This document shows, one piece after another, positions 1 through 64,000 of a stretch of 64,000 nucleotides of DNA (the stretch's first letter is position 1; the number at the start of each line of letters is the position of its first letter). The notes below the pieces were generated by a model, which ran no database searches, was not told the origin of the DNA, and was given only the letters and a program-made list of their open reading frames with translations. Both the position numbers and the translations under genes were made by a program. Source of the DNA: an uncultured Blautia sp. (GTDB taxonomy: Bacteria; Bacillota; Clostridia; Lachnospirales; Lachnospiraceae); the NCBI GenBank assembly GCA_963927715.1, contig CAWVBU010000002.1, forward strand, positions 515,550-579,549, read 5' to 3'.

Positions 1-1079
1 GCTGTGTGCAGAAAGCAAAGAATCAGCCCATGGACCGGGAGCGGATCCTCGCGCAGATCAAAAAGAGCGGAGGGACTCCCTATGAGCTGGATCCTGTTTC
101 GCTCTCCATGGGAGAGGACATCTTTCTCCCGGTAAAGGAGTTGAATGAGCTTCGCCGGCGCGGGCTGCAGGAGCTGGAAGAGCGGGCTGCGGATGCGTAC
201 CGCAGAGAACGCCCTCCGAAGCCGGAGTTCGCGGAAAAAGAAGATTTCTGTGAGAAACCGCGGCAGGAGAGAAGATCCGGCGAACCATGGGCGTTCTACG
301 CGTCCTGTGAGACCGGGGAACAGTTCGCGGTCTGTGAAGAGGAACGCGGTATCAAGGGAATCTACGCCAATTACCGGGAGATTCGTGACTGTCTAAAACG
401 AGGCAATCCAAAAGGCAAGGAGCTCTATTGGATGTTTCCCCATGTGGAGCGTATGGCGGATCAGGAATTTTACTCAAAAGAGCGCTGCCAGGCTCTCCTG
501 GATCAGGGGCTGAGCGGTTTTCTGGTACGCAGTCTGGAGAGTTACTGCCGGCTGGAACGGATGGGGTTCGCCTCGCGCTGTGTTCTGGACAGTTCCCTTT
601 ACACGTGGAATCATCTCGCCCAGGATTTCTGGGAAGAACGGGGAGTTCTGCGGGATACGGTTCCCCTGGAGCTGAATGGGAGGGAGCTCTCCCATCGGCG
701 CAATGAGAAGAGTGAGCTGCTGATCTACGGCTATTTGCCCCTGATGATTTCCGCCCAGTGTGTCCGGAAAAACCTGGACAGATGCAGAAACGACGGCGGG
801 CGGGTATTTCTCAAAGACCGATACGGAAAAATCTTTCCGGTTCAGTGTTTCTGCGGCAGCTGTTATAATGTGATTTACAACAGCCTTCCCTATGGGCTGC
901 CGGATGAGGCAGAGCAGATCCGGGCGCTGGGACCGGCGGCGCTTCGGCTGTCCTTCACGCTGGAGGACGCGGCTGAGGTACGGCGGATTCTCAGAGATTT
1001 TCGCGGATCCTGTCAGACGGGCAGAATCATGCCCAAAAGAGAGCTGACCAAAGGGCATTTTAAAAGAGGAGTAGAATGA
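1..1079 (+). CDS. U32 family peptidase/hydroxylase, C-terminal part (5' truncated by window edge)
   Basis: ORF 6..1079 has no RBS or real start. Segments such as VLDSSLYTWN, LIYGYLPLMISAQC and LKDRYGKIFPV..CYNVIYNS resemble the C-terminal half of long clostridial U32 proteins found upstream of ftsW/pbp. Confidence 0.65.
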   Translation, partial: CVQKAKNQPMDRERILAQIKKSGGTPYELDPVSLSMGEDIFLPVKELNELRRRGLQELEERAADAYRRERPPKPEFAEKEDFCEKPRQERRSGEPWAFYASCETGEQFAVCEEERGIKGIYANYREIRDCLKRGNPKGKELYWMFPHVERMADQEFYSKERCQALLDQGLSGFLVRSLESYCRLERMGFASRCVLDSSLYTWNHLAQDFWEERGVLRDTVPLELNGRELSHRRNEKSELLIYGYLPLMISAQCVRKNLDRCRNDGGRVFLKDRYGKIFPVQCFCGSCYNVIYNSLPYGLPDEAEQIRALGPAALRLSFTLEDAAEVRRILRDFRGSCQTGRIMPKRELTKGHFKRGVE

Positions 1080-1083
1080 CATC

Positions 1084-2478
1084 GTGATCAACATAATTGT
1101 AGAGTTGTCCAAGTATTTAATTTTGATTTTAATGATTCTGTACACGCTGCAGTGTTTCAATATGTTCCGCATCAAAGACAGGGACGGACGCCGGCGTCTG
1201 CTGGCAAAGCAGGTGATGCTGCTTTTTTTCCTGGATCTTGTGGCGTTTACAGTGATTTATCTGAACACTATGGATTTCAAGGTGATCGAGTATTACCTGG
1301 CAGTTACCGTCTATATCGCGGCCCTGCAGATTCTGTACCGGCTGCTGTATAAAACCGCGTCGCTTCTTCTGGTCAACAACATGTGTATGCTTCTGAGCGT
1401 GGGATTTATCATCCTGTGCAGGCTGGATATGGAGAAAGCGGCCCGGCAGTTCATGATTGTGGCGGCCGGATCGGTGGTGGGACTGATTCTCCCGGTTCTG
1501 ATCCGGAAGATGAAATTCCTGCGCAGGCTGACCTGGTTCTACGCAGGCATCGGGATCTGCCTTCTGGCGGTGGTGCTGGTTCTGGGCGCGACGACCTATG
1601 GCGCGAGACTGTCCATTTTCGGTGTCCAGCCGTCGGAGATTGTGAAGATTACCTTCGTGTTTTTCATGGCGGCGTTCTTTCAGAGGGGGACGTCTTTTCG
1701 GGATGTGGTCATCGCCACGGTGGTGGCGGGCGCCCATGTGCTGATTCTGGTTCTTTCCACTGACCTGGGCAGCGCATTGGTTTTCTTCGTGGCCTATCTG
1801 GTTATGGTATATGTGGCCACGAGAAATCCAGGCTATCTGGCGCTGGGACTTGGCGGAGGAAGCCTCGCCTCGGTGGCGGCATATTTTCTGTTCGGCCATG
1901 TGCGTCAGAGGGTAGTGGCCTGGAGAGATCCCATGTCGGTCTATGACCGGGAAGGGTATCAGATCGTCCAGTCTCTGTTCGCCATCGGAACCGGCGGCTG
2001 GTTCGGCATGGGACTTTGTCAGGGCGCGTCCAAAGGCGTGCTTCCGGTGGTGGAAGAGGACTTTGTCTTCGCGGCGATCTGTGAGGAGCTGGGAATCTTG
2101 TTCGCGATCTGTCTGATTCTGGTCTGCATGAGTTTCTTTCTGATGGTTGTGAACATCTCTCTCCAGATCAAGAACAACTTTTATAAGCTGATCGCTCTGG
2201 GACTGGGGACGGAATACGCGTTCCAGGTATTTCTGACCATCGGCGGAGCCACCAAGTTCATCCCGATGACCGGAATTACGCTTCCTCTGGTCAGTTACGG
2301 AGGAAGCTCCGCGATGAGTACGATTATTATGCTGGCAATTATTCAGGGACTTTATATATTGAGGGAAGATGAAGATGAGGAAATTGAGGAAAGAAGACAA
2401 AAACGACAGGCTCAGGCAGAGAGATTTCCAGGAGAGAGAAGCGCACATGCGCCGGGAACCCCAAGGTATCCCCGGTAA
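1084..2478 (+). CDS. FtsW/RodA/SpoVE family SEDS protein
   Basis: Multi-TM; SEDS motifs QPSEIVKI, DLGSAL, GYQIVQSLFAIGTGGWFG, DFVFAAICEELG, IPMTGITLPLVSYGGSS. Confidence 0.95.
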   Translation: MINIIVELSKYLILILMILYTLQCFNMFRIKDRDGRRRLLAKQVMLLFFLDLVAFTVIYLNTMDFKVIEYYLAVTVYIAALQILYRLLYKTASLLLVNNMCMLLSVGFIILCRLDMEKAARQFMIVAAGSVVGLILPVLIRKMKFLRRLTWFYAGIGICLLAVVLVLGATTYGARLSIFGVQPSEIVKITFVFFMAAFFQRGTSFRDVVIATVVAGAHVLILVLSTDLGSALVFFVAYLVMVYVATRNPGYLALGLGGGSLASVAAYFLFGHVRQRVVAWRDPMSVYDREGYQIVQSLFAIGTGGWFGMGLCQGASKGVLPVVEEDFVFAAICEELGILFAICLILVCMSFFLMVVNISLQIKNNFYKLIALGLGTEYAFQVFLTIGGATKFIPMTGITLPLVSYGGSSAMSTIIMLAIIQGLYILREDEDEEIEERRQKRQAQAERFPGERSAHAPGTPRYPR

Positions 2479-3889
2479 GGAAAAGAAACATCGTTCCAAA
2501 AACAGGGAGTTTACAATTATTTCTTATTTCTTTGTGGCGATCTTTGTCTCCCTGATCGGCTATCTGGTTTATTTTACGGTTTTTCGCAGTGAGGACTTTA
2601 TCAACAGCCCCTACAACACCCGGCAGGACAGTTTCGCGGATCAGGTGGTGCGGGGACAGATTCTCTCCTCGGACGGACAGGTTCTGGCCAGAACCGATGT
2701 GGACGGGGAGGGCAATGAGACCCGGGTCTATCCCTACGCCAATGTGTTTTCCCATGTGGTGGGTTACGCGACTCAGGGAAAGAGCGGCCTGGAGACCGAG
2801 GCGAATTTCGAACTTCTGACTTCGCATGCCTTTTTCCTGGAACAGCTGAAGAATCAGTTCCAGGATCAGAAAAATCAGGGTGACAATGTCGTCACCACGC
2901 TGAATACGACTCTCCAGCAGACAGCTTATGATGCGCTGGGAGACCGCAGGGGAGCGGTGGTGGTCATGGAACCGGACACCGGCAGGATTCTCGCCATGGT
3001 GTCGAAACCGGATTTTGATCCGAATACCATCGACGCGGACTGGGATTATCTGATCAGCGATTCCAGCGACAGCCGGCTTTTGAACCGGGCCACGTCCGGA
3101 CAGTACCCGCCGGGATCCGTATTTAAAATTGTGGACGCGCTGGCTTATTACCGGGAGCACGGCACCCTGCAGGATTTCAGTTATCTGTGTCAGGGAAGCA
3201 TTACGGTGGACGGGCATACGATTCCCTGTTACGGGGGAGCGGTGCACGGCCAGGAAGATCTGTACTCGGCGTTTGCCAATTCCTGCAACAGCGCGTTTGC
3301 CCAGATCGGCCTGGATCTGGGAGGAGACCTTCTGGAGGAAACCAGTGAGGATCTGCTGTTCAATCGTTCCCTCCCGCTTTCCATGTCTTACCGGAAAAGT
3401 GATTTTTCCCTGAACGACCGCTCCGGCTCACCGCTGACGATGCAGACTGCCATCGGCCAGGGAAATACACTGGTGGCCCCCATGCACATGGCGCTGATCA
3501 CCTCAGCCATCGCCAATCAGGGAGTGCTGATGCAGCCGTATCTCATTGAGCGGGTGGAGAATTATTCCGGGGAGGAAGTGGATACCACAGAGCCGGAGGC
3601 TTACCGGACGCTGATGAGCAATACCGAGGCGAATCTTCTCGGGGATCTGATGACGGAAGTAGTGACATCCGGAACCGCTCAGGCTCTGAACGGAAGGGGC
3701 TACACGGCAGCCGGAAAGACCGGATCCGCGGAGTATAACGAGGCCGGGGACAGCCATTCCTGGTTTGTGGGATACAGCAATGTCTCGGATCCGGATCTGG
3801 TGGTCAGTATCATTGTGGAAGGCGGAGGCACAGGCAGCGAGGCTGCCGTACCCATTGCCGGACAGATCTTTGATGCCTATTATTATTGA
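2369..3889 (+). CDS. Class B penicillin-binding protein (transpeptidase); start uncertain (2369/2375 or later)
   Basis: N-terminal TM anchor, RGQILSSDG, YPPGSVFK (SxxK), SCN (SxN), GKTGSAE (KTG); paired with the SEDS gene. Confidence 0.93.
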   Translation: MKMRKLRKEDKNDRLRQRDFQEREAHMRREPQGIPGKEKKHRSKNREFTIISYFFVAIFVSLIGYLVYFTVFRSEDFINSPYNTRQDSFADQVVRGQILSSDGQVLARTDVDGEGNETRVYPYANVFSHVVGYATQGKSGLETEANFELLTSHAFFLEQLKNQFQDQKNQGDNVVTTLNTTLQQTAYDALGDRRGAVVVMEPDTGRILAMVSKPDFDPNTIDADWDYLISDSSDSRLLNRATSGQYPPGSVFKIVDALAYYREHGTLQDFSYLCQGSITVDGHTIPCYGGAVHGQEDLYSAFANSCNSAFAQIGLDLGGDLLEETSEDLLFNRSLPLSMSYRKSDFSLNDRSGSPLTMQTAIGQGNTLVAPMHMALITSAIANQGVLMQPYLIERVENYSGEEVDTTEPEAYRTLMSNTEANLLGDLMTEVVTSGTAQALNGRGYTAAGKTGSAEYNEAGDSHSWFVGYSNVSDPDLVVSIIVEGGGTGSEAAVPIAGQIFDAYYY

Positions 3890-3890
3890 G

Positions 3891-3919
3891 TTGCCAGAGT
3901 CTTTGAAAAGAGTTATACT
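3891..3919 (+). promoter_or_regulatory. sigmaA-type promoter for NUDIX gene
   Basis: TTGCCA-17 nt-TATACT. Confidence 0.6.
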
Positions 3920-3955
3920 ACTATATAGTAAAACACACGCAGGAGGAATTGCCCG

Positions 3956-4408
3956 ATGATTGAAGCAACAAGCTGCGGCGGTGTGGTGATTTATCGTGGA
4001 AAGATACTGGCTCTGTACAAATCCTATAAGAACCGTTACGAGGGTTGGGTTCTCCCCAAAGGGACTGTGGAAGCGGGGGAGGACTTTGAACAGACGGCTC
4101 TGCGGGAAGTCCAGGAGGAAGCAGGAGTCCGGGCGTCAATTGTAAAATATATCGGAAGCAGCCAGTATAATTTTACAGTGCCCGAAGATATGGTGAATAA
4201 GGAGGTCCACTGGTACCTGATGTCTGCTGAGAATTATCACAGCAGGCCGCAGAAAGAAGAGTACTTTGTGGATTCCGGCTATTACAAATTCCATGAAGTC
4301 TATCATCTGCTGCGTTTCGCCAATGAAAAGCAGATCGTGGAGAAGGCTTATCATGAATATCTGGAACTGAAAAAAGCAAATTTGTGGGCGAGAAGAAAAT
4401 ATTATTGA
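3956..4408 (+). CDS. NUDIX hydrolase
   Basis: Nudix box LPKGTVEAGEDFEQTALREVQEEAG; RBS AGGAGG. Confidence 0.93.
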   Translation: MIEATSCGGVVIYRGKILALYKSYKNRYEGWVLPKGTVEAGEDFEQTALREVQEEAGVRASIVKYIGSSQYNFTVPEDMVNKEVHWYLMSAENYHSRPQKEEYFVDSGYYKFHEVYHLLRFANEKQIVEKAYHEYLELKKANLWARRKYY

Positions 4409-4442
4409 TTTCCAAGAGAGGTCTTTTTTCCCGGCAGACTGC

Positions 4443-4494
4443 ACAGAACATGCAGAGGGATGTACGCAGGTGCGTTTCTCTGCATGTTTTGTTT
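4443..4494 (+). terminator. Probable intrinsic terminator
   Basis: Stem ACAGAACATGCAGAG / CTCTGCATGTTTTGT followed by T-rich tail. Confidence 0.6.
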
Positions 4495-4561
4495 AGAAAC
4501 TCCTCAGAAGGGAAAGCTTAGAGGAGAGAAGTTCCGGCGGGAAAATCAGAAAAAGTAGAGG

Positions 4562-4882
4562 GTGGAAGATTTGAACTGGTATCGAAGAATGTATCTGAGC
4601 GAGTCCGCGAAACAACATGCGAAACGAACCATTTCCAGGCTGAATCGCGGGAAATTTATTCCCGGGTATTATCTGATTACGCTGTCCGAACACCCGGAAC
4701 ACCTGCTGGAGATTATCGGAAGCGGTTATCTGGCGCAGAAATCTCTTCGGGAACGTTGCCCTCTGGTGGTGGGAATGACCCGGGATAAGCAGGAGGCGCT
4801 GGAACTGGTCCGGCAGATTCTGGCGGAGACCTATGAACACAGGGGAGATTTTCAGGTAAAAGAATATCTACGGGACAGGTGA
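4562..4882 (+). CDS. Hypothetical protein
   Basis: 106 aa ORF, GTG start with upstream GAGG; codon style like neighbours. Confidence 0.75.
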   Translation: MEDLNWYRRMYLSESAKQHAKRTISRLNRGKFIPGYYLITLSEHPEHLLEIIGSGYLAQKSLRERCPLVVGMTRDKQEALELVRQILAETYEHRGDFQVKEYLRDR

Positions 4883-4886
4883 AAGA

Positions 4887-5777
4887 ATGCTACATATTCT
4901 TTGGTTAATCATAAAACTGATTCTAATTATACTGGGAATTGTGCTGGCTGTTCTGCTTGCGGCGGCGGCCGTGCTGCTTTTCTGTCCCCTGCGTTATCAG
5001 GGACAGATGAAAAAAGAGCCGGAGCTTCTATGGGCCCAGGGAAAACTATCCTGGCTGTTCGGGGCAGTCTGTCTGACCGCGTCTTATCAGGGAGAACCGG
5101 GTGCGGAATATTCGGTGAAAATTTTCGGCGTGAAGCTTTCCACTTACCGCCGCTGGGCGAAAAAACTGCGGAGAAAGAAAAAGAAGCGTCCGGCTGCCGG
5201 GAAAACAGAAAGCGCCGGGAAAGAGCTTTCGGATTTCGAAAGAGAAGAGCGGATAGAATCCGCGCCGGCGACGCAGACTACCCATGAGAAGGAAAAGCAG
5301 GAGAAAAGAAAAACGAGAAGCAGGATTTTCTCCTGGTTTGGGAGGATTCTGCGGATACCGGGAGGAATGGTCCGGGCTTTTCGGGATTTGCGTTGTACAT
5401 TCAAAAAGATCTGTGATAAAATAAGACAGACAAAAAAGTTTTTTGAAAATGAGAAAGTAAGAGCAGTTGTCAGGCTGATTTTTCAGCAGTCCAAAAAGGT
5501 GCTGCGGCATGTCCGTCCCAGAACCGCCAGAGGCGAGCTTTGTTTCGGGACGGGAGATCCGGCATCTACGGGGCAGATTCTCGGCGTTCTGGGCGTGGCG
5601 TATCCTCTGTATGGAAATACGCTGGCTGTAACGCCGGATTTTGAAAAACGCAGGCTGGAAGGACAGCTTTTCATAAAGGGAAGGATTTTCGGATATTTTC
5701 TTCTGTGGATGGGACTGGAGTTATACCGGAATCCGGATGTGAAAATCATGATTCAGAAAATCAGGAAGGCGAAATAG
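4887..5777 (+). CDS. DUF2953-type membrane protein
   Basis: N-terminal TM, Lys-rich linker, C-terminal GTGDPASTGQILG..YP motif; directly upstream of gerW/ytfJ. Confidence 0.75.
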   Translation: MLHILWLIIKLILIILGIVLAVLLAAAAVLLFCPLRYQGQMKKEPELLWAQGKLSWLFGAVCLTASYQGEPGAEYSVKIFGVKLSTYRRWAKKLRRKKKKRPAAGKTESAGKELSDFEREERIESAPATQTTHEKEKQEKRKTRSRIFSWFGRILRIPGGMVRAFRDLRCTFKKICDKIRQTKKFFENEKVRAVVRLIFQQSKKVLRHVRPRTARGELCFGTGDPASTGQILGVLGVAYPLYGNTLAVTPDFEKRRLEGQLFIKGRIFGYFLLWMGLELYRNPDVKIMIQKIRKAK

Positions 5778-5789
5778 GAGGGCTTTGCT

Positions 5790-6239
5790 ATGGCGACAGA
5801 AAACAATTTCAAAGAAACGATACAGTCTCTGTTCAGCGGGATGGACAGCTTTGTATCCGCGAAAACCGTGGTGGGTGACGCGATTCACATCGGAGATACC
5901 ATTATTCTGCCTCTGGTGGATGTGGCTTTCGGCGTGGGAGCCGGCGCGTTCTCCCAGGAAGCCAAGAATAACGGAGGCGGCGGACTGGGCGGAAAAATGA
6001 CTCCCTGCGCGGTGCTTGTGATCCAGAACGGGACGACGAAGCTGGTTAATATCAAGCATCAGGACGGCCTGACCAAGATCCTGGACATGGTGCCGGATTT
6101 CGTGAATAAGTTTACCGCGGGAGACTCTCAGACGGCCGAAGACGCCGATGAAGTGGTGGAGCGGGTTGTGACGGAGACGAAAGTCCGAACGGAGAAGAAT
6201 GCGGACGCGCAAAAAGAAGAGTGTTCAGACGAAGAATAA
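5790..6239 (+). CDS. GerW/YtfJ family sporulation protein
   Basis: KTVVGDAIHIGDTIILPLVDVAFGVGAG, GGGGLGGKMTPCAVLVI. Confidence 0.88.
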   Translation: MATENNFKETIQSLFSGMDSFVSAKTVVGDAIHIGDTIILPLVDVAFGVGAGAFSQEAKNNGGGGLGGKMTPCAVLVIQNGTTKLVNIKHQDGLTKILDMVPDFVNKFTAGDSQTAEDADEVVERVVTETKVRTEKNADAQKEECSDEE

Positions 6240-6285
6240 GCACATATACTGAAGTGAGGGCATAGAGAAAGAAGTGGGCTGCCAT

Positions 6286-6423
6286 ATGAACCGAGTGGCC
6301 GGTCTCGCGATATTTTTCACCGGTGTGGGGATTGTCATCGGTCTGATTGCGCCGGACTGTCTGGTGCTGGCATTGATCGCGGCCTGCTGTCTGCTGGCCG
6401 GATATCATTTGTTCTGCTGTTAA
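6286..6423 (+). CDS. Small (45 aa) two-TM membrane protein, not in the supplied ORF track
   Basis: My translation: MNRVAGLAIFFTGVGIVIGLIAPDCLVLALIAACCLLAGYHLFCC*; followed by a terminator hairpin. Confidence 0.7.
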   Translation: MNRVAGLAIFFTGVGIVIGLIAPDCLVLALIAACCLLAGYHLFCC

Positions 6424-6429
6424 AGGGTG

Positions 6430-6466
6430 TTTCCCGCGAAAAGGGGAAGCGCCCTTTTTTTGGGAA
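6430..6466 (+). terminator. Terminator after small membrane protein
   Basis: AAAAGGGG-AAGC-GCCCTTTTTTT hairpin with T tract. Confidence 0.6.
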
Positions 6467-6473
6467 TCCGGCA

Positions 6474-6525
6474 ATAAAAAAAGAAGCCATTGCCCGCAGA
6501 TGAACTCTGCCGCAACAGCCTCTTG
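6474..6525 (-). terminator. rpmB terminator
   Basis: Minus strand AAGAGGCTGTTGC...GCAATGGCTTCTT followed by T run. Confidence 0.65.
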
Positions 6526-6531
6526 ACTTTA

Positions 6532-6720
6532 CTAGGCTCTCTCAACTTTTCCGGATCTCAGACAGGAAGTACAAACGTACATCTTTTTCGCAGCTCCGTT
6601 TGCTGTCTTAACTTTTACAGATTTTACATTGGATTTCCACATCTTATTTGATCTTCTATGTGAATGACTCACGTTGTTTCCGAAATGAGCAGCTTTTTCA
6701 CAAATTGCGCACTTAGCCAT
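6532..6720 (-). CDS. rpmB: 50S ribosomal protein L28
   Basis: MAKCAICEKAAHFGNNVSHSHRRSNKMWKSNVK...CTSCLRSGKV; RBS GGAGG. Confidence 0.97.
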   Translation of the reverse strand: MAKCAICEKAAHFGNNVSHSHRRSNKMWKSNVKSVKVKTANGAAKKMYVCTSCLRSGKVERA

Positions 6721-6962
6721 GATAGCACCTCCTTGACGCTTTTTTCAACAAGCAATATTTTAACAGAATGATTTCGCTTTTGCAAGTAAAATTAGAAAAA
6801 AATTCACATTAATATTTCATTTTTGGGGAAAAGAGGTTATAATACAAACATGACGGACTGCAGGATTGCCAACACGCAGGACGCGGGAGAGCGGATCCGG
6901 CAGTTTTTCTTTCAATTTACAGAGAAAAGAAATGGAATATCATAGACATGGAGGTATGAGTT

Positions 6963-7322
6963 ATGAATGGACGTATTGATTCCGGACTGGGATCCATCGT
7001 AATTGATACAGATGTGATCGCCACGTATGCGGGAAGCGTAGCGGTTGAGTGCTTCGGAATCGTGGGGATGGCAGCCATCAGCATGAAGGACGGACTGGTA
7101 AAACTGCTTCGCCGGGACAGCCTGAAACACGGAATTAACGTGAAAATCGGGGAGGACAATCAGATTTGTCTGGAGTTCCATGTGATTGTGGCCTATGGCG
7201 TGAATATCGGAACCATCGCGGAGAATCTGCAGAGTAATGTGAAATACAAAGTAGAAGCATTCACCGGAATGAAGATCAGTCAGATTAATGTTCTGGTAGA
7301 AGGCGTTCGCGCGATAGATTAA
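6963..7322 (+). CDS. Asp23/Gls24 family protein (YloU-like)
   Basis: AVECFGIVGMAA...EFHVIVAYGVNI...VKYKVEAFTGMKISQINVLVEGV; typical rpmB-yloU-yloV-recG order. Confidence 0.92.
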   Translation: MNGRIDSGLGSIVIDTDVIATYAGSVAVECFGIVGMAAISMKDGLVKLLRRDSLKHGINVKIGEDNQICLEFHVIVAYGVNIGTIAENLQSNVKYKVEAFTGMKISQINVLVEGVRAID

Positions 7323-7341
7323 TCGAAGGAGGATACTTGCG

Positions 7342-9006
7342 GTGAATAAGAATACCATAGATGCCAGTATGTTATCGAAAATGTTTCTGGCAGGAGCGAA
7401 AAATCTGGAGGCCAAGAAGGAATGGATCAACGAGCTGAATGTGTTCCCGGTTCCGGACGGGGACACGGGCACCAATATGACGCTGACCATTATGGCCGCG
7501 GCGGCGGAGGTCAGTCAGATTCAGGATCTCAATATGGAAAAGCTGGCGAAGGCGATTTCCTCCGGTTCCCTGCGCGGAGCAAGAGGAAACTCCGGCGTTA
7601 TCCTCTCTCAGCTTCTGAGAGGTTTTACGAGAAGTGTGGCAAAGCATCAGACACTGGACAGCATTTCTCTGGCGGCAGCCATGGAAAAGGCTGTGGAGAC
7701 GGCGTACAAAGCGGTTATGAAGCCGAAGGAGGGCACCATCCTCACTGTCGCGAAGGAAGCGGCCGCGAAAGCCATGGAGATTGCCGATGAGACGGAGGAC
7801 CTTCAGAACTTTTTTGAAGATATTTTTACTCACGCCCAGAATACTCTGGAGAAAACCCCGGAGATGCTTCCCGTGCTGAAGGAAGCCGGGGTTGTGGACT
7901 CCGGCGGACAGGGACTGATCGAGGTCCTGAGAGGCGCGATCGACGCGTATCTGGGAAAAGAAGTGGATTATACCTTTGATTCCGGGATTTCTTCGCCGAA
8001 GGTGACGAAGATTTCCCCGCAGGCGGAGGCGGATATCAAATTCGGCTACTGTACGGAATTTATCATTCTGCTCAGGGATCCGATGCCGGAGGAGGAAGAA
8101 CACCGTTTCAAGGAATTCCTCATGTCCATCGGAGATTCCATCGTTCTGGTGGCGGATGATGATCTGGTAAAAGTACATGTGCACACCAATCATCCGGGAC
8201 AGGCCATCGAGAAGGCACTGACCTACGGCGCGCTTTCCAGGATGAAGATTGATAATATGCGGGAGGAGCATCAGGAGAAACTGATCAAGGATTCCCAGCG
8301 GCTTGCCGAGGAACAGGCCAGAGAGGAACAGAAAAACACACCGCGCAAGGATGTGGGATTCATCAGCGTTTCCGCGGGAGAGGGAATGAAAGAGATCTTC
8401 CGGGATCTGGGCGTGGATTACCTGATCGAGGGCGGCCAGACCATGAATCCCAGCACGGAAGACATGCTCAAAGCCATTGAACAGGTGAACGCGGATACCA
8501 TTTACATCTTCCCGAACAACAAGAACATTATCCTGGCTGCCAATCAGGCGCGGGATCTCACCGAAGACAAGAACATTGTCGTGATCCCGACCAAGACCAT
8601 TCCCCAGGGAATCTCCGCGCTGATCAGTTTTGTGCCGGAGAAATCCACGGAGGAGAACACAGAAGAGATGACCGAGACCATCCTGGGTGTGAAGACCGGA
8701 CAGATTACCTATGCGGTGCGTGACACCCGACTGGATGAGAAGGACATCCATGAAGGCGATCTGATGGGAATCGGAGATCACGGAATTCTCTCGGTGGGCG
8801 CGGACGTGCAGGAAGTGGCGCTGGATACCACGGCACAGATGATGGATGAGGATTCGGAAGTGATCAGCATCTATTATGGAAAGGATATGTCCGAGGAGCA
8901 GGCACAGGCCCTGGCGGAAAAGCTGGAAGAAACATATCCGGACTGCGATGTGGAAGTCAATGACGGCGGACAGCCGATCTATTACTATGTGATTTCGGTG
9001 GAATGA
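7342..9006 (+). CDS. DAK2 domain fusion protein (YloV/FakA fatty acid kinase subunit)
   Basis: NELNVFPVPDGDTGTNMTLT, GARGNSGVILSQ, KPKEGTILTV, GVVDSGGQG, GGQTMNPST. Confidence 0.95.
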   Translation: MNKNTIDASMLSKMFLAGAKNLEAKKEWINELNVFPVPDGDTGTNMTLTIMAAAAEVSQIQDLNMEKLAKAISSGSLRGARGNSGVILSQLLRGFTRSVAKHQTLDSISLAAAMEKAVETAYKAVMKPKEGTILTVAKEAAAKAMEIADETEDLQNFFEDIFTHAQNTLEKTPEMLPVLKEAGVVDSGGQGLIEVLRGAIDAYLGKEVDYTFDSGISSPKVTKISPQAEADIKFGYCTEFIILLRDPMPEEEEHRFKEFLMSIGDSIVLVADDDLVKVHVHTNHPGQAIEKALTYGALSRMKIDNMREEHQEKLIKDSQRLAEEQAREEQKNTPRKDVGFISVSAGEGMKEIFRDLGVDYLIEGGQTMNPSTEDMLKAIEQVNADTIYIFPNNKNIILAANQARDLTEDKNIVVIPTKTIPQGISALISFVPEKSTEENTEEMTETILGVKTGQITYAVRDTRLDEKDIHEGDLMGIGDHGILSVGADVQEVALDTTAQMMDEDSEVISIYYGKDMSEEQAQALAEKLEETYPDCDVEVNDGGQPIYYYVISVE

Positions 9007-11060
9007 TGGAGAAGAGACTGCTCAGAGATTTGAAAGGTGTGGGAGAGAAGACAGAGAAGCTGTTTCTGAAGCTGAATCTTCGGACTACGGAGGATCTTCT
9101 GTCCTATTATCCTCACCGGTATGATATTTATGAACCTGCGGTCGCTGTGAGAGATCTCAGAGAGAATGAGGTGCAGGCGGTATCCGGCGTGATCAGCCAG
9201 AATCTCTCCCAGACGAGGACGCGGAATCTGACCATATTGACAACGACTGTGGTGAGCGAGGGTGAAAAACTCTCGCTCACCTGGTTTCATGCGCCTTATC
9301 TGCGCAGTGTCCTGAAACGGGGCGGCGTCTATGTGTTCCGGGGCAAGGTAATCCGGAAGGGAGGAAGGCTGTGCATGGAACATCCGGAGATTTTCACTCC
9401 GGCAGGCTATGAGGAGGTTCTTCACCGGATGCAGCCGGTGTACGGGCTTACGTTCGGCCTGACCAACAAGACGGTTACCAAATATGTAAAGCAGCTTCTG
9501 GAAGAACAGCCTCTGGCGGGAGAGTATCTGCCGGATGAGATCCGGGAGAAATACCAGCTGGCGGATTACAATTTCTCGATTCAGAACATTCATTTCCCGG
9601 AGAATCCGGAAGCTTTCGCGCAGGCGAGAACCCGTCTGGTGTTCGATGAATTTCTCTTTTTCATACTCGCGGTGCAGAATCTGAAAGAGAAAACGCAGAC
9701 CGCGCGGAATGAATTTCCCATGAAGCCGGTCTGGGAGACCGAAAAGGTTCTGGAAAATCTTCCTTACCGGCTGACCGGGGCGCAGGAGAACGTATGGCAT
9801 GAACTGGAGAGGGATCTGTGCGGACACCGGCTGATGTCCCGCCTGGTGCAGGGAGATGTGGGAAGCGGAAAGACGATTCTGGCTTTTCTGGCCATGATTC
9901 TCACTGCCGGAAACGGATATCAGGCAGCGCTGATGGCACCCACGGAAGTGCTGGCGGTTCAGCACTATCAGGCGCTGGAGAAACTGTTGGAGGAAAACGG
10001 GCTTGCCATGTGCAAACCGGTGCTGCTGACCGGTTCCACCACGGCAAAGGAGCGCAGGGAGATTTACCGCCAGATGGCCTGTGGAGAGGCCAATCTGATT
10101 GTGGGAACCCACGCGCTGATCCAGGAGAAAGCAGAGTATCAGAATCTTGCGCTGGTGATCACCGATGAGCAGCACCGCTTCGGGGTCCGGCAAAGAGACG
10201 CGCTGCTGGAGCGGGGAGCCGTGCCCCATGTTATGGTTATGAGCGCGACGCCGATTCCCAGAACCCTGGCGATTATCCTGTACGGGGATCTGGATATCTC
10301 TGTAATCGATGAACTGCCTGCTCAGAGACTTCCCATCAAAAACTGTGTGGTAAACACTTCTTACCGTCCGAAGGCTTACCGGTTTATTGAAGAACAGATC
10401 CGGGAGGGAAGACAGGCGTATATCATCTGCCCCATGGTGGAGGAGAGCGAGAGCCTGGAGGCGGAGAATGTGCTGGATTACAGCAGGAGACTGCAGGAAA
10501 TCTTTCCGCCGGATATCCGGATCGCGCCGCTGCACGGAAAGATGAAAGCGAAAGAAAAAAATCAGATCATGCAAGAGTTCGCGGAAGGTTCCATCCAGAT
10601 TCTGGTGTCCACCACTGTGGTGGAGGTAGGCGTCAATGTGCCGAACGCGACGGTGATGATGGTGGAAAACGCGGAACGGTTCGGGCTGGCGCAGCTTCAC
10701 CAGCTTAGGGGAAGAGTCGGACGGGGCTTGCATCAGTCTTACTGTATCTTCATGCAGGGAAATCAGGAAGAAGTGTCCAAACGGCTGAAAATCCTGGGGA
10801 AATCCAACGACGGATTTTATATCGCGGCGCAGGATCTGAAACTGCGCGGCCCCGGAGATCTGTTCGGAATCCGCCAGAGCGGCCAGATGGAATTCCGGCT
10901 GGCGGATATCTATCAGGACGCTTCCCTCCTGCAGAAAGCCAGCGAGGCGGCAGGGGAGATTCTGACGCTGGATCCGCTGCTGGAATTGGAACAATATGGC
11001 AAATTGAAGGAAAAACTAGCAAAATATATGAAATATCAGCTGGAAAGTTTGGGACTTTAG
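9003..11060 (+). CDS. recG: ATP-dependent DNA helicase RecG
   Basis: RLVQGDVGSGKT, MAPTEVLA, DEQHRFGVRQR, MSATPIPRTLA, QLHQLRGRVGRG, DLKLRGPGDLFG. Confidence 0.97.
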   Translation: MMEKRLLRDLKGVGEKTEKLFLKLNLRTTEDLLSYYPHRYDIYEPAVAVRDLRENEVQAVSGVISQNLSQTRTRNLTILTTTVVSEGEKLSLTWFHAPYLRSVLKRGGVYVFRGKVIRKGGRLCMEHPEIFTPAGYEEVLHRMQPVYGLTFGLTNKTVTKYVKQLLEEQPLAGEYLPDEIREKYQLADYNFSIQNIHFPENPEAFAQARTRLVFDEFLFFILAVQNLKEKTQTARNEFPMKPVWETEKVLENLPYRLTGAQENVWHELERDLCGHRLMSRLVQGDVGSGKTILAFLAMILTAGNGYQAALMAPTEVLAVQHYQALEKLLEENGLAMCKPVLLTGSTTAKERREIYRQMACGEANLIVGTHALIQEKAEYQNLALVITDEQHRFGVRQRDALLERGAVPHVMVMSATPIPRTLAIILYGDLDISVIDELPAQRLPIKNCVVNTSYRPKAYRFIEEQIREGRQAYIICPMVEESESLEAENVLDYSRRLQEIFPPDIRIAPLHGKMKAKEKNQIMQEFAEGSIQILVSTTVVEVGVNVPNATVMMVENAERFGLAQLHQLRGRVGRGLHQSYCIFMQGNQEEVSKRLKILGKSNDGFYIAAQDLKLRGPGDLFGIRQSGQMEFRLADIYQDASLLQKASEAAGEILTLDPLLELEQYGKLKEKLAKYMKYQLESLGL

Positions 11061-11072
11061 TGAATCAGCCCA

Positions 11073-11101
11073 TTGAAAAACCAGAAAAATCGTAGTATCC
11101 T
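11073..11101 (+). promoter_or_regulatory. sigmaA-type promoter
   Basis: TTGAAA-17 nt-TATCCT upstream of RBS AAGGAGG and ATG 11147. Confidence 0.5.
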
Positions 11102-11146
11102 AGGAAGGAAAGTATCAAGTATCATTCCTTGTAAGGAGGCAATTTT

Positions 11147-11569
11147 ATGGCAACAAGAACAACGAAGAAGACGGTTGCTGCAGCAGCCGCTTCCGCAGAG
11201 AAGAAAGAACAGCCAAAGGCCACAGCAGTGAAAGCAGAACCGAAGGCAGCAGTGACCAAAGCCGCTCCGGCGAAAACCGAAGCACCGGCAAAGACCGCTG
11301 AAAAAGCTGCCGCAGCACCAAAGAAGACAACGACTCGAAAGACCACTGCGAAGAAAGCTGCGCCGAAGCAGAATACAGAAGTTTATATTCAGTTCTGGGG
11401 AAAAGAAGTCTACGCGAAAGACGTCGTGACTCGGATTAAAGAAGTTTGGACAAACGAGATGGGCAGAAAAGAATCTGAGCTTGTAGATTTGAAAGTCTAT
11501 ATCAAACCAGAAGAGAACGCAGCGCATTATGTGATCAACGGTGACACATTCGGCTGCATCAGTTTATAA
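11147..11569 (+). CDS. DUF6465-type protein with Ala/Lys/Pro-rich N-terminus
   Basis: Low-complexity AKP-rich N-half; C-terminal EVYIQFWGKE...LKVYIKPEENAAHYVING. Confidence 0.75.
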   Translation: MATRTTKKTVAAAAASAEKKEQPKATAVKAEPKAAVTKAAPAKTEAPAKTAEKAAAAPKKTTTRKTTAKKAAPKQNTEVYIQFWGKEVYAKDVVTRIKEVWTNEMGRKESELVDLKVYIKPEENAAHYVINGDTFGCISL

Positions 11570-11588
11570 AAGAAGTTGTAATCTGAAG

Positions 11589-11636
11589 AAAAGATCTGCT
11601 GCCAGATTTCGTTAAAATCTGACAGCAGATCTTTTT
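11589..11636. terminator. Bidirectional terminator between convergent genes
   Basis: AAAAGATCTGCTGCCAGATTT-cgtt-AAAATCTGACAGCAGATCTTTTT. Confidence 0.8.
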
Positions 11637-11643
11637 CATAAGA

Positions 11644-11862
11644 TTAGTACTGCTGCTGGCCGCCGGTCATCTGTCTCTCCTGAGCTTCGATCATTTTTTT
11701 CACCATATAACCGCCGACGCTTCCGTTCTGTTTGGATGTCAGGTTTCCGTTGTATCCATCGGACAGAGGTACGCCAAGTTCATTCGCAACCTCGAATTTG
11801 AATCGGTCCAGTGCGCTTTTTGCCTCCGGAACAGCTGCATTATTAGAAGATTTTTTAGACAT
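11644..11862 (-). CDS. alpha/beta-type small acid-soluble spore protein
   Basis: ALDRFKFEVANELGV...GNLTSKQNGSVGGYMVKKMI; start ATG 11862 with RBS AAGGAGG. Confidence 0.95.
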   Translation of the reverse strand: MSKKSSNNAAVPEAKSALDRFKFEVANELGVPLSDGYNGNLTSKQNGSVGGYMVKKMIEAQERQMTGGQQQY

Positions 11863-11903
11863 TGTTTTTTCCTCCTTGGTTTTTGGTTTATCGGTTACAA
11901 TGC

Positions 11904-11930
11904 TAGTATGTGACACGGAGAAAAAAATAC
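11904..11930 (-). promoter_or_regulatory. Sporulation-sigma (sigG-like) promoter candidate for SASP
   Basis: -10 CATACTA on the minus strand; a GTAT element upstream is at slightly short spacing. Confidence 0.45.
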
Positions 11931-12022
11931 ACTAGAAAATCTTTCATATCTTAGAGAAAATTAACAACGAAAAGCAGATTTGAAAAAAGGCTTATTAAAA
12001 ATGTATAAATTTCAAAAAATAA

Positions 12023-12051
12023 TTGCACTTTATTTAGCTATTTGTTATAAT
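12023..12051 (+). promoter_or_regulatory. sigmaA promoter with extended -10
   Basis: TTGCAC-17 nt-TATAAT with TG at -15/-14. Confidence 0.7.
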
Positions 12052-12086
12052 GAGCCTGGAATGAAAGAAAAGTGGGGTGAAGACAA

Positions 12087-12482
12087 ATGAATTTGGGTAT
12101 CATCGCTCATAACAGCAAGAAAGTTTTGATCGAAGATTTCTGCATTGCCTACAAAAATATTCTCGCGAAACATGAAGTCTACGCAACGGGCACAACAGGG
12201 AGAAGAATTGAGGAAGTTACCGGTCTTCATGTACATAAATTTCTGTCAGGAAGTATTGGTGGGGATAAACAGTTCATGGAGATGGTGGAGCGGGAAGACC
12301 TGGATATGGTGATCCTGTTTTACAATCCGGCAATGATGGATGCCAAAGAACCAGACGTATTTTCCATTGCGAGACGATGTGATCAGTACAACATTCCGGT
12401 GGCGACGAATATCGCGACGGCAGAGCTTTTGATTCTCGGACTGGCAAGAGGAGATCTTGATTGGAGACTGAATCTGAGATGA
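12087..12482 (+). CDS. mgsA: Methylglyoxal synthase-like protein (divergent active site)
   Basis: LGIIAH, YATGTTG, SGSIGGDKQ, EPDV, NIPVATNIATAE. Confidence 0.8.
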   Translation: MNLGIIAHNSKKVLIEDFCIAYKNILAKHEVYATGTTGRRIEEVTGLHVHKFLSGSIGGDKQFMEMVEREDLDMVILFYNPAMMDAKEPDVFSIARRCDQYNIPVATNIATAELLILGLARGDLDWRLNLR

Positions 12483-13030
12483 GAGTGATAGCAGGGAAAG
12501 CAAGAAGCCTTCCGCTGAAGACGGTTCCGGGAATGGATACCAGACCTACCACGGACCGGATCAAGGAGACTTTGTTTAATATTTTACAGCCGGAACTTTT
12601 GGACAGTCGTTTTTTAGATTTATTCAGCGGGAGCGGTGCCATAGGGATTGAGGCGTTGAGCCGGGGCGCCGCTTTTGCTGTGTTTGTGGAGAAGAATCCG
12701 AAAGCTGCCGCATGTATCCAGGAGAACCTGAAGTTCACACGGCTGGAAAAGCAGGCGGCTGTGCTGAAGATGGATGTGCTGCAGGCTCTTGGCCGGCTGG
12801 AGCCTGAGGGACCTTTTGATCTGATTTTTATGGATCCGCCCTACGAAAAAGGGCTGGAGCGCATGGTGCTGGAGTTTTTACAGACTTCCCCTCTGATGGA
12901 TGAAAACACGCTGGTCATTGTGGAAGCGTCGAAGACGACAGATTTTTCTTACCTGGAAGAATTCTCCATGGTTCCGGTGAGAAGGAAAGAATACAAAACC
13001 AACGCACATGTCTTCGTGCGTAGAAAGTGA
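12479..13030 (+). CDS. rsmD: 16S rRNA (guanine966-N2)-methyltransferase
   Basis: [10 protein letters not shown]...[39 protein letters not shown]; ATGA overlap with upstream stop. Confidence 0.95.
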
Positions 13031-13038
13031 GAGAAACT

Positions 13039-13530
13039 ATGGCAAAAGCTGTGTATCCGGGAAGTTTTGACCCGGTCACCTACGGACATCTGGATATCAT
13101 TACACGGGGAAGCAAATTTTTCGATGAAGTCATTGTCGGAGTTTTGCAGAATTCTGCAAAAAGTCCGTTGTTTTCTGTCGAAGAACGTGTTAATATACTA
13201 AAAGAGACCACGAAAGATCTGCCGAATGTGACGGTATGCGCATTTGACGGACTGTCTGTGAATTTTGCGAGGGAGAACCAGGCAGCGGTAATTCTGCGTG
13301 GTCTGCGCGCGGTTACGGATTTTGAATATGAGCTGCAGATGGCTCAGACAAATCATGTGGTGGCGCCGGATGTTGACACTGTATTTTTGACGACGCGCTT
13401 GGAATATGCGTATCTGAGTTCAACAATTGTAAAAGAAGTGGCCTGTTTCGGCGGAGATATTTCGAAATTTGTACCGCCGGCGGCGTTGGAAGCGATCCAG
13501 TCAAAATTGCAGTCAAAACCAAGGAAATAA
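13039..13530 (+). CDS. coaD: Pantetheine-phosphate adenylyltransferase
   Basis: [40 protein letters not shown]. Confidence 0.97.
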
Positions 13531-13542
13531 GGAGTGTGTACG

Positions 13543-14163
13543 ATGAGCAGCAGAATTGAACAAATCATTGAAGAGATTGAAGAGTATGTGGACAGCTGTA
13601 AATACCAGCCGTTATCAACCACAAAAATTGTTGTGAATAAGGAAGAAATCGAGGAGTTGCTCCGGGAACTGCGTCTGAAGACACCGGATGAGATCAAACG
13701 GTATCAGAAGATCATCAGCAATAAGGACGCGATCCTGGAAGACGCCCAGGCGAAGGCCGACGGTATCATCGCGGAGGCACAGGCGAAAGCGGAAGAGATG
13801 GTGAGCCAGCATGAGGTTATGCAGAAGGCTTACGCGCAGGCGAATGAGACCGTTAACGCGGCGAACAAACAGGCACAGGAGATTCTGGATTCCGCGACAC
13901 AGGACGCGAACAGCATCCGTCTGAGCGCGATCACCTATACCGATGACATGATGGCAAATATCGGCAATGTTCTGCAGAATACTCTTGATGACGCAGGCGC
14001 AAAATATAAGGGATTCATTGATGCGCTTCAGAGCTGTCTGGATGTGGTGAACCACAACCGCCAGGAGCTGGCTCCGCAGACTGCGCAGGCTGCAGCGATG
14101 ACCAACAGTCTGCACAGCGACGAGGATGACGACGACTCCCTGTTAGACAGCCTGGATGAGTAA
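13543..14163 (+). CDS. Conserved coiled-coil protein (DivIVA/ATPase-subunit-like) typical downstream of coaD
   Basis: MSSRIEQIIEEIEE...LRLKTPDEIKRYQKII; Ala/Gln heptads, acidic tail. Confidence 0.7.
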   Translation: MSSRIEQIIEEIEEYVDSCKYQPLSTTKIVVNKEEIEELLRELRLKTPDEIKRYQKIISNKDAILEDAQAKADGIIAEAQAKAEEMVSQHEVMQKAYAQANETVNAANKQAQEILDSATQDANSIRLSAITYTDDMMANIGNVLQNTLDDAGAKYKGFIDALQSCLDVVNHNRQELAPQTAQAAAMTNSLHSDEDDDDSLLDSLDE

Positions 14164-15090
14164 GAGGTACATCCAGGAGAGGAGAAAAGCAAACACTGTG
14201 GCCAGAAGCTTTCCGGCCGCGTAGGGAAGGACAGACAGCCCGCTTTTTGCGAGGACTCCTTTTGACTGAAACAGGACACAGAGTCCTCCGAACGCGGTGA
14301 AGCTCAGAAGAAGGGAGAATTTCCAGGGAAAACAAAGGGAGCTCCCCGAGATTTGAAAGAGACCGGTGGATAATTCCAGGACTCCGGGGATCAGAAATCC
14401 TTCGAAAGGCATCCAGGAGAAAAGACAGGTGGCTGCCTTTGCGGCGATGGAGAAGAGGAGAATATATCCACAGAGTTTTGTGATGGTTTCAAATCCGTTC
14501 ATAATGGAGACATCAATCAGCGTACCCGGCGGGTATGAGGAAGATGTCTCCGTTTTTTGTGTAAGGCTCCGGTTTTCGGGGGAGAATCCGATCCGGTAGT
14601 AAATTCGGAAACAGACGCTGCAAAGATATGTGGAGAGGTAGAGGATGAAAAGCACAGGAACCAGAAGCGTTTTGGTTCCCAGACACTCCAATACCAGATA
14701 GGTGCACAGAAACATGGGACTTGCGCTGCTGGCGAAGGTGAGGAGATAACGGGCCTTCCCGGTCCGAGATCTGTCCCTGTCTGCGCAGGTCGCGGTGAGC
14801 TTGGCTCCCATGGGATAGCCGCACAGAGTTCCGAGAAGCAGGACATAGGCGCCGCAGGGACTGAGGCCAAAGAGCACGGCCCAGATTTTCCTGAGGGGAC
14901 TGAGCAGTTTTTCAATGCAGTTGAAGCTGATGAGAAAGTTGGACAGAATCATAAACGGAAGAAGCGAGGGAAGCAGGGTTCGAAACCAGAGGAGCAGTCC
15001 TTCCCGGGCAGCGCTTAAGGCTGTTTCCGGGGCGAAAAACATAAAGGACAGTAAGAAGAGAACCAGGAAGAGAATTACTTTTCGCTGCAT
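14143..15090 (-). CDS. YlbJ-like sporulation integral membrane protein
   Basis: GLLLWFRTLLPSLLPFMILS, LCGYPMGAK, ASPMF, GVLELSTG, FGGLCVLFQ; contains an apparent compensated double frameshift. Confidence 0.8.
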   Translation of the reverse strand: MQRKVILFLVLFLLSFMFFAPETALSAAREGLLLWFRTLLPSLLPFMILSNFLISFNCIEKLLSPLRKIWAVLFGLSPCGAYVLLLGTLCGYPMGAKLTATCADRDRSRTGKARYLLTFASSASPMFLCTYLVLECLGTKTLLVPVLFILYLSTYLCSVCFRIYYRIGFSPENRSLTQKTETSSSYPPGTLIDVSIMNGFETITKLCGYILLFSIAAKAATCLFSWMPFEGFLIPGVLELSTGLFQISGSSLCFPWKFSLLLSFTAFGGLCVLFQSKGVLAKSGLSVLPYAAGKLLATVFAFLLSWMYLLLIQAV

Positions 15091-15167
15091 GCAAGCTCCG
15101 AAAGATCACAGACTTGCTATCAATATATGACGGGAATCAAAATACATGCAAAAAAGGAGGCTGAAAC

Positions 15168-16617
15168 ATGACGGTGCTGGAGCAATCTGGAACCGAAACG
15201 GGTTTTTTATTATTTTGAGGAGATCTGTAAAATTCCGCACGGATCAGGAAACACGAAGGCGATCAGCGATTATCTGGTGGATTTCGCGAAGGGACAGGGT
15301 CTGGATTTTGTGCAGGATGAGTGGAACAATGTGGTGATCCGAAAACCGGCTTCTCCCGGATACGAGCAGGCAGAACCGGTGATTCTGCAGGGACACATGG
15401 ATATGGTCTGCGAAAAGGCTCCGGGAGTGGAGCATGATTTTGAACAGGATCCGCTGAAGCTGGAAGTGGAAGGAAATTTTGTCCGTGCCAGGGGAACTAC
15501 CCTGGGCGGAGACGATGGAATCGCGGTGGCCTACGCGCTGGCTCTTCTGGAAGCGAAGGAGATTGCCCATCCGGCCCTGGAAGTGCTGATCACCGTGGAT
15601 GAGGAGATCGGACTTCTGGGGGCAGACCATTTTGACGCGTCTGTGCTGAAAGGCAGGCGGCTGATCAATCTGGATTCTGAGGAAGAGGGAATTCTCCTCA
15701 CCGGCTGCGCCGGGGGGATGTGCGCGGTCAGCAGTATCCCGGTGAACTACCGCAATGCTTCCGGCCGGATCTGGGAGGTTCGGATCGAAGGCCTGGCCGG
15801 CGGACATTCCGGCACGGAGATTGACAAGAACCGGGGAAACGCCAATACCCTGATGGGCAGGCTTTTGTATACGCTGAAGAAGGAGATTCCCTTCGAGATT
15901 GCCAGTCTCACAGGTGGACAGAAGGACAATGTGATTCCCAGAGAATGTACCTGTGAACTGGTGATTCAAAAAGAGGACGAAGAGGCGTTCAAGGCGTGCC
16001 TGGAGCGTCTTCAGGAGGATCTTGGAAAAGAATATGCAGGATCGGAGGAAGGCCTTGCGGTCCGAAAGAGATTCCTGGAGGAGGCGCGGGCCGGTGTCCT
16101 GCATCCGGTGAGCCGTGAGAAAGTTATTTTCTATCTGATGAACATTCCCGGCGGCGTGCAGAAGATGAGCGGCAATATTCCGGGACTGGTGGAGACTTCC
16201 GTCAATCTCGGAACTCTGAACCTGGAAGACGAGGTTCTCTATGGCGTGGCCAGTATCCGAAGCTCCGTGAATTCCGCCAAGGAAGCGGTGGCGGATCAGG
16301 TGGAATATCTGACGGAATTTCTGGGAGGTGACTTCGAGAAGCAGGGAGAATATCCGGCATGGGAGTACCGTGAGAATTCGCCCCTTCGTGAGCGGATGAC
16401 GGAGATCTACCGGAGAAAATACGGAAAAGATCCGGTGATCCAGGTGATCCACGCAGGCCTGGAATGTGGAATTTTCTATGAGAAAATACCAGGGCTGGAC
16501 TGTGTCTCCATGGGACCGGATATCCTGGACATCCACACGCCAAAGGAGCGGCTGGACATTGCTTCGACACAGCGGGTGTGGGACTATCTGCTGGAAGTTC
16601 TGGCGTCGCTGAAATAA
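15168..16617 (+). CDS. pepD: Aminoacyl-histidine dipeptidase (M20C); reading frame broken by one extra base after codon 4
   Basis: RBS AAGGAGG + ATG 15168 is out of frame with the downstream ..SNLEPKRVFYYFEEICKIPHGSGN..LQGHMDMVCEK..TLGGDDGIAVA..TVDEEIGLLGA..IHAGLECG..IHTPKERL. Confidence 0.85.
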
Positions 16618-16656
16618 TTTTGTCATAAACAGGAATCTGCCGCATAAACTGCTTAT

Positions 16657-17490
16657 ATGACGAAAAAAGCAAGCGGTTTTGTTATTCTGTTTTTCTTTCT
16701 CCTTTTTCTGTGCCCGGCCCTGCTCACCTGCCTGCGGGAGCGCAGCCAGGTGTCCGGACTGACCGGAACCACCAATGAGAGCGGGGCGTTCCGCCGCCAG
16801 CAGCTGGGAGAACAGGTGCTGGACGCACTGTGCGCAGGCAAAGTCCGCGCGGAAGAACTGCCCGCTCTCCTGGCCTCCACCATGCTTCAGGGAAAGTTCT
16901 CTCCGACGAGGCTGTCAGACCAAAGAGAACTCTACGAAAAATACAAGGAAGAAGAATTTTCGCTGCTGGTCGAGAGCTATGCCGCCATCTGGCAGGATCT
17001 GGAAGTCTTTCCGCTTTCCGGAGAAACGGTTTCCTATGCGGATTCCTGGATGGCGCGCAGGGATTATGGAGGAGAACGGCGGCATGAGGGATGCGACCTG
17101 TTGATCGAAGGCGCGCAGCCCGGGGAATATCCGGTATTCAGTATGACGGACGGTGTGGTGGAGAAAGTCGGATGGCTTCCGCTGGGCGGATACCGGCTGG
17201 GGATCCGAAGTCCCCATGGGGGCTATTTTTACTATGCGCATCTGAGCCAGTACTGGACCGATTACCGTCCCGGGGATGAGATCCAGGCGGGAGAGGTGAT
17301 CGGTTTCATGGGAGACAGCGGCTACGGAGAAGAAGGGACAGCGGGAAAATTCCCGGTGCATCTTCATCTGGGAATTTATATCCGGACCGGAAACCGGGAG
17401 GAAGTCAGCGTGAATCCTTACTGGGTTCTGCGTTTTACGGAGAAAACACGCAGAAGGGTGGACTTGTCTGCGTCAATCTGTTATACTTGA
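16657..17490 (+). CDS. M23 family metallopeptidase, N-terminally anchored
   Basis: RHEGCD (HxxxD), YYAHL, GFMGDSGYG, VHLHLGIY (HxH). Confidence 0.9.
   Translation: MTKKASGFVILFFFLLFLCPALLTCLRERSQVSGLTGTTNESGAFRRQQLGEQVLDALCAGKVRAEELPALLASTMLQGKFSPTRLSDQRELYEKYKEEEFSLLVESYAAIWQDLEVFPLSGETVSYADSWMARRDYGGERRHEGCDLLIEGAQPGEYPVFSMTDGVVEKVGWLPLGGYRLGIRSPHGGYFYYAHLSQYWTDYRPGDEIQAGEVIGFMGDSGYGEEGTAGKFPVHLHLGIYIRTGNREEVSVNPYWVLRFTEKTRRRVDLSASICYT
17459..17487 (+). promoter_or_regulatory. sigmaA-type promoter inside 3' end of M23 gene
   Basis: TGGACT-17 nt-TATACT with extended TG. Confidence 0.45.
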
Positions 17491-17520
17491 TTTTGTATGG
17501 ATTTTGTGAGGAGAGTGCCT

Positions 17521-18336
17521 ATGGAAATACAGTTATGGCGCCGGATTTTAAGTTCCTACGAACTGGCGGTACAGGAATTGATTATAAAATTTGAACATTT
17601 GATTGCGGAATATCGGACCAACGACCAGTATTCTCCCATTGAGGAAGTGTCCGGGAGGGTGAAAAGTATTTCCAGCATTCTGGAGAAGATGCACCGCAAA
17701 AACATTTCCATGGAGAAACTGGAAGAAGAGATAGAGGACATTGCGGGAATCCGGATTATCTGCCAGTTTGAGGAGGACATCGCGGAAGTTGCCCGCATCA
17801 TTGCCAACCGGAAAGATATGGAGATCAAGAGTGAGAAAAATTATCTCACGCACATGAAGGAAAGCGGTTACCGGAGCTATCATCTGATCGTCTATTATAC
17901 CGTAGAGACGATTGAGGGCCCGAAGCGGCTCCAGGTGGAGATTCAGATCCGTACCCTTGCCATGAATTTCTGGGCGACCATTGAGCATTCTCTGCAGTAT
18001 AAATATAAGGGAAATATGCCGCCCCATGTGGCGGAGCGCCTGAGCAAGGCTGCCGACGCCATCATTTCCCTGGATCAGGAGATGTCCTCGGTGCGCAATG
18101 AGATCATGGACGCGCAGAATTCTTCCCAGATGCAGAGCAATCTGGTGTCGGATATTCTGAGCAACATTGAGAATCTGTATAAACTGACCAACAAAAGAGA
18201 AGTGGCGAAAATCCAGGATGAATTCCTGAGAGTTTACGAGACGAAAGATCTGCAGCAGCTGGAGCGGTTCCACAGACAGCTGGATATCATTTCCGAGAGT
18301 TACCGGGCCCAGGCTGTTGCTTCCAATATCAAATGA
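17521..18336 (+). CDS. Small alarmone synthetase (RelA/SpoT GTP pyrophosphokinase, RelQ/YjbM-like)
   Basis: SGRVKSISSILEK, EDIAGIRII, KESGYRSYHLIV, VEIQIRTLAMNFWATIEHSLQYK. Confidence 0.93.
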   Translation: MEIQLWRRILSSYELAVQELIIKFEHLIAEYRTNDQYSPIEEVSGRVKSISSILEKMHRKNISMEKLEEEIEDIAGIRIICQFEEDIAEVARIIANRKDMEIKSEKNYLTHMKESGYRSYHLIVYYTVETIEGPKRLQVEIQIRTLAMNFWATIEHSLQYKYKGNMPPHVAERLSKAADAIISLDQEMSSVRNEIMDAQNSSQMQSNLVSDILSNIENLYKLTNKREVAKIQDEFLRVYETKDLQQLERFHRQLDIISESYRAQAVASNIK

Positions 18337-18348
18337 CAGGGGAACGAT

Positions 18349-19017
18349 ATGTTTGAAAATAAAGACGCGGTACTGTTTGACCTGGACGGAACCCTGGTGG
18401 ATTCCATGTGGGTGTGGCCGGAAGTGGATATTGTCTATCTGGGCGATATGGGACTGGAAGTACCCGGAGACCTTCAGGAAGAAATCGAGGGAATGGGTTT
18501 CACGGAGGTTGCGCAGTACTTTAAACAGAGATTTCAGATCCATGACAGTGTGGAACAGATCAAGGAGACCTGGAACCGGATGGCCATGGACGCCTACGCG
18601 AACCGGGTTCCCCTGAAGCCGGGGGTACGCAGGCTTTTGGAATATCTGAAGCAGCAGAAGATTTCCATGGGAGTCGCTTCCAGCAACAGCCGGGAACTGA
18701 TTGACGCAGTGCTCAAAAATCACGGGATTGATCAGTATTTTGGCTGCATTGTCACCGCCTGCGACGTGAAAAAAGGAAAGCCCGCGCCGGATGTCTATCT
18801 GGAAGCGGCCAGGAAGCTGAAGGCGGATCCGAGGAAATGTCTGGTGTTTGAGGACATTGTCGCCGGGATACAGGCCGGAAACGCGGCCCAGATGACAACC
18901 TGCGCCGTAGAGGACGCCTACAGTGCTTCCCAGCGCGGCGAGAAATGCCGGGAAGCCGATTATTATCTGGCTTCCTATGAAGACCTTTTCGAAGAGAAGA
19001 CGAGGGAACGTTCATGA
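18349..19017 (+). CDS. HAD family phosphatase
   Basis: LFDLDGTLVDS, ASS, GKPAPDVY, VFEDIVAGIQAG. Confidence 0.92.
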   Translation: MFENKDAVLFDLDGTLVDSMWVWPEVDIVYLGDMGLEVPGDLQEEIEGMGFTEVAQYFKQRFQIHDSVEQIKETWNRMAMDAYANRVPLKPGVRRLLEYLKQQKISMGVASSNSRELIDAVLKNHGIDQYFGCIVTACDVKKGKPAPDVYLEAARKLKADPRKCLVFEDIVAGIQAGNAAQMTTCAVEDAYSASQRGEKCREADYYLASYEDLFEEKTRERS

Positions 19018-20918
19018 ATCAGTTTTTGCCCATGAGCCGGCAGGAAATGGAAGATTTACATATTCAGCAGATGGATTTTGTCTATGTGACGGGAGATGCC
19101 TATGTGGATCACCCGTCTTTTGGCGCTGCCATCATCTGCAGGCTGCTGCAGAGCCGCGGTTATCAGGTGGGAATTATCGCGCAGCCGGACTGGCGTGACG
19201 CGGAAAGCATCCAGGTATTCGGCGAACCGCGGCTGGCCTTTCTGGTAAGCGCGGGAAATATGGATTCCATGGTGAACCATTACACGGTGGCAAAAAAGAG
19301 GCGGCATCAGGACGCTTATTCTCCGGGAGGAAAGATGGGACTGCGTCCGGACCGGGCCGTGACGGTCTACGGCAATCTGATACGCAGAAGCTATAAAAAG
19401 ACTCCTGTGATTCTGGGAGGAATCGAAGCCAGTTTGCGAAGACTGGCTCATTATGATTATTGGGAAGACCGGCTGCGAAGGTCGGTTCTGCTGGATTCCG
19501 GCGCGGATCTGATCTCTTACGGGATGGGAGAGCATTCCATCCTCGAGATCGCCCAGGCCCTGGACAGCGGAATTCCGGTGGGAGCGCTCACCTATATTCC
19601 GGGAACGGTCTTTCACACGGACAGCCTGGAGGAGCTGCAGAATGTAACCGTGCTGCCCTCCTATGAGGAGATGACGGAAGACCGGATGAAATACGCGGAG
19701 AGTTTCGCCGTGCAGTATCGGAATACGGATCCCATCCGCGGGAACATTCTGGCGGAATCCTATGGGAACCGGGGTTATGTGGTGCAGAATCCGCCGGCGA
19801 TGCCGCTCTCCCAGGAAGAGATGGACGATGTCTATGATCTTCCCTATCAGAGAACCTGGCATCCCCGTTACGAAAAAGAAGGCGGGATTCCCGCGTTCCG
19901 GGAAATCCGCTTCAGCCTGACCAGCAACCGGGGCTGTTTCGGCGGCTGCAATTTCTGTGCCCTGACCTTTCATCAGGGAAGAATGGTGCAGACGAGAAGC
20001 CATGAGTCTCTGAAAAAGGAGGCAGAAGGATTTCTTGGGGATCCGCTTTTCAAAGGGTATATCCACGATGTGGGAGGCCCCACGGCGGATTTTCGGCAGC
20101 CTTCCTGTGAGAAGCAGAGAAAACACGGCGTCTGTGAAAACCGGCAGTGTCTGTTTCCCAGCCCCTGTCCGAACCTGAAGGCGGATCACAGGGATTATGT
20201 GGAACTTCTCAGAGAACTGCGGGAGATTCCCGGGGTCAAAAAGGTGTTTGTCCGTTCCGGGATCCGTTTCGATTATGTGTTGGCGGACCGGGACCGGACT
20301 TTTCTTCGTGAGCTGGTACAGCATCATATCAGCGGACAGCTTCGGGTGGCGCCGGAACATGTCTCGGACGCTGTGCTTGCCTGTATGGGAAAGCCCAGAC
20401 ATCAGGTGTATGAAGAGTTTCTCAGGGAATATAACCGGGAAAACCAGAAGACCGGAAAGAAGCAGTACGCGGTTCCGTATTTCATGTCTTCCCATCCGGG
20501 CTGTACCATGAAAGAAGCGGTGAAGCTGGCGGAATACATCCGGGATCTGGGATTTATGCCGGAACAGGTTCAGGATTTCTATCCGACGCCTTCCACGCTT
20601 TCCACCTGTATGTATTACACGGGAATCCATCCGCTGACCGGGGAGAAGGTCTATGTCCCCAGAGATCCCCACGAGAAGGAGATCCAGAGGGCTCTGATCC
20701 AGTACCGCAATCCCGCCAATGAAAAGCTGGTGAGAGAAGGTCTTAAGATTGCCCATCGGGAGGATCTGATCGGATACGGACCCAAATGTCTGCTCCGTTC
20801 CCGGGGCGCCAGGAATGCTCCCGGGAAAAAAGAACCGGAAAGAAAAAAGAAAAAAACCATTCGGAATGTACATAAAAAGAAAAAAGGATTGCCTTCCCGG
20901 GAAGGCAGAAAGGGGTAA
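19014..20918 (+). CDS. YgiQ family radical SAM protein
   Basis: GDAYVDHPSFG, NRGCFGGCNFCALTFHQGR (CxxxCxxC), EQVQDFYPTPST. Confidence 0.93.
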   Translation: MNQFLPMSRQEMEDLHIQQMDFVYVTGDAYVDHPSFGAAIICRLLQSRGYQVGIIAQPDWRDAESIQVFGEPRLAFLVSAGNMDSMVNHYTVAKKRRHQDAYSPGGKMGLRPDRAVTVYGNLIRRSYKKTPVILGGIEASLRRLAHYDYWEDRLRRSVLLDSGADLISYGMGEHSILEIAQALDSGIPVGALTYIPGTVFHTDSLEELQNVTVLPSYEEMTEDRMKYAESFAVQYRNTDPIRGNILAESYGNRGYVVQNPPAMPLSQEEMDDVYDLPYQRTWHPRYEKEGGIPAFREIRFSLTSNRGCFGGCNFCALTFHQGRMVQTRSHESLKKEAEGFLGDPLFKGYIHDVGGPTADFRQPSCEKQRKHGVCENRQCLFPSPCPNLKADHRDYVELLRELREIPGVKKVFVRSGIRFDYVLADRDRTFLRELVQHHISGQLRVAPEHVSDAVLACMGKPRHQVYEEFLREYNRENQKTGKKQYAVPYFMSSHPGCTMKEAVKLAEYIRDLGFMPEQVQDFYPTPSTLSTCMYYTGIHPLTGEKVYVPRDPHEKEIQRALIQYRNPANEKLVREGLKIAHREDLIGYGPKCLLRSRGARNAPGKKEPERKKKKTIRNVHKKKKGLPSREGRKG

Positions 20919-20921
20919 CGT

Positions 20922-21530
20922 TTGTTTCAGAAAGTGCCAAAAGGGGAATTCGGTTATTTTTCCAGCGAAAAAAAGAGAAGGGCAGTCATCACGGCGGTGC
21001 TGTTTCTGATTCCGCTGACGGCTTATTTTATCGGCTGGGCGTATTTCAAGACCAGACTTACCGTTCTCACGGTAATTGTCGTGGTAGGATGTCTGCCTGC
21101 CTGCCGCAGCGCGGTTTCTCTGATTATGATTCTCATGAGAAAGGCCATGGACCGGGAGCTTTACGACCGGATCCGCGCTCACCAGGGAGACCTTGTGATG
21201 GCTTATGAGCTGTATCTGACCTCCTACGAAAAAAGCGGCGGCCTGGATGCGGTCGCCGTGTGCGGAAACCAGGTTGTGGGATATTCCAGCGACAAAAAGG
21301 CGGATCTTCGGCATCTGGAAAACGAGACCCGGAAGATCCTCCAGGGAAACGGCTATGGCGTGAAGGTGAAATTTTTTCAGGATCTGAATCCCTTCCTGGA
21401 CCGGCTGGACTCCATGAACGAGCACAGCGAGGCCCTGCACCGGGATATTCCTTTTAAGCCGGATGAGCGTTATCCGCAGCTGAGCAGAGATGAACTCATC
21501 AAACATACCATTCTGGCGATTGCACTGTGA
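20922..21530 (+). CDS. Conserved hypothetical membrane protein
   Basis: TTG start, two TM segments, GCLPACRSAV motif. Confidence 0.7.
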   Translation: MFQKVPKGEFGYFSSEKKRRAVITAVLFLIPLTAYFIGWAYFKTRLTVLTVIVVVGCLPACRSAVSLIMILMRKAMDRELYDRIRAHQGDLVMAYELYLTSYEKSGGLDAVAVCGNQVVGYSSDKKADLRHLENETRKILQGNGYGVKVKFFQDLNPFLDRLDSMNEHSEALHRDIPFKPDERYPQLSRDELIKHTILAIAL

Positions 21531-21539
21531 GGCGGGCCT

Positions 21540-22553
21540 ATGAGACAGATGAAGATCGGGGAGAACGAGGCGGGACAGAGACTGGATAAATATCTGGCCA
21601 AGCTTCTGCCAAAAGCTCCGAAAGGGTTTCTTTACAAAATGCTTCGAAAGAAGAATATCAAGCTGAACAGGAAAAAAGCATCCGGAAAGGAAAAACTCTG
21701 CCTGGGGGATGAGGTGCAGCTGTTTTTCAAAGACGAGACCTTTGAACAGTTTTCAAAGCAGGAGAGTTTCCGGAAAGCTCACACGAAACTGGATATTCTT
21801 TATGAGGATGAACAGATTCTGCTGCTGAACAAACCTGCGGGAATGCTGTCCCAGAAAGGTCATCCCCAGGATGTCTCCGCGGTGGAATACCTGATTACGT
21901 ATCTGCTGGAGAGCGGACAGATCACTTCCGGGGAGCTTCAGACCTTTCGTCCGGCTTTCTGCAACCGGCTGGACCGCAATACCAGCGGGATTCTGGCGGC
22001 GGGCAAGACCCTTGCCTCGCTTCAGGAACTGTCGCGGCTTTTCCGGGACCGGATCCTGGGAAAATACTATCTGTGTCTGGTGAAAGGATCCCTTGTTCAG
22101 AAAAAATTTATCAAAGGATATTTGCATAAAGAAGAAAAATGTAATAAAGTAGTGATCAAAGAGACGCCGTTTCCGGGAGCCGGGCCCATTGAGACTTCCT
22201 ATGAACCTCTGGCAGGAAACGGGGAGATGACGCTGCTGCGGGTTCATCTGATTACCGGCAGGACGCATCAGATCCGCAGCCATCTGTCCTATGAGGGACA
22301 TCCGATTCTCGGAGATCCCAAGTACGGGGACCAGGAATGGAACCAGTTTTTTTACCGGAAATACGGACTGCGCAGCCAGCTGCTTCACGCGGCCTGGCTG
22401 AAGATCCCGAAGATCGAAGGGACTTTGGGATACCTCTCCGGAAGGCAGTTTTTTGCTCCTCTGCCGAAGCAGTTCGCGGATATTCTGAAAAAGGAGCACT
22501 TGGAGGAGAGTATAGACAATGAAGATATGGCGAGAAATTTGGGAATACGTTAA
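21540..22553 (+). CDS. RluA family pseudouridine synthase
   Basis: S4-like GQRLDKYL, LNKPAGMLSQ, NRLDRNTSG, LITGRTHQIRSHL. Confidence 0.94.
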   Translation: MRQMKIGENEAGQRLDKYLAKLLPKAPKGFLYKMLRKKNIKLNRKKASGKEKLCLGDEVQLFFKDETFEQFSKQESFRKAHTKLDILYEDEQILLLNKPAGMLSQKGHPQDVSAVEYLITYLLESGQITSGELQTFRPAFCNRLDRNTSGILAAGKTLASLQELSRLFRDRILGKYYLCLVKGSLVQKKFIKGYLHKEEKCNKVVIKETPFPGAGPIETSYEPLAGNGEMTLLRVHLITGRTHQIRSHLSYEGHPILGDPKYGDQEWNQFFYRKYGLRSQLLHAAWLKIPKIEGTLGYLSGRQFFAPLPKQFADILKKEHLEESIDNEDMARNLGIR

Positions 22554-23076
22554 GATGATTCTGATTGTTGTCCTGGTTGTTCTGGTGGTGAACAATCTGA
22601 TTCTGATCAATGCCAAGATTCCTTCCGAATCCATGGAGAAGACGATCATGACCGGAGACCGGATCTTCGGATTTCGGCTTTCCTACGGACTGAATCTGAA
22701 GATCGGAGACTGGGAATACAGTCAGAAATTTCAGGATCCGGAGCGTTTCGATGTGGTGATTTTCCGTTATCCGGACGATGAATCCCAGCTTTTTATCAAA
22801 AGGGTGATCGGCCTTCCGGGGGAGACGGTGAATATCGTGGACGGAAAGGTTTACATCAACGATTCCACGGAACCATTGGACGACAGCTTTACGCCGGAGA
22901 CACCGGTGGGAAATTTCGGCCCCTATGTGGTGCCGGAGGATTCCTATTTCATGCTGGGGGACAACCGGAACTGGTCCAAGGATTCCAGATTCTGGAAAAA
23001 TACGTATGTGACCTTCGATGAGATTGTGGGGAAGGCGGTTATCCGGTATTTCCCATCGATCAAACTGATTGAATAG
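22519..23076 (+). CDS. lepB: Signal peptidase I
   Basis: IPSESMEKTI (Ser), FIKRVIGLPGE (Lys), FMLGDNRNWSKDSR. Confidence 0.95.
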   Translation: MKIWREIWEYVKMILIVVLVVLVVNNLILINAKIPSESMEKTIMTGDRIFGFRLSYGLNLKIGDWEYSQKFQDPERFDVVIFRYPDDESQLFIKRVIGLPGETVNIVDGKVYINDSTEPLDDSFTPETPVGNFGPYVVPEDSYFMLGDNRNWSKDSRFWKNTYVTFDEIVGKAVIRYFPSIKLIE

Positions 23077-23095
23077 AAAAGGAGACAGACTTGAA

Positions 23096-23629
23096 ATGGC
23101 AGCTTGGACTTCCAGGGGACTGCGGGGATCCACCCTCGAAGAGATGGTAAACCGCACGAACGAACAGTATGCTTCAAAGAAACTGGCGCTGATCCAGAAG
23201 ATTCCAACGCCGATCACTCCGGTCCGTATCGACAAAGAGCACCGGCATATCACACTGGCGTATTTTGACCAGCGAAGCACGGTGGACTACATCGGCGCGG
23301 TTCAGGGAATTCCGGTCTGTTTTGACGCCAAGGAATGCGGGACTTCCACCTTTCCTCTGGCGAATATCCATCCCCACCAGGTACGTTTTATGGAGGGGTT
23401 CGAACAGCAGGGCGGAATTTCCTTCCTGCTGATTTTTTTCAGCAGCACAGATCAGTTTTATTATCTGACCTTCCGGAAGCTGAAGGTTTTCTGGGAGCGC
23501 AGGGAGAACGGAGGCCGGAAAAGCTTTACCCAGGAGGAACTGGACGAGGAGTTTTATCTGACCTCCCGGGATGGAACTTTCATCCCTTATCTGGACGGGA
23601 TTCAGAAAGATCTTGATCTTCGGGATTGA
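23096..23629 (+). CDS. recU: Holliday junction resolvase RecU
   Basis: RGSTLEEMVN, IQKIPTP, STVDYIG, FDAKE, NIHPHQ. Confidence 0.9.
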   Translation: MAAWTSRGLRGSTLEEMVNRTNEQYASKKLALIQKIPTPITPVRIDKEHRHITLAYFDQRSTVDYIGAVQGIPVCFDAKECGTSTFPLANIHPHQVRFMEGFEQQGGISFLLIFFSSTDQFYYLTFRKLKVFWERRENGGRKSFTQEELDEEFYLTSRDGTFIPYLDGIQKDLDLRD

Positions 23630-23654
23630 CTTTTGCGCGGATTTTTCATATAAT
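23626..23654 (+). promoter_or_regulatory. sigmaA promoter of his operon
   Basis: TTGACT-17 nt-TATAAT, overlapping the recU stop. Confidence 0.8.
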
Positions 23655-23676
23655 CTAACTAATTTTTAGTTTTCAT

Positions 23677-23703
23677 ATGCTACTATAGTAGCATGATAAA
23701 GTA
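23677..23703. promoter_or_regulatory. Candidate his operon operator
   Basis: Perfect 18-bp palindrome ATGCTACTATAGTAGCAT (23677-23694) overlapping TAGCATGATAAAGTA, between promoter and RBS. Confidence 0.55.
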
Positions 23704-23727
23704 TTAAAATGACAGGAGAACAGAACC

Positions 23728-24864
23728 ATGCAGAAAATTTTTCACACTCCGGAGGGAGTCAGGGATATTTTTCAGGAGGAGTGCAGACAGAAATTATGGC
23801 TTCAGAAGAAGATTCAGCACACATTCCACCTCTATGGATACGAAGACGTGGAGACTCCTACTTTTGAATTTTTCGAAGTGTTCAGCCGGGAAGTGGGGAC
23901 GACTCCCTCGAAGGATCTCTATAAATTTTTTGACCGGGAGGGAAATACCCTGGTGCTGCGGCCGGACTTCACCCCTTCCATCGCCCGCTGCGCGGCGTCC
24001 CATTTCTCTCTGGAGAAGGAGACGGTCTGCCTGTGTTATACGGGAAATACCTATGTGAATAATTCCAGTTTTCAGGGCAGAATGAAAGAAGCCACCCAGA
24101 TGGGCGTGGAGCGGATCGGGGATTCCAGCGCGGACGCGGACGCGGAGCTTCTGGCGATGATCGCCCACTGTCTGCTGGAGAGCGGACTGAAGGAATTCCA
24201 GATCAGCGTGGGTCAGGTGGATTTCTTCAAAGCGCTTCTGGAAGACGCGAAGATGGATGAGGAGACGGAGATTGAGCTGCGGGAACTGATCTCCAATAAG
24301 AATAATTTTGGTGTGGAGGAGCTTGTGCGCGGGGAAAATCTTCCGGCAGAGCTGGAGAACGCGTTCTTTCAGCTTCCCTATCTCTTCGGCGGCGGGGAGG
24401 TTCTGGAGAAAGCGAAGAGTCTCACTTCCAACCAGAGAGCCATCCGGGCCATCCACCGTCTGGAGGAGATCTACGAGATTCTGAAGTATTACGGATATGA
24501 AAACTATGTTTCTTTTGATCTGGGAATGCTCAGCAAGTTCCGGTATTATACGGGAATCCTTTTCCAGGCTTATACTTACGGAACCGGCGAGCCCATTGTA
24601 AAAGGCGGACGCTACGATCACCTGCTGGAGCATTTCGGCAAGCCTGCCTGTGCCAGCGGTTTCGGCATTTCCATTGACCAGCTGATGCTGGCGCTGAACC
24701 GGCAGAAAATTGCCGTCAGTCTTCCCCGGGAAGAGGCGGTTACTCTCACCTACACCATGGAGAACCGCAGGGAGGTCATCGGTGAGGCGGCGAAACTGCG
24801 GCGGGAAGGCACTCGTGTGATTGTGAGAAAGGCAGAAGAACGGGAGAGGGACAAAGAGCTATGA
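23728..24864 (+). CDS. hisZ: ATP phosphoribosyltransferase regulatory subunit
   Basis: [42 protein letters not shown]. Confidence 0.94.
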
Positions 24865-25496
24865 GATATTTAACATTTGCGCTGGGGAAAGGGAGACTGG
24901 CCAGCAAGACTCTGGAGACTTTTGAGAAAATCGGCATTACCTGTGAAGAGATGAAGGATAAAAAATCCCGGAAGCTTATTTTCGTCAACGAAGAGCTGAA
25001 GCTTCGTTTTTTCCTGGCAAAAGGGCCGGATGTGCCGACTTATGTGGAATACGGGGCGGCGGATATCGGAATTGTGGGAAAGGATACCATTCTGGAGGAA
25101 AACCGCAAGCTCTTTGAGGTCCTGGATCTGGGATTCGGCGCCTGCCGGATGTGTGTGTGCGGCCCCGGGAGCGCCCGGGAATATCTGAATTCGGGACAGC
25201 AGTTCCGTGTGGCTACCAAATACCCGAATATCGCGAAGGAGTATTTTTTCAATCAGAAGCACCGGACCGTGGAAATTATCAAACTGAACGGATCCATCGA
25301 GCTAGCGCCCATCGTGGGGCTTGCGGAAGTCATTGTGGATATTGTGGAGACCGGAAGCACGCTGCGGGAGAACGGGCTGGAAGTCCTGGAAGAGATCTGT
25401 CCGCTGTCTGCCCGCATGGTGGTGAACCGGGTGAGCATGAAAATGGAAGATGAGAGAATCCGCAGGCTGATCCGGGATCTGAGGGCGGTATTGTAG
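24861..25496 (+). CDS. hisG: ATP phosphoribosyltransferase (short form)
   Basis: [49 protein letters not shown]. Confidence 0.96.
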
Positions 25497-25538
25497 AAGG
25501 GAGCTGTCTCCCAGACGGGAAGAAAAGGAGGAAGAACT

Positions 25539-26843
25539 GTGAGAACCGTAAAATTAGATCAGGCGTCCATCGCGACGCTTCTGGAAGATTTACTGAAGAG
25601 AAGCCCCGGAAGTTACGGGGAATATGAGGCATCGGTGGCGGAGATTCTGGAGAATGTCCGGGAAAAGAAAGACGAAGCGCTCTTTGCCTACACGGAGAAA
25701 TTTGACCATGCCGTGCTGACCGCGGATACGGTGCGCGTGACGCAGGAAGAGATTGACCAGGCGTACCAGGAAGTGGATCCCGAGCTTCTGGCGGTGATCC
25801 GGAAAGCGCTGGTGAATATCCGCAGTTACCACGAGAAGCAGAAACGGCAGAGCTGGTTTGTCACAGAAGAAAAAGGAACCCTGCTGGGGCAGAAGATTCT
25901 TCCCCTTCAGAGAGTCGGAGTCTATGTGCCCGGGGGAAAAGCGGTTTATCCTTCTTCGGTTTTGATGAATGTGGTGCCGGCCAAGGTTGCCGGCGTGGAT
26001 GAGATTATCATGACCACACCGCCCGGGAGGGACGGACGGCTGAATCCCTCCACTCTGGTGGCGGCCCGGGAAGCCGGTGTGGATGTGATCTATAAAGTGG
26101 GCGGCGCCCAGGCGGTGGCGGCCCTGGCATATGGAACCCAGTCCATTCCCAAGGTGGACAAGATCGTAGGGCCGGGAAACATTTTCGTCGCGCTGGCAAA
26201 GAAAGCTGTCTACGGACAGGTGGGAATTGATTCTGTCGCTGGTCCCAGCGAGATTCTGGTGCTGGCGGATGAGACGGCCAATCCCCGCTATGTGGCGGCG
26301 GATCTCCTCTCTCAGGCAGAGCATGATGAGCTTGCCTCCGCGATTTTGATCACCACCAGTGAGACCCTGGCACAGAATGTGAAGAAGGAGATCGACGGTT
26401 TCCTGAAGGTGTTAAGCCGCAGGGAAATCATAGAGAAATCTCTGGAGAATTTCGGTTATATTCTTCTGGCGGATACCATGGAGGAAGCGGTGGAGGCGGC
26501 CAACGCCATCGCTTCGGAACATATGGAAATTGTCACGGCCAATCCGTTTGAGATTATGATGAAGATCCGAAACGCGGGCGCGATTTTCCTGGGGGAGAAC
26601 AGCAGCGAGCCGCTGGGAGATTATTTCGCGGGACCCAACCATGTGCTTCCCACCAACGGGACGGCGAAGTTCTTTTCGCCGCTTGGCGTGGATGATTTCG
26701 TGAAAAAGTCCAGCGTGGTTTATTATTCCAGGGAAGCGCTGGAGGAGATTCATCAGGATATCATACAGTTCGCGAACTGCGAGCAGCTGACGGCGCATGC
26801 CAATTCGATCGCAGTGCGTTTCGAGAAAAAGGAGGAAAAATAA
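25539..26843 (+). CDS. hisD: Histidinol dehydrogenase
   Basis: VGVYVPGGKA, KIVGPGNIFV, AGPSEI, DLLSQAEHD, EHMEI, GDYFAGPNHVLPT. Confidence 0.97.
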   Translation: MRTVKLDQASIATLLEDLLKRSPGSYGEYEASVAEILENVREKKDEALFAYTEKFDHAVLTADTVRVTQEEIDQAYQEVDPELLAVIRKALVNIRSYHEKQKRQSWFVTEEKGTLLGQKILPLQRVGVYVPGGKAVYPSSVLMNVVPAKVAGVDEIIMTTPPGRDGRLNPSTLVAAREAGVDVIYKVGGAQAVAALAYGTQSIPKVDKIVGPGNIFVALAKKAVYGQVGIDSVAGPSEILVLADETANPRYVAADLLSQAEHDELASAILITTSETLAQNVKKEIDGFLKVLSRREIIEKSLENFGYILLADTMEEAVEAANAIASEHMEIVTANPFEIMMKIRNAGAIFLGENSSEPLGDYFAGPNHVLPTNGTAKFFSPLGVDDFVKKSSVVYYSREALEEIHQDIIQFANCEQLTAHANSIAVRFEKKEEK

Positions 26844-27434
26844 ATGGGCAGAGAAGCGTCTGTGGAGAGAAATACCAAGGAGACACAGATTCGGCTGAAG
26901 TTCTGTGTGGACGGTTCCGGCAGGGCGGATCTTGCCACGGGTGTGGGTTTTTTTGACCACATGCTGGACGGGTTTGCCAGACATGGTTTTTTTGATCTGT
27001 CGGTGCAGGTGAAAGGAGATCTTCAGGTGGACGACCACCATACGGTGGAGGATACCGGGATCGTGCTGGGAAGCGCCATCCGGGAAGCGGTGGGAGATAA
27101 GAAAGGCATCCGCAGATACGGAAGCTGCATTCTTCCCATGGATGAAGCGCTGGTTCTGTGCGCGGTGGATTTAAGCGGGCGGCCGTATCTGTCCTTTGAG
27201 GGCGAGTTCACGAAAGCACGTCTGGGGGATCTGGATACCGAGATGATACGGGAATTTTTCTATGCGGTTTCCTACAGCGCTGGAATGAACCTTCACATCA
27301 AGGTGCTGACACCGGGAAACAACCATCATATGGCAGAGGCGATGTTCAAAAGCTTCGCGAAAGCTTTGGATGCCGCCACCACAGTGGATGAGAGGATCCA
27401 GGATGTGCTCTCCACAAAAGGCAGCCTGGAATAG
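26844..27434 (+). CDS. hisB: Imidazoleglycerol-phosphate dehydratase
   Basis: [30 protein letters not shown]. Confidence 0.97.
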
Positions 27435-27445
27435 GAGGAGAAACG

Positions 27446-28729
27446 ATGGATATAAAAATGCTGGTGCCCTGTCTGTATCTGCTGAAGAAAAAAGCAGTGG
27501 CAGGCTGGGGACATAAAAATCTCTTCGGCAGCGGAGATGTGCTCGCGCTGACCGGATATTACAGGGATCACGGAGCGGATGAGCTTCTGGTCTTCGACTT
27601 TTCCTCCTCGGACGCGGAGCATGAGGAAGCCATCGGAATGCTCAAGGAGATCTGCGAGGAAGGAGAGATTCCGGTGATCGCGGCGGGGCACATCGACCGG
27701 GTGGAGGATGTGAAAAAACTGATTTACGCCGGATGCCAGAAGGTCGTTTTAAATTTTTCCAAGGAAAGCAATATCCAGATGCTGGAGGAAGTGTCGAAAC
27801 GGTTCGGAAAAGAAAAAATTCTGGTGAGTATCTCATCCATGGAGGAATTTCAGCCGCGGAAGGAACAGATTGAACAGTTCGCCGGGGGAATTCTGGCGCT
27901 GGACAACCTGGAAGACGCCATCGGGGCCAGTTCCTCCGTGCCGATTCTTCTGCACACGGACGAGCCGAAAGAAGAAGCGCTGATCCGGCTGCTGAAAAAA
28001 GAGAATGTACTGGGAGTGAGCGGAGCGTTTCCGAGCCGCACGGATGAAAGTCTGCTGACGTTAAAAAAACGCTGCCGTCAGGAGAACGTTCCGGTGAATA
28101 CTTTCGAGAGCCGGATTCCCTGGTCTCAGTTTAAGTTAAACAGCGACGGGATGGTTCCTGTGATTGTCCAGGACTACAAAACAGACGAGGTGCTGATGCT
28201 TGCCTATATGAATGAGGAGGCTTACGAGACCACTCTGCTCACCGGCAAGATGACCTACTGGAGCCGCAGCCGGAAGGAACTGTGGGTGAAGGGACTGACT
28301 TCCGGTCATTTTCAGTATGTGAAATCCCTCACTCTGGACTGTGACAACGATACCATTCTGGCGAAGGTGGCTCAGGTGGGAGCTGCCTGCCACACAGGAA
28401 ACCGGACCTGTTTTTTCCAGGAACTGGCGAGAAAAGAGTACGACGACACCAACCCCCTGCGGGTGTTTCAGAATGTCTATGATGTGATTGTGGACCGGAA
28501 AGAACATCCAAAGGAAGGATCCTACACCAATTATCTCTTTGACAAGGGAATCGACAAGATTCTCAAGAAAGTGGGAGAGGAGTGCACGGAGATTGTGATC
28601 GCCGCCAAGAACCCGGATAAGGAAGAGATCAAGTATGAGATCTCGGATTTTCTCTACCATGTTATGGTGCTGATGGTGGAAAAAGGCGTGACCTGGGAGG
28701 AGATTACCCGGGAACTGGCGAAACGATAA
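27446..28729 (+). CDS. hisIE: HisIE (PR-AMP cyclohydrolase/PR-ATP pyrophosphatase) with N-terminal degenerate HisF/HisA-like domain
   Basis: C-half [52 protein letters not shown]; N-half [30 protein letters not shown]. Confidence 0.9.
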
Positions 28730-28750
28730 CCGGACAGAGATTTCCAGATA

Positions 28751-28790
28751 GAAGAAGCTTTCTGTTTTCAGGCCAGGAAGGCTTCTTTTT
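28751..28790 (+). terminator. his operon terminator
   Basis: GAAGAAGCTTTCT...AGGAAGGCTTCTTTTT. Confidence 0.7.
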
Positions 28791-28854
28791 GTGTGAAAAG
28801 AAAATATCCGGCAGCGTTCCTTTCTACTGCTCAGAAATTTTACATGGAGAAATC

Positions 28855-28883
28855 TTGACAAAAAACAGGAGACCTCTTATAAT
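28855..28883 (+). promoter_or_regulatory. Consensus sigmaA promoter of marR-MATE operon
   Basis: TTGACA-17 nt-TATAAT. Confidence 0.88.
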
Positions 28884-28894
28884 TTCTTTCATTA

Positions 28895-28910
28895 AGTCCC
28901 ATATGGGACT
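28895..28910. promoter_or_regulatory. Candidate MarR operator
   Basis: Perfect 16-bp palindrome AGTCCCATATGGGACT just after the predicted TSS. Confidence 0.6.
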
Positions 28911-28982
28911 ATATAGAAGCGGCGGATGCTGCGAGATAAGAAAAAGAACGAGAGAAATATGAGAAGACAGGAGATTTTCATT

Positions 28983-29432
28983 ATGAATTCCAATCAGATT
29001 TTGCTGGGAGAACTCAATGCTGCAGTGAGCCAGTTCCGCGGGGTCTACGCTGCCTGGGCAAGAGAGAAAAAAATTCCCTACCATGAGCTTTTGGTGCTCT
29101 ACCGACTCTGGGAGGCGGGACAATGTTCCCAAAAGGAAATCTGTGATCTGTATCTGCTTCCCAAGCAGACGGTCCACAACATTATTCTACGATATCGAAA
29201 ACAGGGATATCTGGAGATGCTCTCTTCCCTGTCCCCGGGCCGTGAGAAAAGATTCCGGTTCACGCCCTCCGGCAGGAACTATGCAGCGAAGATTATGGAG
29301 CCATTGTCGAAGAAAGAGGAAGAAGTGATTCAGGAACTGGGGGAGGAAGCGGTGCGGAGCATGGCGAATCTGACCCGACGGTTCGGAGAACTTCTGCAGG
29401 AAAAACTTCCAACGGGAGGAGAGGAACTATGA
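28983..29432 (+). CDS. MarR family transcriptional regulator
   Basis: wHTH pattern SQKEICDLYLLPKQTVHNII...REKRFRFTPSG; ATG 28983 with AGGAG. Confidence 0.88.
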   Translation: MNSNQILLGELNAAVSQFRGVYAAWAREKKIPYHELLVLYRLWEAGQCSQKEICDLYLLPKQTVHNIILRYRKQGYLEMLSSLSPGREKRFRFTPSGRNYAAKIMEPLSKKEEEVIQELGEEAVRSMANLTRRFGELLQEKLPTGGEEL

Positions 29433-31114
29433 GCGCGGCGCGGACAGATCTCTTCGATTCCGACAACATCTGGAAGATTCTTCTGCGCATCGCCCCGCCG
29501 GTGATGCTGGCTCAGCTGATTCAGTCCATGTATAACATTGTGGACAGTTATTTCGTGGGACAATATTCCGGGGAAGGCCTGACGGCGCTGTCGGTGATCT
29601 ACCCCATCCAGCTGATCGTCACGGCGATTGCCGTAGGAACCGGCGTGGGCGTCAATACCCTGATGTCCAGATTTTACGGGTTCGGGAGAAAAAAGAAAGC
29701 GGACAAGGCCGCAGGAACCGGGACGGCTCTCGCAGTGATCAGCTGGATGGTTTTTGCTCTGATCAGTGTTTTGATCATGAGGCCCTTTGCCGTGGCTTCC
29801 TCAGAATCACCGGTGGTGGTGGAGTACACGGTGCTTTACGGGACAATTGTCTGTGTGGGAAGCCTGGGCGTTTTTCTGGAGAGTACCTGGAGTAAGGTAC
29901 ACCAGGCCGGAGGAAACATGCGCCTCCCCATGATCGCGCAGATTTCAGGCGCCGCCATGAATATCGTTTTGGATCCGATCCTGATTTTCGGAGCAGGACC
30001 GGTTCCAGAGCTGGGCGTTGCGGGAGCAGCCATTGCCACCGTTGTCGGCCAGTTTCTGGCGGCGGCAATCACCTCCACCGGATTCCGGCGTCCGCCGAAA
30101 ATGCGGGAGATCGCTCCTTATGCCAGGAGAATCTATCAGCTGGGATATCCGTCTATTTTGATGCAGATGTTGTTTACGGTGTATATTATGGCGTTGAATC
30201 TGATCCTTGCCGGATTTTCTGACGATGCGGTGACCGTGCTTGGTCTGTATTATAAAGTGCAGTCCTTTTTCTTTATTCCGCTGGCGGGATTGCAGACCTG
30301 TATCGTTCCGCTTTTAAGCTATACCTATGCGAAGAATTTTTACAGGCGGTGCCGGCATATCGTACGGAACTGTATTTTGCTGGCCATGAGCCTGATGGTG
30401 GTGGGAGTTGCCTGCTTTGAGTTGATTCCGGAATATTTGCTGCGGATTTTCAGTTCAGATCCGGAGGTGCTGCGGATTGGCGTTCATGCCTTCCGTATCG
30501 TCGGAATCAGTTTTTTTCCCGCGGTACTTTCCCTGATCTTTCCGGTGTTTTTCCAGGCGATCGGAGCGGCGCTGCCCAGTGTGATTCTGTCTCTGACCCG
30601 GCAGATTTTCTGTCTGATTCCCATTTTCTGGCTGTTTTCCAGAATTGGTCTGGGTTATACCTGGATCGCCTTTCCGGCTGCGGAAATGATCACCGGCGGC
30701 CTGGGCCTGTGTTTTTATCTGCGGCGGATCCATATGTGGGAAAAATACCGGGGAAAAGAAACGATAGCGAAAGAAAAGAAAGGAGTTTCTACTATGAAAA
30801 TGATCACGGCGATTGTCAGCAGAAAAGACGCGGGAGATGTCTGCGCGGCGCTCACGGAGGCTGGATATTATTTCACCAGGATTGCTTCCTCCGGCGGATT
30901 TCTCACCGCCGGCAATACAACGCTTCTGATGGGAACAGAGGATTCCCGTGTCCGGGATGCCATTGAAGTGATCCGGCAGCATTGCTCCAGGCGGGTGGAG
31001 AAGATTTCTTCGCCCATACAGCTGGCGACCCCGTCCAACGCGGCTCCCACGGAGGTAACGGTGGGAGGAGCCATTGTGTTTGTCTCAGACGTGAGCCATT
31101 ACGAGAAACTTTGA
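29429..31114 (+). CDS. MATE efflux transporter in frame with C-terminal DarA/PstA (PII-like c-di-AMP receptor) domain
   Basis: MATE: IQSMYNIVDSYFVGQY, NIVLDPILIFG..PELGVAGAAIAT; C-terminal 106 aa from ATG 30794: MKMITAIV..TRIASSGGFLTAGNTTLLMG..EVTVGGAIVFV. Confidence 0.85.
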   Translation: MSAARTDLFDSDNIWKILLRIAPPVMLAQLIQSMYNIVDSYFVGQYSGEGLTALSVIYPIQLIVTAIAVGTGVGVNTLMSRFYGFGRKKKADKAAGTGTALAVISWMVFALISVLIMRPFAVASSESPVVVEYTVLYGTIVCVGSLGVFLESTWSKVHQAGGNMRLPMIAQISGAAMNIVLDPILIFGAGPVPELGVAGAAIATVVGQFLAAAITSTGFRRPPKMREIAPYARRIYQLGYPSILMQMLFTVYIMALNLILAGFSDDAVTVLGLYYKVQSFFFIPLAGLQTCIVPLLSYTYAKNFYRRCRHIVRNCILLAMSLMVVGVACFELIPEYLLRIFSSDPEVLRIGVHAFRIVGISFFPAVLSLIFPVFFQAIGAALPSVILSLTRQIFCLIPIFWLFSRIGLGYTWIAFPAAEMITGGLGLCFYLRRIHMWEKYRGKETIAKEKKGVSTMKMITAIVSRKDAGDVCAALTEAGYYFTRIASSGGFLTAGNTTLLMGTEDSRVRDAIEVIRQHCSRRVEKISSPIQLATPSNAAPTEVTVGGAIVFVSDVSHYEKL

Positions 31115-31134
31115 CGGGAATGAATGGAAAAACG

Positions 31135-31163
31135 TTGTCTTTCTTCTCTTCCGACCTTATAAT
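31135..31163 (+). promoter_or_regulatory. sigmaA promoter of two-component pair
   Basis: TTGTCT-17 nt-TATAAT. Confidence 0.65.
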
Positions 31164-31192
31164 AGGGAGAAGAGTGATACAGGAAGAGAGGG

Positions 31193-32710
31193 ATGATTTT
31201 GCCAAGACAAGAGACGAACTGGGGCTATATTGACTGGCTGGAAGAAAATATGGACGAGGACAAAACCGCGCTGAATGTGGGGATTGTGTCGATTGCGCCC
31301 CACGCCCATATGACGCCCCACATTCATTTCACCGAGCAGGTGCTCTACACCCTGCAGGGAACCGGCTACAGTCTGGTCAATGGAAAGAAAATCGATATGT
31401 CCCAGCCCAATGTGACCCTCCACTGGGAAGCGGGCGTGATTCATGAGATGTATAACGAAGGGGAGGACGAGTTCAAACACCTGATGGTTTCCTGCCCGGA
31501 TATTATGTCCTTTGATTCTCTGGACGCGGACAGCGCTGCTTCGTGTAAACTGAGCGAGGAGGAGAGGGAGGAGTATCTTCGCGCGGCGATCGCCGGGACC
31601 TGTGAACAGTTTCTGGATACGCTGCATTATTCCTATGTGATTTTCAACGCGGTGGGGAGACCGCTGAAGAGGACCCGGATTTTTCCGATTTTCTGCTGTG
31701 AAAACTGTCTGGAGGAAATTTCCGCCAATGTGGCGCCCTGTATGTGCCGCTATATCCGGTGCCCGTTTTATGAGGAGATGAGTTTCGAATGCTCCCATGG
31801 GGTGACGGTGTTCTGTACTCCGATTGTCTTCCGCGGAAACTTTCTGGGCTATATCCAGGGCGGTTATGTCCACATGCACAACGTCTCCGAGGAAGGGGTC
31901 TATGTTATGCCGAAGAGCTCCATCCAGGGAGCGAAGATTCTGCTGCGCCAGATGGTCAAAGCCATGACGGATTACTGCGAAGTCTATCAGTTCAAAAAAG
32001 AGCTGACCCGGCAGGAGACGGAGCTGGAAGACAACCAGCAGTATCAGGAAGTTCTCATCGCCAATCTGCAGAACGCGGAACATACCATGACCGATTTGAA
32101 GATCAATAACCATTTCCTGTTCAATACGCTGAATCAGATGGCCTCCATGGCGCTGGGCGGTGGGATGATTTCCCTGTACCAGTCCATCCTGGATCTGTCC
32201 CGGCTGTTTTCCAGCGCGCTGCGAAACAACAGCAGCATGGTGCCGCTGTCCAGGGAACTGGAATATCTGCATTCTTATCTGAAACTTCAGAAACTGCGGT
32301 ATGGGGAGAGCCTGCATCTGGATTTTCGCGTGGAAGCGGATCTGGATCTGGATCACTGGATGGTTCCCTTTAATTTTCTGATGCCGGTGGCAGAGAACGC
32401 GTTCGTACATGGATTCTCGCAGGAAGACGAGAAGTGGTTTTCCCTGGCCATCGCGCATAAGGAGGAAAAGCTGTTGTTTACGATGGAAAACAGCGGGGTG
32501 TGCGTGGGAGAGGAAGACTGCGCGGAGATTATGCGCAAGATGAAAGACAGCGCGGCCCACGGCCTTTCTATGATTTACTGGAAACTGCACGCGGTTTACG
32601 GAGACCGTTTTTCCATGGAGTTTTTCCCCGGCGCCCAGAGCGGAGTGAAAGTCCGTATCAGTCTTCCCGCAGAAGATCAGATTTCTGACAGAAAGAAGGT
32701 GGAAGCATGA
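31193..32710 (+). CDS. Soluble sensor histidine kinase: cupin + PocR-like + LytS-type kinase + HATPase
   Basis: Cupin PHIHFTEQ...HWEAGVIHEM; Cys-rich PocR-like FECSHG..FCTPIVFRGNFLGYIQGG; INNHFLFNTLN; ENAFVHG; no TM stretch. Confidence 0.8.
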   Translation: MILPRQETNWGYIDWLEENMDEDKTALNVGIVSIAPHAHMTPHIHFTEQVLYTLQGTGYSLVNGKKIDMSQPNVTLHWEAGVIHEMYNEGEDEFKHLMVSCPDIMSFDSLDADSAASCKLSEEEREEYLRAAIAGTCEQFLDTLHYSYVIFNAVGRPLKRTRIFPIFCCENCLEEISANVAPCMCRYIRCPFYEEMSFECSHGVTVFCTPIVFRGNFLGYIQGGYVHMHNVSEEGVYVMPKSSIQGAKILLRQMVKAMTDYCEVYQFKKELTRQETELEDNQQYQEVLIANLQNAEHTMTDLKINNHFLFNTLNQMASMALGGGMISLYQSILDLSRLFSSALRNNSSMVPLSRELEYLHSYLKLQKLRYGESLHLDFRVEADLDLDHWMVPFNFLMPVAENAFVHGFSQEDEKWFSLAIAHKEEKLLFTMENSGVCVGEEDCAEIMRKMKDSAAHGLSMIYWKLHAVYGDRFSMEFFPGAQSGVKVRISLPAEDQISDRKKVEA

Positions 32711-33399
32711 TCCGGGCGGTAATCTGTGACGATGAGATGGCCAGTCATTCCATTATCCGGTATCTCATCGAAAACGAAGGGCTTCCCATAGAAATCGTGG
32801 GAACCGCAGTCAACGGCCAGAGCAGTCTGGAACTGATCCAGAGAGAGCAGCCGGATCTTGCGTTTCTGGATATCCAGATGCCGAAGCTGGACGGTTTCGA
32901 AGTTCTGCAGGAACTGAGAGAAAGCAAGACGAAAGTGATTTTTATCACAGTGTACAACACCTTTGCTTACGCGCAGAAAGCGCTCCGCCTGGGAGCCTGT
33001 GACATCATCGAAAAGCCCATTGATGTGACGCAGCTGAAGGAGGCGATTATCCGTGCCATCGGATGGAATTTCACGGAAAATGAGACTCTGAACCGGGCTT
33101 TGCAGTATATTTACCAGCATTATTCGGAGACCATCACCATGAATGAGCTGGCAGAAAAGGCCTGCTGCACCCCCAGCCATCTGTCCCATCTGTTCCGGCA
33201 GCATTTTGATCTGTCGCCGCTTTCTTATATTCATAAGACCAGAATCGCCAGGGCTGCCCAGCTTCTGCGGGACGGCGCGAGTGTTCAGGACGCGGCGTGG
33301 CAGACCGGATACACCAGTATGAACCATTTCTATAAATATTTTAAACTCTATCAGGGAGTGACTCCCGCAGCGTACCGCCGCGCCCGCGGAGGAGAGTAG
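32707..33399 (+). CDS. Response regulator, REC + AraC HTH
   Basis: VICDDE, FLDIQMP, IEKPID; C-terminal LSHLFRQ..IARAAQLL..GYTSMNHFYKYFK..GVTPAAYR. Confidence 0.92.
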   Translation: MIRAVICDDEMASHSIIRYLIENEGLPIEIVGTAVNGQSSLELIQREQPDLAFLDIQMPKLDGFEVLQELRESKTKVIFITVYNTFAYAQKALRLGACDIIEKPIDVTQLKEAIIRAIGWNFTENETLNRALQYIYQHYSETITMNELAEKACCTPSHLSHLFRQHFDLSPLSYIHKTRIARAAQLLRDGASVQDAAWQTGYTSMNHFYKYFKLYQGVTPAAYRRARGGE

Positions 33400-33528
33400 A
33401 AATCCGCGGAAGGAATTCCCTTCTTGTCTGATCGCAAAAATGATATATTTTTGCACAAAAACTGCCATAGTTTCTTCCCCTTGTTTATGCAATAATGTAA
33501 AAAACGAAAGAACAGGGGGAAGAAAATC

Positions 33529-34977
33529 TTGAGTGATATCCTAACAAAAATTAATGACACTTTGTGGAGTATGCCTCTGGTTATTCTTGTGTTGGGCGCC
33601 GGCCTTTATTTTTCCATCCGGATGCTTTTCCCGCAGTTTCGATATCTGAAAGAAATGATCCGAAACATGGGACAGGGTTCCGACTCGGCAAAAGGCCTCT
33701 CACCGCTTAGGGCATTTATTTTCACAGCAGCCCGTACCGTTGGTGTCGGCAATATCTCCGGTATGGCGACGGCCATCTTCTTTGGTGGTCCCGGTGCCGT
33801 ATTCTGGTTCTGGATTCTGGCGCTGATCGGTTCCGCGGTGGCACTGATCGAGGCAATTCTGTCTCAGACTTACCGTCATACCATCAACGGAGAATACCGC
33901 GGCGGTCCTGCCTACTATATGGAACATGGAATCAAATGCAAACCGCTTGGACGCGCAATGGGAATTCTGTTCGCGAGTCTTACCATTCTGTGTTTCGTAC
34001 TGCTGGCTCCGACCACGCAGTCCTATAACATCACCCAGGGAATCGCTACCGCTTTCCATCTGCCGGTAATCGCAGTGGGCGTCGCGTTCACCGCGCTTCT
34101 CGGATTTGTTATCCTCGGCGGACTGAAACGGATCGGTGATGTGGCGCAGAGAGTTTCTCCGATCATGGCGATGCTGTATATTCTGATGGCAGTCGTGATT
34201 ATCATCATGAATATTCAGGAACTTCCGGGAGTCATCGCGCTGATTTTCAAATCCGCGTTCGGAACGGATCAGGTATTCGCGGGAATCGCCGGCTCCGCAA
34301 TCTCCTGGGGTATTAAACGAGGCGTGTTCGCCAACGAAGTCGGTGTCGGTTCTTCTGCCGTAACCGCAGCGGTCGGCGAGGTCAGCCATCCGGTAAAACA
34401 GGGCTTAAGCAACGCAGTCAGCGTTTTCATCGGTACCTTCTTTGTCTGCACCACATCCGCGATCATGATGCTGATGACCGGATGCTACAATGTTAGTGAC
34501 GGCGCGGACGGACTTATCTACGAAGGTCTTCCCGGTGTCGCTTATGGAAATGATTTTGTTTCCACCGCCATCGATACCGTAATTCCGGGACTGGGCGCTC
34601 CGTTTGTGGCGATCGCGATCCTGTGCTTCGCTTCCGTCGCACTGCTTGCTTACTATATGTACGGAGAGAGCAGCCTTCTGTATCTCTTCCCGAACAACAA
34701 GACCATTCACTGGGTAATGAAGGTGGTCTTCCTGATTATCATCTTCCTGGGATGTATCTTATCCGCGGATATGGTATGGACCATGGGTGATATCGGACAC
34801 GGCGTTATGGCCTGGGAGAACGTGATCGCATTGCTGATTCTCGGAAATCAGGGAATCCGTATCTTCAAAGATTATGACAGACAGCGTAAATCCGGCGTGA
34901 AAGAGCCGACATTTGATCCGGAAGCTCTGGGACTGGACGTGAATGAAGTGAGTGAGACCTGGAGAAAAGGAAACTGA
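33529..34977 (+). CDS. Alanine/glycine:cation symporter (AGCS) family transporter
   Basis: VGVGNISG, GGPGAVFWFW, YRGGPAYY, GIKRGVFANEVGVG, HPVKQG, FVCTTSA. Confidence 0.93.
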   Translation: MSDILTKINDTLWSMPLVILVLGAGLYFSIRMLFPQFRYLKEMIRNMGQGSDSAKGLSPLRAFIFTAARTVGVGNISGMATAIFFGGPGAVFWFWILALIGSAVALIEAILSQTYRHTINGEYRGGPAYYMEHGIKCKPLGRAMGILFASLTILCFVLLAPTTQSYNITQGIATAFHLPVIAVGVAFTALLGFVILGGLKRIGDVAQRVSPIMAMLYILMAVVIIIMNIQELPGVIALIFKSAFGTDQVFAGIAGSAISWGIKRGVFANEVGVGSSAVTAAVGEVSHPVKQGLSNAVSVFIGTFFVCTTSAIMMLMTGCYNVSDGADGLIYEGLPGVAYGNDFVSTAIDTVIPGLGAPFVAIAILCFASVALLAYYMYGESSLLYLFPNNKTIHWVMKVVFLIIIFLGCILSADMVWTMGDIGHGVMAWENVIALLILGNQGIRIFKDYDRQRKSGVKEPTFDPEALGLDVNEVSETWRKGN

Positions 34978-35041
34978 GTAAATTTTACATAAAAAAATAT
35001 AAAACGAGATGGCAGACAGCTGCCAGGAAAGGATGAATCAT

Positions 35042-36307
35042 ATGTTAAGACAAACAAGACTTACTGACCCGGAACTTGCGAAAATCGTCGACAAGGAGCT
35101 TGACCGTCAGGAAAAATGTATCGAGATGATTGCTTCTGAGAGTACCGTACCGGTTCCTGTTATGGAACTGTCCGGAAGTGTATTTACCAACAAAACACTG
35201 GAGGGATATCCGGGAGCGCGTTTCCAGGCCGGCGGCCAGGTGGCAGACGAGATGGAGACTCTCGCCATCAAACGTGCGAAAGAGCTCTTCGGAGCAGATC
35301 ATGTGAACATTCAGTCTTATTCCGGCTCCACCGCGAACTACTCTGTATTCGCGACCATTCTGAAACCGGGAGACAAAGTACTGGCGATGCGCCTGGATCA
35401 GGGCGGACATCTGACCCATGGTTCACCGGCGAACTGGACCAGCAGCATGTATCAGCATACGTTCTACGGCTGTGATCCTGAGACCGGAAGAATCGATTAT
35501 GATGAGATGGAGAGACTGGCCAATGAGGTAAAACCGAAACTGATCATCTGCGGCGCAAGTTCCTATCCCCGTCTGATTGACTATGAGCGCGTGGCAAACA
35601 TCGCGAAATCCGTGGGCGCGTACTCCATGTGCGATATGGCTCATGTGGCAGGTCTCGTGGCCGCGAAGATCATTCCAAGCCCGATTCCTTACATGGACTT
35701 CGTAACTTCTTCTACGACCAAGACCTTCTGCTCCGCAAGAAGCGGTATGGTATTCTGTAAAGAAAAATACGCGAAAGCTCTGGACAAAGGTTCCTTCCCG
35801 GGAGCACTTGGTTCCATGCACCTTCAGACGATGGCTGCGAAATGCTGGAGCTTCCGCTATGCGGCATCCCAGGAATTCCATGACACCATGGCACAGGTAG
35901 TGAAGAACGCGCAGCATATGGCAGAAGAGCTGATCAAACGCGGTTACAACATCGTGAGCGGCGGTACCGACAACCATCTTCTGGTTGTGGATCTGCGCAA
36001 CAAAGGTGTAACCGGACGTCAGATGCAGGATTCTCTGGAGAAAGCAGGAATCTCTGTAAACAAACAGGTGGTTCCGTTTGATACCGCGAAGCCAAACGTT
36101 ACCAGCGGCGTTCGTATCGGTCTGACTTCTGTAACCCAGCGTGGAATCAAAGAAGACGGCGTAACCGAAATCGTTGAGATGATCGATAAAGTAGTCAACG
36201 CTCCGGAAGACGAGGCAGTGATCGCCGCTGTGAAAGCACAGGCAGAAGCCTTCATCGCGAAATATCCTCTTTACACCAAAGAAGAGCTGGAGGAGCTGGC
36301 AGAGTAA
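35042..36307 (+). CDS. Atypical SHMT-family PLP enzyme, probably 2-methylserine (D-alanine) hydroxymethyltransferase-like
   Basis: SHMT fold (IASE, GGHLTHG, DMAHVAGLVA, SGGTDNHL, SGVRIG), but NKTLEGYPG replaces NKYAEGYPG and SSTTKT replaces TTTHKT. Confidence 0.8.
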   Translation: MLRQTRLTDPELAKIVDKELDRQEKCIEMIASESTVPVPVMELSGSVFTNKTLEGYPGARFQAGGQVADEMETLAIKRAKELFGADHVNIQSYSGSTANYSVFATILKPGDKVLAMRLDQGGHLTHGSPANWTSSMYQHTFYGCDPETGRIDYDEMERLANEVKPKLIICGASSYPRLIDYERVANIAKSVGAYSMCDMAHVAGLVAAKIIPSPIPYMDFVTSSTTKTFCSARSGMVFCKEKYAKALDKGSFPGALGSMHLQTMAAKCWSFRYAASQEFHDTMAQVVKNAQHMAEELIKRGYNIVSGGTDNHLLVVDLRNKGVTGRQMQDSLEKAGISVNKQVVPFDTAKPNVTSGVRIGLTSVTQRGIKEDGVTEIVEMIDKVVNAPEDEAVIAAVKAQAEAFIAKYPLYTKEELEELAE

Positions 36308-36413
36308 TCGGTAAATACGAATAAGTCCCTAAATTCTTTTATCTAAGCATAGAAAGCAGGAGCTGTCCTGAAAACATTCTTCAGTGCTCCGTTATAAACA
36401 AACATCCTAACTT

Positions 36414-36465
36414 GGGCGTTGCTCCATAGATGCGTCATTCATCTATGGAGCAACGCTCCCTTTTT
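36414..36465 (+). terminator. Terminator of AGCS-SHMT-like operon
   Basis: GGGCGTTGCTCCATAGATG-7 nt-CATCTATGGAGCAACGCTCCC then TTTTT. Confidence 0.85.
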
Positions 36466-36666
36466 ATTATAGACAAAATGGTTGTACAGATATCTTTTGA
36501 CCTTCATAACGTTCATGTCAAGTTTATTTTCAGATTATTGGTTTGAGTACATACATTTTACATATATTTTATATATATTACACTTGAATACGATAGATAC
36601 GAAATCAATATAAGAGTACAATAGCTATGAGTATATTATACTCTAAAAAATAAAAGGAGAAAGCCT

Positions 36667-38142
36667 ATGAGAGAGAAAAGGAGAATCTTGCACAAAACGA
36701 TGGCGGGTCTGCTTGTCATAGTTATGATGGGGTCCACGGCAGTGCCGGTTTTCGCAGCGCCTGAGCAGTATGCAGAAGAGACGGCTGCACCGGAAGAGCT
36801 GACTTCAGAAGAGGCTTCCCCCGAAATAGTGGCGGAACAGCCGGCGGAAGCTCTGACCGATGACGACTGGGACGACGACTGGGACGATGACCGGGATGAT
36901 GACCGGGACGACGACCGGGACGATGACTGGGATGACGATGACGACCGGGACGATGATGACTGGGATGATGCAACAAGAATAACTTTGAATTACAGTTCAC
37001 TGAAGTTTACGAAAAAAGGAGAAACCAAACGTCTGGTAGCGACTGTGCATTCCGATGATGACGATGATTCGGATGATATTGACTGGGAGAGCAGCAATGA
37101 ACAGGTAGCACGCGTATCGGATAACGGTCTGGTGACTGCGGTTGGTAATGGAACGGCGGTGATCTGGGCACAAGAAGATGACGCAAGGGCTTCCTGTACT
37201 GTAACGGTATCCGGAATCAAGCCGGATCAGGTAGAGACAATCAGTGTAAGAACCTGGGGCGCTACAGCCTTAAAAATTAGCTGGACTCCGTTCTCCGGTG
37301 TGGAAGGATACCATGTATACCGCGCAACGTCCAAGAACGGAACCTATCGCCAGGTGGCAAGGCTTCTTGGCAGTGATGTGAGTTCTTATGTGAATCGGGG
37401 ACTGACGACAGGACATACCTATTATTATAAAGTACGTGCTTTTAAAGATGGAATCTGCGGAGCTTATTCTCCGGTGAAGACTGGAAAACCGGTTCCGAAA
37501 CAGACTGTGGTTACGAAGGTTCAGTCCTGGGGGTTTAACGGACTGAAGATCAGCTGGAACAAAGTGGCCGGAGCAGATGGCTACAGGATTTATCGCGCCA
37601 CATCCTCTGATGGATCCTATTCTTATGTGGCCCAGATCAATAGCGGCAGTACTACTTCCTATGTGAATTCTGGCCTCACAACCGGTCAGAAATATTATTA
37701 CAAAATGCGTGCATTTAAAAAATATCAGGGAAGTTATCATTTTGGCGCAATGTCTGCGGTGAAGGGAGATGTGGCTCCGAAACTTAAACAGGCAGTCATT
37801 ACAAAAGCGGTTCCAGGTCATGAGAAGGTGACCCTGACCTGGAATAAAGTGAATGGCGCTTCCGGCTACCAGATCTATTACTGTGAAGCTGATGATGATG
37901 ACGACTGGGATTATGTGAAACAGTTGAAAGGAACCACTTATACCCATCGGGATGATGATTTGGACGGAGACACTTATCTGTACAAAGTACGTGCGATCCG
38001 CTTTGTCAATGGAAAGAAACTGTTCGGAACTTTTTCCACGCCTAAGAGCGTTCGTGTTCCGGACTATGATGACGATGACGACTGGAACGATGACTGGGAT
38101 GACGATGATGACTGGGATGACGATGATGACTGGGATGATTGA
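36667..38142 (+). CDS. Secreted protein: signal peptide, Asp/Trp repeats, Big_2 Ig-like domain, three Fn3-like repeats, Asp/Trp tail
   Basis: Signal ending VPVFA; ITLNYSSL..WESSNEQVARVSDNGLVTAVGNGTA; repeats ISW..GY.IYRATS..G.Y..GLTTG..YYYK.RAFK. Confidence 0.85.
   Translation: MREKRRILHKTMAGLLVIVMMGSTAVPVFAAPEQYAEETAAPEELTSEEASPEIVAEQPAEALTDDDWDDDWDDDRDDDRDDDRDDDWDDDDDRDDDDWDDATRITLNYSSLKFTKKGETKRLVATVHSDDDDDSDDIDWESSNEQVARVSDNGLVTAVGNGTAVIWAQEDDARASCTVTVSGIKPDQVETISVRTWGATALKISWTPFSGVEGYHVYRATSKNGTYRQVARLLGSDVSSYVNRGLTTGHTYYYKVRAFKDGICGAYSPVKTGKPVPKQTVVTKVQSWGFNGLKISWNKVAGADGYRIYRATSSDGSYSYVAQINSGSTTSYVNSGLTTGQKYYYKMRAFKKYQGSYHFGAMSAVKGDVAPKLKQAVITKAVPGHEKVTLTWNKVNGASGYQIYYCEADDDDDWDYVKQLKGTTYTHRDDDLDGDTYLYKVRAIRFVNGKKLFGTFSTPKSVRVPDYDDDDDWNDDWDDDDDWDDDDDWDD
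36859..36969 (+). repeat. Tandem 12-bp coding repeat GAY-GAY-GAC-YGG (DDDW/DDDR)
   Basis: About 8 units read directly; the TGG/CGG switch gives W or R. Confidence 0.9.
38062..38139 (+). repeat. C-terminal Asp/Trp coding repeat (DYDDDDDWNDDWDDDDDWDDDDDWDD)
   Basis: Read directly before TGA 38140-38142. Confidence 0.9.
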
Positions 38143-38286
38143 TACGGAATTTGATGGAACAAAATCAAGCAGAGAAGTGATTAGCCCCCGTCCTCTCACA
38201 TTATCATGTATATCCTTCGGTATATGACGTTTTCCATAGTTGACGTGCAGAGACTGATATTTAGTTTTTGGAAAGGGAGGAAAGTT

Positions 38287-38709
38287 ATGGCTTTGCTGAT
38301 GAATGATACGGACATGAAGCAGATGCTGGCAAGTATCTGTCCGGAAGGAGAAACTTATCAGGGACAGGCATGGGGAACATTGATGTCAGGGACTGCGGAG
38401 ATGCTTGCTCTGGGTGCGTTAAGTAATGTATACTGTTATGTGGGGGTTACTGAGAAGTCACTGGTGATCGCAGTGCTGGAAACTTTTGATATTTCCCATA
38501 TTTACGGAAAAATCTGTCTGCCTTTTACGCAGCTGGATGAATTGAAGATTAAGAAAGGTCTGATCCCTTCCCAGAGAATTCTGAAAATCAAAAGTGGAAA
38601 AACGAAATTAAAACTCTCCCTGGTTAATAATTCCATCACTGCAAAAGTGAAGGAACAAAAACAGGGAATACAGGCAATATGTGAATCACTGGGTTCCTTT
38701 TCCAAATAA
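38287..38709 (+). CDS. Hypothetical protein, possibly bacterial PH-like fold
   Basis: ATG 38287 with RBS GGGAGG; YCYVGVTEKSLVIA strand pattern; lower GC than core genes. Confidence 0.65.
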   Translation: MALLMNDTDMKQMLASICPEGETYQGQAWGTLMSGTAEMLALGALSNVYCYVGVTEKSLVIAVLETFDISHIYGKICLPFTQLDELKIKKGLIPSQRILKIKSGKTKLKLSLVNNSITAKVKEQKQGIQAICESLGSFSK

Positions 38710-38773
38710 AAATTAACGATGTAAACGGGAATCGGAACTGTCTGCAGGCATTTATGTAAATCAAAATAAGATG

Positions 38774-38826
38774 AAAAAGCGGCTGCAAACCCAGTAAATA
38801 AGTAGGGGTATTGCAGCTGCTTTCTG
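38774..38826. terminator. Probable terminator hairpin
   Basis: AAAGCGGCTGCAA...TTGCAGCTGCTTT. Confidence 0.55.
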
Positions 38827-38996
38827 TTTGCAGTTCTGCTTTTGTGTTTGCGGAAGGATGGAGGACGCGGCTTTGCAGTATAACCGTATAAGTTTTGCGT
38901 ATCGTGAAGAATACAATTTATCTATTTGCCATTTTCCTGTATTTTTTTTATAATGGAGTCAGATTCAAGGAGTTTGTGACAAGGAGGCAAGAGATT

Positions 38997-40127
38997 ATGA
39001 TATACAAAGAATTTCAGGATCTGAAACTGTCCGCGCTCGGTATGGGGGCCATGCGTCTTCCGGTGATCGATGGGGATGACGCGAAGATTGATGTGCCGGT
39101 GACGGAGAAGATGGTGGCTTATGCCATGGAACATGGGATCAACTATTACGATACCGCCTGGGGTTATCACGATGGAAATTCCGAGCTGGTCATGGGACAG
39201 GCGCTGTCCAGGTATCCGCGGGAACATTTTTATCTGGCTACAAAGTTCCCTGGCTATGACCTCTCGAACATGGATAAAGTGGAAGCGATTTTCGAAAGGC
39301 AGCTGGAGAAACTGCAGGTTTCCTATTTTGATTTCTATCTGTTTCACAATGTCTGCGAGATGAACATTGACGCTTATCTGGATCCGAAATATGGAATCTA
39401 CGATTATCTGATCAAACAGAAGGAGAACGGACGGATCCGTCATCTGGGATTCTCTGCCCATGGAAGCTATGAGGTGATCAAACGTTTTCTGGAAGCTTAC
39501 GGAGAAAAGATGGAGTTCTGTCAGCTGCAGCTGAATTATGTGGACTGGACCTTCCAGGACGCCAGGAAGAAAATAGAACTTCTGAATTCCTATCAGATTC
39601 CGGTTTGGGTGATGGAACCGCTGCGCGGCGGACGTCTCGCGAAACTGTCCCCGGATGCGGAGGCAAAATTGACGGCTCTTCGTCCGGATGAAAAAATTCC
39701 GGCCTGGGCATTCCGATTTCTGCAGTCCATTCCGGAAGTGACCATGGTGCTTTCCGGTATGTCGAATGAGGAACAGATGAAGGAGAATATTCAGACTTAT
39801 GAGACGGAAAAACCTCTGAACCAGGAAGAGATGGATACCCTTCTGTCTGTAGCGGACGGTATGCTCAACGGTGTTTTGCCTTGTACAGCCTGCCACTACT
39901 GTGTCAGCCATTGCCCGCAGGAACTGGATATCCCCATGCTGTTGGAACTGTATAATGAGCATAAATTTACAGGGGGCGGTTTTATCGCTCCGATGGCATT
40001 GTCCGCGATTCCCAAGGAGAAACATCCGGATGCCTGTGTGGGATGCAGAAGCTGTGAGGAGGTCTGTCCGCAGCAGATTAAGATTTCCGAGGCGATGGCA
40101 GATTTTGCAAAGAAGCTGAAAGGCTGA
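38997..40127 (+). CDS. Aldo/keto reductase with C-terminal 4Fe-4S dicluster
   Basis: LGMGAMRLP, INYYDTAWGYH, LATKFP, GRIRHLGFSAH, VMEPLRGG; CTACHYCVSHCP and CVGCRSCEEVCP. Confidence 0.93.
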   Translation: MIYKEFQDLKLSALGMGAMRLPVIDGDDAKIDVPVTEKMVAYAMEHGINYYDTAWGYHDGNSELVMGQALSRYPREHFYLATKFPGYDLSNMDKVEAIFERQLEKLQVSYFDFYLFHNVCEMNIDAYLDPKYGIYDYLIKQKENGRIRHLGFSAHGSYEVIKRFLEAYGEKMEFCQLQLNYVDWTFQDARKKIELLNSYQIPVWVMEPLRGGRLAKLSPDAEAKLTALRPDEKIPAWAFRFLQSIPEVTMVLSGMSNEEQMKENIQTYETEKPLNQEEMDTLLSVADGMLNGVLPCTACHYCVSHCPQELDIPMLLELYNEHKFTGGGFIAPMALSAIPKEKHPDACVGCRSCEEVCPQQIKISEAMADFAKKLKG

Positions 40128-40134
40128 GATTCAA

Positions 40135-40887
40135 ATGAACACATTTAGACTGAAGATGATCGCCCTGATTCTCATGGTCATCGACCACATCGGCCTGTAT
40201 TTTGACTGGGCGCCCGGATGGTTCCGGTGGCTGGGCAGAGGCTCCTATCCGCTGTTTCTCTTTTGTATGATCTGGGGATATCACTACACCAGGAACCGTA
40301 TCCGGTATCTGCTCCGGCTGTATCTGATGGGTGTGTTCATGGGAGTTTTCTGCTATTATCTGAATACTTACATGGAGCCGGTGGGAGGCTACGGCAATCA
40401 CAATATTTTTGTCTCCCTGTTTCTGGTGGGCGTTCTGATCAGCGCCATAGAGACACTGGAACAGGATACACGCCGGGGAATCTGGATACTGGCCGGAATT
40501 TTCGCAGTGCAGTTCCTCTATTATCTGCTTTCTTCGTTTCTCCCCTTCTGGCGCCAGCTGGACGGAGATGTGCGCACGGCGTTCCTGCCGAACCTGGCGG
40601 TCAATGAGTATGGATTTACCTTTGTGGCCCTGGGGGTTGTTTTGTATTTTCTGCGGGAGAACAGGGAGAAGTTCTGCGCCGCGTATCTGCTTTTTTGCAT
40701 CTATCAGTTCAGTCTGGAAATGCTCTCCCTGGGAAGCTGCACGCAGAGTCTCATGGTGATCGCATTGCCGCTGATGCTGGCTTACAACCATGAAAAAGGA
40801 CCGGGAATGAAATATTTCTTCTATCTTTTCTATCCGGCCCATACCTTTCTTTTGTTCTGGCTGTCCGGACATTTTTCCGGATTTTAG
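40135..40887 (+). CDS. TraX family membrane protein
   Basis: LKMIALILMVIDHIG, WLGRGSYPLF, Y..RL, MKYFFYLFYPAH. Confidence 0.85.
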   Translation: MNTFRLKMIALILMVIDHIGLYFDWAPGWFRWLGRGSYPLFLFCMIWGYHYTRNRIRYLLRLYLMGVFMGVFCYYLNTYMEPVGGYGNHNIFVSLFLVGVLISAIETLEQDTRRGIWILAGIFAVQFLYYLLSSFLPFWRQLDGDVRTAFLPNLAVNEYGFTFVALGVVLYFLRENREKFCAAYLLFCIYQFSLEMLSLGSCTQSLMVIALPLMLAYNHEKGPGMKYFFYLFYPAHTFLLFWLSGHFSGF

Positions 40888-40895
40888 AAATTAAG

Positions 40896-40945
40896 AAAAG
40901 AGCCATTGCCCTGCGGAGGGATCCTCCGGGAGCAATGGCTTTTTT
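40896..40945. terminator. Bidirectional terminator
   Basis: AAAAGAGCCATTGC...GCAATGGCTTTTTT between convergent genes. Confidence 0.8.
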
Positions 40946-40973
40946 GGAAAAGGGAAACGTCTGCGGTCGGCTT

Positions 40974-41735
40974 TTAGAGATAAAGTTCACATTCTTTCCG
41001 GTCGGCACAGACTTTCTGCAGTTTCGCTCCGATCATGGCCAGCATTTCCTCCGGAACTTTTCGTGCGGCGTTGGGGCAGACCACCGTACAGCGCATGCAG
41101 GAGATACAGACAGATTCGTCCACGCTTCGAACATCCCCGGGGGAGATGGCTCCCGTCGGACATTTCTTCGCGCAGAGACCGCAGGACACACAGGCATCGG
41201 TGGCTTTCGGGATCATTTGGATCACACCCAGTTTTTTATAAGGGCGGTTTCCGGGAATGGAAGGCTCTCCGATGGAACCGCTGTCCAGTTTCCCGCGGAT
41301 CTGACCGGCAAATTCTGCCAGCTGTTCTGCGTCCCGGGAATCCGGTCTTCCGGCTGCGTACTGATGAGCGATGGAGTGTTCCGCAATGGCAGCAACGGCT
41401 GCGAGGATGGTGAAGCCGGCTTTGCGGGCCACATCTTCCATTTCCGCCAGGGTATCCTCGTAGGCACGGTTCCCATAGACACAGAGAAGGATCGCTTTCG
41501 CGCCGTTTCCCCGGATTTGGGAAAGACGTCCGGCCGCGGCCGCGGGCATGCGGCCGCCGTAAGAAGGAACGGCGATGACTGCGGCCGCTTCCGGTTCCAG
41601 GCAGATGGTCTCGAAATTCATGTTCTGGTCGGTCAGATCAATCTCGGCGGGTTCGCCGCACAGGTTTTGGGACAGCAGGGCGGCGGCTTTTTTGGTGCCC
41701 CCGGTGGGGCTGAAGGTGATTTCATAGAGTTTCAT
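40974..41735 (-). CDS. Flavodoxin-like + 4Fe-4S dicluster protein (EFR1 family)
   Basis: FSPTGGTKK, VPSYGGRMP, VYGNRAYEDTL; CVSCGLCAKKCP, CISCMRCTVVCP. Confidence 0.88.
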   Translation of the reverse strand: MKLYEITFSPTGGTKKAAALLSQNLCGEPAEIDLTDQNMNFETICLEPEAAAVIAVPSYGGRMPAAAAGRLSQIRGNGAKAILLCVYGNRAYEDTLAEMEDVARKAGFTILAAVAAIAEHSIAHQYAAGRPDSRDAEQLAEFAGQIRGKLDSGSIGEPSIPGNRPYKKLGVIQMIPKATDACVSCGLCAKKCPTGAISPGDVRSVDESVCISCMRCTVVCPNAARKVPEEMLAMIGAKLQKVCADRKECELYL

Positions 41736-41753
41736 GGATATCCTCCTTTTCTC

Positions 41754-42779
41754 TCACAGGGTTTCTCTTAAAATTTCCAGATCTTCCTCCGTGGTGGACC
41801 AGCTGGTCACCAGCCGGATCACCGTATGGGAGCGGTCATATTTTTCCCAGAAACTGAAGGCCAGTTTTTCCCGCAGAGGTTTCAGTTTCGAATCTTCCAG
41901 AATTACGAACTGCTGATTGGTGGGGGATTCCAGATAGAAGCGTACGCCTTTTTCCCGGAGGATGGTTTTCATCTTCTCCGCCATCTCAATGGCGTGGCGG
42001 CTGATCTCAAAATAGAGATTGTCCGTAAAAAGCGTATCGAACTGAATGCCCAGAAGCCGGCCTTTTGCCAGGAGCGCTCCCCGCTTTTTGATCCGGTTGG
42101 CGAAATGTTCCGGACGGTTTCCCTTCGTGAAAACCACAGCTTCGCCGCACAGGGCCCCCACTTTGGTGCCTCCGATGTAGAAGACGTCGCACAGGCGGGC
42201 GATGTCCGGCAGGGTCAGATCACTCTGGCGGCTCATCAGTCCATAGCCCAGGCGGGCGCCGTCCAGAAACAGAGGGATCCGGTAGTTTCGGCAGATCCGG
42301 GATATGGCGGTCAGCTCCTCTTTGGAGTACAGCGTTCCGTATTCGGTGGGATGAGACAGGTAGACCATGCCGGGATAGACCATGTGCTCGTGGGTTTCAT
42401 CGCCGTAGAAGGTCTGCAGGAAGTTTTCCAGGGTTTCCGGCTGGATTTTTCCTTCTGTCTGGTCCAGTTCCAGAACCTTATGTCCGGTGTATTCCACAGA
42501 ACCGGCCTCGTGCACGCTGATGTGTCCGGTTTTTGCCGCGATCACGCCCTCATATTCCCGCAGCAGGGTGGAGATCACGGTGGCATTTGCCTGAGTGCCG
42601 CCCACCAGAAATTCCACCTGGGCGTTTTCACAGGCGCAGGCGGCGCGGATTTTTTCTCTCGCGCTCTGGCAGTAGGGATCGGTTCCGTAGCCGGAGAGAG
42701 GCTCCAGATTGGTGGCAAGTAATGTTTCCAGGATTTTCGGGTGTGCCCCGGCTGTATAGTCATTTTCAAACGATATCAT
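41754..42779 (-). CDS. ltaE: Low-specificity L-threonine aldolase
   Basis: SFENDY, GYGTD, GGTQAN, GHISVHEAG, PTEYGTLYS, LDGARL, IGGTKVG. Confidence 0.9.
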   Translation of the reverse strand: MISFENDYTAGAHPKILETLLATNLEPLSGYGTDPYCQSAREKIRAACACENAQVEFLVGGTQANATVISTLLREYEGVIAAKTGHISVHEAGSVEYTGHKVLELDQTEGKIQPETLENFLQTFYGDETHEHMVYPGMVYLSHPTEYGTLYSKEELTAISRICRNYRIPLFLDGARLGYGLMSRQSDLTLPDIARLCDVFYIGGTKVGALCGEAVVFTKGNRPEHFANRIKKRGALLAKGRLLGIQFDTLFTDNLYFEISRHAIEMAEKMKTILREKGVRFYLESPTNQQFVILEDSKLKPLREKLAFSFWEKYDRSHTVIRLVTSWSTTEEDLEILRETL

Positions 42780-42909
42780 ACGGTTGTCTCCTTTATCTTC
42801 AATGTTCTTTCTTTATTATAAAAAGCCGCCGGCGAAAAATCAATGGAGCTTTCCAAAAGTCTGGGAAGATTGCTTTTAAAAGTCTGAAAGTTCCCCTTCC
42901 GATCGCGGA

Positions 42910-42938
42910 TTGACAAGAAAAAAGATCCATGTTATGTT
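42910..42938 (+). promoter_or_regulatory. sigmaA-type promoter
   Basis: TTGACA-17 nt-TATGTT with extended TG. Confidence 0.55.
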
Positions 42939-43054
42939 CAATGACAGGAAGGAAACCTGGAAGAGAAGAAACGGGTGAGAAAGTCACGGATGTTCTTCTT
43001 GAAAAAGGTTAAGATAAGAAAACAAAAGAAAAAGACAGGAAGGTGGTTGAATTT

Positions 43055-44749
43055 ATGAAAGTAGTGATTGTAGGAGGCGTGGCAGGAGGCGCCACCGCGG
43101 CGGCCAGAATCCGCAGACTGGACGAGAGTGCGCAGATTGTGGTGTTTGAGCGTTCCGGGTATATCTCTTACGCCAATTGCGGTCTGCCTTATTATATCGG
43201 GGGCGTGATTACCGATCCCGCGCAGCTGACCCTCCAGACGCCAGAGAGCTTTCGGCGCCGTTTCCGGGTGGAGATGAAGGTGCATCATGAGGTGACGGCG
43301 GTACACCCGCAGGAGAAGACGGTCACCGTCCGCAATCTGGAAACGGGGGAGGAGTTTGACGAAAGTTATGACAAGCTGCTGCTTGCGCCGGGGGCGAAAC
43401 CGACGCAGCCGGAAGTACCGGGGATCGGGGTGGACCGGCTGTTTACCCTGCGCACGGTGGAAGACACTTTTCAGATTTACGAGTTTGTGAAACAGAAACA
43501 GCCGAAATCGGTGGTGCTGGCCGGCGGCGGTTTCATCGGACTGGAACTGGCGGAAAATCTTCATGAACTTGGGCTGCAGGTGACCATCGTCCAGAGACCG
43601 AAGCAGCTGATGCGTCCCCTGGATCCGGAGATGGCAGCGTTCATCCACGCAAAGATGCGAAGCAAGGGGATCCGGCTGATGCTGGGCCGCGAGGTGGAAG
43701 GCTTCCAGAAGGAAGGCGAAGGCGTACAGGTTCTGCTCAAAGAGGGAGAACCTCTGACGGCGGATATGGTGGTGCTGGCCATCGGCGTGACTCCGGACAC
43801 CGTCCTTGCCAGAGAGGCGGGACTGGAACTGGGAATGAAGGGAAGCATTGTGGTCAACGACCGGATGGAGACTTCCAGTCCGGACATTTATGCGGTGGGA
43901 GATGCCATTCAGGTGAAGCATGCGGTCACCGGGAGCGACACGGTAATCTCTCTGGCGGGACCGGCGAATAAACAGGGCAGAATCGCGGCGGATAATATCT
44001 GCGGCAGAGACAGCCGCTATCAGGGATCTCAGGGATCTTCCGTGGTGAAATTGTTCGATATGACCATCGCCAGCACGGGAATCAACGAGCAGACCGCCAT
44101 CCGGGAAGGAATTGCCTGTGAGAAACTTTATCTGTCTCCCATGAACCATGCCGGCTATTATCCGGGAGGAAAGATTCTGTCGATGAAGATTCTGTACGAG
44201 AAAGAATCCGGGCGTCTTCTGGGAGCGCAGATTGTGGGACAGGAAGGCGTGGACAAGCGGATCGATGTCCTGGCGACAGCCATTCACTGCCGGATGAAGG
44301 CGGTGGATCTGAAAGATCTGGATCTGGCCTATGCGCCGCCGTATTCCTCCGCGAAGGATCCGGTGAATATGGCCGGATTTATGGCGGATAACCTGGCCCA
44401 GGGTGTCTGCCGCCAGTTTTTCCTGGAAGATCTGCAGGATCTGCCCAGGGACGGCAGCGTGACGCTGCTGGATACCCGCACGCCGGGAGAGTACCAGAGA
44501 GGCCATGCGGAGGATTTCATCAATCTTCCTCTGGATGAGCTCCGTGACCGGATGGAGGAACTGGATCCGTCGAAACCGGTCTATGTGATGTGTCAGAGCG
44601 GTCTGCGCAGTTATATCGCCTGCCGGATTCTGTCTCAGCATGGATTTGTCTGCTATAATTTCTCCGGCGGATACCGCCTCTATGAAACCGCGCATCTGGA
44701 TCATCTGGCTGCTGCGGAAGAGTATCCCTGCGGAATGGACCGCAAATAA
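43055..44749 (+). CDS. CoA-disulfide reductase-rhodanese fusion (FAD-dependent pyridine nucleotide-disulfide oxidoreductase)
   Basis: IVGGVAGG, SYANCGLPYY, GGGFIGLE, YAVGD, YAPPYSSAKDPVN; rhodanese LDTRTPGEY..H..VMCQSGLRS. Confidence 0.92.
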   Translation: MKVVIVGGVAGGATAAARIRRLDESAQIVVFERSGYISYANCGLPYYIGGVITDPAQLTLQTPESFRRRFRVEMKVHHEVTAVHPQEKTVTVRNLETGEEFDESYDKLLLAPGAKPTQPEVPGIGVDRLFTLRTVEDTFQIYEFVKQKQPKSVVLAGGGFIGLELAENLHELGLQVTIVQRPKQLMRPLDPEMAAFIHAKMRSKGIRLMLGREVEGFQKEGEGVQVLLKEGEPLTADMVVLAIGVTPDTVLAREAGLELGMKGSIVVNDRMETSSPDIYAVGDAIQVKHAVTGSDTVISLAGPANKQGRIAADNICGRDSRYQGSQGSSVVKLFDMTIASTGINEQTAIREGIACEKLYLSPMNHAGYYPGGKILSMKILYEKESGRLLGAQIVGQEGVDKRIDVLATAIHCRMKAVDLKDLDLAYAPPYSSAKDPVNMAGFMADNLAQGVCRQFFLEDLQDLPRDGSVTLLDTRTPGEYQRGHAEDFINLPLDELRDRMEELDPSKPVYVMCQSGLRSYIACRILSQHGFVCYNFSGGYRLYETAHLDHLAAAEEYPCGMDRK

Positions 44750-44785
44750 GAACAGAAAACAGGATTCCCCGCCCAGGGTGCTTTT

Positions 44786-45196
44786 TCAGAAGAGATCGCA
44801 GTCCAGGGCGGTGATATCGTCTATGGGGATGGAAGAGCCGTCCCCGGTAATCAGAACCCGTTCAAAAGAGAGAACTTTCTGGATCACACAGGTCCTGGTC
44901 ACGTAACGGCCGCCGGATTTCCTTTCATCCGGGACGAAGTACGTGACCAGGACCTGCGGCTGTCCGGAGAGATTTTCCATCAGAACGGCCAGCTTCCAGT
45001 CCAGTTCTTCTTTCTCGTATTCATCCAGCTCCTGCCTGGGAGAGGTCTGCCGCTGGGTCTCCCGCACTGCGTCCCCATATCCGGTCAGCGCGGCGAAGGG
45101 CGAGAACTGTGCCGCCCGGTCGTGTCTGGACATGGGAGGATGGGTTCTGGAGACAGGGCGGGGGAGATGGATGATATCGTCATAAGAGTCGTTCAT
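44786..45196 (-). CDS. YolD-like protein
   Basis: MNDSYDDIIHLP..HPPMSRHDRAAQFSPFAALTGY; ATGA overlap with reconstructed umuC stop; the supplied ORF's extra 62 N-terminal residues are umuC sequence out of frame. Confidence 0.85.
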   Translation of the reverse strand: MNDSYDDIIHLPRPVSRTHPPMSRHDRAAQFSPFAALTGYGDAVRETQRQTSPRQELDEYEKEELDWKLAVLMENLSGQPQVLVTYFVPDERKSGGRYVTRTCVIQKVLSFERVLITGDGSSIPIDDITALDCDLF

Positions 45197-46716
45197 GCTT
45201 TGTGACCTCCGATCTTGTTGTTCCGGTCCTGGGCTGTGGCGCCCTCCTGCAGGTTCATGCCTTTTAAGATGGCATTTTTGCCGAATTTCTTTTTGATTTC
45301 CAGCATGGTCTCCTGGAGCTTCCGTTCCGTTTCTGAAGCTCCTGTTCTTTCTGTTCTTTTTCAGAAGCGCCTGGTAGTCCACTAGATCGCGTGTTTGTTC
45401 GTAGGTACGCTCCTGGCTTTTCTGCGCGGATTCCTCCGTCAGGCGGGTGGCCGTGAGATTGATTCGCCGGATCCAAAGATCCCCGGCGATGATGGAGTCG
45501 TACAGCTGCAGCGTGGCCTTTACAATCTCCTCTGAGGAGGAAGTCTGGCGGGGAGATTCGCCGTGCCGTGGGCGTGCCGGGGAATGGTCCGCCCGTATCG
45601 GTCGGTGGCAAGAGCGTTCTGGTATTTCCTGCGAAGGACCGGATCGGCAAGATTTTCGATGTCATAACCGACGGTGAGAACCACCTGGCTGGTAACCAGT
45701 CTTTTTTCCACCAGGTCCAGAGCCAGCAGATCCGCCATTTCCTGGACGACCAGACGGGATTTTTCACTGGAATAGGGGCAGGGCAGCACCTGTCCGGAAC
45801 CGAGGCTGGTGGATTTCGGCCGATAGGCTTTGATGTCAGCGATGGTGCAGGGCTCCCATCCCCAGGCATGGTCGATGAGAAGTTCGGCATTGACGCCGAA
45901 GAGCCGGTAGAGAAGTTCTTCGTTATAGTAATCGCCGGGAGCGCCCAGAGAACAGCGGGCGATGTCTCCCATGGTGAAAATCTCATACCGGGCCAGCTTG
46001 TCCGCGTAGCCTCTGCCCACCCGCCAGAAATCTGTGAGCGGGCGGTGAGACCACAGGGTCTGCCGGTAGGTCTGCTCGTCCAGCTGCGCGATCCGCACGC
46101 CGTCGGCGTCCGGAGGGACGTGCTTGGCGCCGATGTCCAGAGCTGCTTTGCACAGGAAGAGGTTGGTGCCGATTCCCGCGGTGGCAGTGATTCCGGTGGA
46201 AGCCAGGACATCCTGAATGATGGTTTTCGCCAGTTCCCGGGCGGACATCCGGTATGTGTTCAGGTAGGACGTGACGTCCATGAATACCTCATCGATGGAG
46301 TAGACGTGGATGTCCTCCGGGGCGATGTATTTCAGATAGACCTGATAGATCCTTGTGCTCCATTCCATGTAATGAGCCATTTGCGGCGGGGCGATGAAAA
46401 TATCCGCGCCCAGGGAGGGATTGTCCGAGAGCTCTGTGCTGTCGATGGAAGTGCCGGTGAGTCTGCGGCCCGGCGCTTTTTCCTGCCGCTGATGGTTGAT
46501 CTCTTTTAACTTTTCCAGGACCTGAAACAAGCGCGCCCTGCCGGGAATGCCGAAGGATTTCAGGGAAGGGGAGACAGCCAGGCAGATGGTTTTCTCTGTA
46601 CGGCTGGCGTCCGCGACCACCAGATGGGTGGTCATGGGGTTGAATCCCCGCTCCACGCATTCCACAGAGGCGTAGAAAGATTTCAGGTCGATGGCAAGGT
46701 ATTGTCTGTTCTTCAT
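45193..46716 (-). pseudogene. Y-family DNA polymerase (UmuC/ImpB/DinB-like) with three apparent 1-bp deletions in the 3' part (pseudogene or consensus error)
   Basis: IDLKSFYASVEC, YSIDEVFMD, GIGTNLFLCK, WRVGRG; the C-terminus TSSSEEI..RRINL..ERKLQETMLEIKKKFGKNAILKGMNLQEGAT..GGHKA is recovered only by three frame changes. Confidence 0.85.
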
Positions 46717-46759
46717 AGGAACTCCTGTGTCTGCAGATGGTTTCGGTTGTTCTCTTTTC

Positions 46760-46788
46760 AGTATATCCCGGATCCGAAAAAATGGCAA
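46760..46788 (-). promoter_or_regulatory. Promoter of umuC-yolD
   Basis: TTGCCA-17 nt-TATACT on the minus strand. Confidence 0.55.
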
Positions 46789-46795
46789 GGAAAAT

Positions 46796-46809
46796 CGAAC
46801 ATATTTTCG
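46796..46809. promoter_or_regulatory. LexA (Firmicutes SOS) box
   Basis: CGAACATATTTTCG, a close match to the GAAC-N4-GTTC Firmicutes consensus, upstream of a Y-family polymerase. Confidence 0.6.
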
Positions 46810-46852
46810 ACTGTCAAAATCAGGAAAGAATTCGCAAAAGACAGGAAAGATG

Positions 46853-46881
46853 TTGACAAATGAAACCGAGTATGTTAAATT
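46853..46881 (+). promoter_or_regulatory. sigmaA promoter of riboswitch-FNT unit
   Basis: TTGACA-17 nt-TAAATT with extended TG. Confidence 0.6.
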
Positions 46882-46899
46882 AATATCAGAATTTAAGAA

Positions 46900-46977
46900 C
46901 GGTACCAATTACTGACGGGATAGTGTGGAGCGTACCACAGGGGAATTGATACTGTATGAAAGCCGACCGTCTGGGCA
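46900..46977 (+). ncRNA. ZMP/ZTP (pfl) riboswitch aptamer
   Basis: P1 GTACCAATT/AATTGATAC, ACTGACGG, P2 GTGG..CCAC-AGGGGA, 3' hairpin GCCGACCGTCTGGGC. Confidence 0.9.
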
Positions 46978-47010
46978 GCATTTGGACCTTTTCCAGTGCT
47001 GTCCTTTTTT
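46973..47010 (+). terminator. Riboswitch expression-platform terminator
   Basis: GGGCAGCA-TTTGGA...TCCA-GTGCTGTCC-TTTTTT, overlapping the aptamer 3' end. Confidence 0.8.
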
Positions 47011-47070
47011 CATGGAATCTTTAACAGGAAAAAAAGACGGGAAGAAACAAATCACAAGGAGGAGATAGGT

Positions 47071-47841
47071 ATGTTTAAGGATGAGTTTCAGGCAGTCTGT
47101 AACGCGGGAGAGGGAAAAGTTAACTTGATGAAGAAGAATCCGCTGGGATACTTCGTATCTGCGCTGGTAGCCGGTATGTTTATTTCATTCGGCAGTTTCG
47201 TGGCGTTTACACTGGGACAGGTGATTTCCGCGGGGGACGCGGCGTCCTGGACGAAGCCCACGCAGGCGTTTGCTTTCGCGGCTGCTCTGAGTCTGGTGGT
47301 TATGGCCGGCGCTGAGCTGTTCACCGGAAACAACTTCGTAATGGCGGCAGCGTCTCTGCGCAAGAAAGTTTCCTGGGGAGATACCGTGAAACTGTGGATC
47401 TTCTGCTGGATCGGCAACCTGATCGGGTCTCTGCTTTTCGTAGGCATCTTCCAGCTGGCCGGAATTCCCACAGCGGGAGAAGGAGAGGTCGCTGCTTATT
47501 TCACCCAGATTTCTGCCGGAAAGGTTGGTTACGCGCCCCTGCCGCTGCTGGCGAGAGCGATCCTTTGTAACATTCTGGTATGTCTGGCTGTATGGTGCGG
47601 AACCAAGCTGAAAAGCGAGTCCGGAAAACTGATCATGATTTTCTGGTGTATCTTCGTCTTCATGGTATGCGGATTTGAGCATAGCATCGCGAACATGAGC
47701 ATCGAAGGCGTTGCCCTGGTAAACGGCGGCATCAGCATCGGACAGTACTGCTACAGCGTGTTGCTGGCCAGCGTGGGAAATATGATCGGCGCCATTGTGT
47801 TTGTGACACTTCCGTATCATCTGATTTCTCAGGACAAATAA
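47071..47841 (+). CDS. Formate/nitrite transporter (FNT) family protein
   Basis: GAELFTGN, WIGNLIG, ILCNILVCLAVW, GFEHSIANM, GNMIGA. Confidence 0.93.
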   Translation: MFKDEFQAVCNAGEGKVNLMKKNPLGYFVSALVAGMFISFGSFVAFTLGQVISAGDAASWTKPTQAFAFAAALSLVVMAGAELFTGNNFVMAAASLRKKVSWGDTVKLWIFCWIGNLIGSLLFVGIFQLAGIPTAGEGEVAAYFTQISAGKVGYAPLPLLARAILCNILVCLAVWCGTKLKSESGKLIMIFWCIFVFMVCGFEHSIANMSIEGVALVNGGISIGQYCYSVLLASVGNMIGAIVFVTLPYHLISQDK

Positions 47842-47863
47842 ATAAAAATGATTTCACGGAAGG

Positions 47864-47901
47864 AACCTTCCCATCTTTTTTGGAGATGGGGAGGTTTTTT
47901 T
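47864..47901 (+). terminator. FNT terminator
   Basis: AACCTTCCCATC...GATGGGAGGTT-TTTTTT. Confidence 0.8.
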
Positions 47902-47987
47902 CTTAAATGTATTTAAACATTTCTTTTCCGGGTCTATAATGAGAGGAGAAAGAGAATTTTCGATCGAAGGATCGTTTACTGGGGGTT

Positions 47988-49385
47988 TTGAAAATGGCAA
48001 AAACATCATCGGAAGTGCGAATGACGGAGGGCCCCATCTGGAAGAGTCTGATCGCCTTCGCGGTTCCGCTGTTCTGGGGCAATCTGTTTCAGCAGCTGTA
48101 TAACACGGCGGATTCTCTGATCGTGGGGAATTTTCTGGGAAATCACGCGCTGGCGGCGGTCAGTTCCTCCGGGAATCTGATTTTTCTTCTGGTGGGATTT
48201 TTTAATGGAATTTCCATCGGCGCCGGTGTGGTGACGGGAAAATATTTCGGGGCGGGGGATCGCGAGAATTTAAAGAAATCCATTCATACCACCATCCTGT
48301 TCGGGGTGGCCTGCGGAATTTTCCTGACGGTGGCGGGGATTGTGGCAGCTCCGAAGATCCTGGTTCTCATGGGGACGCCCAGGGAGGTTCTTCCCCAGTC
48401 CCTGGAGTATTTCCAGGTGTATTTCGCGGGATCTCTGGCCTTTGTCTGTTATAACTTTTTTGTGGGAATTCTGCAGGCCATGGGAGACAGCCGGCATCCG
48501 CTTTATTTTCTGATTGTCTCTTCGATGACTAATATCGTGCTGGATCTGCTGTTTGTGGGCGGATTCGGCCTGGGCGTATGGTCGGCGGCTTTTGCCACCA
48601 TCCTGTCTCAGTTCCTGAGCGCGTTTCTGTGCCTTTGGCAGCTGATGAAAGGAAACGGTGTGTTCCGGCTCCGGATGGGAGAAATCCGGGGAGATCCGGG
48701 CATGCTTCGGCAGATTGTGGTGAACGGCGTGCCGGCGGGGGTACAGAATTCCATTATTTCTGTGGCGAATGTGTTTGTACAGTCCAACATCAATGCTTTT
48801 GGCGCCACGGCTGTGGCAGGCTGCGGTTCCTATTCCAAGATTGAAGGGTTCGGTTTTCTTCCGGTCACCTGTTTTGCCCTGGCCCTTACCACGTTTACCA
48901 GTCAGAATCTGGGCGCCAGAAAGTATGACCGGGCCAGAAAAGGCGCGGTGGTGGGCGCGGTCTGTTCCCTCACCGTCGCGGAAGTTCTGGCTCTTTGCAT
49001 CAATCTGTTCTCGCCGTGGCTGATCGGCGCTTTCGGAGGCGGCCAGGAGGCGGTCGGCTATGGGGTTGCCTGGGCCAGGACGGTTACCTGGTTCTACTTT
49101 TTGCTGGCGTTTTCCCACTGTATGGCCGGAATTCTCCGGGGAGCAGGCAGATCGGTGGTTCCCATGTTTGTCATGATGGTCTGCTGGTGCGTGATCCGGG
49201 TCGGTTACATATCGGTGATTGTGAAAGTGATTCCGGATATCCGGGTTATTTTCTGGGCCTATCCGCTGACCTGGTTCTTAAGCTCCGCGGTATTTCTGGT
49301 CTGCTTCCTGAAAACAGACTGGATTCACGGTCTGGAAAAACAGAAAAATAGAACAGAAGTGTTGCCGAAGGGTGCAGGGGAGTGA
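47988..49385 (+). CDS. MATE family efflux transporter
   Basis: MTEGPIWK, LFQQLYNTADSLIVGNFLG, GDSRHPL, NIVLDLLFV, SQNLGA. Confidence 0.93.
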   Translation: MKMAKTSSEVRMTEGPIWKSLIAFAVPLFWGNLFQQLYNTADSLIVGNFLGNHALAAVSSSGNLIFLLVGFFNGISIGAGVVTGKYFGAGDRENLKKSIHTTILFGVACGIFLTVAGIVAAPKILVLMGTPREVLPQSLEYFQVYFAGSLAFVCYNFFVGILQAMGDSRHPLYFLIVSSMTNIVLDLLFVGGFGLGVWSAAFATILSQFLSAFLCLWQLMKGNGVFRLRMGEIRGDPGMLRQIVVNGVPAGVQNSIISVANVFVQSNINAFGATAVAGCGSYSKIEGFGFLPVTCFALALTTFTSQNLGARKYDRARKGAVVGAVCSLTVAEVLALCINLFSPWLIGAFGGGQEAVGYGVAWARTVTWFYFLLAFSHCMAGILRGAGRSVVPMFVMMVCWCVIRVGYISVIVKVIPDIRVIFWAYPLTWFLSSAVFLVCFLKTDWIHGLEKQKNRTEVLPKGAGE

Positions 49386-49431
49386 TAGAATACAGAAAGC
49401 GACGAAAAAGATTTAGGAAAAAGGAGAGACA

Positions 49432-51297
49432 ATGCGGAAATTAGCATTAAGTGATGAAATATTGATGAAAATCGAATCTCCGGCCCGCTACATCGGCGGC
49501 GAGGTGAATTCGGTTATGAAAGACCCAAAGAAAGTCGGGATCCGCTTCGCCATGGCGTTCCCGGACGTGTATGAGATCGGCATGTCCCATCTGGGGATGC
49601 AGATTCTCTGCCATATGTTCAATCAGCGGGAAGATGTCTGGTGTGAACGGGTTTTCTCACCCTGGACCGATCTGGACGCGGTGATGCGGGCCGAACACAT
49701 TCCGCTGTTTGCGCTGGAATCTCAGGATCCGGTAAAGGATTTTGACTTTCTCGGAATTACGATTCAGTATGAGATGTGTTACACCAACATTTTACAGATT
49801 CTGGATTTGAGCCAGATTCCGCTGACGGCCACCGAGCGGGGGGAGGACTGTCCCATTGTCATTGGAGGCGGTCCCTGTGTCTACAATCCGGAACCCATCG
49901 CGGAATTTTTCGACCTGTTTTATATCGGAGAGGGAGAAATCCGATACGATGAACTTTTTGATCTCTATCTGGCGAATCGGAGAGCCGGAGGCACCCGGGA
50001 GGACTTCCTTGAGCAGGCGGCGAAGCTTCCGGGAATCTACGCGCCGCGGTTCTATGAAGTTTCCTACCACGAAGACGGAACCCTGGCTTCTTTTTCGCCG
50101 ACCCGTCCGGGAATTCCCGAAAAGGTGGAAAAACAGGTGGTGATGGATCTGGACGCGTCTGTGTATCCCACCAAACCGGTGGTTCCCTTTATCCGGGCGG
50201 TGCAGGACCGGGTAACCCTGGAGATCCAGAGAGGCTGTATCCGGGGCTGCCGTTTCTGCCAGGCGGGGATGATCTATCGGCCCACCAGGGAGAAAAACGT
50301 GGAGGTTCTGAAAAATTATGCCAGGGAAATGCTGGCGAACACCGGCTACGATGAAATTTCTCTGAGCTCTTTGAGTTCCAGTGATTATTCTCAGCTGAAG
50401 GAGCTGGTGGACTTTCTGATGGAAGCGTGCGAGGAGCAGAAGGTGAACATCTCTCTGCCGTCCCTTCGGATTGATTCTTTCGCGCTGGATGTGATGGGAA
50501 AAGTCCAGGATGTGCGAAAGACCAGCCTTACCTTCGCGCCGGAGGCAGGATCCCAGAGGCTGCGGGATGTGATCAATAAGGGGCTGACCGAAGAGAATAT
50601 TCTGACCGGAGCGCGGACGGCATTCCAGGGCGGCTGGAATAAAGTCAAGCTGTATTTCATGCTGGGACTTCCCACGGAGACCGAGGAGGATATGAAGGAC
50701 ATCGCCCACCTCGCGGAGAAGATCGCGGAAGAATATTATGAGATTCCTAAAGATCAGCGGAAGGGGAAAGTGCAGATCAATGTGAGTACCTCCTTCTTTG
50801 TCCCGAAACCCTTTACACCGTTCCAGTGGGCGCCGATGTTCTCTCAGAAGGACTTTGAGGGAAAGGCGAAAATCGTCAAGGAGGAGATCCGCGCGCAGCT
50901 GAATCAGCGAAGCATTCATTACAGCTGGCATGAGGCGGATGTGACAATTCTGGAAGGATTTCTGGCCAGAGGCGACCGGAGAGCTTCCCGGGTGATCCGC
51001 AGAGCTTACGAAAAGGGCGCCCTCTATGATGCCTGGTCGGAGACCTTCCATAGGAATCTCTGGATGGAGGCTTTCCAGGAGACCGGAATTTCTCTGGATT
51101 TCTACACGCTTCGGAGCCGGGAGACCCAGGAACTGCTTCCCTGGGATTTCATTGACGCCGGGGTTACGAAGGAATTTCTGATCCGTGAATGGAACCGTGC
51201 CCGTGAGGGAAAGGTTACGCCGAACTGCAGAATGCAGTGTTCCGGCTGCGGAGTAAAACGCTATCAGGGAGGAGTCTGTTATGAAGGTCAGAATTAA
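49432..51297 (+). CDS. TIGR03960-type B12-binding radical SAM protein
   Basis: PARYIGGE, FPDVYEIGMS, RGCIRGCRFCQAG, TFAPEAGSQRLR, KLYFMLGLP. Confidence 0.92.
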   Translation: MRKLALSDEILMKIESPARYIGGEVNSVMKDPKKVGIRFAMAFPDVYEIGMSHLGMQILCHMFNQREDVWCERVFSPWTDLDAVMRAEHIPLFALESQDPVKDFDFLGITIQYEMCYTNILQILDLSQIPLTATERGEDCPIVIGGGPCVYNPEPIAEFFDLFYIGEGEIRYDELFDLYLANRRAGGTREDFLEQAAKLPGIYAPRFYEVSYHEDGTLASFSPTRPGIPEKVEKQVVMDLDASVYPTKPVVPFIRAVQDRVTLEIQRGCIRGCRFCQAGMIYRPTREKNVEVLKNYAREMLANTGYDEISLSSLSSSDYSQLKELVDFLMEACEEQKVNISLPSLRIDSFALDVMGKVQDVRKTSLTFAPEAGSQRLRDVINKGLTEENILTGARTAFQGGWNKVKLYFMLGLPTETEEDMKDIAHLAEKIAEEYYEIPKDQRKGKVQINVSTSFFVPKPFTPFQWAPMFSQKDFEGKAKIVKEEIRAQLNQRSIHYSWHEADVTILEGFLARGDRRASRVIRRAYEKGALYDAWSETFHRNLWMEAFQETGISLDFYTLRSRETQELLPWDFIDAGVTKEFLIREWNRAREGKVTPNCRMQCSGCGVKRYQGGVCYEGQN

Positions 51298-51991
51298 ATT
51301 TTCCAAGGAAGGGTATCTGAAGTTCATCGGACATCTGGATACCATGCGTTATTTCCAGAAAGCGCTGCGCCGGGCGAAGCTTCCTGTGGCGTACAGTGAG
51401 GGCTTCAGCCCCCATATCATCATGTCCTTTGCCTCTCCTCTGGGCGTGGGGGTTACCAGCAGCGGAGAATATTTTGACGTGCAGCTTACCGATGAAATGT
51501 CCACCGGCGAGATCAGGGACCGCCTGAATGAGACCATGGTGGAAGGAATCCGGGTGCTTAGTGCGGTAAAAGTGGAAGATGGCAAAGCCGGAAAAGCCAT
51601 GTCCCTGGTGGAGGCTGCGGACTATCAGATTACTTTTCTTCCGGGACGGGAACCGGAGAGCGGCTGGACGGAAAAAATGAAAGAGTTTCTCGGGCAGCCA
51701 GAGATCTCTGTGACCAAGAAGACCAAGCGCAGTGAAAAGACGGTGGACCTTCGTCCGTTTCTTTATGAAATGTATGAGAAGGATCAGGGGATTTTCATGA
51801 AGCTTGCGGCTGCCAGCCGGAATTATACGAAACCGGAACTGGTGCTGGATACTTTTTTTGCTTATGCAGGCGTGGATCCGGGATCCTGTGCCTATCAGGT
51901 ACACCGCTGTGAGCTTTATGCGGACCTGGGGGAACCGGAGAACGGACATCGCTTCGTGCCGCTGGCAGATTTAGGAGAAGAAATTGAGTAG
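51281..51991 (+). CDS. TIGR03936-type radical SAM-associated protein (DUF2344)
   Basis: KFIGHLD..FQKALRRA..YSEGFSPH..SFASPLGVG. Confidence 0.9.
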   Translation: MKVRIKFSKEGYLKFIGHLDTMRYFQKALRRAKLPVAYSEGFSPHIIMSFASPLGVGVTSSGEYFDVQLTDEMSTGEIRDRLNETMVEGIRVLSAVKVEDGKAGKAMSLVEAADYQITFLPGREPESGWTEKMKEFLGQPEISVTKKTKRSEKTVDLRPFLYEMYEKDQGIFMKLAAASRNYTKPELVLDTFFAYAGVDPGSCAYQVHRCELYADLGEPENGHRFVPLADLGEEIE

Positions 51992-53210
51992 ATTACTTTT
52001 TACCAAGATGGACATTCAGGGAGTTCCCTGTATGGTCAGCGCCCTGGAAGGAGACGGGCGGATCCGGGAGATTCAGTTCTCCGGGGAACACCGGCAGAAT
52101 CTTCTGGGCAATATTTATGTGGGGCAGGTGCAGCGGGTGATCCCCAATATCAATTCCGCGTTTGTGCTGATTCAAAACGGCGTAACCTGTTATTATCCGC
52201 TGAAGGAGGAGACGACCGCCATTTACGCGCAGCCTTACCGGCATTACAAGATTGCGCCCGGAGATCAGATTCTGGTTCAGGTCTCCAGAGAAGGCATGCG
52301 TGGGAAAGCGCCCAGCGTGACCACCCGGCTGAATTTCACCGGAACCTATCTGGTGCTTACCACCGACGGCAGACAGCTTTCTTTTTCCTCCAAGCTGGTC
52401 AGCTATGACAAGGCCTGGCTGCGGGAGCTTCTGACCCCGCTGCTGGACAGAACCTTCGGCATCATTGTCCGCACAAACGCGAAAGACGGAAAGCAGAAAC
52501 AGATTCTGAAAGAATTTCAGGAACTGAAAGAGCAAATGGACCAGGTTCTGGAATATGGACGGAGCCGGACCTGTTTCAGCCTTCTGTATGAACCTCAGCC
52601 GTTTTTCCAGAAAGTGCTCAGCAACACCTATACCGAGGGATTGGAAGAAATCGTCACGGATCTTCCGTCTCTGTATGCGAAACTGAAAAATCTGGAGCAG
52701 GTACAGAGAATCAGCGGAACCTGTTCTCTGCGGCTGTATGAGGATCCCCTGCTGCCTCTGTACAAACTGTACCAGCTGGAGAAGGTCCTGCGCGAGGCCA
52801 CGCAGGAAAAAATCTGGCTGAAAAGCGGAGGGTTTCTTGTGATTCAGCAGACGGAGGCTTTCGTGTCCGTTGACGTGAATTCCGGGAAATATGTGGGGAA
52901 GAAAAAGGCCGAGGAGACTTACCGGAAGATCAATCTTGAAGCAGCCGAGGAGATCGCTTATCAGCTGCGGCTGCGGAATCTGTCCGGTTCCATTCTGATT
53001 GATTTTATCAGTATGGAGAATCCTGCCCATGAGGAGGAACTGTTTCATGTGCTGAAAAAGCATCTGAAGAAAGATCCCGTCCGGGCTACAGCGCTGGATT
53101 ACACCAAGCTGAAGATCGTGGAGGCGACACGGAAGAAGGTGCGCAGGCCTCTTTTTGAAGATCTTCAGGAATTGCGGGAAATCGTGCCCGATTTTAATGA
53201 AAATAGTTGA
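51984..53210 (+). CDS. Ribonuclease E/G family protein
   Basis: GNIYVGQV, ILVQV, GIIVRT, LVIQQTEAFVSVDVNSG, RLRNLSGSILIDFI. Confidence 0.9.
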   Translation: MSRLLFTKMDIQGVPCMVSALEGDGRIREIQFSGEHRQNLLGNIYVGQVQRVIPNINSAFVLIQNGVTCYYPLKEETTAIYAQPYRHYKIAPGDQILVQVSREGMRGKAPSVTTRLNFTGTYLVLTTDGRQLSFSSKLVSYDKAWLRELLTPLLDRTFGIIVRTNAKDGKQKQILKEFQELKEQMDQVLEYGRSRTCFSLLYEPQPFFQKVLSNTYTEGLEEIVTDLPSLYAKLKNLEQVQRISGTCSLRLYEDPLLPLYKLYQLEKVLREATQEKIWLKSGGFLVIQQTEAFVSVDVNSGKYVGKKKAEETYRKINLEAAEEIAYQLRLRNLSGSILIDFISMENPAHEEELFHVLKKHLKKDPVRATALDYTKLKIVEATRKKVRRPLFEDLQELREIVPDFNENS

Positions 53211-53278
53211 AAATCCACTATACAAAGTGCATACTTCCGTGCTATACTTGTGAAAATACACAATGAGGGGGTCGACAA

Positions 53279-54484
53279 ATGAAGCAAGCAAAACGTTGGA
53301 GCTATCTGATCGCAGGAACGGTCATGCTTTTGTTCCTGGGGCTTTTGTATGCCTGGTCCATTTTTAAAGCACCTTTCAGCGCCATTTACCCAGACTGGAC
53401 GGAATCTCAGCTTTCGCTGACCTTTACCATATCGATGATTTTCTTCTGTCTGTGTGGATTTTTTTCCGGTCTGCTGGCGAAGAAGCTGCCGCCAAGAGCG
53501 GTTCTCTGGCTGTCTGCCATCCTGGTTTTCGTCGGATTTTTCGGCGCCTCCAGGCTGAATCCCGAAGATTCGCAGACCAGCCTGACACTTTTGTATCTGT
53601 TCTACGGGATCTTCTGCGGCGGAGGAGTGGGGTTCGCCTATAACACGGTGATCAGTACCGTGAACAAATGGTTTACTGACCGGACCGGCCTTGCCTCCGG
53701 ACTGATGATGATGGGATTTGGACTGGGCGGAATTGTTCTGGGAAGCGCGGTGAATACCATGATCAGCGGCCTGGGACTGTCCCTGACTTTTCTGGTACTG
53801 GCAGTGGCGGTGGCGGTTATCCTGGCACTGGGATCTTTCTTTATGAAGAATCCGCCGAAAACGGAGCCGGACAGGGGGAAGATTTCCACAGAGGAAGTTC
53901 CCAGCATGACCACGGCACAGATGCTGAAAACACCTGTGTTCTGGCTGTTTGTGCTGTGGGCGGTGCTTTTGAATTCCGCCGGACTTCTGGTGATCAACAG
54001 TGCTGCGTCCATCGCGCTGGCCTTTGGCGCGCCCGCGGTGATGGGGCTGGTGGTTTCCCTGTGCAACGGCGGCGGAAGAGTATTCATGGGAAGTTTTTAC
54101 GACAGGTTCAGCACCAAGCCGTCCCTGTTCCTGAACGTCTGCTTCACGTTCCTGGCAGGTCTTTGTCTGTTTCTGGGAGCGACGGCGTTTGGAATTCCAT
54201 TCATTCTGATTGGTCTTCTGATGGCCGGAGTGGGATACGGAAGTACGCCGACCATCACGGCTGCTTTTATCAATAAGGAATACGGGCCCAAATATTACGC
54301 CGTGAATTTCAGCCTCGGCAATTTCGCGCTGATTCCTGCGGCGATCCTGGGGCCGATGATTTCCAGTAAGCTAATCGAGCAGTCCGGCGGAGCCTACCAT
54401 TCGACCTTCCTTATGATTATGATTCTCGCGGCAGCTGCTCTGGTGGTGTACGCGCTGATCATGAAACTGAGCCGCAAAAACTGA
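53279..54484 (+). CDS. MFS transporter, oxalate/formate antiporter (OFA)-like
   Basis: GLLYAWSIF, KWFTDRTGLASG..MGFGLGG, NGGGR, YGPKYYAVN; 12-TM pattern. Confidence 0.85.
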   Translation: MKQAKRWSYLIAGTVMLLFLGLLYAWSIFKAPFSAIYPDWTESQLSLTFTISMIFFCLCGFFSGLLAKKLPPRAVLWLSAILVFVGFFGASRLNPEDSQTSLTLLYLFYGIFCGGGVGFAYNTVISTVNKWFTDRTGLASGLMMMGFGLGGIVLGSAVNTMISGLGLSLTFLVLAVAVAVILALGSFFMKNPPKTEPDRGKISTEEVPSMTTAQMLKTPVFWLFVLWAVLLNSAGLLVINSAASIALAFGAPAVMGLVVSLCNGGGRVFMGSFYDRFSTKPSLFLNVCFTFLAGLCLFLGATAFGIPFILIGLLMAGVGYGSTPTITAAFINKEYGPKYYAVNFSLGNFALIPAAILGPMISSKLIEQSGGAYHSTFLMIMILAAAALVVYALIMKLSRKN

Positions 54485-54503
54485 ACTTGCGCTGTATATG
54501 TGT

Positions 54504-54545
54504 AAAAAAAGCCGACAGAAGATATTTCTGCCGGCTTTTGCTTTT
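54504..54545. terminator. Bidirectional terminator
   Basis: AAAAAAGCCGACAGAA-gatat-TTCTGCCGGCTTTT. Confidence 0.75.
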
Positions 54546-54558
54546 GGAGAGTTTCTGA

Positions 54559-56349
54559 TTACGGAATCGGTTCGAAATCTGCGGCGCCATGTTTGCACAG
54601 CGGGCAGATGAAATCATCGGGAAGCTCATCCCCTTCGTAGACGTATCCGCAGATCTTGCACACGAAGCCTTTCTTTCCCTCGGTGTCTGGTTTCGGTTTC
54701 ACATGATTCTGATAATACGTATACGTCATGGTTTCCTTATCGCTCATCACGCGGGCCTCCGTCACGGAGCAGATGAACATGCCGTGGGTATCCAGATCCA
54801 CATACTGTTCCACCTTCAGGCAGAGAACCGCGTTGATGTACTCCGGAAGGATTACCAGTCCGTTATCGGAACGGATCGGAGTGATTCCCTGGAGTTTGTC
54901 CGCGGTACGGCCGCTCTGGAAGCCAAAGCGCTCAAAGACACTAAAAGGCGCCTCCACAGACAGGCAGTTCACATTGAGAATGCCGCTCTGTTTGATGACA
55001 TGGTGCGAATAGTTTGCCTTGTTGATGTTCACGGCCACCCGGTTCGGAGAATCTGTAAGCTGGGTTACCGTATTGACGATCAGCCCGTTGTCTTTCTTTC
55101 CATCGTTGCAGGTGACCACATAGAGTCCGTATCCGATGCGGAAGAGCGCGGAGAGATCGTTTTTGTTGGCGGCTTCCGGGGACTGGGCGATGTATTTCTG
55201 ACAGAGCTCATCTGCCATGGCGGAAAGCTGCTCTTTGTTCTCGGCGCTGACTGCGGATTTGATTTTTACAGTGGTGTTCAGCCAGGTGATATCCTTGGAT
55301 TTTTCGAACATTCCTTTCATAATCTTTGCCGCGAGAGGAGCCCAGGAGCCGTTCTCGATCAGGCCGATGGTACGTTTCTGGTAGCTGCGCTCGGTCAGAT
55401 GATCGATGAACTGTTTCATGAACGGGAAGATTTCCGCGTTGTAGGTGGTGGTTGCAAGAACCAGTTTCTCATACTGGAAAGCGTCTGCCACGGCCTGTGC
55501 CATATCGCATCTTGCCAGGTCATGGACGATGACCTTCGGGCAGCCTTTTGCCCGGATCATGTCTGCCAGCATCTCCACAGCCTTTTTGGTGTGGCCGTAT
55601 ACAGAGGTGTAGGCGATGACCACACCTTCGGATTCCACCGCGTAGGAAGACCAGATGTCATATTTTTCAATGTAGTGGCCCAGGTTTTCTTTGAGAACCG
55701 GTCCGTGCAGCGGGCAGATGATCTGGATATCCAGGCCTGCGGCTTTTTTGAGAACTGCCTGAACCTGCGCGCCGTATTTGCCCACAATACCGATGTAGTA
55801 GCGGCGTGCTTCGTCATCCCAGTCTTCCTCCACATCCAGAGCGCCGAATTTTCCGAAGCCGTCCGCGGAGAAGAGGATTTTTTCCGTGCTCTCATAAGTC
55901 ATCATAACCTCCGGCCAGTGTACCATCGGGGCGAAGACAAAGGTGAGCAGATGTTTTCCCAGGGATAAGGTGGATCCATTGTCCGCAACATGACGTTTTA
56001 CCTGAGGATCCAGGTTAAAGAAGCAGTCCATCATGGCGAAAGCTTTCGCGGTTGCCACAATGGTCGCTTCCGGATAAGTTTTCATAAAATTCTCAATGTT
56101 TGCCGCGTGATCCGGCTCCATATGCTGAACGATCAGATAATCCGGTTTTCTTCCATTCAGTACGTTTGCCACGTTGTCCAGCCACTCATGGGTAAAGTGG
56201 ATGTCCACCGTATCCATCACTGCGATTTTCTCATCGTCGATGACGTAGGAGTTGTAAGACATGCCGTTTGGCACCACATACTGGCCCTCGAAGAGATCTA
56301 CCTGGTGGTCATTGACGCCGACGTATTTGATGGTTTCTGTCACATTCAT
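54559..56349 (-). CDS. Flavodiiron protein (FprA) with flavodoxin, flavin reductase and rubredoxin domains
   Basis: HMEPDH, MVHWPE, SADGFG, PLHG diiron ligands; AYTSVYGHT flavodoxin; IGYGLYVV..NKANYSH flavin reductase; CKICGY..CPLCK rubredoxin. Confidence 0.92.
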   Translation of the reverse strand: MNVTETIKYVGVNDHQVDLFEGQYVVPNGMSYNSYVIDDEKIAVMDTVDIHFTHEWLDNVANVLNGRKPDYLIVQHMEPDHAANIENFMKTYPEATIVATAKAFAMMDCFFNLDPQVKRHVADNGSTLSLGKHLLTFVFAPMVHWPEVMMTYESTEKILFSADGFGKFGALDVEEDWDDEARRYYIGIVGKYGAQVQAVLKKAAGLDIQIICPLHGPVLKENLGHYIEKYDIWSSYAVESEGVVIAYTSVYGHTKKAVEMLADMIRAKGCPKVIVHDLARCDMAQAVADAFQYEKLVLATTTYNAEIFPFMKQFIDHLTERSYQKRTIGLIENGSWAPLAAKIMKGMFEKSKDITWLNTTVKIKSAVSAENKEQLSAMADELCQKYIAQSPEAANKNDLSALFRIGYGLYVVTCNDGKKDNGLIVNTVTQLTDSPNRVAVNINKANYSHHVIKQSGILNVNCLSVEAPFSVFERFGFQSGRTADKLQGITPIRSDNGLVILPEYINAVLCLKVEQYVDLDTHGMFICSVTEARVMSDKETMTYTYYQNHVKPKPDTEGKKGFVCKICGYVYEGDELPDDFICPLCKHGAADFEPIP

Positions 56350-56437
56350 GGTGTTTGTGTCTCCTTTCTTTTCTTAGGAAATAGTTGAGACTCCTGCCAA
56401 AATCCGGAGTCTTCTTCTACAGATTTCTGTCGAGTCT

Positions 56438-56466
56438 ATTATAACAGGAAAACGAAAGAAAGCAAA
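56438..56466 (-). promoter_or_regulatory. Promoter of flavodiiron gene
   Basis: TTTGCT-17 nt-TATAAT with extended TG (minus strand). Confidence 0.6.
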
Positions 56467-56496
56467 GGGAAATTCACCAGATGAAGCACTTTGTTT

Positions 56497-56525
56497 TTGA
56501 CAAAAGGGACGGGCTGTGGGATACT
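56497..56525 (+). promoter_or_regulatory. Promoter of corrinoid uptake operon
   Basis: TTGACA-17 nt-GATACT with extended TG; about 40 nt leader. Confidence 0.6.
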
Positions 56526-56569
56526 ATCAGAGATAGAAATTTTATGAGAAATGACAAGAGGAGAAAAAC

Positions 56570-57541
56570 ATGAGAAAGAATTTTCGAAAATGGACAGGAG
56601 CGTTCCTGGGATTGACGGTCTGCCTTCTCGCGGCAGGCTGCGGGACGGATCCTTCCCAAAATACACAGGAAGAACCGGCACAGGAGCAGGAGCAGACCCA
56701 GGAGGCGTCCGGCCAGACCCAGTATCCTCTGACCATCACGGACGATCTGGGCAATGAAGTCACGATTGAGAAAGAGCCGCAGAGAGTACTCTCTTTGTCC
56801 CCGTCCAACACGGAGACGCTGTTCGCTCTGGGCGCGGATGAGCGGGTTGTGGGACGCACAGATTACTGTAGTTATCCGGAGGAGGCGCAGGAGGTTCCCA
56901 CAATCGGGAGCTACGCTTCTCCCAATACCGAACTGATTATCTCCATGACGCCGGATGTGATTTTCGCGTCGGATTATATCGATGATTCCATCCGCAGCCA
57001 GGTGGAGAACGCAGGCGCGAAGGTCATCGTATTTTCTGCGAATGATATCGAGAGTGTGGAACAGAATATTCTCACCGCAGGGCAGGTTCTGAACCTCAAT
57101 GAGGAGGCAAAAGAGATTACGGATGGAATGGAAGCGGATCTGGCCGATCTGCAGGAGACGCTTTCGAACCGGGAAGAAGAGTGTTCCGCTTTTATTGATC
57201 TTGGAGAATACTACAGCGCGGGGGAAGGCTCCCTGCTGGGAAATATGCTGGATGACATCGGTGTGGAGAATATTGCCGCGGACACCGGGGAGACCTGGCC
57301 TCAGCTTTCCGTGGAGAAGATCATCGAGAGCAATCCGGATGTCTATATCTCTTTTTTCACTGCGCCGGAAGATCTGAAAAAAGTTCCGGGACTTGCTGAT
57401 CTGGACTGTATTCAGCAGGATCGGATTCTCTATTTTGAAAGTCTGTCTCCGGACAGCGATAAGATCCAGCGTGCCGGCCCGAGACTGGTGGAGGGAACCC
57501 GGCTTCTGGCAGAAAAAATTTATCCGGACTTATTTTCCTGA
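56570..57541 (+). CDS. ABC transporter substrate-binding lipoprotein, BtuF/cobalamin-type
   Basis: Lipobox LAAGC; YPLTITDDLG, PQRVLSLSPSNTETLFALG, SVEKII..NPDV, IQRAGPRLVEG. Confidence 0.88.
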   Translation: MRKNFRKWTGAFLGLTVCLLAAGCGTDPSQNTQEEPAQEQEQTQEASGQTQYPLTITDDLGNEVTIEKEPQRVLSLSPSNTETLFALGADERVVGRTDYCSYPEEAQEVPTIGSYASPNTELIISMTPDVIFASDYIDDSIRSQVENAGAKVIVFSANDIESVEQNILTAGQVLNLNEEAKEITDGMEADLADLQETLSNREEECSAFIDLGEYYSAGEGSLLGNMLDDIGVENIAADTGETWPQLSVEKIIESNPDVYISFFTAPEDLKKVPGLADLDCIQQDRILYFESLSPDSDKIQRAGPRLVEGTRLLAEKIYPDLFS

Positions 57542-57620
57542 CCAGACAGGATCAAGAAGAGAAAGACGGTCCGCCGGAGCGCTGCTTCGGCGGTTTCGGC
57601 TGTAAAGGAGCAAAAAAGAG

Positions 57621-58658
57621 ATGAAACAAACGCGAAAAAAATGGATGCTGGCCCTGTCCATCCCCGTCTGTCTGCTGCTGATCTATCTCTGTACGGTGAT
57701 GGGCGCGGCGGCGGTCACCTTTGACGAAGTGAATAAAATTCTGGCCCATGAGATTTTCCGGCTTCCGGTCTCCATGGACGGGATTTCCCAGGGAAGTATT
57801 GTGATCATCCGGGACGTGCGTCTGCCCAGAGTACTGCTTGGATTTCTGACCGGCGCTTCTCTTGCGGTCTGCGGCGCCTGCTACCAGGGAATTTTCAAAA
57901 ATCCCATGGCGGATCCCTACATTCTGGGAATTTCTTCCGGCGCGGCGCTGGGAGCGGCGGTGGGGATTGTACTGCGCTTCACCGGCAAAGTTTCAGGGCT
58001 GTCGGGGACGACGTTTCTGGCTTTCGCAGGCGCCCTTCTGACGGTATTCGTGGTTTATACCATTTCCAGGGTCGGTTCCAGGGTTCCGGTTTCCAGCCTG
58101 CTGCTGTCTGGAATTGCCATGAGTCAGAGCCTCTCCGCGTTCATGTCGCTGCTGATGCTTTTCAACCAGCAGAGCATGGATCAGATTATGTTCTGGACTA
58201 TGGGAAGCCTGAACGGAAAAGGATGGAATCAGATTCTGGGGATCCTCCCCTATACCGCGGCGGGAATCGTACTGCTTCTGACCTGTGCCAGGGAACTGGA
58301 CATCATGCTCATGGGAGAGGACACGGCCATCCAACTGGGGGTGAATGTGGAGCTGGTTAAGAAGAAAGTTCTGATTGTCTCCAGCATTGTCACGGCTTCT
58401 GTGGTTTCCGCCGCAGGGATCATCGGTTTTGTGGGACTGCTGGTTCCCCATGTGGTGCGGCTGTTCACCGGGCCGAAGCATCGGATTCTGATGCCCGTTT
58501 CGCTGATTTTCGGCGGTACTTTTCTGATTCTGTGCGACACCTTTGCCAGAAGTGTTGTCACCCAGGAGATTCCGGTGGGAATCGTCACCGCGGCCTGCGG
58601 AGGACCCTTTTTCCTCTATCTGCTGTGGAAATCCAGAAAAGGAGGGGCGGTATCATGA
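57621..58658 (+). CDS. FecCD/BtuC family ABC permease
   Basis: RLPRVL, NPMADPYILGISSGAALG, FWTMGSL, AIQLGV, IGFVGLLVPH, IPVGIVTA. Confidence 0.93.
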   Translation: MKQTRKKWMLALSIPVCLLLIYLCTVMGAAAVTFDEVNKILAHEIFRLPVSMDGISQGSIVIIRDVRLPRVLLGFLTGASLAVCGACYQGIFKNPMADPYILGISSGAALGAAVGIVLRFTGKVSGLSGTTFLAFAGALLTVFVVYTISRVGSRVPVSSLLLSGIAMSQSLSAFMSLLMLFNQQSMDQIMFWTMGSLNGKGWNQILGILPYTAAGIVLLLTCARELDIMLMGEDTAIQLGVNVELVKKKVLIVSSIVTASVVSAAGIIGFVGLLVPHVVRLFTGPKHRILMPVSLIFGGTFLILCDTFARSVVTQEIPVGIVTAACGGPFFLYLLWKSRKGGAVS

Positions 58659-59944
58659 GCGAAAAAATACTGGAGATCCAGGATGTGACTGCCGGATACG
58701 GAGAGAAAAAAGTGTTGTCCGGAATCTGTTTTTCCATGGAGCGGGGAGAGTTTGCCGCTCTGATCGGTTCCAATGGGGCGGGAAAATCCACGCTGCTTAA
58801 AAGCATCTGCGGTCTTCTTTCTCTCGACGGCGGAAAGATCGTGGTCTGCGGGAAGGAGACCCAACGGCTGAAAGCCAGGGAACGGGCCCGCCTGGTGGCA
58901 GTGGTCCCCCAGTCTTATTCGGTGGAATATGCCTTCACAGTGGAAGACGTGGTGGCAATGGGCCGCTACCCTTATCAGAGTTTTGCGAAAAGGGATTGGG
59001 AGAGAGATGCCCGGGCCGTCCAGCAGGCGATGGAAATCACGAACACGCTGGAATTCCGGGACCGGCTGTATCAGGAACTCAGCGGCGGTGAAAAGCAGCG
59101 GGTGGTGCTTGCCCGGGCCCTTGCCCAGGAACCGGAGATCATTCTGCTGGATGAGCCGACTTCCGCTCTGGATCTGCGCCATCAGACAGAGGTCATGGAA
59201 CTGATTACCCGGCTGAACCGGGAACGGCAGATGACGGTGCTTGCAGTTCTGCATGATGTAAATATGGCGGCCCGTTACTGCGGGCGCATTCTGCTTCTGA
59301 AACAGGGAAAGGTCGCGGCGGATGGTTCGCCGGCGGAAGTGGTTACCAAGAAAAACATGGAGTCTCTGTATCAGATGAAGCTGCTGATCCGGGAGAATCC
59401 GCTGTTTCACAGACCGGAGATTCTGCCGGTCCGGGTCACGCGGGAAAAACCTGCCGGCGTTCCCATGCGGATTCATGTCATCTGCGGAGGAGACGGGGCG
59501 GTGAAAATTCTCGAAGAACTGGAAGACCGTGGTTACCGGCTCAGCGCCGGTGTGGTGAATGAGGGCAGCGACGACTGTGAGATCTGCAGAGCTTTGCGGA
59601 TTCCCCATGTGGAGATTCCGCCGTTTACACCGGTGACCTCCCAGGCCCAGGAAAAGAATCTGGAGATGATGCGCGACGCCCAGGTGATTCTGGTATCGGA
59701 TCTGCCGTTTGGAGAAAATAACCTGTCCAATCTGGATGGGCTGGAACAGGTGAGCGGAAAAATCTGTTTTCACAAAAACGCGCTGAGCGGAGACTATACC
59801 AACGGAAAGCTGGTGAAGCGTCTGGAGGAACTGGGAACGAAAAAGAAAATTTTTTATTTTGGTGATCATGACGAATTCCTGCGCAGGCTGGAAGAGATCA
59901 CCCTGCAGGAAGAAGAAAAGGGGGAAACCGTTCATGCGAATTGA
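58655..59944 (+). CDS. FepC/BtuD family ABC ATPase with ~170 aa C-terminal extension
   Basis: GSNGAGKST, LSGGEKQRV, LLDEPTSALD, LHDVN; extra domain RIHVICGGDG..SAGVVNEGSDD..IPPFTP. Confidence 0.9.
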   Translation: MSEKILEIQDVTAGYGEKKVLSGICFSMERGEFAALIGSNGAGKSTLLKSICGLLSLDGGKIVVCGKETQRLKARERARLVAVVPQSYSVEYAFTVEDVVAMGRYPYQSFAKRDWERDARAVQQAMEITNTLEFRDRLYQELSGGEKQRVVLARALAQEPEIILLDEPTSALDLRHQTEVMELITRLNRERQMTVLAVLHDVNMAARYCGRILLLKQGKVAADGSPAEVVTKKNMESLYQMKLLIRENPLFHRPEILPVRVTREKPAGVPMRIHVICGGDGAVKILEELEDRGYRLSAGVVNEGSDDCEICRALRIPHVEIPPFTPVTSQAQEKNLEMMRDAQVILVSDLPFGENNLSNLDGLEQVSGKICFHKNALSGDYTNGKLVKRLEELGTKKKIFYFGDHDEFLRRLEEITLQEEEKGETVHAN

Positions 59945-61052
59945 GATGCTTCCCACGGGAGATCCCGTGCATCGTTATCAGAAATGTATTGTCATTCCTT
60001 TTGCCGGAAAGCGAAGGGTGTTAAGCACCTGTTCTGTGAACGGCGGGTTCCGGGAGGATCTCACTGCCGTGTTCAACAATGATATCAATCCGGGAGCGGG
60101 GATGGAATGCCAGATGCTGGCACCGTCTTACGAGGAGCATCTGACACGGATGGCAGAACACCTGGGACTGGATCCGAAAACTGCCGCCGGCATGGCGACG
60201 GCGGCCAGCATGGAGAATGTTTCCATTCAAAAAGAGGCGTTTGGTGCGACGGAAGTGACCGCCGTGGTAACCGGCGGCATAGAGGTGAACGGAGGCCGTG
60301 TGGGAGATCCGGCAGACTGGGATGAGGCAGCCGGGGAGAAGGCTGTACCGAAAAGCGGAACGATCAACATCATTCTGAGCATCAGTACAGATCTGACGCC
60401 GGGGGCGCTTGCCCGTGCCCTGGTGACCTGTACAGAGGCCAAAACGGCGGCGCTGCAGGAGCTTCTGGCTGCCAGCAGATATTCCTCAGGGATTGCCACC
60501 GGGTCCGGAACCGACGGAACGATTGTCATCTGCAATGCAGAGTCGGACCTCTGCCTGACCAATGCCGGAAAACACAGCAAACTGGGAGAACTGATCGGAA
60601 AAGCGGTGAAATCCGCGGTAAAGGAGGCCCTGCGGCGGCAGAGCGGCCTGTCGCAGGAGGGACAGCACGATCTGCTTCGGCGGACGGAGCGTTTCGGCGT
60701 CACGGAACAGACTCTGTGGGAATGGTTCCAAAGACAGGAAGGCAGCAGTACCCGGGCAGATTTCGCGGAACAGCTGTATCAGCTTAGCCAGGATGGCGAA
60801 TGGATCACCGGCGTTTCCCTCTACGTGCATCTGATGGATCAGCTTCAATGGGGGCTTCTGTCTTCGGGGGAAGCCGTTTCCATGGGAAGAAAAATTCTCG
60901 GGCTTTTGCCGGGAAATACGGGGGAATTCCCTGCGCGGGAGATTTCTCCGGAACATGAACCGGCGGCAGAGCGGATGATCCGGGAGCTAAAGGCCGCCAT
61001 CTGCAGCAGGATGGCGGCCCGGGAGCAGAGAAACGGAGGAAGAGACCGATGA
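59934..61052 (+). CDS. cbiZ: Adenosylcobinamide amidohydrolase
   Basis: VLSTCSVNGG, GMATAASM, VTGGIEVNG, GTINII, ALVTCTEAKTAAL, ATGSGTDG, GKHSKLGELIG. Confidence 0.88.
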   Translation: MRIEMLPTGDPVHRYQKCIVIPFAGKRRVLSTCSVNGGFREDLTAVFNNDINPGAGMECQMLAPSYEEHLTRMAEHLGLDPKTAAGMATAASMENVSIQKEAFGATEVTAVVTGGIEVNGGRVGDPADWDEAAGEKAVPKSGTINIILSISTDLTPGALARALVTCTEAKTAALQELLAASRYSSGIATGSGTDGTIVICNAESDLCLTNAGKHSKLGELIGKAVKSAVKEALRRQSGLSQEGQHDLLRRTERFGVTEQTLWEWFQRQEGSSTRADFAEQLYQLSQDGEWITGVSLYVHLMDQLQWGLLSSGEAVSMGRKILGLLPGNTGEFPAREISPEHEPAAERMIRELKAAICSRMAAREQRNGGRDR

Positions 61053-62041
61053 AATGGATGCTCAATATGACGGACTGTTCCGGGGATGTGGAGCGATTTC
61101 GGGATGGAGCGGACGCGGCGGCTTATCTGAGACATCTGGGGTTCGACGGATTTGAGCTGATGCACCTGCCCGGGGGTGATCCCTCTTTTTTTCCGGAAGG
61201 CAGCGTCGGAGGAATTCATCTGAATTACTGGTATGACTGGCTGGATCTCTGGCTGGGAGAGGAGCAGGCACTGAAAGAGGAGTATGGTTCCCTGCAGGCG
61301 GCGGAGGAGATTTATGGAGCGCTGGACCGCTCCAGTATCTGCGGCAGTCTGGAAGAGGGGCTGGAACTGGCCCATGCCAGAAAGGTTCCCTATGTGGTGT
61401 TTCATGTCAGCAATGTGAAGAACAGTGAGATCTTCACCTATCGGTTCTCCCGCACCGACGAGGAAGTGGTGGATGCCGCGGCCCGGCTGGTCAATCATCT
61501 GCTGGACGGCAAACCTTATGAATTTGAGTTTCTCATGGAGAACCTCTGGTGGCCCGGACTGACTCTGACCCGGCCGGAGATTACCCGGCGCCTGCTGGAG
61601 CAGATCCATTATCCGGGGAAAGGGATTATGCTGGATACCGGTCATCTGATGCACACCAACCTGGAACTTCGCACCCAGGAGGAGGCGATCGATTATGTCC
61701 TGGAACAGGTTCAAAGACAGGAAGAACTTGCCGGTTATATTCGGGGAATTCATCTCAATCAGAGCCTGACGGGAGAATTTGTCAAGGAGTATCTGAGCCA
61801 TCCCCGGACGCTTCCGGAAGATTACCGGAAACGGGAGGAAATCAGTTATCCGCTGATTTTTCAGACAGACCGGCATCTGCCTTTTACCAGTTCGCGGACG
61901 GGAGAACTGCTGAAAACCATCCGGCCCAGATATCTGACTTTCGAGTTCATCACCTGTGACCGGCAGGAGCAGGAGGAGAAGGTTCTCCTGCAGAGGAAAG
62001 CGCTGGAAGAGGGCGGGATTTTCCGGGGCGGAAACATATAG
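61049..62041 (+). CDS. AP-endonuclease-2/xylose-isomerase-like TIM barrel, CbiR-like candidate
   Basis: GFE, GIHL, YVVFH, ENLWWPG, LDTGH, GIHL, DRH, TFE metal-ligand motifs; ATGA overlap with cbiZ stop. Confidence 0.75.
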   Translation: MKWMLNMTDCSGDVERFRDGADAAAYLRHLGFDGFELMHLPGGDPSFFPEGSVGGIHLNYWYDWLDLWLGEEQALKEEYGSLQAAEEIYGALDRSSICGSLEEGLELAHARKVPYVVFHVSNVKNSEIFTYRFSRTDEEVVDAAARLVNHLLDGKPYEFEFLMENLWWPGLTLTRPEITRRLLEQIHYPGKGIMLDTGHLMHTNLELRTQEEAIDYVLEQVQRQEELAGYIRGIHLNQSLTGEFVKEYLSHPRTLPEDYRKREEISYPLIFQTDRHLPFTSSRTGELLKTIRPRYLTFEFITCDRQEQEEKVLLQRKALEEGGIFRGGNI

Positions 62042-62085
62042 AAAACCGTACCGATAAAATCTCAAAACCGTATCAATAAAATCAC
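62042..62085 (+). repeat. Two imperfect 22-bp direct repeats
   Basis: AAAACCGTACCGATAAAATCTC / AAAACCGTATCAATAAAATCAC. Confidence 0.7.
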
Positions 62086-62093
62086 GAAAAGTC

Positions 62094-62122
62094 TTGACTT
62101 TACATAATCCCCATGCTATTAT
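62094..62122 (+). promoter_or_regulatory. rplU operon promoter
   Basis: TTGACT-17 nt-TATTAT with extended TG. Confidence 0.7.
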
Positions 62123-62128
62123 AATCAA

Positions 62129-62185
62129 GTATGCCGCACAAAGAGGTTTGAAGAGCCGAAAGGCCACCATATTTGGCGAGTAATG
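62129..62185 (+). ncRNA. L21 ribosomal protein leader (cis-regulatory)
   Basis: GCCGCAC..AGGT..ACC..TGGCGAG pattern directly upstream of rplU. Confidence 0.65.
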
Positions 62186-62202
62186 TTTATAGGAGGTGCC
62201 AT

Positions 62203-62508
62203 ATGTACGCAATTATTGCAACAGGTGGTAAACAGTACAAAGTATCCGAAGGCGATACCATTAAAGTAGAAAAACTTGGTGTGGAAGCTGGAGAGACTGT
62301 TACTTTCGACGACGTAATCGCAGTAAGCAATGACGGACTGAAAGTAGGCAGCGATGTGGCGAATGCCAGTGTTACCGCTTCTGTAGTTGAGAACGGCAAA
62401 GACAAAAAAATTGTCGTTTACAAATACAAAAGAAAAACTGGTTATCACAAGAAAAACGGTCACAGACAGCAGTACACGAAAGTGAAAATCGAAAAGATTA
62501 ACGCTTAA
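62203..62508 (+). CDS. rplU: 50S ribosomal protein L21
   Basis: [14 protein letters not shown]...GHRQQYT; RBS AGGAGG. Confidence 0.97.
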
Positions 62509-62522
62509 TTTCTTCCGGAAAT

Positions 62523-62843
62523 ATGATTCGTGTCACAGTAAAAAAGAGAGAGAATTCTTACGTAAGCTTTCACTCCAAAGGACATGCAGGGTATGCGGAC
62601 TCCGGAAAGGATATCGTCTGTGCGGCGGTGTCCGCGCTGATCATCACGACGGTGAATTCCCTTGAGGCTTTCACGGAAGACGAGATCGATCTGGAAGAGA
62701 AGAGCGGAGAAGTTTTCTTCCGTTTCCGGAATTTAATCAGCGAGCGGGGGACGCTTCTGATGGATGCTTTGGTATTGGGTCTGAGTCAGATCCAGGAGAG
62801 CTGCGGCGGTAAGTATTTAGAGGTAATAACCAAGGAGGTGTAA
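62523..62843 (+). CDS. prp: Ribosomal-processing cysteine protease Prp (YsxB)
   Basis: KGHAGY..GKDIVCAAVS; between rplU and rpmA. Confidence 0.92.
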   Translation: MIRVTVKKRENSYVSFHSKGHAGYADSGKDIVCAAVSALIITTVNSLEAFTEDEIDLEEKSGEVFFRFRNLISERGTLLMDALVLGLSQIQESCGGKYLEVITKEV

Positions 62844-62846
62844 GCC

Positions 62847-64000
<1,154 letters not shown>

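Follow-up and report, generated by a model that had tools for sequence, protein, structure and literature searches.

Within the 64,000-nt stretch of DNA from an uncultured Blautia sp. that we analysed (the window), a single gene encodes a DinF/MepA-type MATE antiporter bearing a DarA/PstA-type c-di-AMP receptor domain on its predicted cytoplasmic C-terminus. The same mRNA carries a conserved putative internal ribosome-binding site and a start codon at the first residue of that domain. We infer that this one gene yields both a tethered and a free DarA, which together form a trimeric c-di-AMP sensor on the MATE exporter in the manner of the MthK channel. We put the probability of this reading at roughly 0.6, with ligand binding, subunit stoichiometry, the transported substrate and gating all untested.

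The open reading frame (29429..31114, forward strand) begins with ATG and encodes 561 amino acids, exactly the single frame joining a full MATE to a PII-like domain that an earlier note on this window had described. The MATE transporter occupies residues 1 to ~435 and is followed by a variable basic linker and by the DarA/PstA-type PII-like domain at residues 456–561. Both parts are matched by Pfam, MatE in two stretches (E 1e-43) and CdAMP_rec (PF06153) at residues 456–560 (E 5e-28; 97.9 bits against a cutoff of 27), where the alignment covers positions 1–108 of the 109 in the model. The domain-architecture search that the earlier note had called for recovered PF01554 + PF06153 in > 100 protein clusters (58–100% identity, ~557–566 amino acids) from Blautia and many Oscillospiraceae of the chicken and human gut, including two records from named cultured strains, Flintibacter porci P01025 and Pseudoflavonifractor capillosus An827. 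The frame is unbroken in 67 fetched loci, which collapse into 25 non-redundant lineages; a stop before 30794 in orthologues, which would have refuted the fusion, was not encountered there. A composition scan found no anomaly around the gene, hence no signal of horizontal transfer.

The MATE domain (29429..30733, forward strand) is predicted to have 12 TM helices. It meets the test for a DinF-subfamily MATE, with two MatE repeats and a score above the cutoff for NCBIfam TIGR00797 matE (167.1 bits against 147.4), and the NCBIfam equivalogs SolL, FepA, MepA and NorM all score far below their cutoffs on the fusion protein. The best sequence match of the MATE part in the PDB is DinF-BH (5c6o/4lz6, E 4e-41). 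In TM1, Asp39 (GAC, 29543–29545) aligns with D40 of DinF-BH, the surrounding motif being YN[IV]VD (YNVVD in DinF-BH), and it is invariant in 55 aligned fusion proteins. We take D40 of DinF-BH, like D41 of PfMATE, to be the TM1 acidic residue for H+/substrate coupling. The AF2 model (mean pLDDT 84, for the most part > 85 in the membrane domain) comprises a 12-TM MATE, a helical extension of TM12, a short flexible linker and a ferredoxin-like domain whose T and B loops are of low confidence, as expected of a monomer deprived of its trimer partners. Compared by Foldseek with PfMATE, VcmN and DinF-BH, it gave target-normalised TM-scores of 0.83–0.89, and the 12-TM V-shaped fold is met at the level of this model. 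None of the solved MATE structures matched by Foldseek aligns beyond ~460 columns, indicating that a C-terminal regulatory domain is absent from all of them. As a rule, MATE transporters are monomeric, and as far as the titles of the Foldseek-matched structures tell, the solved ones are monomers or at most dimers. MATE-only orthologues (60–68% identity) also exist, which implies that the transporter works without the DarA domain.

The two domains are connected by a cytoplasmic linker, MWEKYRGKETIAKEKKGVST (30734..30793, forward strand; residues ~436–455), in which TM12 is prolonged as a basic helix before ~6 disordered residues and whose amino acids are hypervariable among orthologues except for W437. 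This linker contains a putative internal Shine-Dalgarno (SD) sequence, GAAAGGAG (30778..30785, forward strand), with its GGAG core (30782–30785) 8 nt upstream of an ATG (30794..30796, forward strand) for Met456, the first residue of the DarA domain. The SD had been proposed before as AAGGAG, which we found at 30780–30785, and it recurs across lineages together with the ATG. The region 30794..31114 may accordingly be read twice, as the C-terminal domain of the fusion and as a separate 106-aa product. Residue M1 of the domain is Met in 34 of 34 diverse aligned fusions; L112 has GTG as the internal start, preceded by GGAGG, and only the degenerate lineage L113 has CTG.

The GGAG core lies 9–15 nt upstream of the domain start in 23 of the 25 non-redundant lineages, and the sequence information content peaks at −15 to −9 from the internal start; in L010, only AAAGAG is found in place of the SD. 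Across lineages, the codons over the GGAG core read K-G-x, K-E-A, R-S, R-R or G-G, that is, the core lies in different codon frames at an equal distance, and it is kept whereas the surrounding linker is otherwise unconstrained. The calculated duplex with the anti-SD is −8.5 kcal/mol here and −8.1 kcal/mol on average over the 25 lineages, against a gene background of −2.7 kcal/mol, and an SD with ΔG <= −6.6 kcal/mol is present in 23/25 lineages, ranking in the top 0.5–10% of positions within each gene. A codon-order shuffle gave a median p of 0.037 (23/24 below 0.2). The synonymous-recoding control gave a median p of 0.22 per lineage, which is weak for any single lineage: purine-rich Lys/Arg/Glu/Gly linkers give SD-like strings fairly easily. 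A Fisher combination of the 24 recoding p values, done by hand, comes to about 1e-4 only if the lineages are treated as independent, and because they are phylogenetically related, it overstates that independence. The case for an internal SD rests on its frame-independence, its position and the number of lineages, not on any single sequence. The sole lineage without both SD and ATG (L113/P0088) also carries GGFL->GAFL and N41->S. The MthK-type test, which asks that orthologues share an internal ribosome-binding site and a start codon where the domain begins, is passed, and the idea of an internal start for free DarA has comparative support, in the absence of protein-level or ribosome-profiling evidence for a 106-aa product.

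We also observed the 3' cistron on its own. In one lineage, loci L118–L121 (24 contigs), it stands in an unrelated context with only 36 nt of linker including the SD, which demonstrates that it is viable as a free-standing unit. This copy differs from a fused copy by 26 synonymous to 4 non-synonymous codon differences, and it appears to be under purifying selection, with the internal SD and ATG apparently functioning as the start of the derivative gene. Two nonsense-split variants (L122 and L125) retain an intact DarA ORF. We rejected the 106-aa proteins with 70–100% identity to the domain as the ancestral free DarA of these taxa: P0122 proved to be contig-edge fragments plus a single variant in which a CAG->TAG nonsense change interrupts the fusion, P0135 is likewise a nonsense variant (TGA), and P0126 falls inside the fused clade as a derived, free-standing copy. 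No second DarA was found in the window.

An unlikely account, although one that still deserves serious weight, is that only the full-length product is made. Three fusions would then trimerise through their DarA domains, so that a single sensor would serve a trimer of MATEs in the way of AmtB3-GlnK3 or SbtA3-SbtB3, and the SD/ATG would either be left over in evolution from a two-gene operon or mark a site of translational pausing. It is well established that the PII-like transporter regulators GlnK-AmtB and SbtB-SbtA act trimer on trimer, and K/R/E/G-rich linkers make SD-like strings by chance to an appreciable extent (recoding p ~0.2). However, a relic should decay among linkers that cannot be aligned, while GGAG is instead kept at −9 to −15 in varied frames and amino acids and Met1 is invariant. 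In addition, the free 3' cistron with the same SD/ATG seems to be retained by purifying selection, and the only lineage lacking SD and ATG also has a degenerate ligand site. A MATE trimer would also be at odds with the solved transporters, which, going by the structure titles, are monomers or dimers at most.

Another arrangement links DarA to the same transporters. In L022 and L023, a separate DarA-like gene is located immediately upstream of the orthologous MATE gene, and this is a second, independent DarA-MATE association. When the 150 best of 1908 representative DarA-domain proteins are considered, no architecture other than the MATE fusion exceeds ~320 aa. These observations bear on the suggestion that the DarA domain does not regulate the MATE at all and that the transporter is a membrane anchor, localising or sequestering the DarA trimer for another target. 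There is a precedent in GlnK, which is known to be sequestered at the membrane on AmtB. The DarA/PstA partner was unknown according to a 2023 review, and the binding partners of PstA were still described as unknown in a 2025 paper; a 2026 preprint alone proposes GlnR/GlnA for S. aureus PstA and reports a PstA-GlnR-GlnA complex (PMC13484208), which would make a GlnR/GlnA-type complex the candidate target class. Nevertheless, we consider the anchor improbable, given that C-terminal fusion, upstream gene and nonsense-split arrangements all tie DarA-like genes to one MATE subfamily and that no other long architecture occurs among those 150 proteins. Such specificity is expected of a functional partner rather than of a generic anchor.

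The DarA/PstA-like domain (30794..31114, forward strand; 106 aa plus stop) aligns end to end with PstA (4rww at 1.7e-20; 4d3g/4wk1) and DarA (4rle) in the PDB, with E values of 1.7e-20 to 3e-17. The signatures from which it had been named, GGFL (nt 30893–30904), GNTT and GGAIVFV, are all in place; T28 corresponds to residue 483 of the fusion, and N41 to AAT at 30914–30916. It scores 97.7 bits (full protein) or 102.8 bits (domain alone) with the NCBIfam DarA equivalog NF058593, below the 140-bit cutoff. The domain is DarA-like, not a DarA equivalog by the NCBI criterion. In LmPstA, c-di-AMP is contacted by T28, G34-G35-F36-L37, N41, G47, a B-loop Gly and F99 (PMC4475381), and from the same source we tested T28, 34-GGFL-37, N41, G47, the B-loop Gly, T97, F99, (R26) and H108. 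In 34 diverse fusion domains, T28, G34, G35, L37, G91, G92 and F96 (equivalent to F99) are invariant, and F36, N41 and G47 are at least 90% conserved. Deviations are seen at three of the tested positions: R26->Y, T97->T/I, where the window has Ile, and H108->K. Contacts on either side of the inter-subunit site of PstA are conserved at the sequence level, from which we infer at least two domains per ligand site.

The fused domain also has a B-loop that is 3 residues shorter and a Tyr in place of Arg26 of SaPstA/DarA, so its ligand specificity could differ; the Tyr could, by inference, stack on adenine. Could the fold then have been kept while the ligand was changed or lost, leaving a receptor for another nucleotide or a mere oligomerisation or structural module? 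The score below the equivalog cutoff, the Tyr26 substitution and the shortened B-loop would suit this idea, as would N41->S in the DarA-like partner of L022, since N41A weakens c-di-AMP binding by LmPstA about 100-fold or more (PMC4475381). We give it little credence, however, because the fused clade shows little or no variation at T28, GGFL, N41, G47, the B-loop GG and F99, and LmPstA itself lacks Arg26 (Gly there) yet binds c-di-AMP (PMC4475381).

That a single surplus base within the A/G runs of the linker merely joins two genes, a sequencing or assembly artefact that the earlier note had feared, can be practically disregarded: the out-of-frame TAG it had pointed to exists (30765–30767, +1 frame), among homopolymer runs, but the same sequence occurs in independent assemblies and the ORF is continuous in 25 non-redundant lineages whose linker sequences differ entirely. 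Its proposed sequence check across the junction, performed here on assemblies rather than reads, found 0 differences and 0 gaps over 30400–31049/31062 in contigs from independent public runs X1 and X5, and the X2 and X12 contigs likewise showed no differences at the junction. The MATE-DarA fusion is confirmed as real and conserved, not a frameshift artefact.

For the tethered-plus-free sensor that we favour, the following mechanism may be envisaged. The conserved internal ribosome-binding site and start lead us to expect two products: a transporter of 561 aa to which a sensor is tethered, and DarA on its own as a 106-aa chain. In the PstA/DarA trimer, two adjacent subunits each contribute residues to the c-di-AMP site, and since both sets of residues are conserved, the most likely arrangement is a DarA trimer in which the tethered domain is joined by free subunits, for example two of them. 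When c-di-AMP binds or leaves, the T- and B-loops of this trimer would be rearranged under the cytoplasmic face of the MATE, and the rearrangement would turn transport on or off. The analogy with DarB and the genetics of DarA/PstA point to the apo form as the one probably acting on the partner; both the substrate and the direction of the effect are inferences only. Nothing in our data shows the DarA domain contacting the transporter.

Upstream of the fusion lies a MarR-family regulator gene (28926..29432, forward strand; Pfam MarR_2/HTH_27) with a longest ORF of 168 aa; its orthologues have 147 aa, which probably places the true start at the ATG near 28983. The TGA of this gene overlaps the ATG of the MATE gene (ATGA at 29429–29432), which suggests translational coupling. 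Farther upstream, a consensus scan found TTGACA-17 nt-TATAAT (12/12; 28855..28883, forward strand), which is likely the operon promoter, although the scan is no evidence of function. MarR orthologues are directly upstream in L112, L117, L113 and L122 and also in the MATE-only loci L018 and L019, and most Oscillospiraceae loci have none. A MarR-MATE operon was rejected as a universal feature, being only partly conserved among loci. An Rfam search found no c-di-AMP riboswitch near the gene, the only hit being a ZTP riboswitch at 46898–46983.

The earlier note knew of no characterised link between MATE transporters and c-di-AMP, and our literature searches, which combined MATE with c-di-AMP, DarA, PstA or PII-like and also covered PF06153/DUF970/CdAMP_rec, returned no description of this architecture; Campeotto et al. 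2015 do not mention fusions. What DarA/PstA does is counted among the open questions of c-di-AMP signalling. A conserved covalent fusion names a physical partner class without an experiment, the independent gene-neighbour arrangement reinforces this, and the question becomes directly testable in a defined two-component system. If our reading is true, MATE exporters join the c-di-AMP-controlled transporters, so far K+/cation and osmolyte systems, and this would be the first example of a ligand-gated MATE, in carriers that are abundant gut Clostridia (Oscillospiraceae, Blautia). A wider reading, that DarA/PstA-type proteins are MATE regulators, that the fusion reveals the long-sought DarA partner and that the tethered and free heterotrimer is a c-di-AMP gate, remains doubtful when taken whole. 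In its boldest version, the cargo of the pump would be c-di-AMP, or an osmolyte or cationic metabolite tied to c-di-AMP physiology; the system would then be a relief valve that regulates itself, and MATE pumps of other Firmicutes would be targets in trans of free-standing DarA.

Compared with DarA (YaaQ) of B. subtilis and PstA of S. aureus and L. monocytogenes (PF06153; PDB 4rle, 4d3h, 4wk1, 4rww), the fused domain is alike in fold and length and has retained T28, the GGFL T-loop, N41, G47, the B-loop GG and F99. It differs in its Tyr for Arg26, its shorter B-loop (by 3 residues) and its score below the NCBIfam equivalog cutoff; furthermore, the known proteins are free-standing ~109-aa trimers with no established partner, while here the domain is attached covalently to a 12-TM transporter. 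The transporter part shares the 12-TM MATE fold with DinF-BH (B. halodurans BH2163), PfMATE and S. aureus MepA, but the solved MATE structures have no C-terminal regulatory domain. In S. aureus mepRA, the MarR-type repressor MepR accompanies MepA, to which the MarR gene upstream of the fusion can be likened.

Like GlnK-AmtB and SbtB-SbtA, the system has a PII-superfamily nucleotide sensor genetically linked to a membrane transporter on which it would act, and SbtB also binds c-di-AMP. In those systems, however, the partners are separate proteins that meet trimer on trimer through a long T-loop, whereas the transporter here is a MATE and the T-loop of DarA/PstA is short and part of the ligand site, the B-loop being the mobile element. 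Built-in c-di-AMP receptor domains are known in CpaA and KhtT/KtrA (RCK_C) and in OpuCA (CBS) (PMC10636490), where a c-di-AMP-binding domain attached to, or a subunit of, a transporter controls its activity; those domains are RCK_C or CBS rather than PII-like, and they serve K+/cation or osmolyte systems rather than a MATE. The closest likeness is to the Ca2+-gated K+ channel MthK, in which the tethered RCK and a soluble RCK made from the internal start Met107 form a gating ring (PMC9440719). In both cases one gene would give a tethered ligand-binding domain and a soluble copy, the latter inferred here from comparative sequence, although the domain in MthK is RCK rather than PII-like and both ligand and cargo are different. 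MthK places an octameric ring on a tetramer, while here a presumed trimer would sit on a monomeric transporter, and if true, this would be a second, unrelated example of the MthK answer to symmetry mismatch, with tethered and free subunits from one gene.

The window contains a single ORF of 561 aa at 29429..31114 (+), starting with ATG, in which a MATE transporter continues in one open frame into a DarA/PstA-type domain, as the earlier note had proposed. Pfam matches MatE in two stretches (E 1e-43) and CdAMP_rec (PF06153) at residues 456-560 (E 5e-28); among the NCBIfam models, TIGR00797 (matE) matches above its cutoff and the DarA equivalog reaches 97.7 bits, below its 140-bit cutoff. The sequence motifs on which the proposal rested (GGFL, GNTT and GGAIVFV) are each found in the ORF, as are AAGGAG 8 nt 5' of ATG 30794 and an out-of-frame TAG in the linker, located at 30765-30767, which had raised the suspicion that one extra base fakes the fusion. 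Contigs assembled independently from two public runs (X1 and X5) span 30400-31049/31062 with 0 differences and 0 gaps, and likewise no difference or gap was found in X2 and X12, two runs with the library label metagenomic RNA-Seq and of uncertain kind. A search covering 5.8 billion proteins returned >100 clusters at 58-100% identity to the fusion, nearly all 557-566 aa long and nearly all with both Pfam domains. At the DNA level (GTDB genomes, metagenomes and single look-ups), the frame from MATE to DarA is unbroken in 67 loci, which represent 25 non-redundant lineages with quite different linkers. The independent assemblies, the clusters and the continuous loci therefore refute a frameshift artefact. 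The carriers come from chicken and human gut and include Candidatus Blautia intestinigallinarum (88% identity) and many Oscillospiraceae (Oscillibacter, Pseudoflavonifractor capillosus An827, Flintibacter porci, Lawsonibacter and Dysosmobacter). Broken copies are occasional, with a TGA in TM12 (L122), a CAG to TAG change (L125) and frameshifts (L021 and L087).

The first residue of the DarA domain is Met in 34/34 diverse fusions, and one further lineage has GTG at the domain start (P0057/L112). The sole lineage with CTG (P0088/L113) has no purine-rich stretch 5' of it; in this locus (L113, 1844-3529; proteins P0088 and P0107) the internal ATG and the SD are lost and the DarA domain carries GGFL to GAFL, N41 to S and VGGA to VSGA, and decay has thus affected the start site together with the ligand site. 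The amino acids of the linker are essentially unalignable between lineages, and a GGAG core is fixed 9-15 nt 5' of the internal start. This core is encoded differently between lineages, as AAA GGA Gnn (K-G-x) in most of them, AAG AAG GAG GCC in L088, AAG AGG AGT in L092, AAT AGG AGT in L093, CAG AGG AGA in L116, GAA AGG AGC in L111, CAT GGA GGC in L112 and CAA GGA GAT in L053. Most linker positions between -36 and -16 carry less than ~0.5 bit of information, with isolated ones at 0.6-1.0; the peak, of 1.1-1.5 bit, lies at -14, -12 and -11. The mean anti-SD duplex energy is -8.1 kcal/mol at the internal SD, compared with -2.7 across all positions of the same genes, and the internal SD is at or below -6.6 kcal/mol in 23/25 lineages, which is in the top 0.5-10% of positions within the own gene. 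When the order of 18 linker codons was permuted, the observed SD strength had a median p of 0.037 (below 0.2 in 23/24 lineages); synonymous recoding of the last seven codons with each gene's own codon usage gave a median p of 0.22 per lineage. Fisher's method over the 24 recoding values gave about 1e-4, a hand-worked value that presupposes independence of the lineages, a condition only partly fulfilled. The case for an internal start draws its strength from a motif that keeps its position whatever the codon frame, and from no single sequence.

Free-standing copies of the domain were also found. L118-L121 (24 contigs, several samples) carry a 106-aa gene at 4001-4321 that has a divergent peptidase M14 gene on one side and a GATase gene on the other. 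It is 95% identical to the fused domain of an Oscillibacter-type fusion, and the homology extends from 36 nt 5' of the ATG, covering the last dozen linker codons and the SD, to the stop codon. A neighbour-joining tree nests this copy within the fused clade. It is a derivative of the 3' cistron of a fusion, relocated together with 36 nt of linker and the SD. From the 26 synonymous and 4 non-synonymous codon differences to the fused copy in L004, we infer that it has been under purifying selection. The 3' cistron with exactly the same SD and ATG is therefore viable as a separate gene, and we regard this locus as the best available evidence of a functional internal start, no 106-aa polypeptide having been shown. 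L110 (842-1165), which retains the linker remnant EKKGAIA with no MATE upstream, looks like a second free-standing case, and the DarA ORFs are intact in the nonsense-split L122 (8 contigs) and L125. The most economical reading is that one gene yields both a transporter carrying a single tethered DarA domain and DarA subunits that are free, the second polypeptide and the stoichiometry being inferred. A homotrimer of full-length chains, with the SD as a relic or a pausing site, could accommodate the per-lineage recoding values and would leave the relocated cistron to be explained separately; we consider it unlikely.

Over its full length, the DarA domain aligns with PstA of L. monocytogenes (4rww, E 1.7e-20) and of S. 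aureus (4d3g, 4wk1) and with DarA of B. subtilis (4rle). In PstA, c-di-AMP is contacted by T28, the T-loop 34-GGFL-37 and G47 of the first subunit and by N41, the B-loop Gly, T97 and F99 of the neighbouring one, with R26, a Gly in LmPstA, as an extra contact in SaPstA/DarA (Choi et al., PMC4475381). Across 34 diverse fusion domains there is no variation at T28, G34, G35, L37, the B-loop GG or F96 (=F99), and conservation is at least 90% at F36, N41 and G47. Conservation extends to both faces of the inter-subunit site, and the domain would therefore be expected to function as an oligomer and to bind c-di-AMP or a close analogue, an inference without binding data. Tyr is nearly invariant at position 26 and the B-loop lacks three residues, which leaves some room for a changed ligand, an improbable one beside the conserved contacts.

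A sequence search of the PDB ranks DinF-BH first for the MATE half (E 4e-41), the TM1 motif YN[IV]VD being aligned, and Asp39 does not vary among 55 fusion proteins. On the fusion, all of the specific NCBIfam MATE equivalogs stay far below their cutoffs and do not assign a substrate. The AlphaFold2 model (mean pLDDT 84) has a helix-rich MATE membrane fold, which Foldseek groups with PfMATE, VcmN and DinF-BH (target-normalised TM-score <=0.89); solved chains align over no more than ~460 columns, indicating that there is no solved MATE with such a domain. In the model, the TM12 helix runs on into the cytoplasm to about residue 449, and ~6 low-confidence residues precede a beta-alpha-beta-beta-alpha-beta domain at 456-555. 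Confidence is low in its T-loop (488-492) and its B-loop (527-540), which is expected when a PII-like monomer is predicted without its trimer partners. We give little credence to the alternative that the MATE is a mere anchor for DarA.

A MarR-family gene overlaps the MATE start codon (ATGA) in the window, and by 4 nt in at least L112 and L117 as well. It lies directly 5' of the MATE in several orthologous loci but not in all, an arrangement that recalls mepR-mepA without being universal. A perfect sigma-70 consensus (TTGACA, 17 nt, TATAAT) is present 5' of the MarR-like gene at 28855-28883 (+). In a 427-aa ORF at 27446-28729 (+), only the first ~130/228 His_biosynth (HisA/HisF-type) barrel positions are joined to PRA-CH and PRA-PH (HisIE), so that it is either an unusual half-barrel fusion or an indel product; other indels in the window had been mentioned before. 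Directly 3' of the fusion is a two-component pair with a 4-nt overlap, a sensor kinase with cupin/AraC-binding, PocR and His_kinase (PF06580) domains (31193-32710, +) and an AraC-type response regulator (32707-33399, +). The sole Rfam family above its gathering score in the window is a ZMP/ZTP riboswitch (RF01750, 59.9 bits) at 46898-46983 (+), and a second, distant MATE homologue without a DarA domain (25% identity to the MATE half) is located at 48036-49100 (+).

With one tethered and additional free DarA subunits, a canonical trimer with putative c-di-AMP sites at its interfaces could form directly under the cytoplasmic face of the MATE; neither the binding nor a contact between the domains has been demonstrated. 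Since apo-DarB is the target-binding form and apo-DarA/PstA is harmful when c-di-AMP is absent, the apo trimer would be expected to engage and probably inhibit the transporter, which c-di-AMP would release. The effect on transport is inferred and its sign is a guess.

In two loci, a separate DarA-like gene lies immediately 5' of a MATE of the same subfamily (L022, 5977-6330 and 6432-7808, MATE 63% identical; L023, 69-350 and 430-1764, 59%). This more distant DarA-like protein is 35% identical to the fusion domain, scores 68 bits on PF06153 and has S at N41, and the two loci represent a second gene arrangement joining the families. No DarA was found within the flanks of other MATE orthologues (60-68% identity). 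Of 1.84 billion representative proteins scanned without a profile, 1908 were found to carry a DarA domain, and among the best 150 of these the MATE fusion is the only architecture longer than ~320 aa. The link to DarA is therefore specific to this MATE clade, with more than one gene arrangement in which it originated or was retained. The scan also contained P0239, P0240, P0249 and about 40 more proteins of 206-260 aa with two tandem CdAMP_rec domains (two Pfam stretches, 160-176 bits), of which we know of no description; a tandem PII-like c-di-AMP receptor would also break simple three-fold symmetry.

In our literature search we came across no published account of a DarA-type domain attached to a transporter, of a regulatory domain on a MATE, or of either combined with an internal start, and the architecture is unremarked in public protein sets, where both Pfam matches are precomputed. 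The fusion names a partner class for DarA/PstA, proteins whose function is acknowledged to be unresolved, and provides a compact system in which to study them experimentally. Regulation of transporters by the PII family is known from GlnK-AmtB and SbtB-SbtA. Receptor domains for c-di-AMP built into transporters are known as well, namely RCK_C in CpaA/KtrA/KhtT and CBS in OpuCA (PMC10636490). Tethered-plus-free regulatory subunits from one gene already exist in MthK, in which soluble RCK domains started at the internal Met107 co-assemble with the tethered RCK domains (PMC9440719), providing a precedent for the tethered and free DarA domains that we propose for the fusion.

Follow-up and report, generated by a model that had tools for sequence, protein, structure and literature searches.

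We propose, with moderate confidence, that a four-gene operon of a chicken-gut Blautia-like bacterium encodes an inducible, folate-dependent route for the catabolic cleavage of 2-substituted serines (2-methylserine and/or 2-hydroxymethylserine). The operon lies within a 64,000-nucleotide stretch of DNA, here called the window, and encodes a sensor kinase, a regulator, an AGCS family carrier and a serine hydroxymethyltransferase (SHMT)-like enzyme. We infer the substrate, product, folate dependence, reaction direction, inducer and operator alike. As read from sequence, the route would be new for gut anaerobes and a variant of the known chemistry of 2-methylserine hydroxymethyltransferases (mSHMTs, EC 2.1.2.7). 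A prior reading made from the DNA alone (the sequence-only reading) knew of no such description in Clostridia, and our literature search found no such paper.

All four open reading frames are on the + strand, and they were found where the sequence-only reading had placed sensor, regulator, importer and SHMT-like gene. A soluble sensor histidine kinase (31193..32710, +; Cupin_2, PocR-like and His_kinase PF06580 domains) is followed by a response regulator (32707..33399, +; Response_reg 92 bits and AraC-type HTH_18 83 bits in Pfam), the stop of the former and the start of the latter overlapping by 4 nt. Downstream are the AGCS family importer (33529..34977, +; PF01235 450 bits; TIGR00835 407 bits, cutoff 273) and the SHMT-fold PLP enzyme (35009..36307, +; PF00464 432 bits). 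These Pfam and TIGR00835 matches agree with the two-component system, AGCS importer and SHMT fold named in the sequence-only reading. A consensus scan identified a promoter-like site, TTGTCT-17-TATAAT (31135..31163, +), about 30 nt 5' of the kinase start, which with 10/12 matches is a pattern match only. The terminator suggested to close the operon is real and strong (36414..36458, +), consisting of a 19-bp stem with 10 G-C pairs and a subsequent T run, CCTTTTTATT. The AGCS gene has a TTG start and the ribosome-binding site GGGGGAAG; its product is polytopic (98 hydrophobic windows) and exceeds the curated cutoff of the family models (TC 2.A.25). For the SHMT-like gene the start is probably the ATG at 35042, giving 421 aa, rather than 35009, since a Shine-Dalgarno sequence (AGGAAAGG) is present at 35025-32, homologues are 417-421 aa long, and tblastn matches begin at residue 12.

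The kinase contains a cupin domain (residues 31-99), a PocR-like sensory domain (137-234) and a His_kinase/DHp domain (296-374) according to Pfam, with the DHp histidine within NNHFLFNTLN. Its C-terminal ATPase part is divergent: the N-box ENAFVHG is visible, and HATPase_c gave no match in the window kinase even at E=10, while PF02518 is recorded for several homologues. The kinase core family (PF06580) and the REC-AraC regulator architecture are those of YesM/YesN-type two-component systems. The window kinase differs from these in having a cytoplasmic cupin and PocR-like module as input and no membrane segments; no hydrophobic segment was detected (maximum Kyte-Doolittle 19-residue mean 1.2). 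Kinase homologues at 37-41% identity adjoined the variant SHMT gene in 4/4 cases, and this kinase family appears dedicated to such loci. Eight regulator-to-AGCS spacers were aligned, from species with AGCS proteins 64-97% identical. The invariant columns coincide with two C(A/G)CAA boxes (33433..33469, +), CGCAAAAATGATATA and CACAAAAACTGCCATA, which are 21 bp apart and next to the -35 position. The AraC-type regulator may bind at this pair of boxes. They are followed by an extended -10 element, TGcAATAAT (33488..33496, +), whose ATAAT is invariant in 8/8 aligned loci and which likely belongs to a regulated promoter of the AGCS and SHMT-like genes.

Residues of the SHMT-like enzyme were numbered as in E. 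coli after alignment to solved SHMTs, E. coli GlyA and Bacillus GlyA. Every substitution listed in the sequence-only reading was recovered: NKY to NKT (Y55T), RYY to RFQ (Y64F, Y65Q), THKT to TTKT (H228T) and (A/R)GPRGG to CSARSG, where R235 itself is kept. The alignment revealed further changes absent from that list (N37S, Q100T, H123Q, L231F, G263S, P264M, L265H, N347Q, and S355K). The catalytic core is retained (S35, E57, H126, D200, H203, K229, R235, R363, and R372), and so are the folate-side residues E57, L121, L127, F257, and P258, with N347 present in most clade members. The signature NKTLEGYPG..R(F/Y)Q plus SSTTKTFC(S/G).R. was found in the best 120 database homologues, down to 70% identity, in 31/31 variant genome loci and in four further metagenome loci. 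Its core is kept in all of the approximately 150 clostridial homologues examined, which argues against both chance and decay.

The enzyme shares 45-50% full-length identity with GlyA (EC 2.1.2.1) and keeps all PLP-binding and carboxylate-binding residues. However, Y55, Y64, Y65, H123, H228, G263, P264, and L265 are replaced, it falls in a clade of its own, and its gene has other partners. Y55, Y65 and H228 have been described as crucial in GlyA (PMC10098953). The GlyA motif YAEG..RYY with THKT is absent from the window enzyme, which reads TLEG..RFQ and TTKT. The view that this is a specialized paralogue and not housekeeping GlyA was supported by the separate clade and by Acetoanaerobium noterae, where the variant occurs together with a canonical NKY/THKT glyA; within the 64-kb window no second SHMT copy was found.

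The comparison set for EC 2.1.2.7 consisted of the mSHMT of TRIS cluster II from Pseudomonas hunanensis Teo1 and orthologues from Paracoccus, Ensifer, Shinella and Ruegeria. NKTVEGYPG..RFH and TTKT are present in the Teo1 enzyme and in the alphaproteobacterial orthologues, so the proteobacterial signature given in the sequence-only reading is right. Characterized proteobacterial alpha-methylserine hydroxymethyltransferases reportedly stem from work by Nozaki et al. The changes Y55T, Y64F, Y65(Q/H), H123(Q/A/S), H228T, G263S, P264x, and L265H are common to the clostridial and proteobacterial clades. The likeness comprises the SHMT fold, the PLP lysine, T55, F64, T228, S263, a non-proline residue 264 and H265. 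Gene linkage is alike too: both kinds of locus include an importer for amino acids and a regulator of their own and, on the clostridial side in relatives, D-serine ammonia-lyase and genes that recycle folate one-carbon units. On the other hand, identity to proteobacterial mSHMTs is approximately 49%, no closer than to canonical GlyA, and the clostridial enzyme has Q65 where they have H65, Q123 where they have A/S, and an extra FCSARS block. Changes peculiar to the clostridial clade are N37S, Q100T, L231F, C232, S233, A234, S236, and Q261L. The parallel proteobacterial module consists of mSHMT, DsdA, FolD, PurU, a transporter and a regulator. The regulator is of the LysR type where the window has a two-component system, and the transporter is DsdX or ABC rather than AGCS. 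The Clostridia that carry the variant are strict anaerobes and have ATP-yielding Fhs in place of PurU. The Teo1 enzyme itself belongs to a pathway from TRIS via 2-hydroxymethylserine to D-serine (PMC10848231).

Placement against GlyA and mSHMT sequences had been named as a check on the mSHMT assignment. Trees were neighbor-joining only, with 100 and 200 bootstraps and also with the signature columns removed. The clostridial variants formed a separate clade, and this clade never joined the proteobacterial mSHMTs (0/100 and 0/200 bootstraps, signature columns in or out) and grouped with Firmicutes GlyA in 141/200. In the PDB, the window protein matched S. aureus 3PGY best, and the Teo1 enzyme Burkholderia 3ECD. 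Because the two clades never join and the clostridial one sides with Firmicutes GlyA, the methylserine-type active site likely arose by convergence in Clostridia. The clostridial enzyme would work like the mSHMTs yet is probably not of their lineage.

Two further systems share the change at position 55. Enzymes of the PbzB/FmoH/AsmD/XvbB type (PDB 7QWZ), judged at positions 55 and 65, also have T55 and a non-tyrosine residue 65. T55/H65 (T68/H78) is their stated hallmark, with an enlarged pocket, and they perform tetrahydrofolate-dependent hydroxymethyl transfer on serine or D-alanine, yielding 2-hydroxymethylserine or 2-methylserine (PMC10098953). Position 65 is Gln (RFQ or RYQ) across the clostridial clade and not the His of all characterized relatives. 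PbzB-type enzymes read TAEG..RYH, reside in NRPS clusters and act slowly in the direction of synthesis, whereas the window enzyme reads TLEG..RFQ and its gene sits with an importer and a sensor system, and in relatives with degradative enzymes. Y55T was also introduced into S. thermophilus SHMT, where, according to a review (PMC4761611), it raised donor specificity for D-Ser, the wild type already taking glycine and, less well, D-Ala (Hernandez et al. 2015). That enzyme is a laboratory point mutant used in folate-free aldol synthesis, while the natural clostridial clade adds at least seven further fixed changes.

The neighborhood proved to be conserved: kinase, regulator and AGCS genes are linked to the variant SHMT gene in approximately 20 of 31 genomes, in shuffled gene orders. 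The response regulator accompanies it in 21/31 loci. AGCS genes adjoin it in 20/31 and belong to at least two subtypes (64-97% and 29-47% identity). The equivalog of the D-serine ammonia-lyase DsdA (638 bits, cutoff 368) was detected in 8/31 variant loci, directly adjacent in seven. An Ald equivalog was near the variant gene in five loci, two of which also contained Alr, and alanine racemase is present in the Lactonifactor loci. Fhs/FchA/FolD genes occurred in six variant loci, and in L015 and L017 Fhs-FchA-FolD come directly 3' of the gene; FolC is another recurrent neighbor. Look-ups centered on the kinase gave variant SHMT, response regulator and DsdA in 4/4, with RidA after DsdA in 2/4 locus types. 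As a control, canonical catabolic glyA adjoins L-serine ammonia-lyase instead, and three canonical loci (L030-32) contained none of the variant's partners. The D-amino-acid theme of the sequence-only reading is supported by neighbors elsewhere (DsdA, Alr with Ald, Fhs-FchA-FolD), which point to D-products and folate one-carbon disposal. However, AGCS, Ald, Alr and DsdA by themselves would make up an alanine/D-serine utilization island, so that linkage is no proof that the SHMT-like step feeds them.

In the proposed pathway the amino acid would enter through the AGCS carrier. The membrane-free cupin/PocR kinase would detect the amino acid or its product intracellularly and phosphorylate the AraC-type regulator, which on the paired CACAA boxes would switch on the promoter 5' of the carrier and enzyme genes. 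The enzyme would then catalyze a tetrahydrofolate-dependent retro-aldol cleavage of the EC 2.1.2.7 type, in which the hydroxymethyl group becomes 5,10-methylene-THF. Y55T, Y65Q and H228T would open a pocket for the remaining 2-substituent, and the product would be D-alanine or D-serine. D-serine, from 2-hydroxymethylserine, seems at least as likely as alanine, because D-serine dehydratase is the most frequent partner across the family. Of the proposed substrates, 2-methylserine has been measured in feces, and its level is higher in the brains of colonized than of germ-free mice. For the steps that follow cleavage we draw on relatives that have the genes adjacent, since the 64-kb window was found to contain none for DsdA, Ald, Alr, Fhs or FolD. 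D-Ser would be converted to pyruvate by DsdA and RidA, D-Ala to L-Ala and pyruvate by Alr and Ald, and methylene-THF to formate and ATP by FolD/FchA/Fhs.

The same genes could be read in the opposite direction. Imported D-alanine or D-serine would then be hydroxymethylated with methylene-THF to 2-methylserine or 2-hydroxymethylserine, for disposal or as a product, and gut Clostridia would be a source of 2-methylserine in animal metabolomes. AGCS proteins are by family assignment alanine/glycine carriers, PbzB and FmoH are biosynthetic in their own clusters, and 2-methylserine is 1.8-fold higher in colonized than in germ-free mice. Against this, the neighbors that recur across loci serve degradation (DsdA, RidA, Ald, and Fhs yielding ATP from formyl-THF), DsdA would destroy a D-serine substrate, no NRPS or other consumer gene was found nearby, and cleavage is the main direction of FmoH in vitro. 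We regard synthesis as unlikely. It is likewise improbable that the enzyme is merely a diverged L-serine/glycine SHMT, serving glycine/serine fermentation or a route from glycine via serine to pyruvate, fed by AGCS and Fhs-FchA-FolD. Y55, Y65 and H228, found in all canonical sequences examined, are replaced and fixed across the clade, the partner deaminase is a D-serine enzyme where canonical catabolic glyA pairs with the L-serine enzyme, and Acetoanaerobium holds a canonical glyA beside the variant. Consistent with ordinary SHMT activity are the match of the window protein to NCBIfam PRK00011 'serine hydroxymethyltransferase' (505 bits, cutoff 335) and the name SHMT given to homologues at NCBI. 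AGCS carriers transport glycine, M20 amidohydrolases nearby could free it from conjugates, and Fhs-FchA-FolD with SHMT and a serine deaminase resemble the lower reductive-glycine route. One UniRef homologue is named '2-methylserine hydroxymethyltransferase', a name that may be automatic.

Two explanations dispense with the folate-linked transfer. SHMTs are known to racemize and half-transaminate alanine in side reactions, and some such PLP reaction on D-alanine or D-serine in the enlarged pocket could feed Ald or DsdA without one-carbon transfer; the neighbors Ald, Alr and DsdA do act on alanine and D-serine themselves. This is very unlikely given that the enzyme keeps E57 and the folate-side residues, that the adjacent folate one-carbon genes and FolC would be left unexplained, and that the Lactonifactor loci already have a dedicated alanine racemase. 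The retained folate-site residues (E57, L121, L127, F257, P258, and in most members N347) equally oppose a folate-independent alpha-methylserine aldolase releasing free formaldehyde instead of methylene-THF, as do Fhs-FchA-FolD directly after the gene in L015 and L017, the recurrence of FolC and the cost of free formaldehyde to a strict anaerobe. Such aldolases exist and use the same substrates (PMC7918591), and in the window no folate genes are next to the enzyme gene, but we consider this quite improbable too. Ralstonia GMI1000 glyA2, a proxy for alpha-methylserine aldolase, reads canonical.

More tentatively, cleavage of 2-substituted serines might have a wider role, and we raise as a doubtful but possible extension that Clostridia of gut, rumen and sludge independently evolved a widespread mSHMT-type system, wired to a cytoplasmic sensor of its own, which in animals is a main microbial sink (or, in reverse, source) for 2-methylserine and 2-hydroxymethylserine. 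If true, this would imply an unrecognized natural pool of 2-substituted serines in anaerobic ecosystems, tied to the turnover of D-alanine and D-serine, and specificity for methyl or hydroxymethyl substituents would be tuned by residues 264-265. The context of positions 263-265 is G-S-M-H in the window enzyme and G-S-(L/A/I)-H in five proteobacterial sequences.

Four plus-strand genes lie in a head-to-tail array at 31135-36470 of the window. The first (31193-32710, + strand) encodes a sensor kinase with a cupin domain, a weak PocR-like sensory domain and a PF06580 histidine-kinase domain. Pfam detected no ATPase domain in the window protein; an N-box (ENAFVHG) is visible in its C-terminal part, and HATPase_c is on record for several homologues. 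A hydropathy scan of the protein found no hydrophobic segment, so the kinase must sense an intracellular signal. The regulator gene (32707-33399, +), overlapping the kinase gene by 4 nt, encodes a receiver and an AraC-type HTH. It is followed, after a 129-bp spacer, by an alanine/glycine:cation symporter (AGCS; 33529-34977, +; TIGR00835, 407 bits against a cutoff of 273) and, after a further 31 bp, by the SHMT-fold enzyme (35009-36307, +; PF00464, 432 bits). The enzyme probably starts at ATG 35042 rather than at 35009, since this ATG has a well-placed ribosome-binding site (AGGAAAGG) and gives a length of 417-421 aa matching all homologues.

A promoter-like site on the + strand upstream of the kinase gene was found by pattern match, and a terminator with a 19-bp stem (36414-36458, +) lies 3' of the enzyme gene. 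Alignment of the regulator-to-AGCS spacers from eight window-type loci revealed two common C(A/G)CAA boxes 21 bp apart, placed in the window at 33433-33447 and 33454-33469 (+) from this alignment alone. Downstream of the boxes is an invariant ATAAT with TG before it (33488-33496, +), and we infer that the layout is as expected for an activator site beside a -35-less promoter. Contigs of a possible chicken-gut RNA run covered parts of the operon, patchily and at low depth, which is weak evidence of expression. In the sequencing run X1, two contigs omit 722-727 bases between the kinase and regulator genes (window 32134-32857). The short side of these skipping contigs spans 22-24 letters only, and the skip is probably assembly-graph noise from related kinase and regulator genes of other strains.

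The sequence-only reading had listed replacements of active-site residues in the enzyme, and every one of them was borne out when the protein was aligned to SHMTs of solved structure and to GlyA of E. coli and Bacillus. In E. coli GlyA numbering the changes are Y55T, Y64F, Y65Q, H123Q, H228T, G263S, P264M and L265H, together with L231F, A/R232C, G233S, P234A, G236S, Q261L, N37S and Q100T. Residues S35, E57, H126, L127, S175, D200, H203, K229, R235, F257, P258, R363 and R372 are unchanged, part of which we take to be the folate side of the SHMT pocket; the residues for PLP chemistry and for binding the carboxylate, and most of the folate side, are thus intact. The pattern NKTLEGYPG..R(F/Y)Q plus SSTTKTFC was present in all of the 120 best database homologues, in 31/31 variant loci, each of a different species, and in another four metagenome loci. 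A decaying glyA was ruled out, the pattern being fixed across the clade, and by this conservation the variant SHMTs are a family under selection. A representative search placed the whole clostridial family in one 50% cluster. An Oscillospiraceae MAG protein of 417 aa (P0130) carries T55, R64, F65, T123, T228 and S263-L-H; its lineage is sister to the variant clade, and NCBI names it only "aminotransferase class I/II-fold PLP-dependent enzyme".

The same reading had taken NKTLEGYPG and TTKT for the signature of proteobacterial methylserine hydroxymethyltransferases (mSHMTs). This proved correct, as judged by the mSHMT residues, by the hallmark of PbzB-type enzymes and by the S. thermophilus Y55T mutant. 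The Pseudomonas mSHMT, read from the retrieved plasmid, carries NKTVEGYPGKRFH, TTKT and QGSAH, and these residues recur in its orthologues from Paracoccus, Ensifer, Shinella and Ruegeria. The Pseudomonas plasmid cluster for TRIS degradation encodes mSHMT, D-serine dehydratase, FolD, PurU and DsdX, and its route runs from 2-hydroxymethylserine through D-serine to pyruvate (PMC10848231). In the four other genera the mSHMT neighbours are a LysR regulator, an amino-acid ABC importer, D-serine ammonia-lyase, FolD and PurU. PbzB, FmoH, AsmD and XvbB, which produce 2-hydroxymethylserine or 2-methylserine, have TAEG..RYH in place of YAEG..RYY; T68 and H78 overlay Y55 and Y65 and give a larger pocket, and activity is lost in the T68Y/H78Y mutant (PMC10098953). 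According to PMC4761611, wild-type S. thermophilus SHMT accepts glycine and, less well, D-alanine as its only donors, and the single change Y55T raises donor specificity towards D-serine. The proteobacterial mSHMT clade and the clostridial clade are both changed at 55, 64, 65, 123, 228, 263, 264 and 265. H265 of the proteobacterial enzymes is shared by the window protein (M-H at 264-265), whereas position 65 is Q in the clostridial clade and H in the known 2-substituted-serine enzymes. The PbzB structure 7QWZ was absent among the PDB matches listed for the window protein and for the Pseudomonas mSHMT. Ralstonia GMI1000 glyA2 was rejected as a reference for alpha-methylserine aldolases, its sequence being canonical.

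Identity of the window protein was 49% to Pseudomonas mSHMT and 47-50% to Bacillus or Staphylococcus GlyA. Neighbour-joining trees supported the clostridial clade in 96/100 bootstraps (187/200 without the signature columns) and the proteobacterial mSHMT clade in 99/100 (200/200 without them). A joint clade of the two was rejected (0/100 and 0/200). When taxon-labelled canonical sequences were added, the clostridial clade and the divergent Oscillospiraceae lineage grouped with Firmicutes GlyA (141/200), and the mSHMT clade was placed among proteobacterial GlyA; these neighbour-joining trees, on about 390 columns, are not decisive. The nearest solved structure is from S. aureus for the window protein and from Burkholderia for the Pseudomonas mSHMT. 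The methylserine-type signature thus probably arose by convergence in Clostridia and Proteobacteria. If so, the same eight positions were reached twice, which argues that they set function, and two lineages changed at about eight shared active-site positions would form a natural experiment in retuning an SHMT from glycine to 2-substituted donors. The same donor retuning (Y55T) is an engineering aim of biocatalysis groups.

Gene neighbourhoods were compared at 31 clostridial loci with a variant SHMT, partner genes being checked by curated equivalog models where such models exist. The kinase was found near the enzyme gene at 20-21 loci, the regulator at 21 and an AGCS carrier at 20, with gene order and orientation shuffled and carriers drawn from at least two subtypes. 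D-serine ammonia-lyase (DsdA; 638 bits against a cutoff of 368) occurred in 8/31 loci, directly adjacent in seven, and alanine dehydrogenase (Ald) in five, with alanine racemase (Alr) too in both Lactonifactor loci. Formate-THF ligase (Fhs) was present in six, FchA and FolD following immediately in two, and FolC in four. An M20 amidohydrolase and a DUF3100 membrane protein were found in 6/31 loci. The amidohydrolase (TIGR01891) lies directly beside the variant SHMT at loci L007, L013, L017, L022, L024 and L033, and most M20 loci have the DUF3100 protein plus a small 160-aa membrane protein; these genes may point to a substrate that is delivered in conjugated form (N-acyl or peptide), or they may serve folate salvage. 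Three canonical glyA loci from the same scan lacked all of these partner genes, and the partner of catabolic-operon canonical glyA in Agrobacterium and Paracoccus seriniphilus is L-serine ammonia-lyase, not the D-serine enzyme.

Only about 200 proteins resembling the kinase were in the database. In a reciprocal test, all four kinase homologues (37-41% identity), chosen without regard to gene context, adjoined a variant SHMT, an AraC-type regulator and DsdA, the last sharing 60-63% identity with the representative DsdA. Two of the four kinase-centred locus types have a RidA-family (PF01042) imine deaminase after DsdA. In these RidA-bearing types (metagenome contigs L052-L055), GntR, an APC permease and a class-V aminotransferase come next; L056 and L057 have a DcuC/AbgT-like carrier in place of AGCS. 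Across loci L006-L058, residues 264-265 were I-Q or I-H in 11/12 DsdA-linked loci and L-M in 4/5 Ald-linked loci. The pair may set the specificity for hydroxymethyl or methyl, but phylogeny confounds the correlation.

No second SHMT gene was found within the 64-kb window. Acetoanaerobium noterae, whose variant SHMT is 68% identical to the window protein, has a canonical glyA (NKY, RYY, THKT, QGGP) 0.9 Mb away. In the locus of its variant gene (L036, 455460-476713), this gene comes after leuA-, leuCD- and leuB-like genes; kinase, regulator and AGCS are all absent beside it, a context unlike every other locus. The chromosome was taken from PLSDB, where it is filed as a plasmid; NZ_CP154629.1, NZ_CP069303.1 and other PLSDB "plasmid" records of 2-5 Mb are likewise chromosomes or chromids.

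We hold it moderately probable that the operon serves inducible import, sensing and THF-dependent cleavage of a 2-substituted serine. The compound would be imported by the AGCS carrier and sensed in the cytoplasm by the cupin/PocR kinase, and the regulator would switch on the carrier-enzyme promoter. The enzyme would then pass the hydroxymethyl group to THF and release D-alanine or D-serine, the 2-methyl or 2-hydroxymethyl group filling the space where Y55, Y65 and H228 would clash. In relatives, products of adjacent genes could convert these to pyruvate, by DsdA/RidA or by Alr then Ald, and the one-carbon unit to formate with a gain of ATP via FolD/FchA/Fhs. None of the DsdA/RidA, Alr, Ald or FolD/FchA/Fhs genes lies within the window, so a complete route would need copies outside it.

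Counting against this cleavage route are Q, not H, at position 65 and several substitutions of the clade's own, and an island for amino-acid utilisation could be made up of AGCS, Ald, Alr and DsdA by themselves. We think it unlikely that the same chemistry runs in the synthetic direction; that PbzB-type enzymes are producers speaks for it, and that the clostridial genes recur with the degradative DsdA or Ald speaks against it. Just as unlikely is an ordinary, diverged L-serine/glycine SHMT within a glycine to serine to pyruvate route: the clade's residues at 55, 65 and 228 differ from those of all canonical sequences examined, and its partner ammonia-lyase is the D-serine enzyme. A folate-independent alpha-methylserine aldolase seems slightly less probable again, most of the folate side appearing intact and Fhs recurring nearby. 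Least probable is a racemase- or transaminase-like reaction with D-Ala or D-Ser; the neighbours Alr, Ald and DsdA do act on alanine or D-serine, but this reaction would leave the one-carbon genes unexplained.

Knowledge of the EC 2.1.2.7 reaction type goes back to Wilson and Snell, as cited in PMC10848231, and the T55/H65 hallmark is already published (PMC10098953). Our literature search found no description of an enzyme or operon of this kind from Clostridia or from any other anaerobe. In UniRef one Lactonifactor homologue is named "2-methylserine hydroxymethyltransferase", possibly automatically; in NCBI all are serine hydroxymethyltransferases. Four features set the clostridial system apart: a probably independent lineage, a residue set of its own, a two-component sensor that is cytoplasmic and dedicated to it, and the proposed disposal of one-carbon units under anaerobic conditions. 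Probably hundreds of clostridial genes annotated "serine hydroxymethyltransferase" are not glyA, which affects how one-carbon and glycine/serine flux is modelled in acetogens. Plasma and faeces of humans and animals are routinely reported to contain 2-methylserine, which to our knowledge has no known origin or fate. It has been measured in faeces and, in one small study, was 1.8-fold higher in brains of colonised than of germ-free mice; a widespread gut system for it is therefore worth testing, directly so with the several carriers in culture. If the proposal is true, a gut-bacterial system for 2-methylserine or 2-hydroxymethylserine would give the metabolite a biology and tie 2-methylserine to D-alanine and D-serine, two amino acids of importance for signalling between host and microbes.

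The source organism is, by identity and synteny, a relative of Candidatus Blautia intestinigallinarum, whose enzyme is 93% identical to that of the window and whose flanks are syntenic. The window sequence was found mainly in chicken-gut metagenomes; the best-matching runs, including X1, are low-depth, metagenome-like assemblies rather than an isolate. GC skew is positive throughout the window and real-looking long ORFs are nearly all on the + strand; long antisense ORFs (e.g. 31157-32590, 477 aa) were dismissed as artefacts shadowing real genes. A MATE efflux pump (29429-31114, +) carries a fused C-terminal cyclic-di-AMP receptor domain (PF06153, residues 456-560), has an orthologue in Candidatus B. 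intestinigallinarum, and suggests an exporter under c-di-AMP control. Directly past the operon terminator, a secreted protein with Big_2 and three fn3 domains (36667-38142, +) has its own AT-rich promoter region, and both its termini are long Asp runs with interspersed Trp and Arg (DDWDDDWDDDRDDD...).
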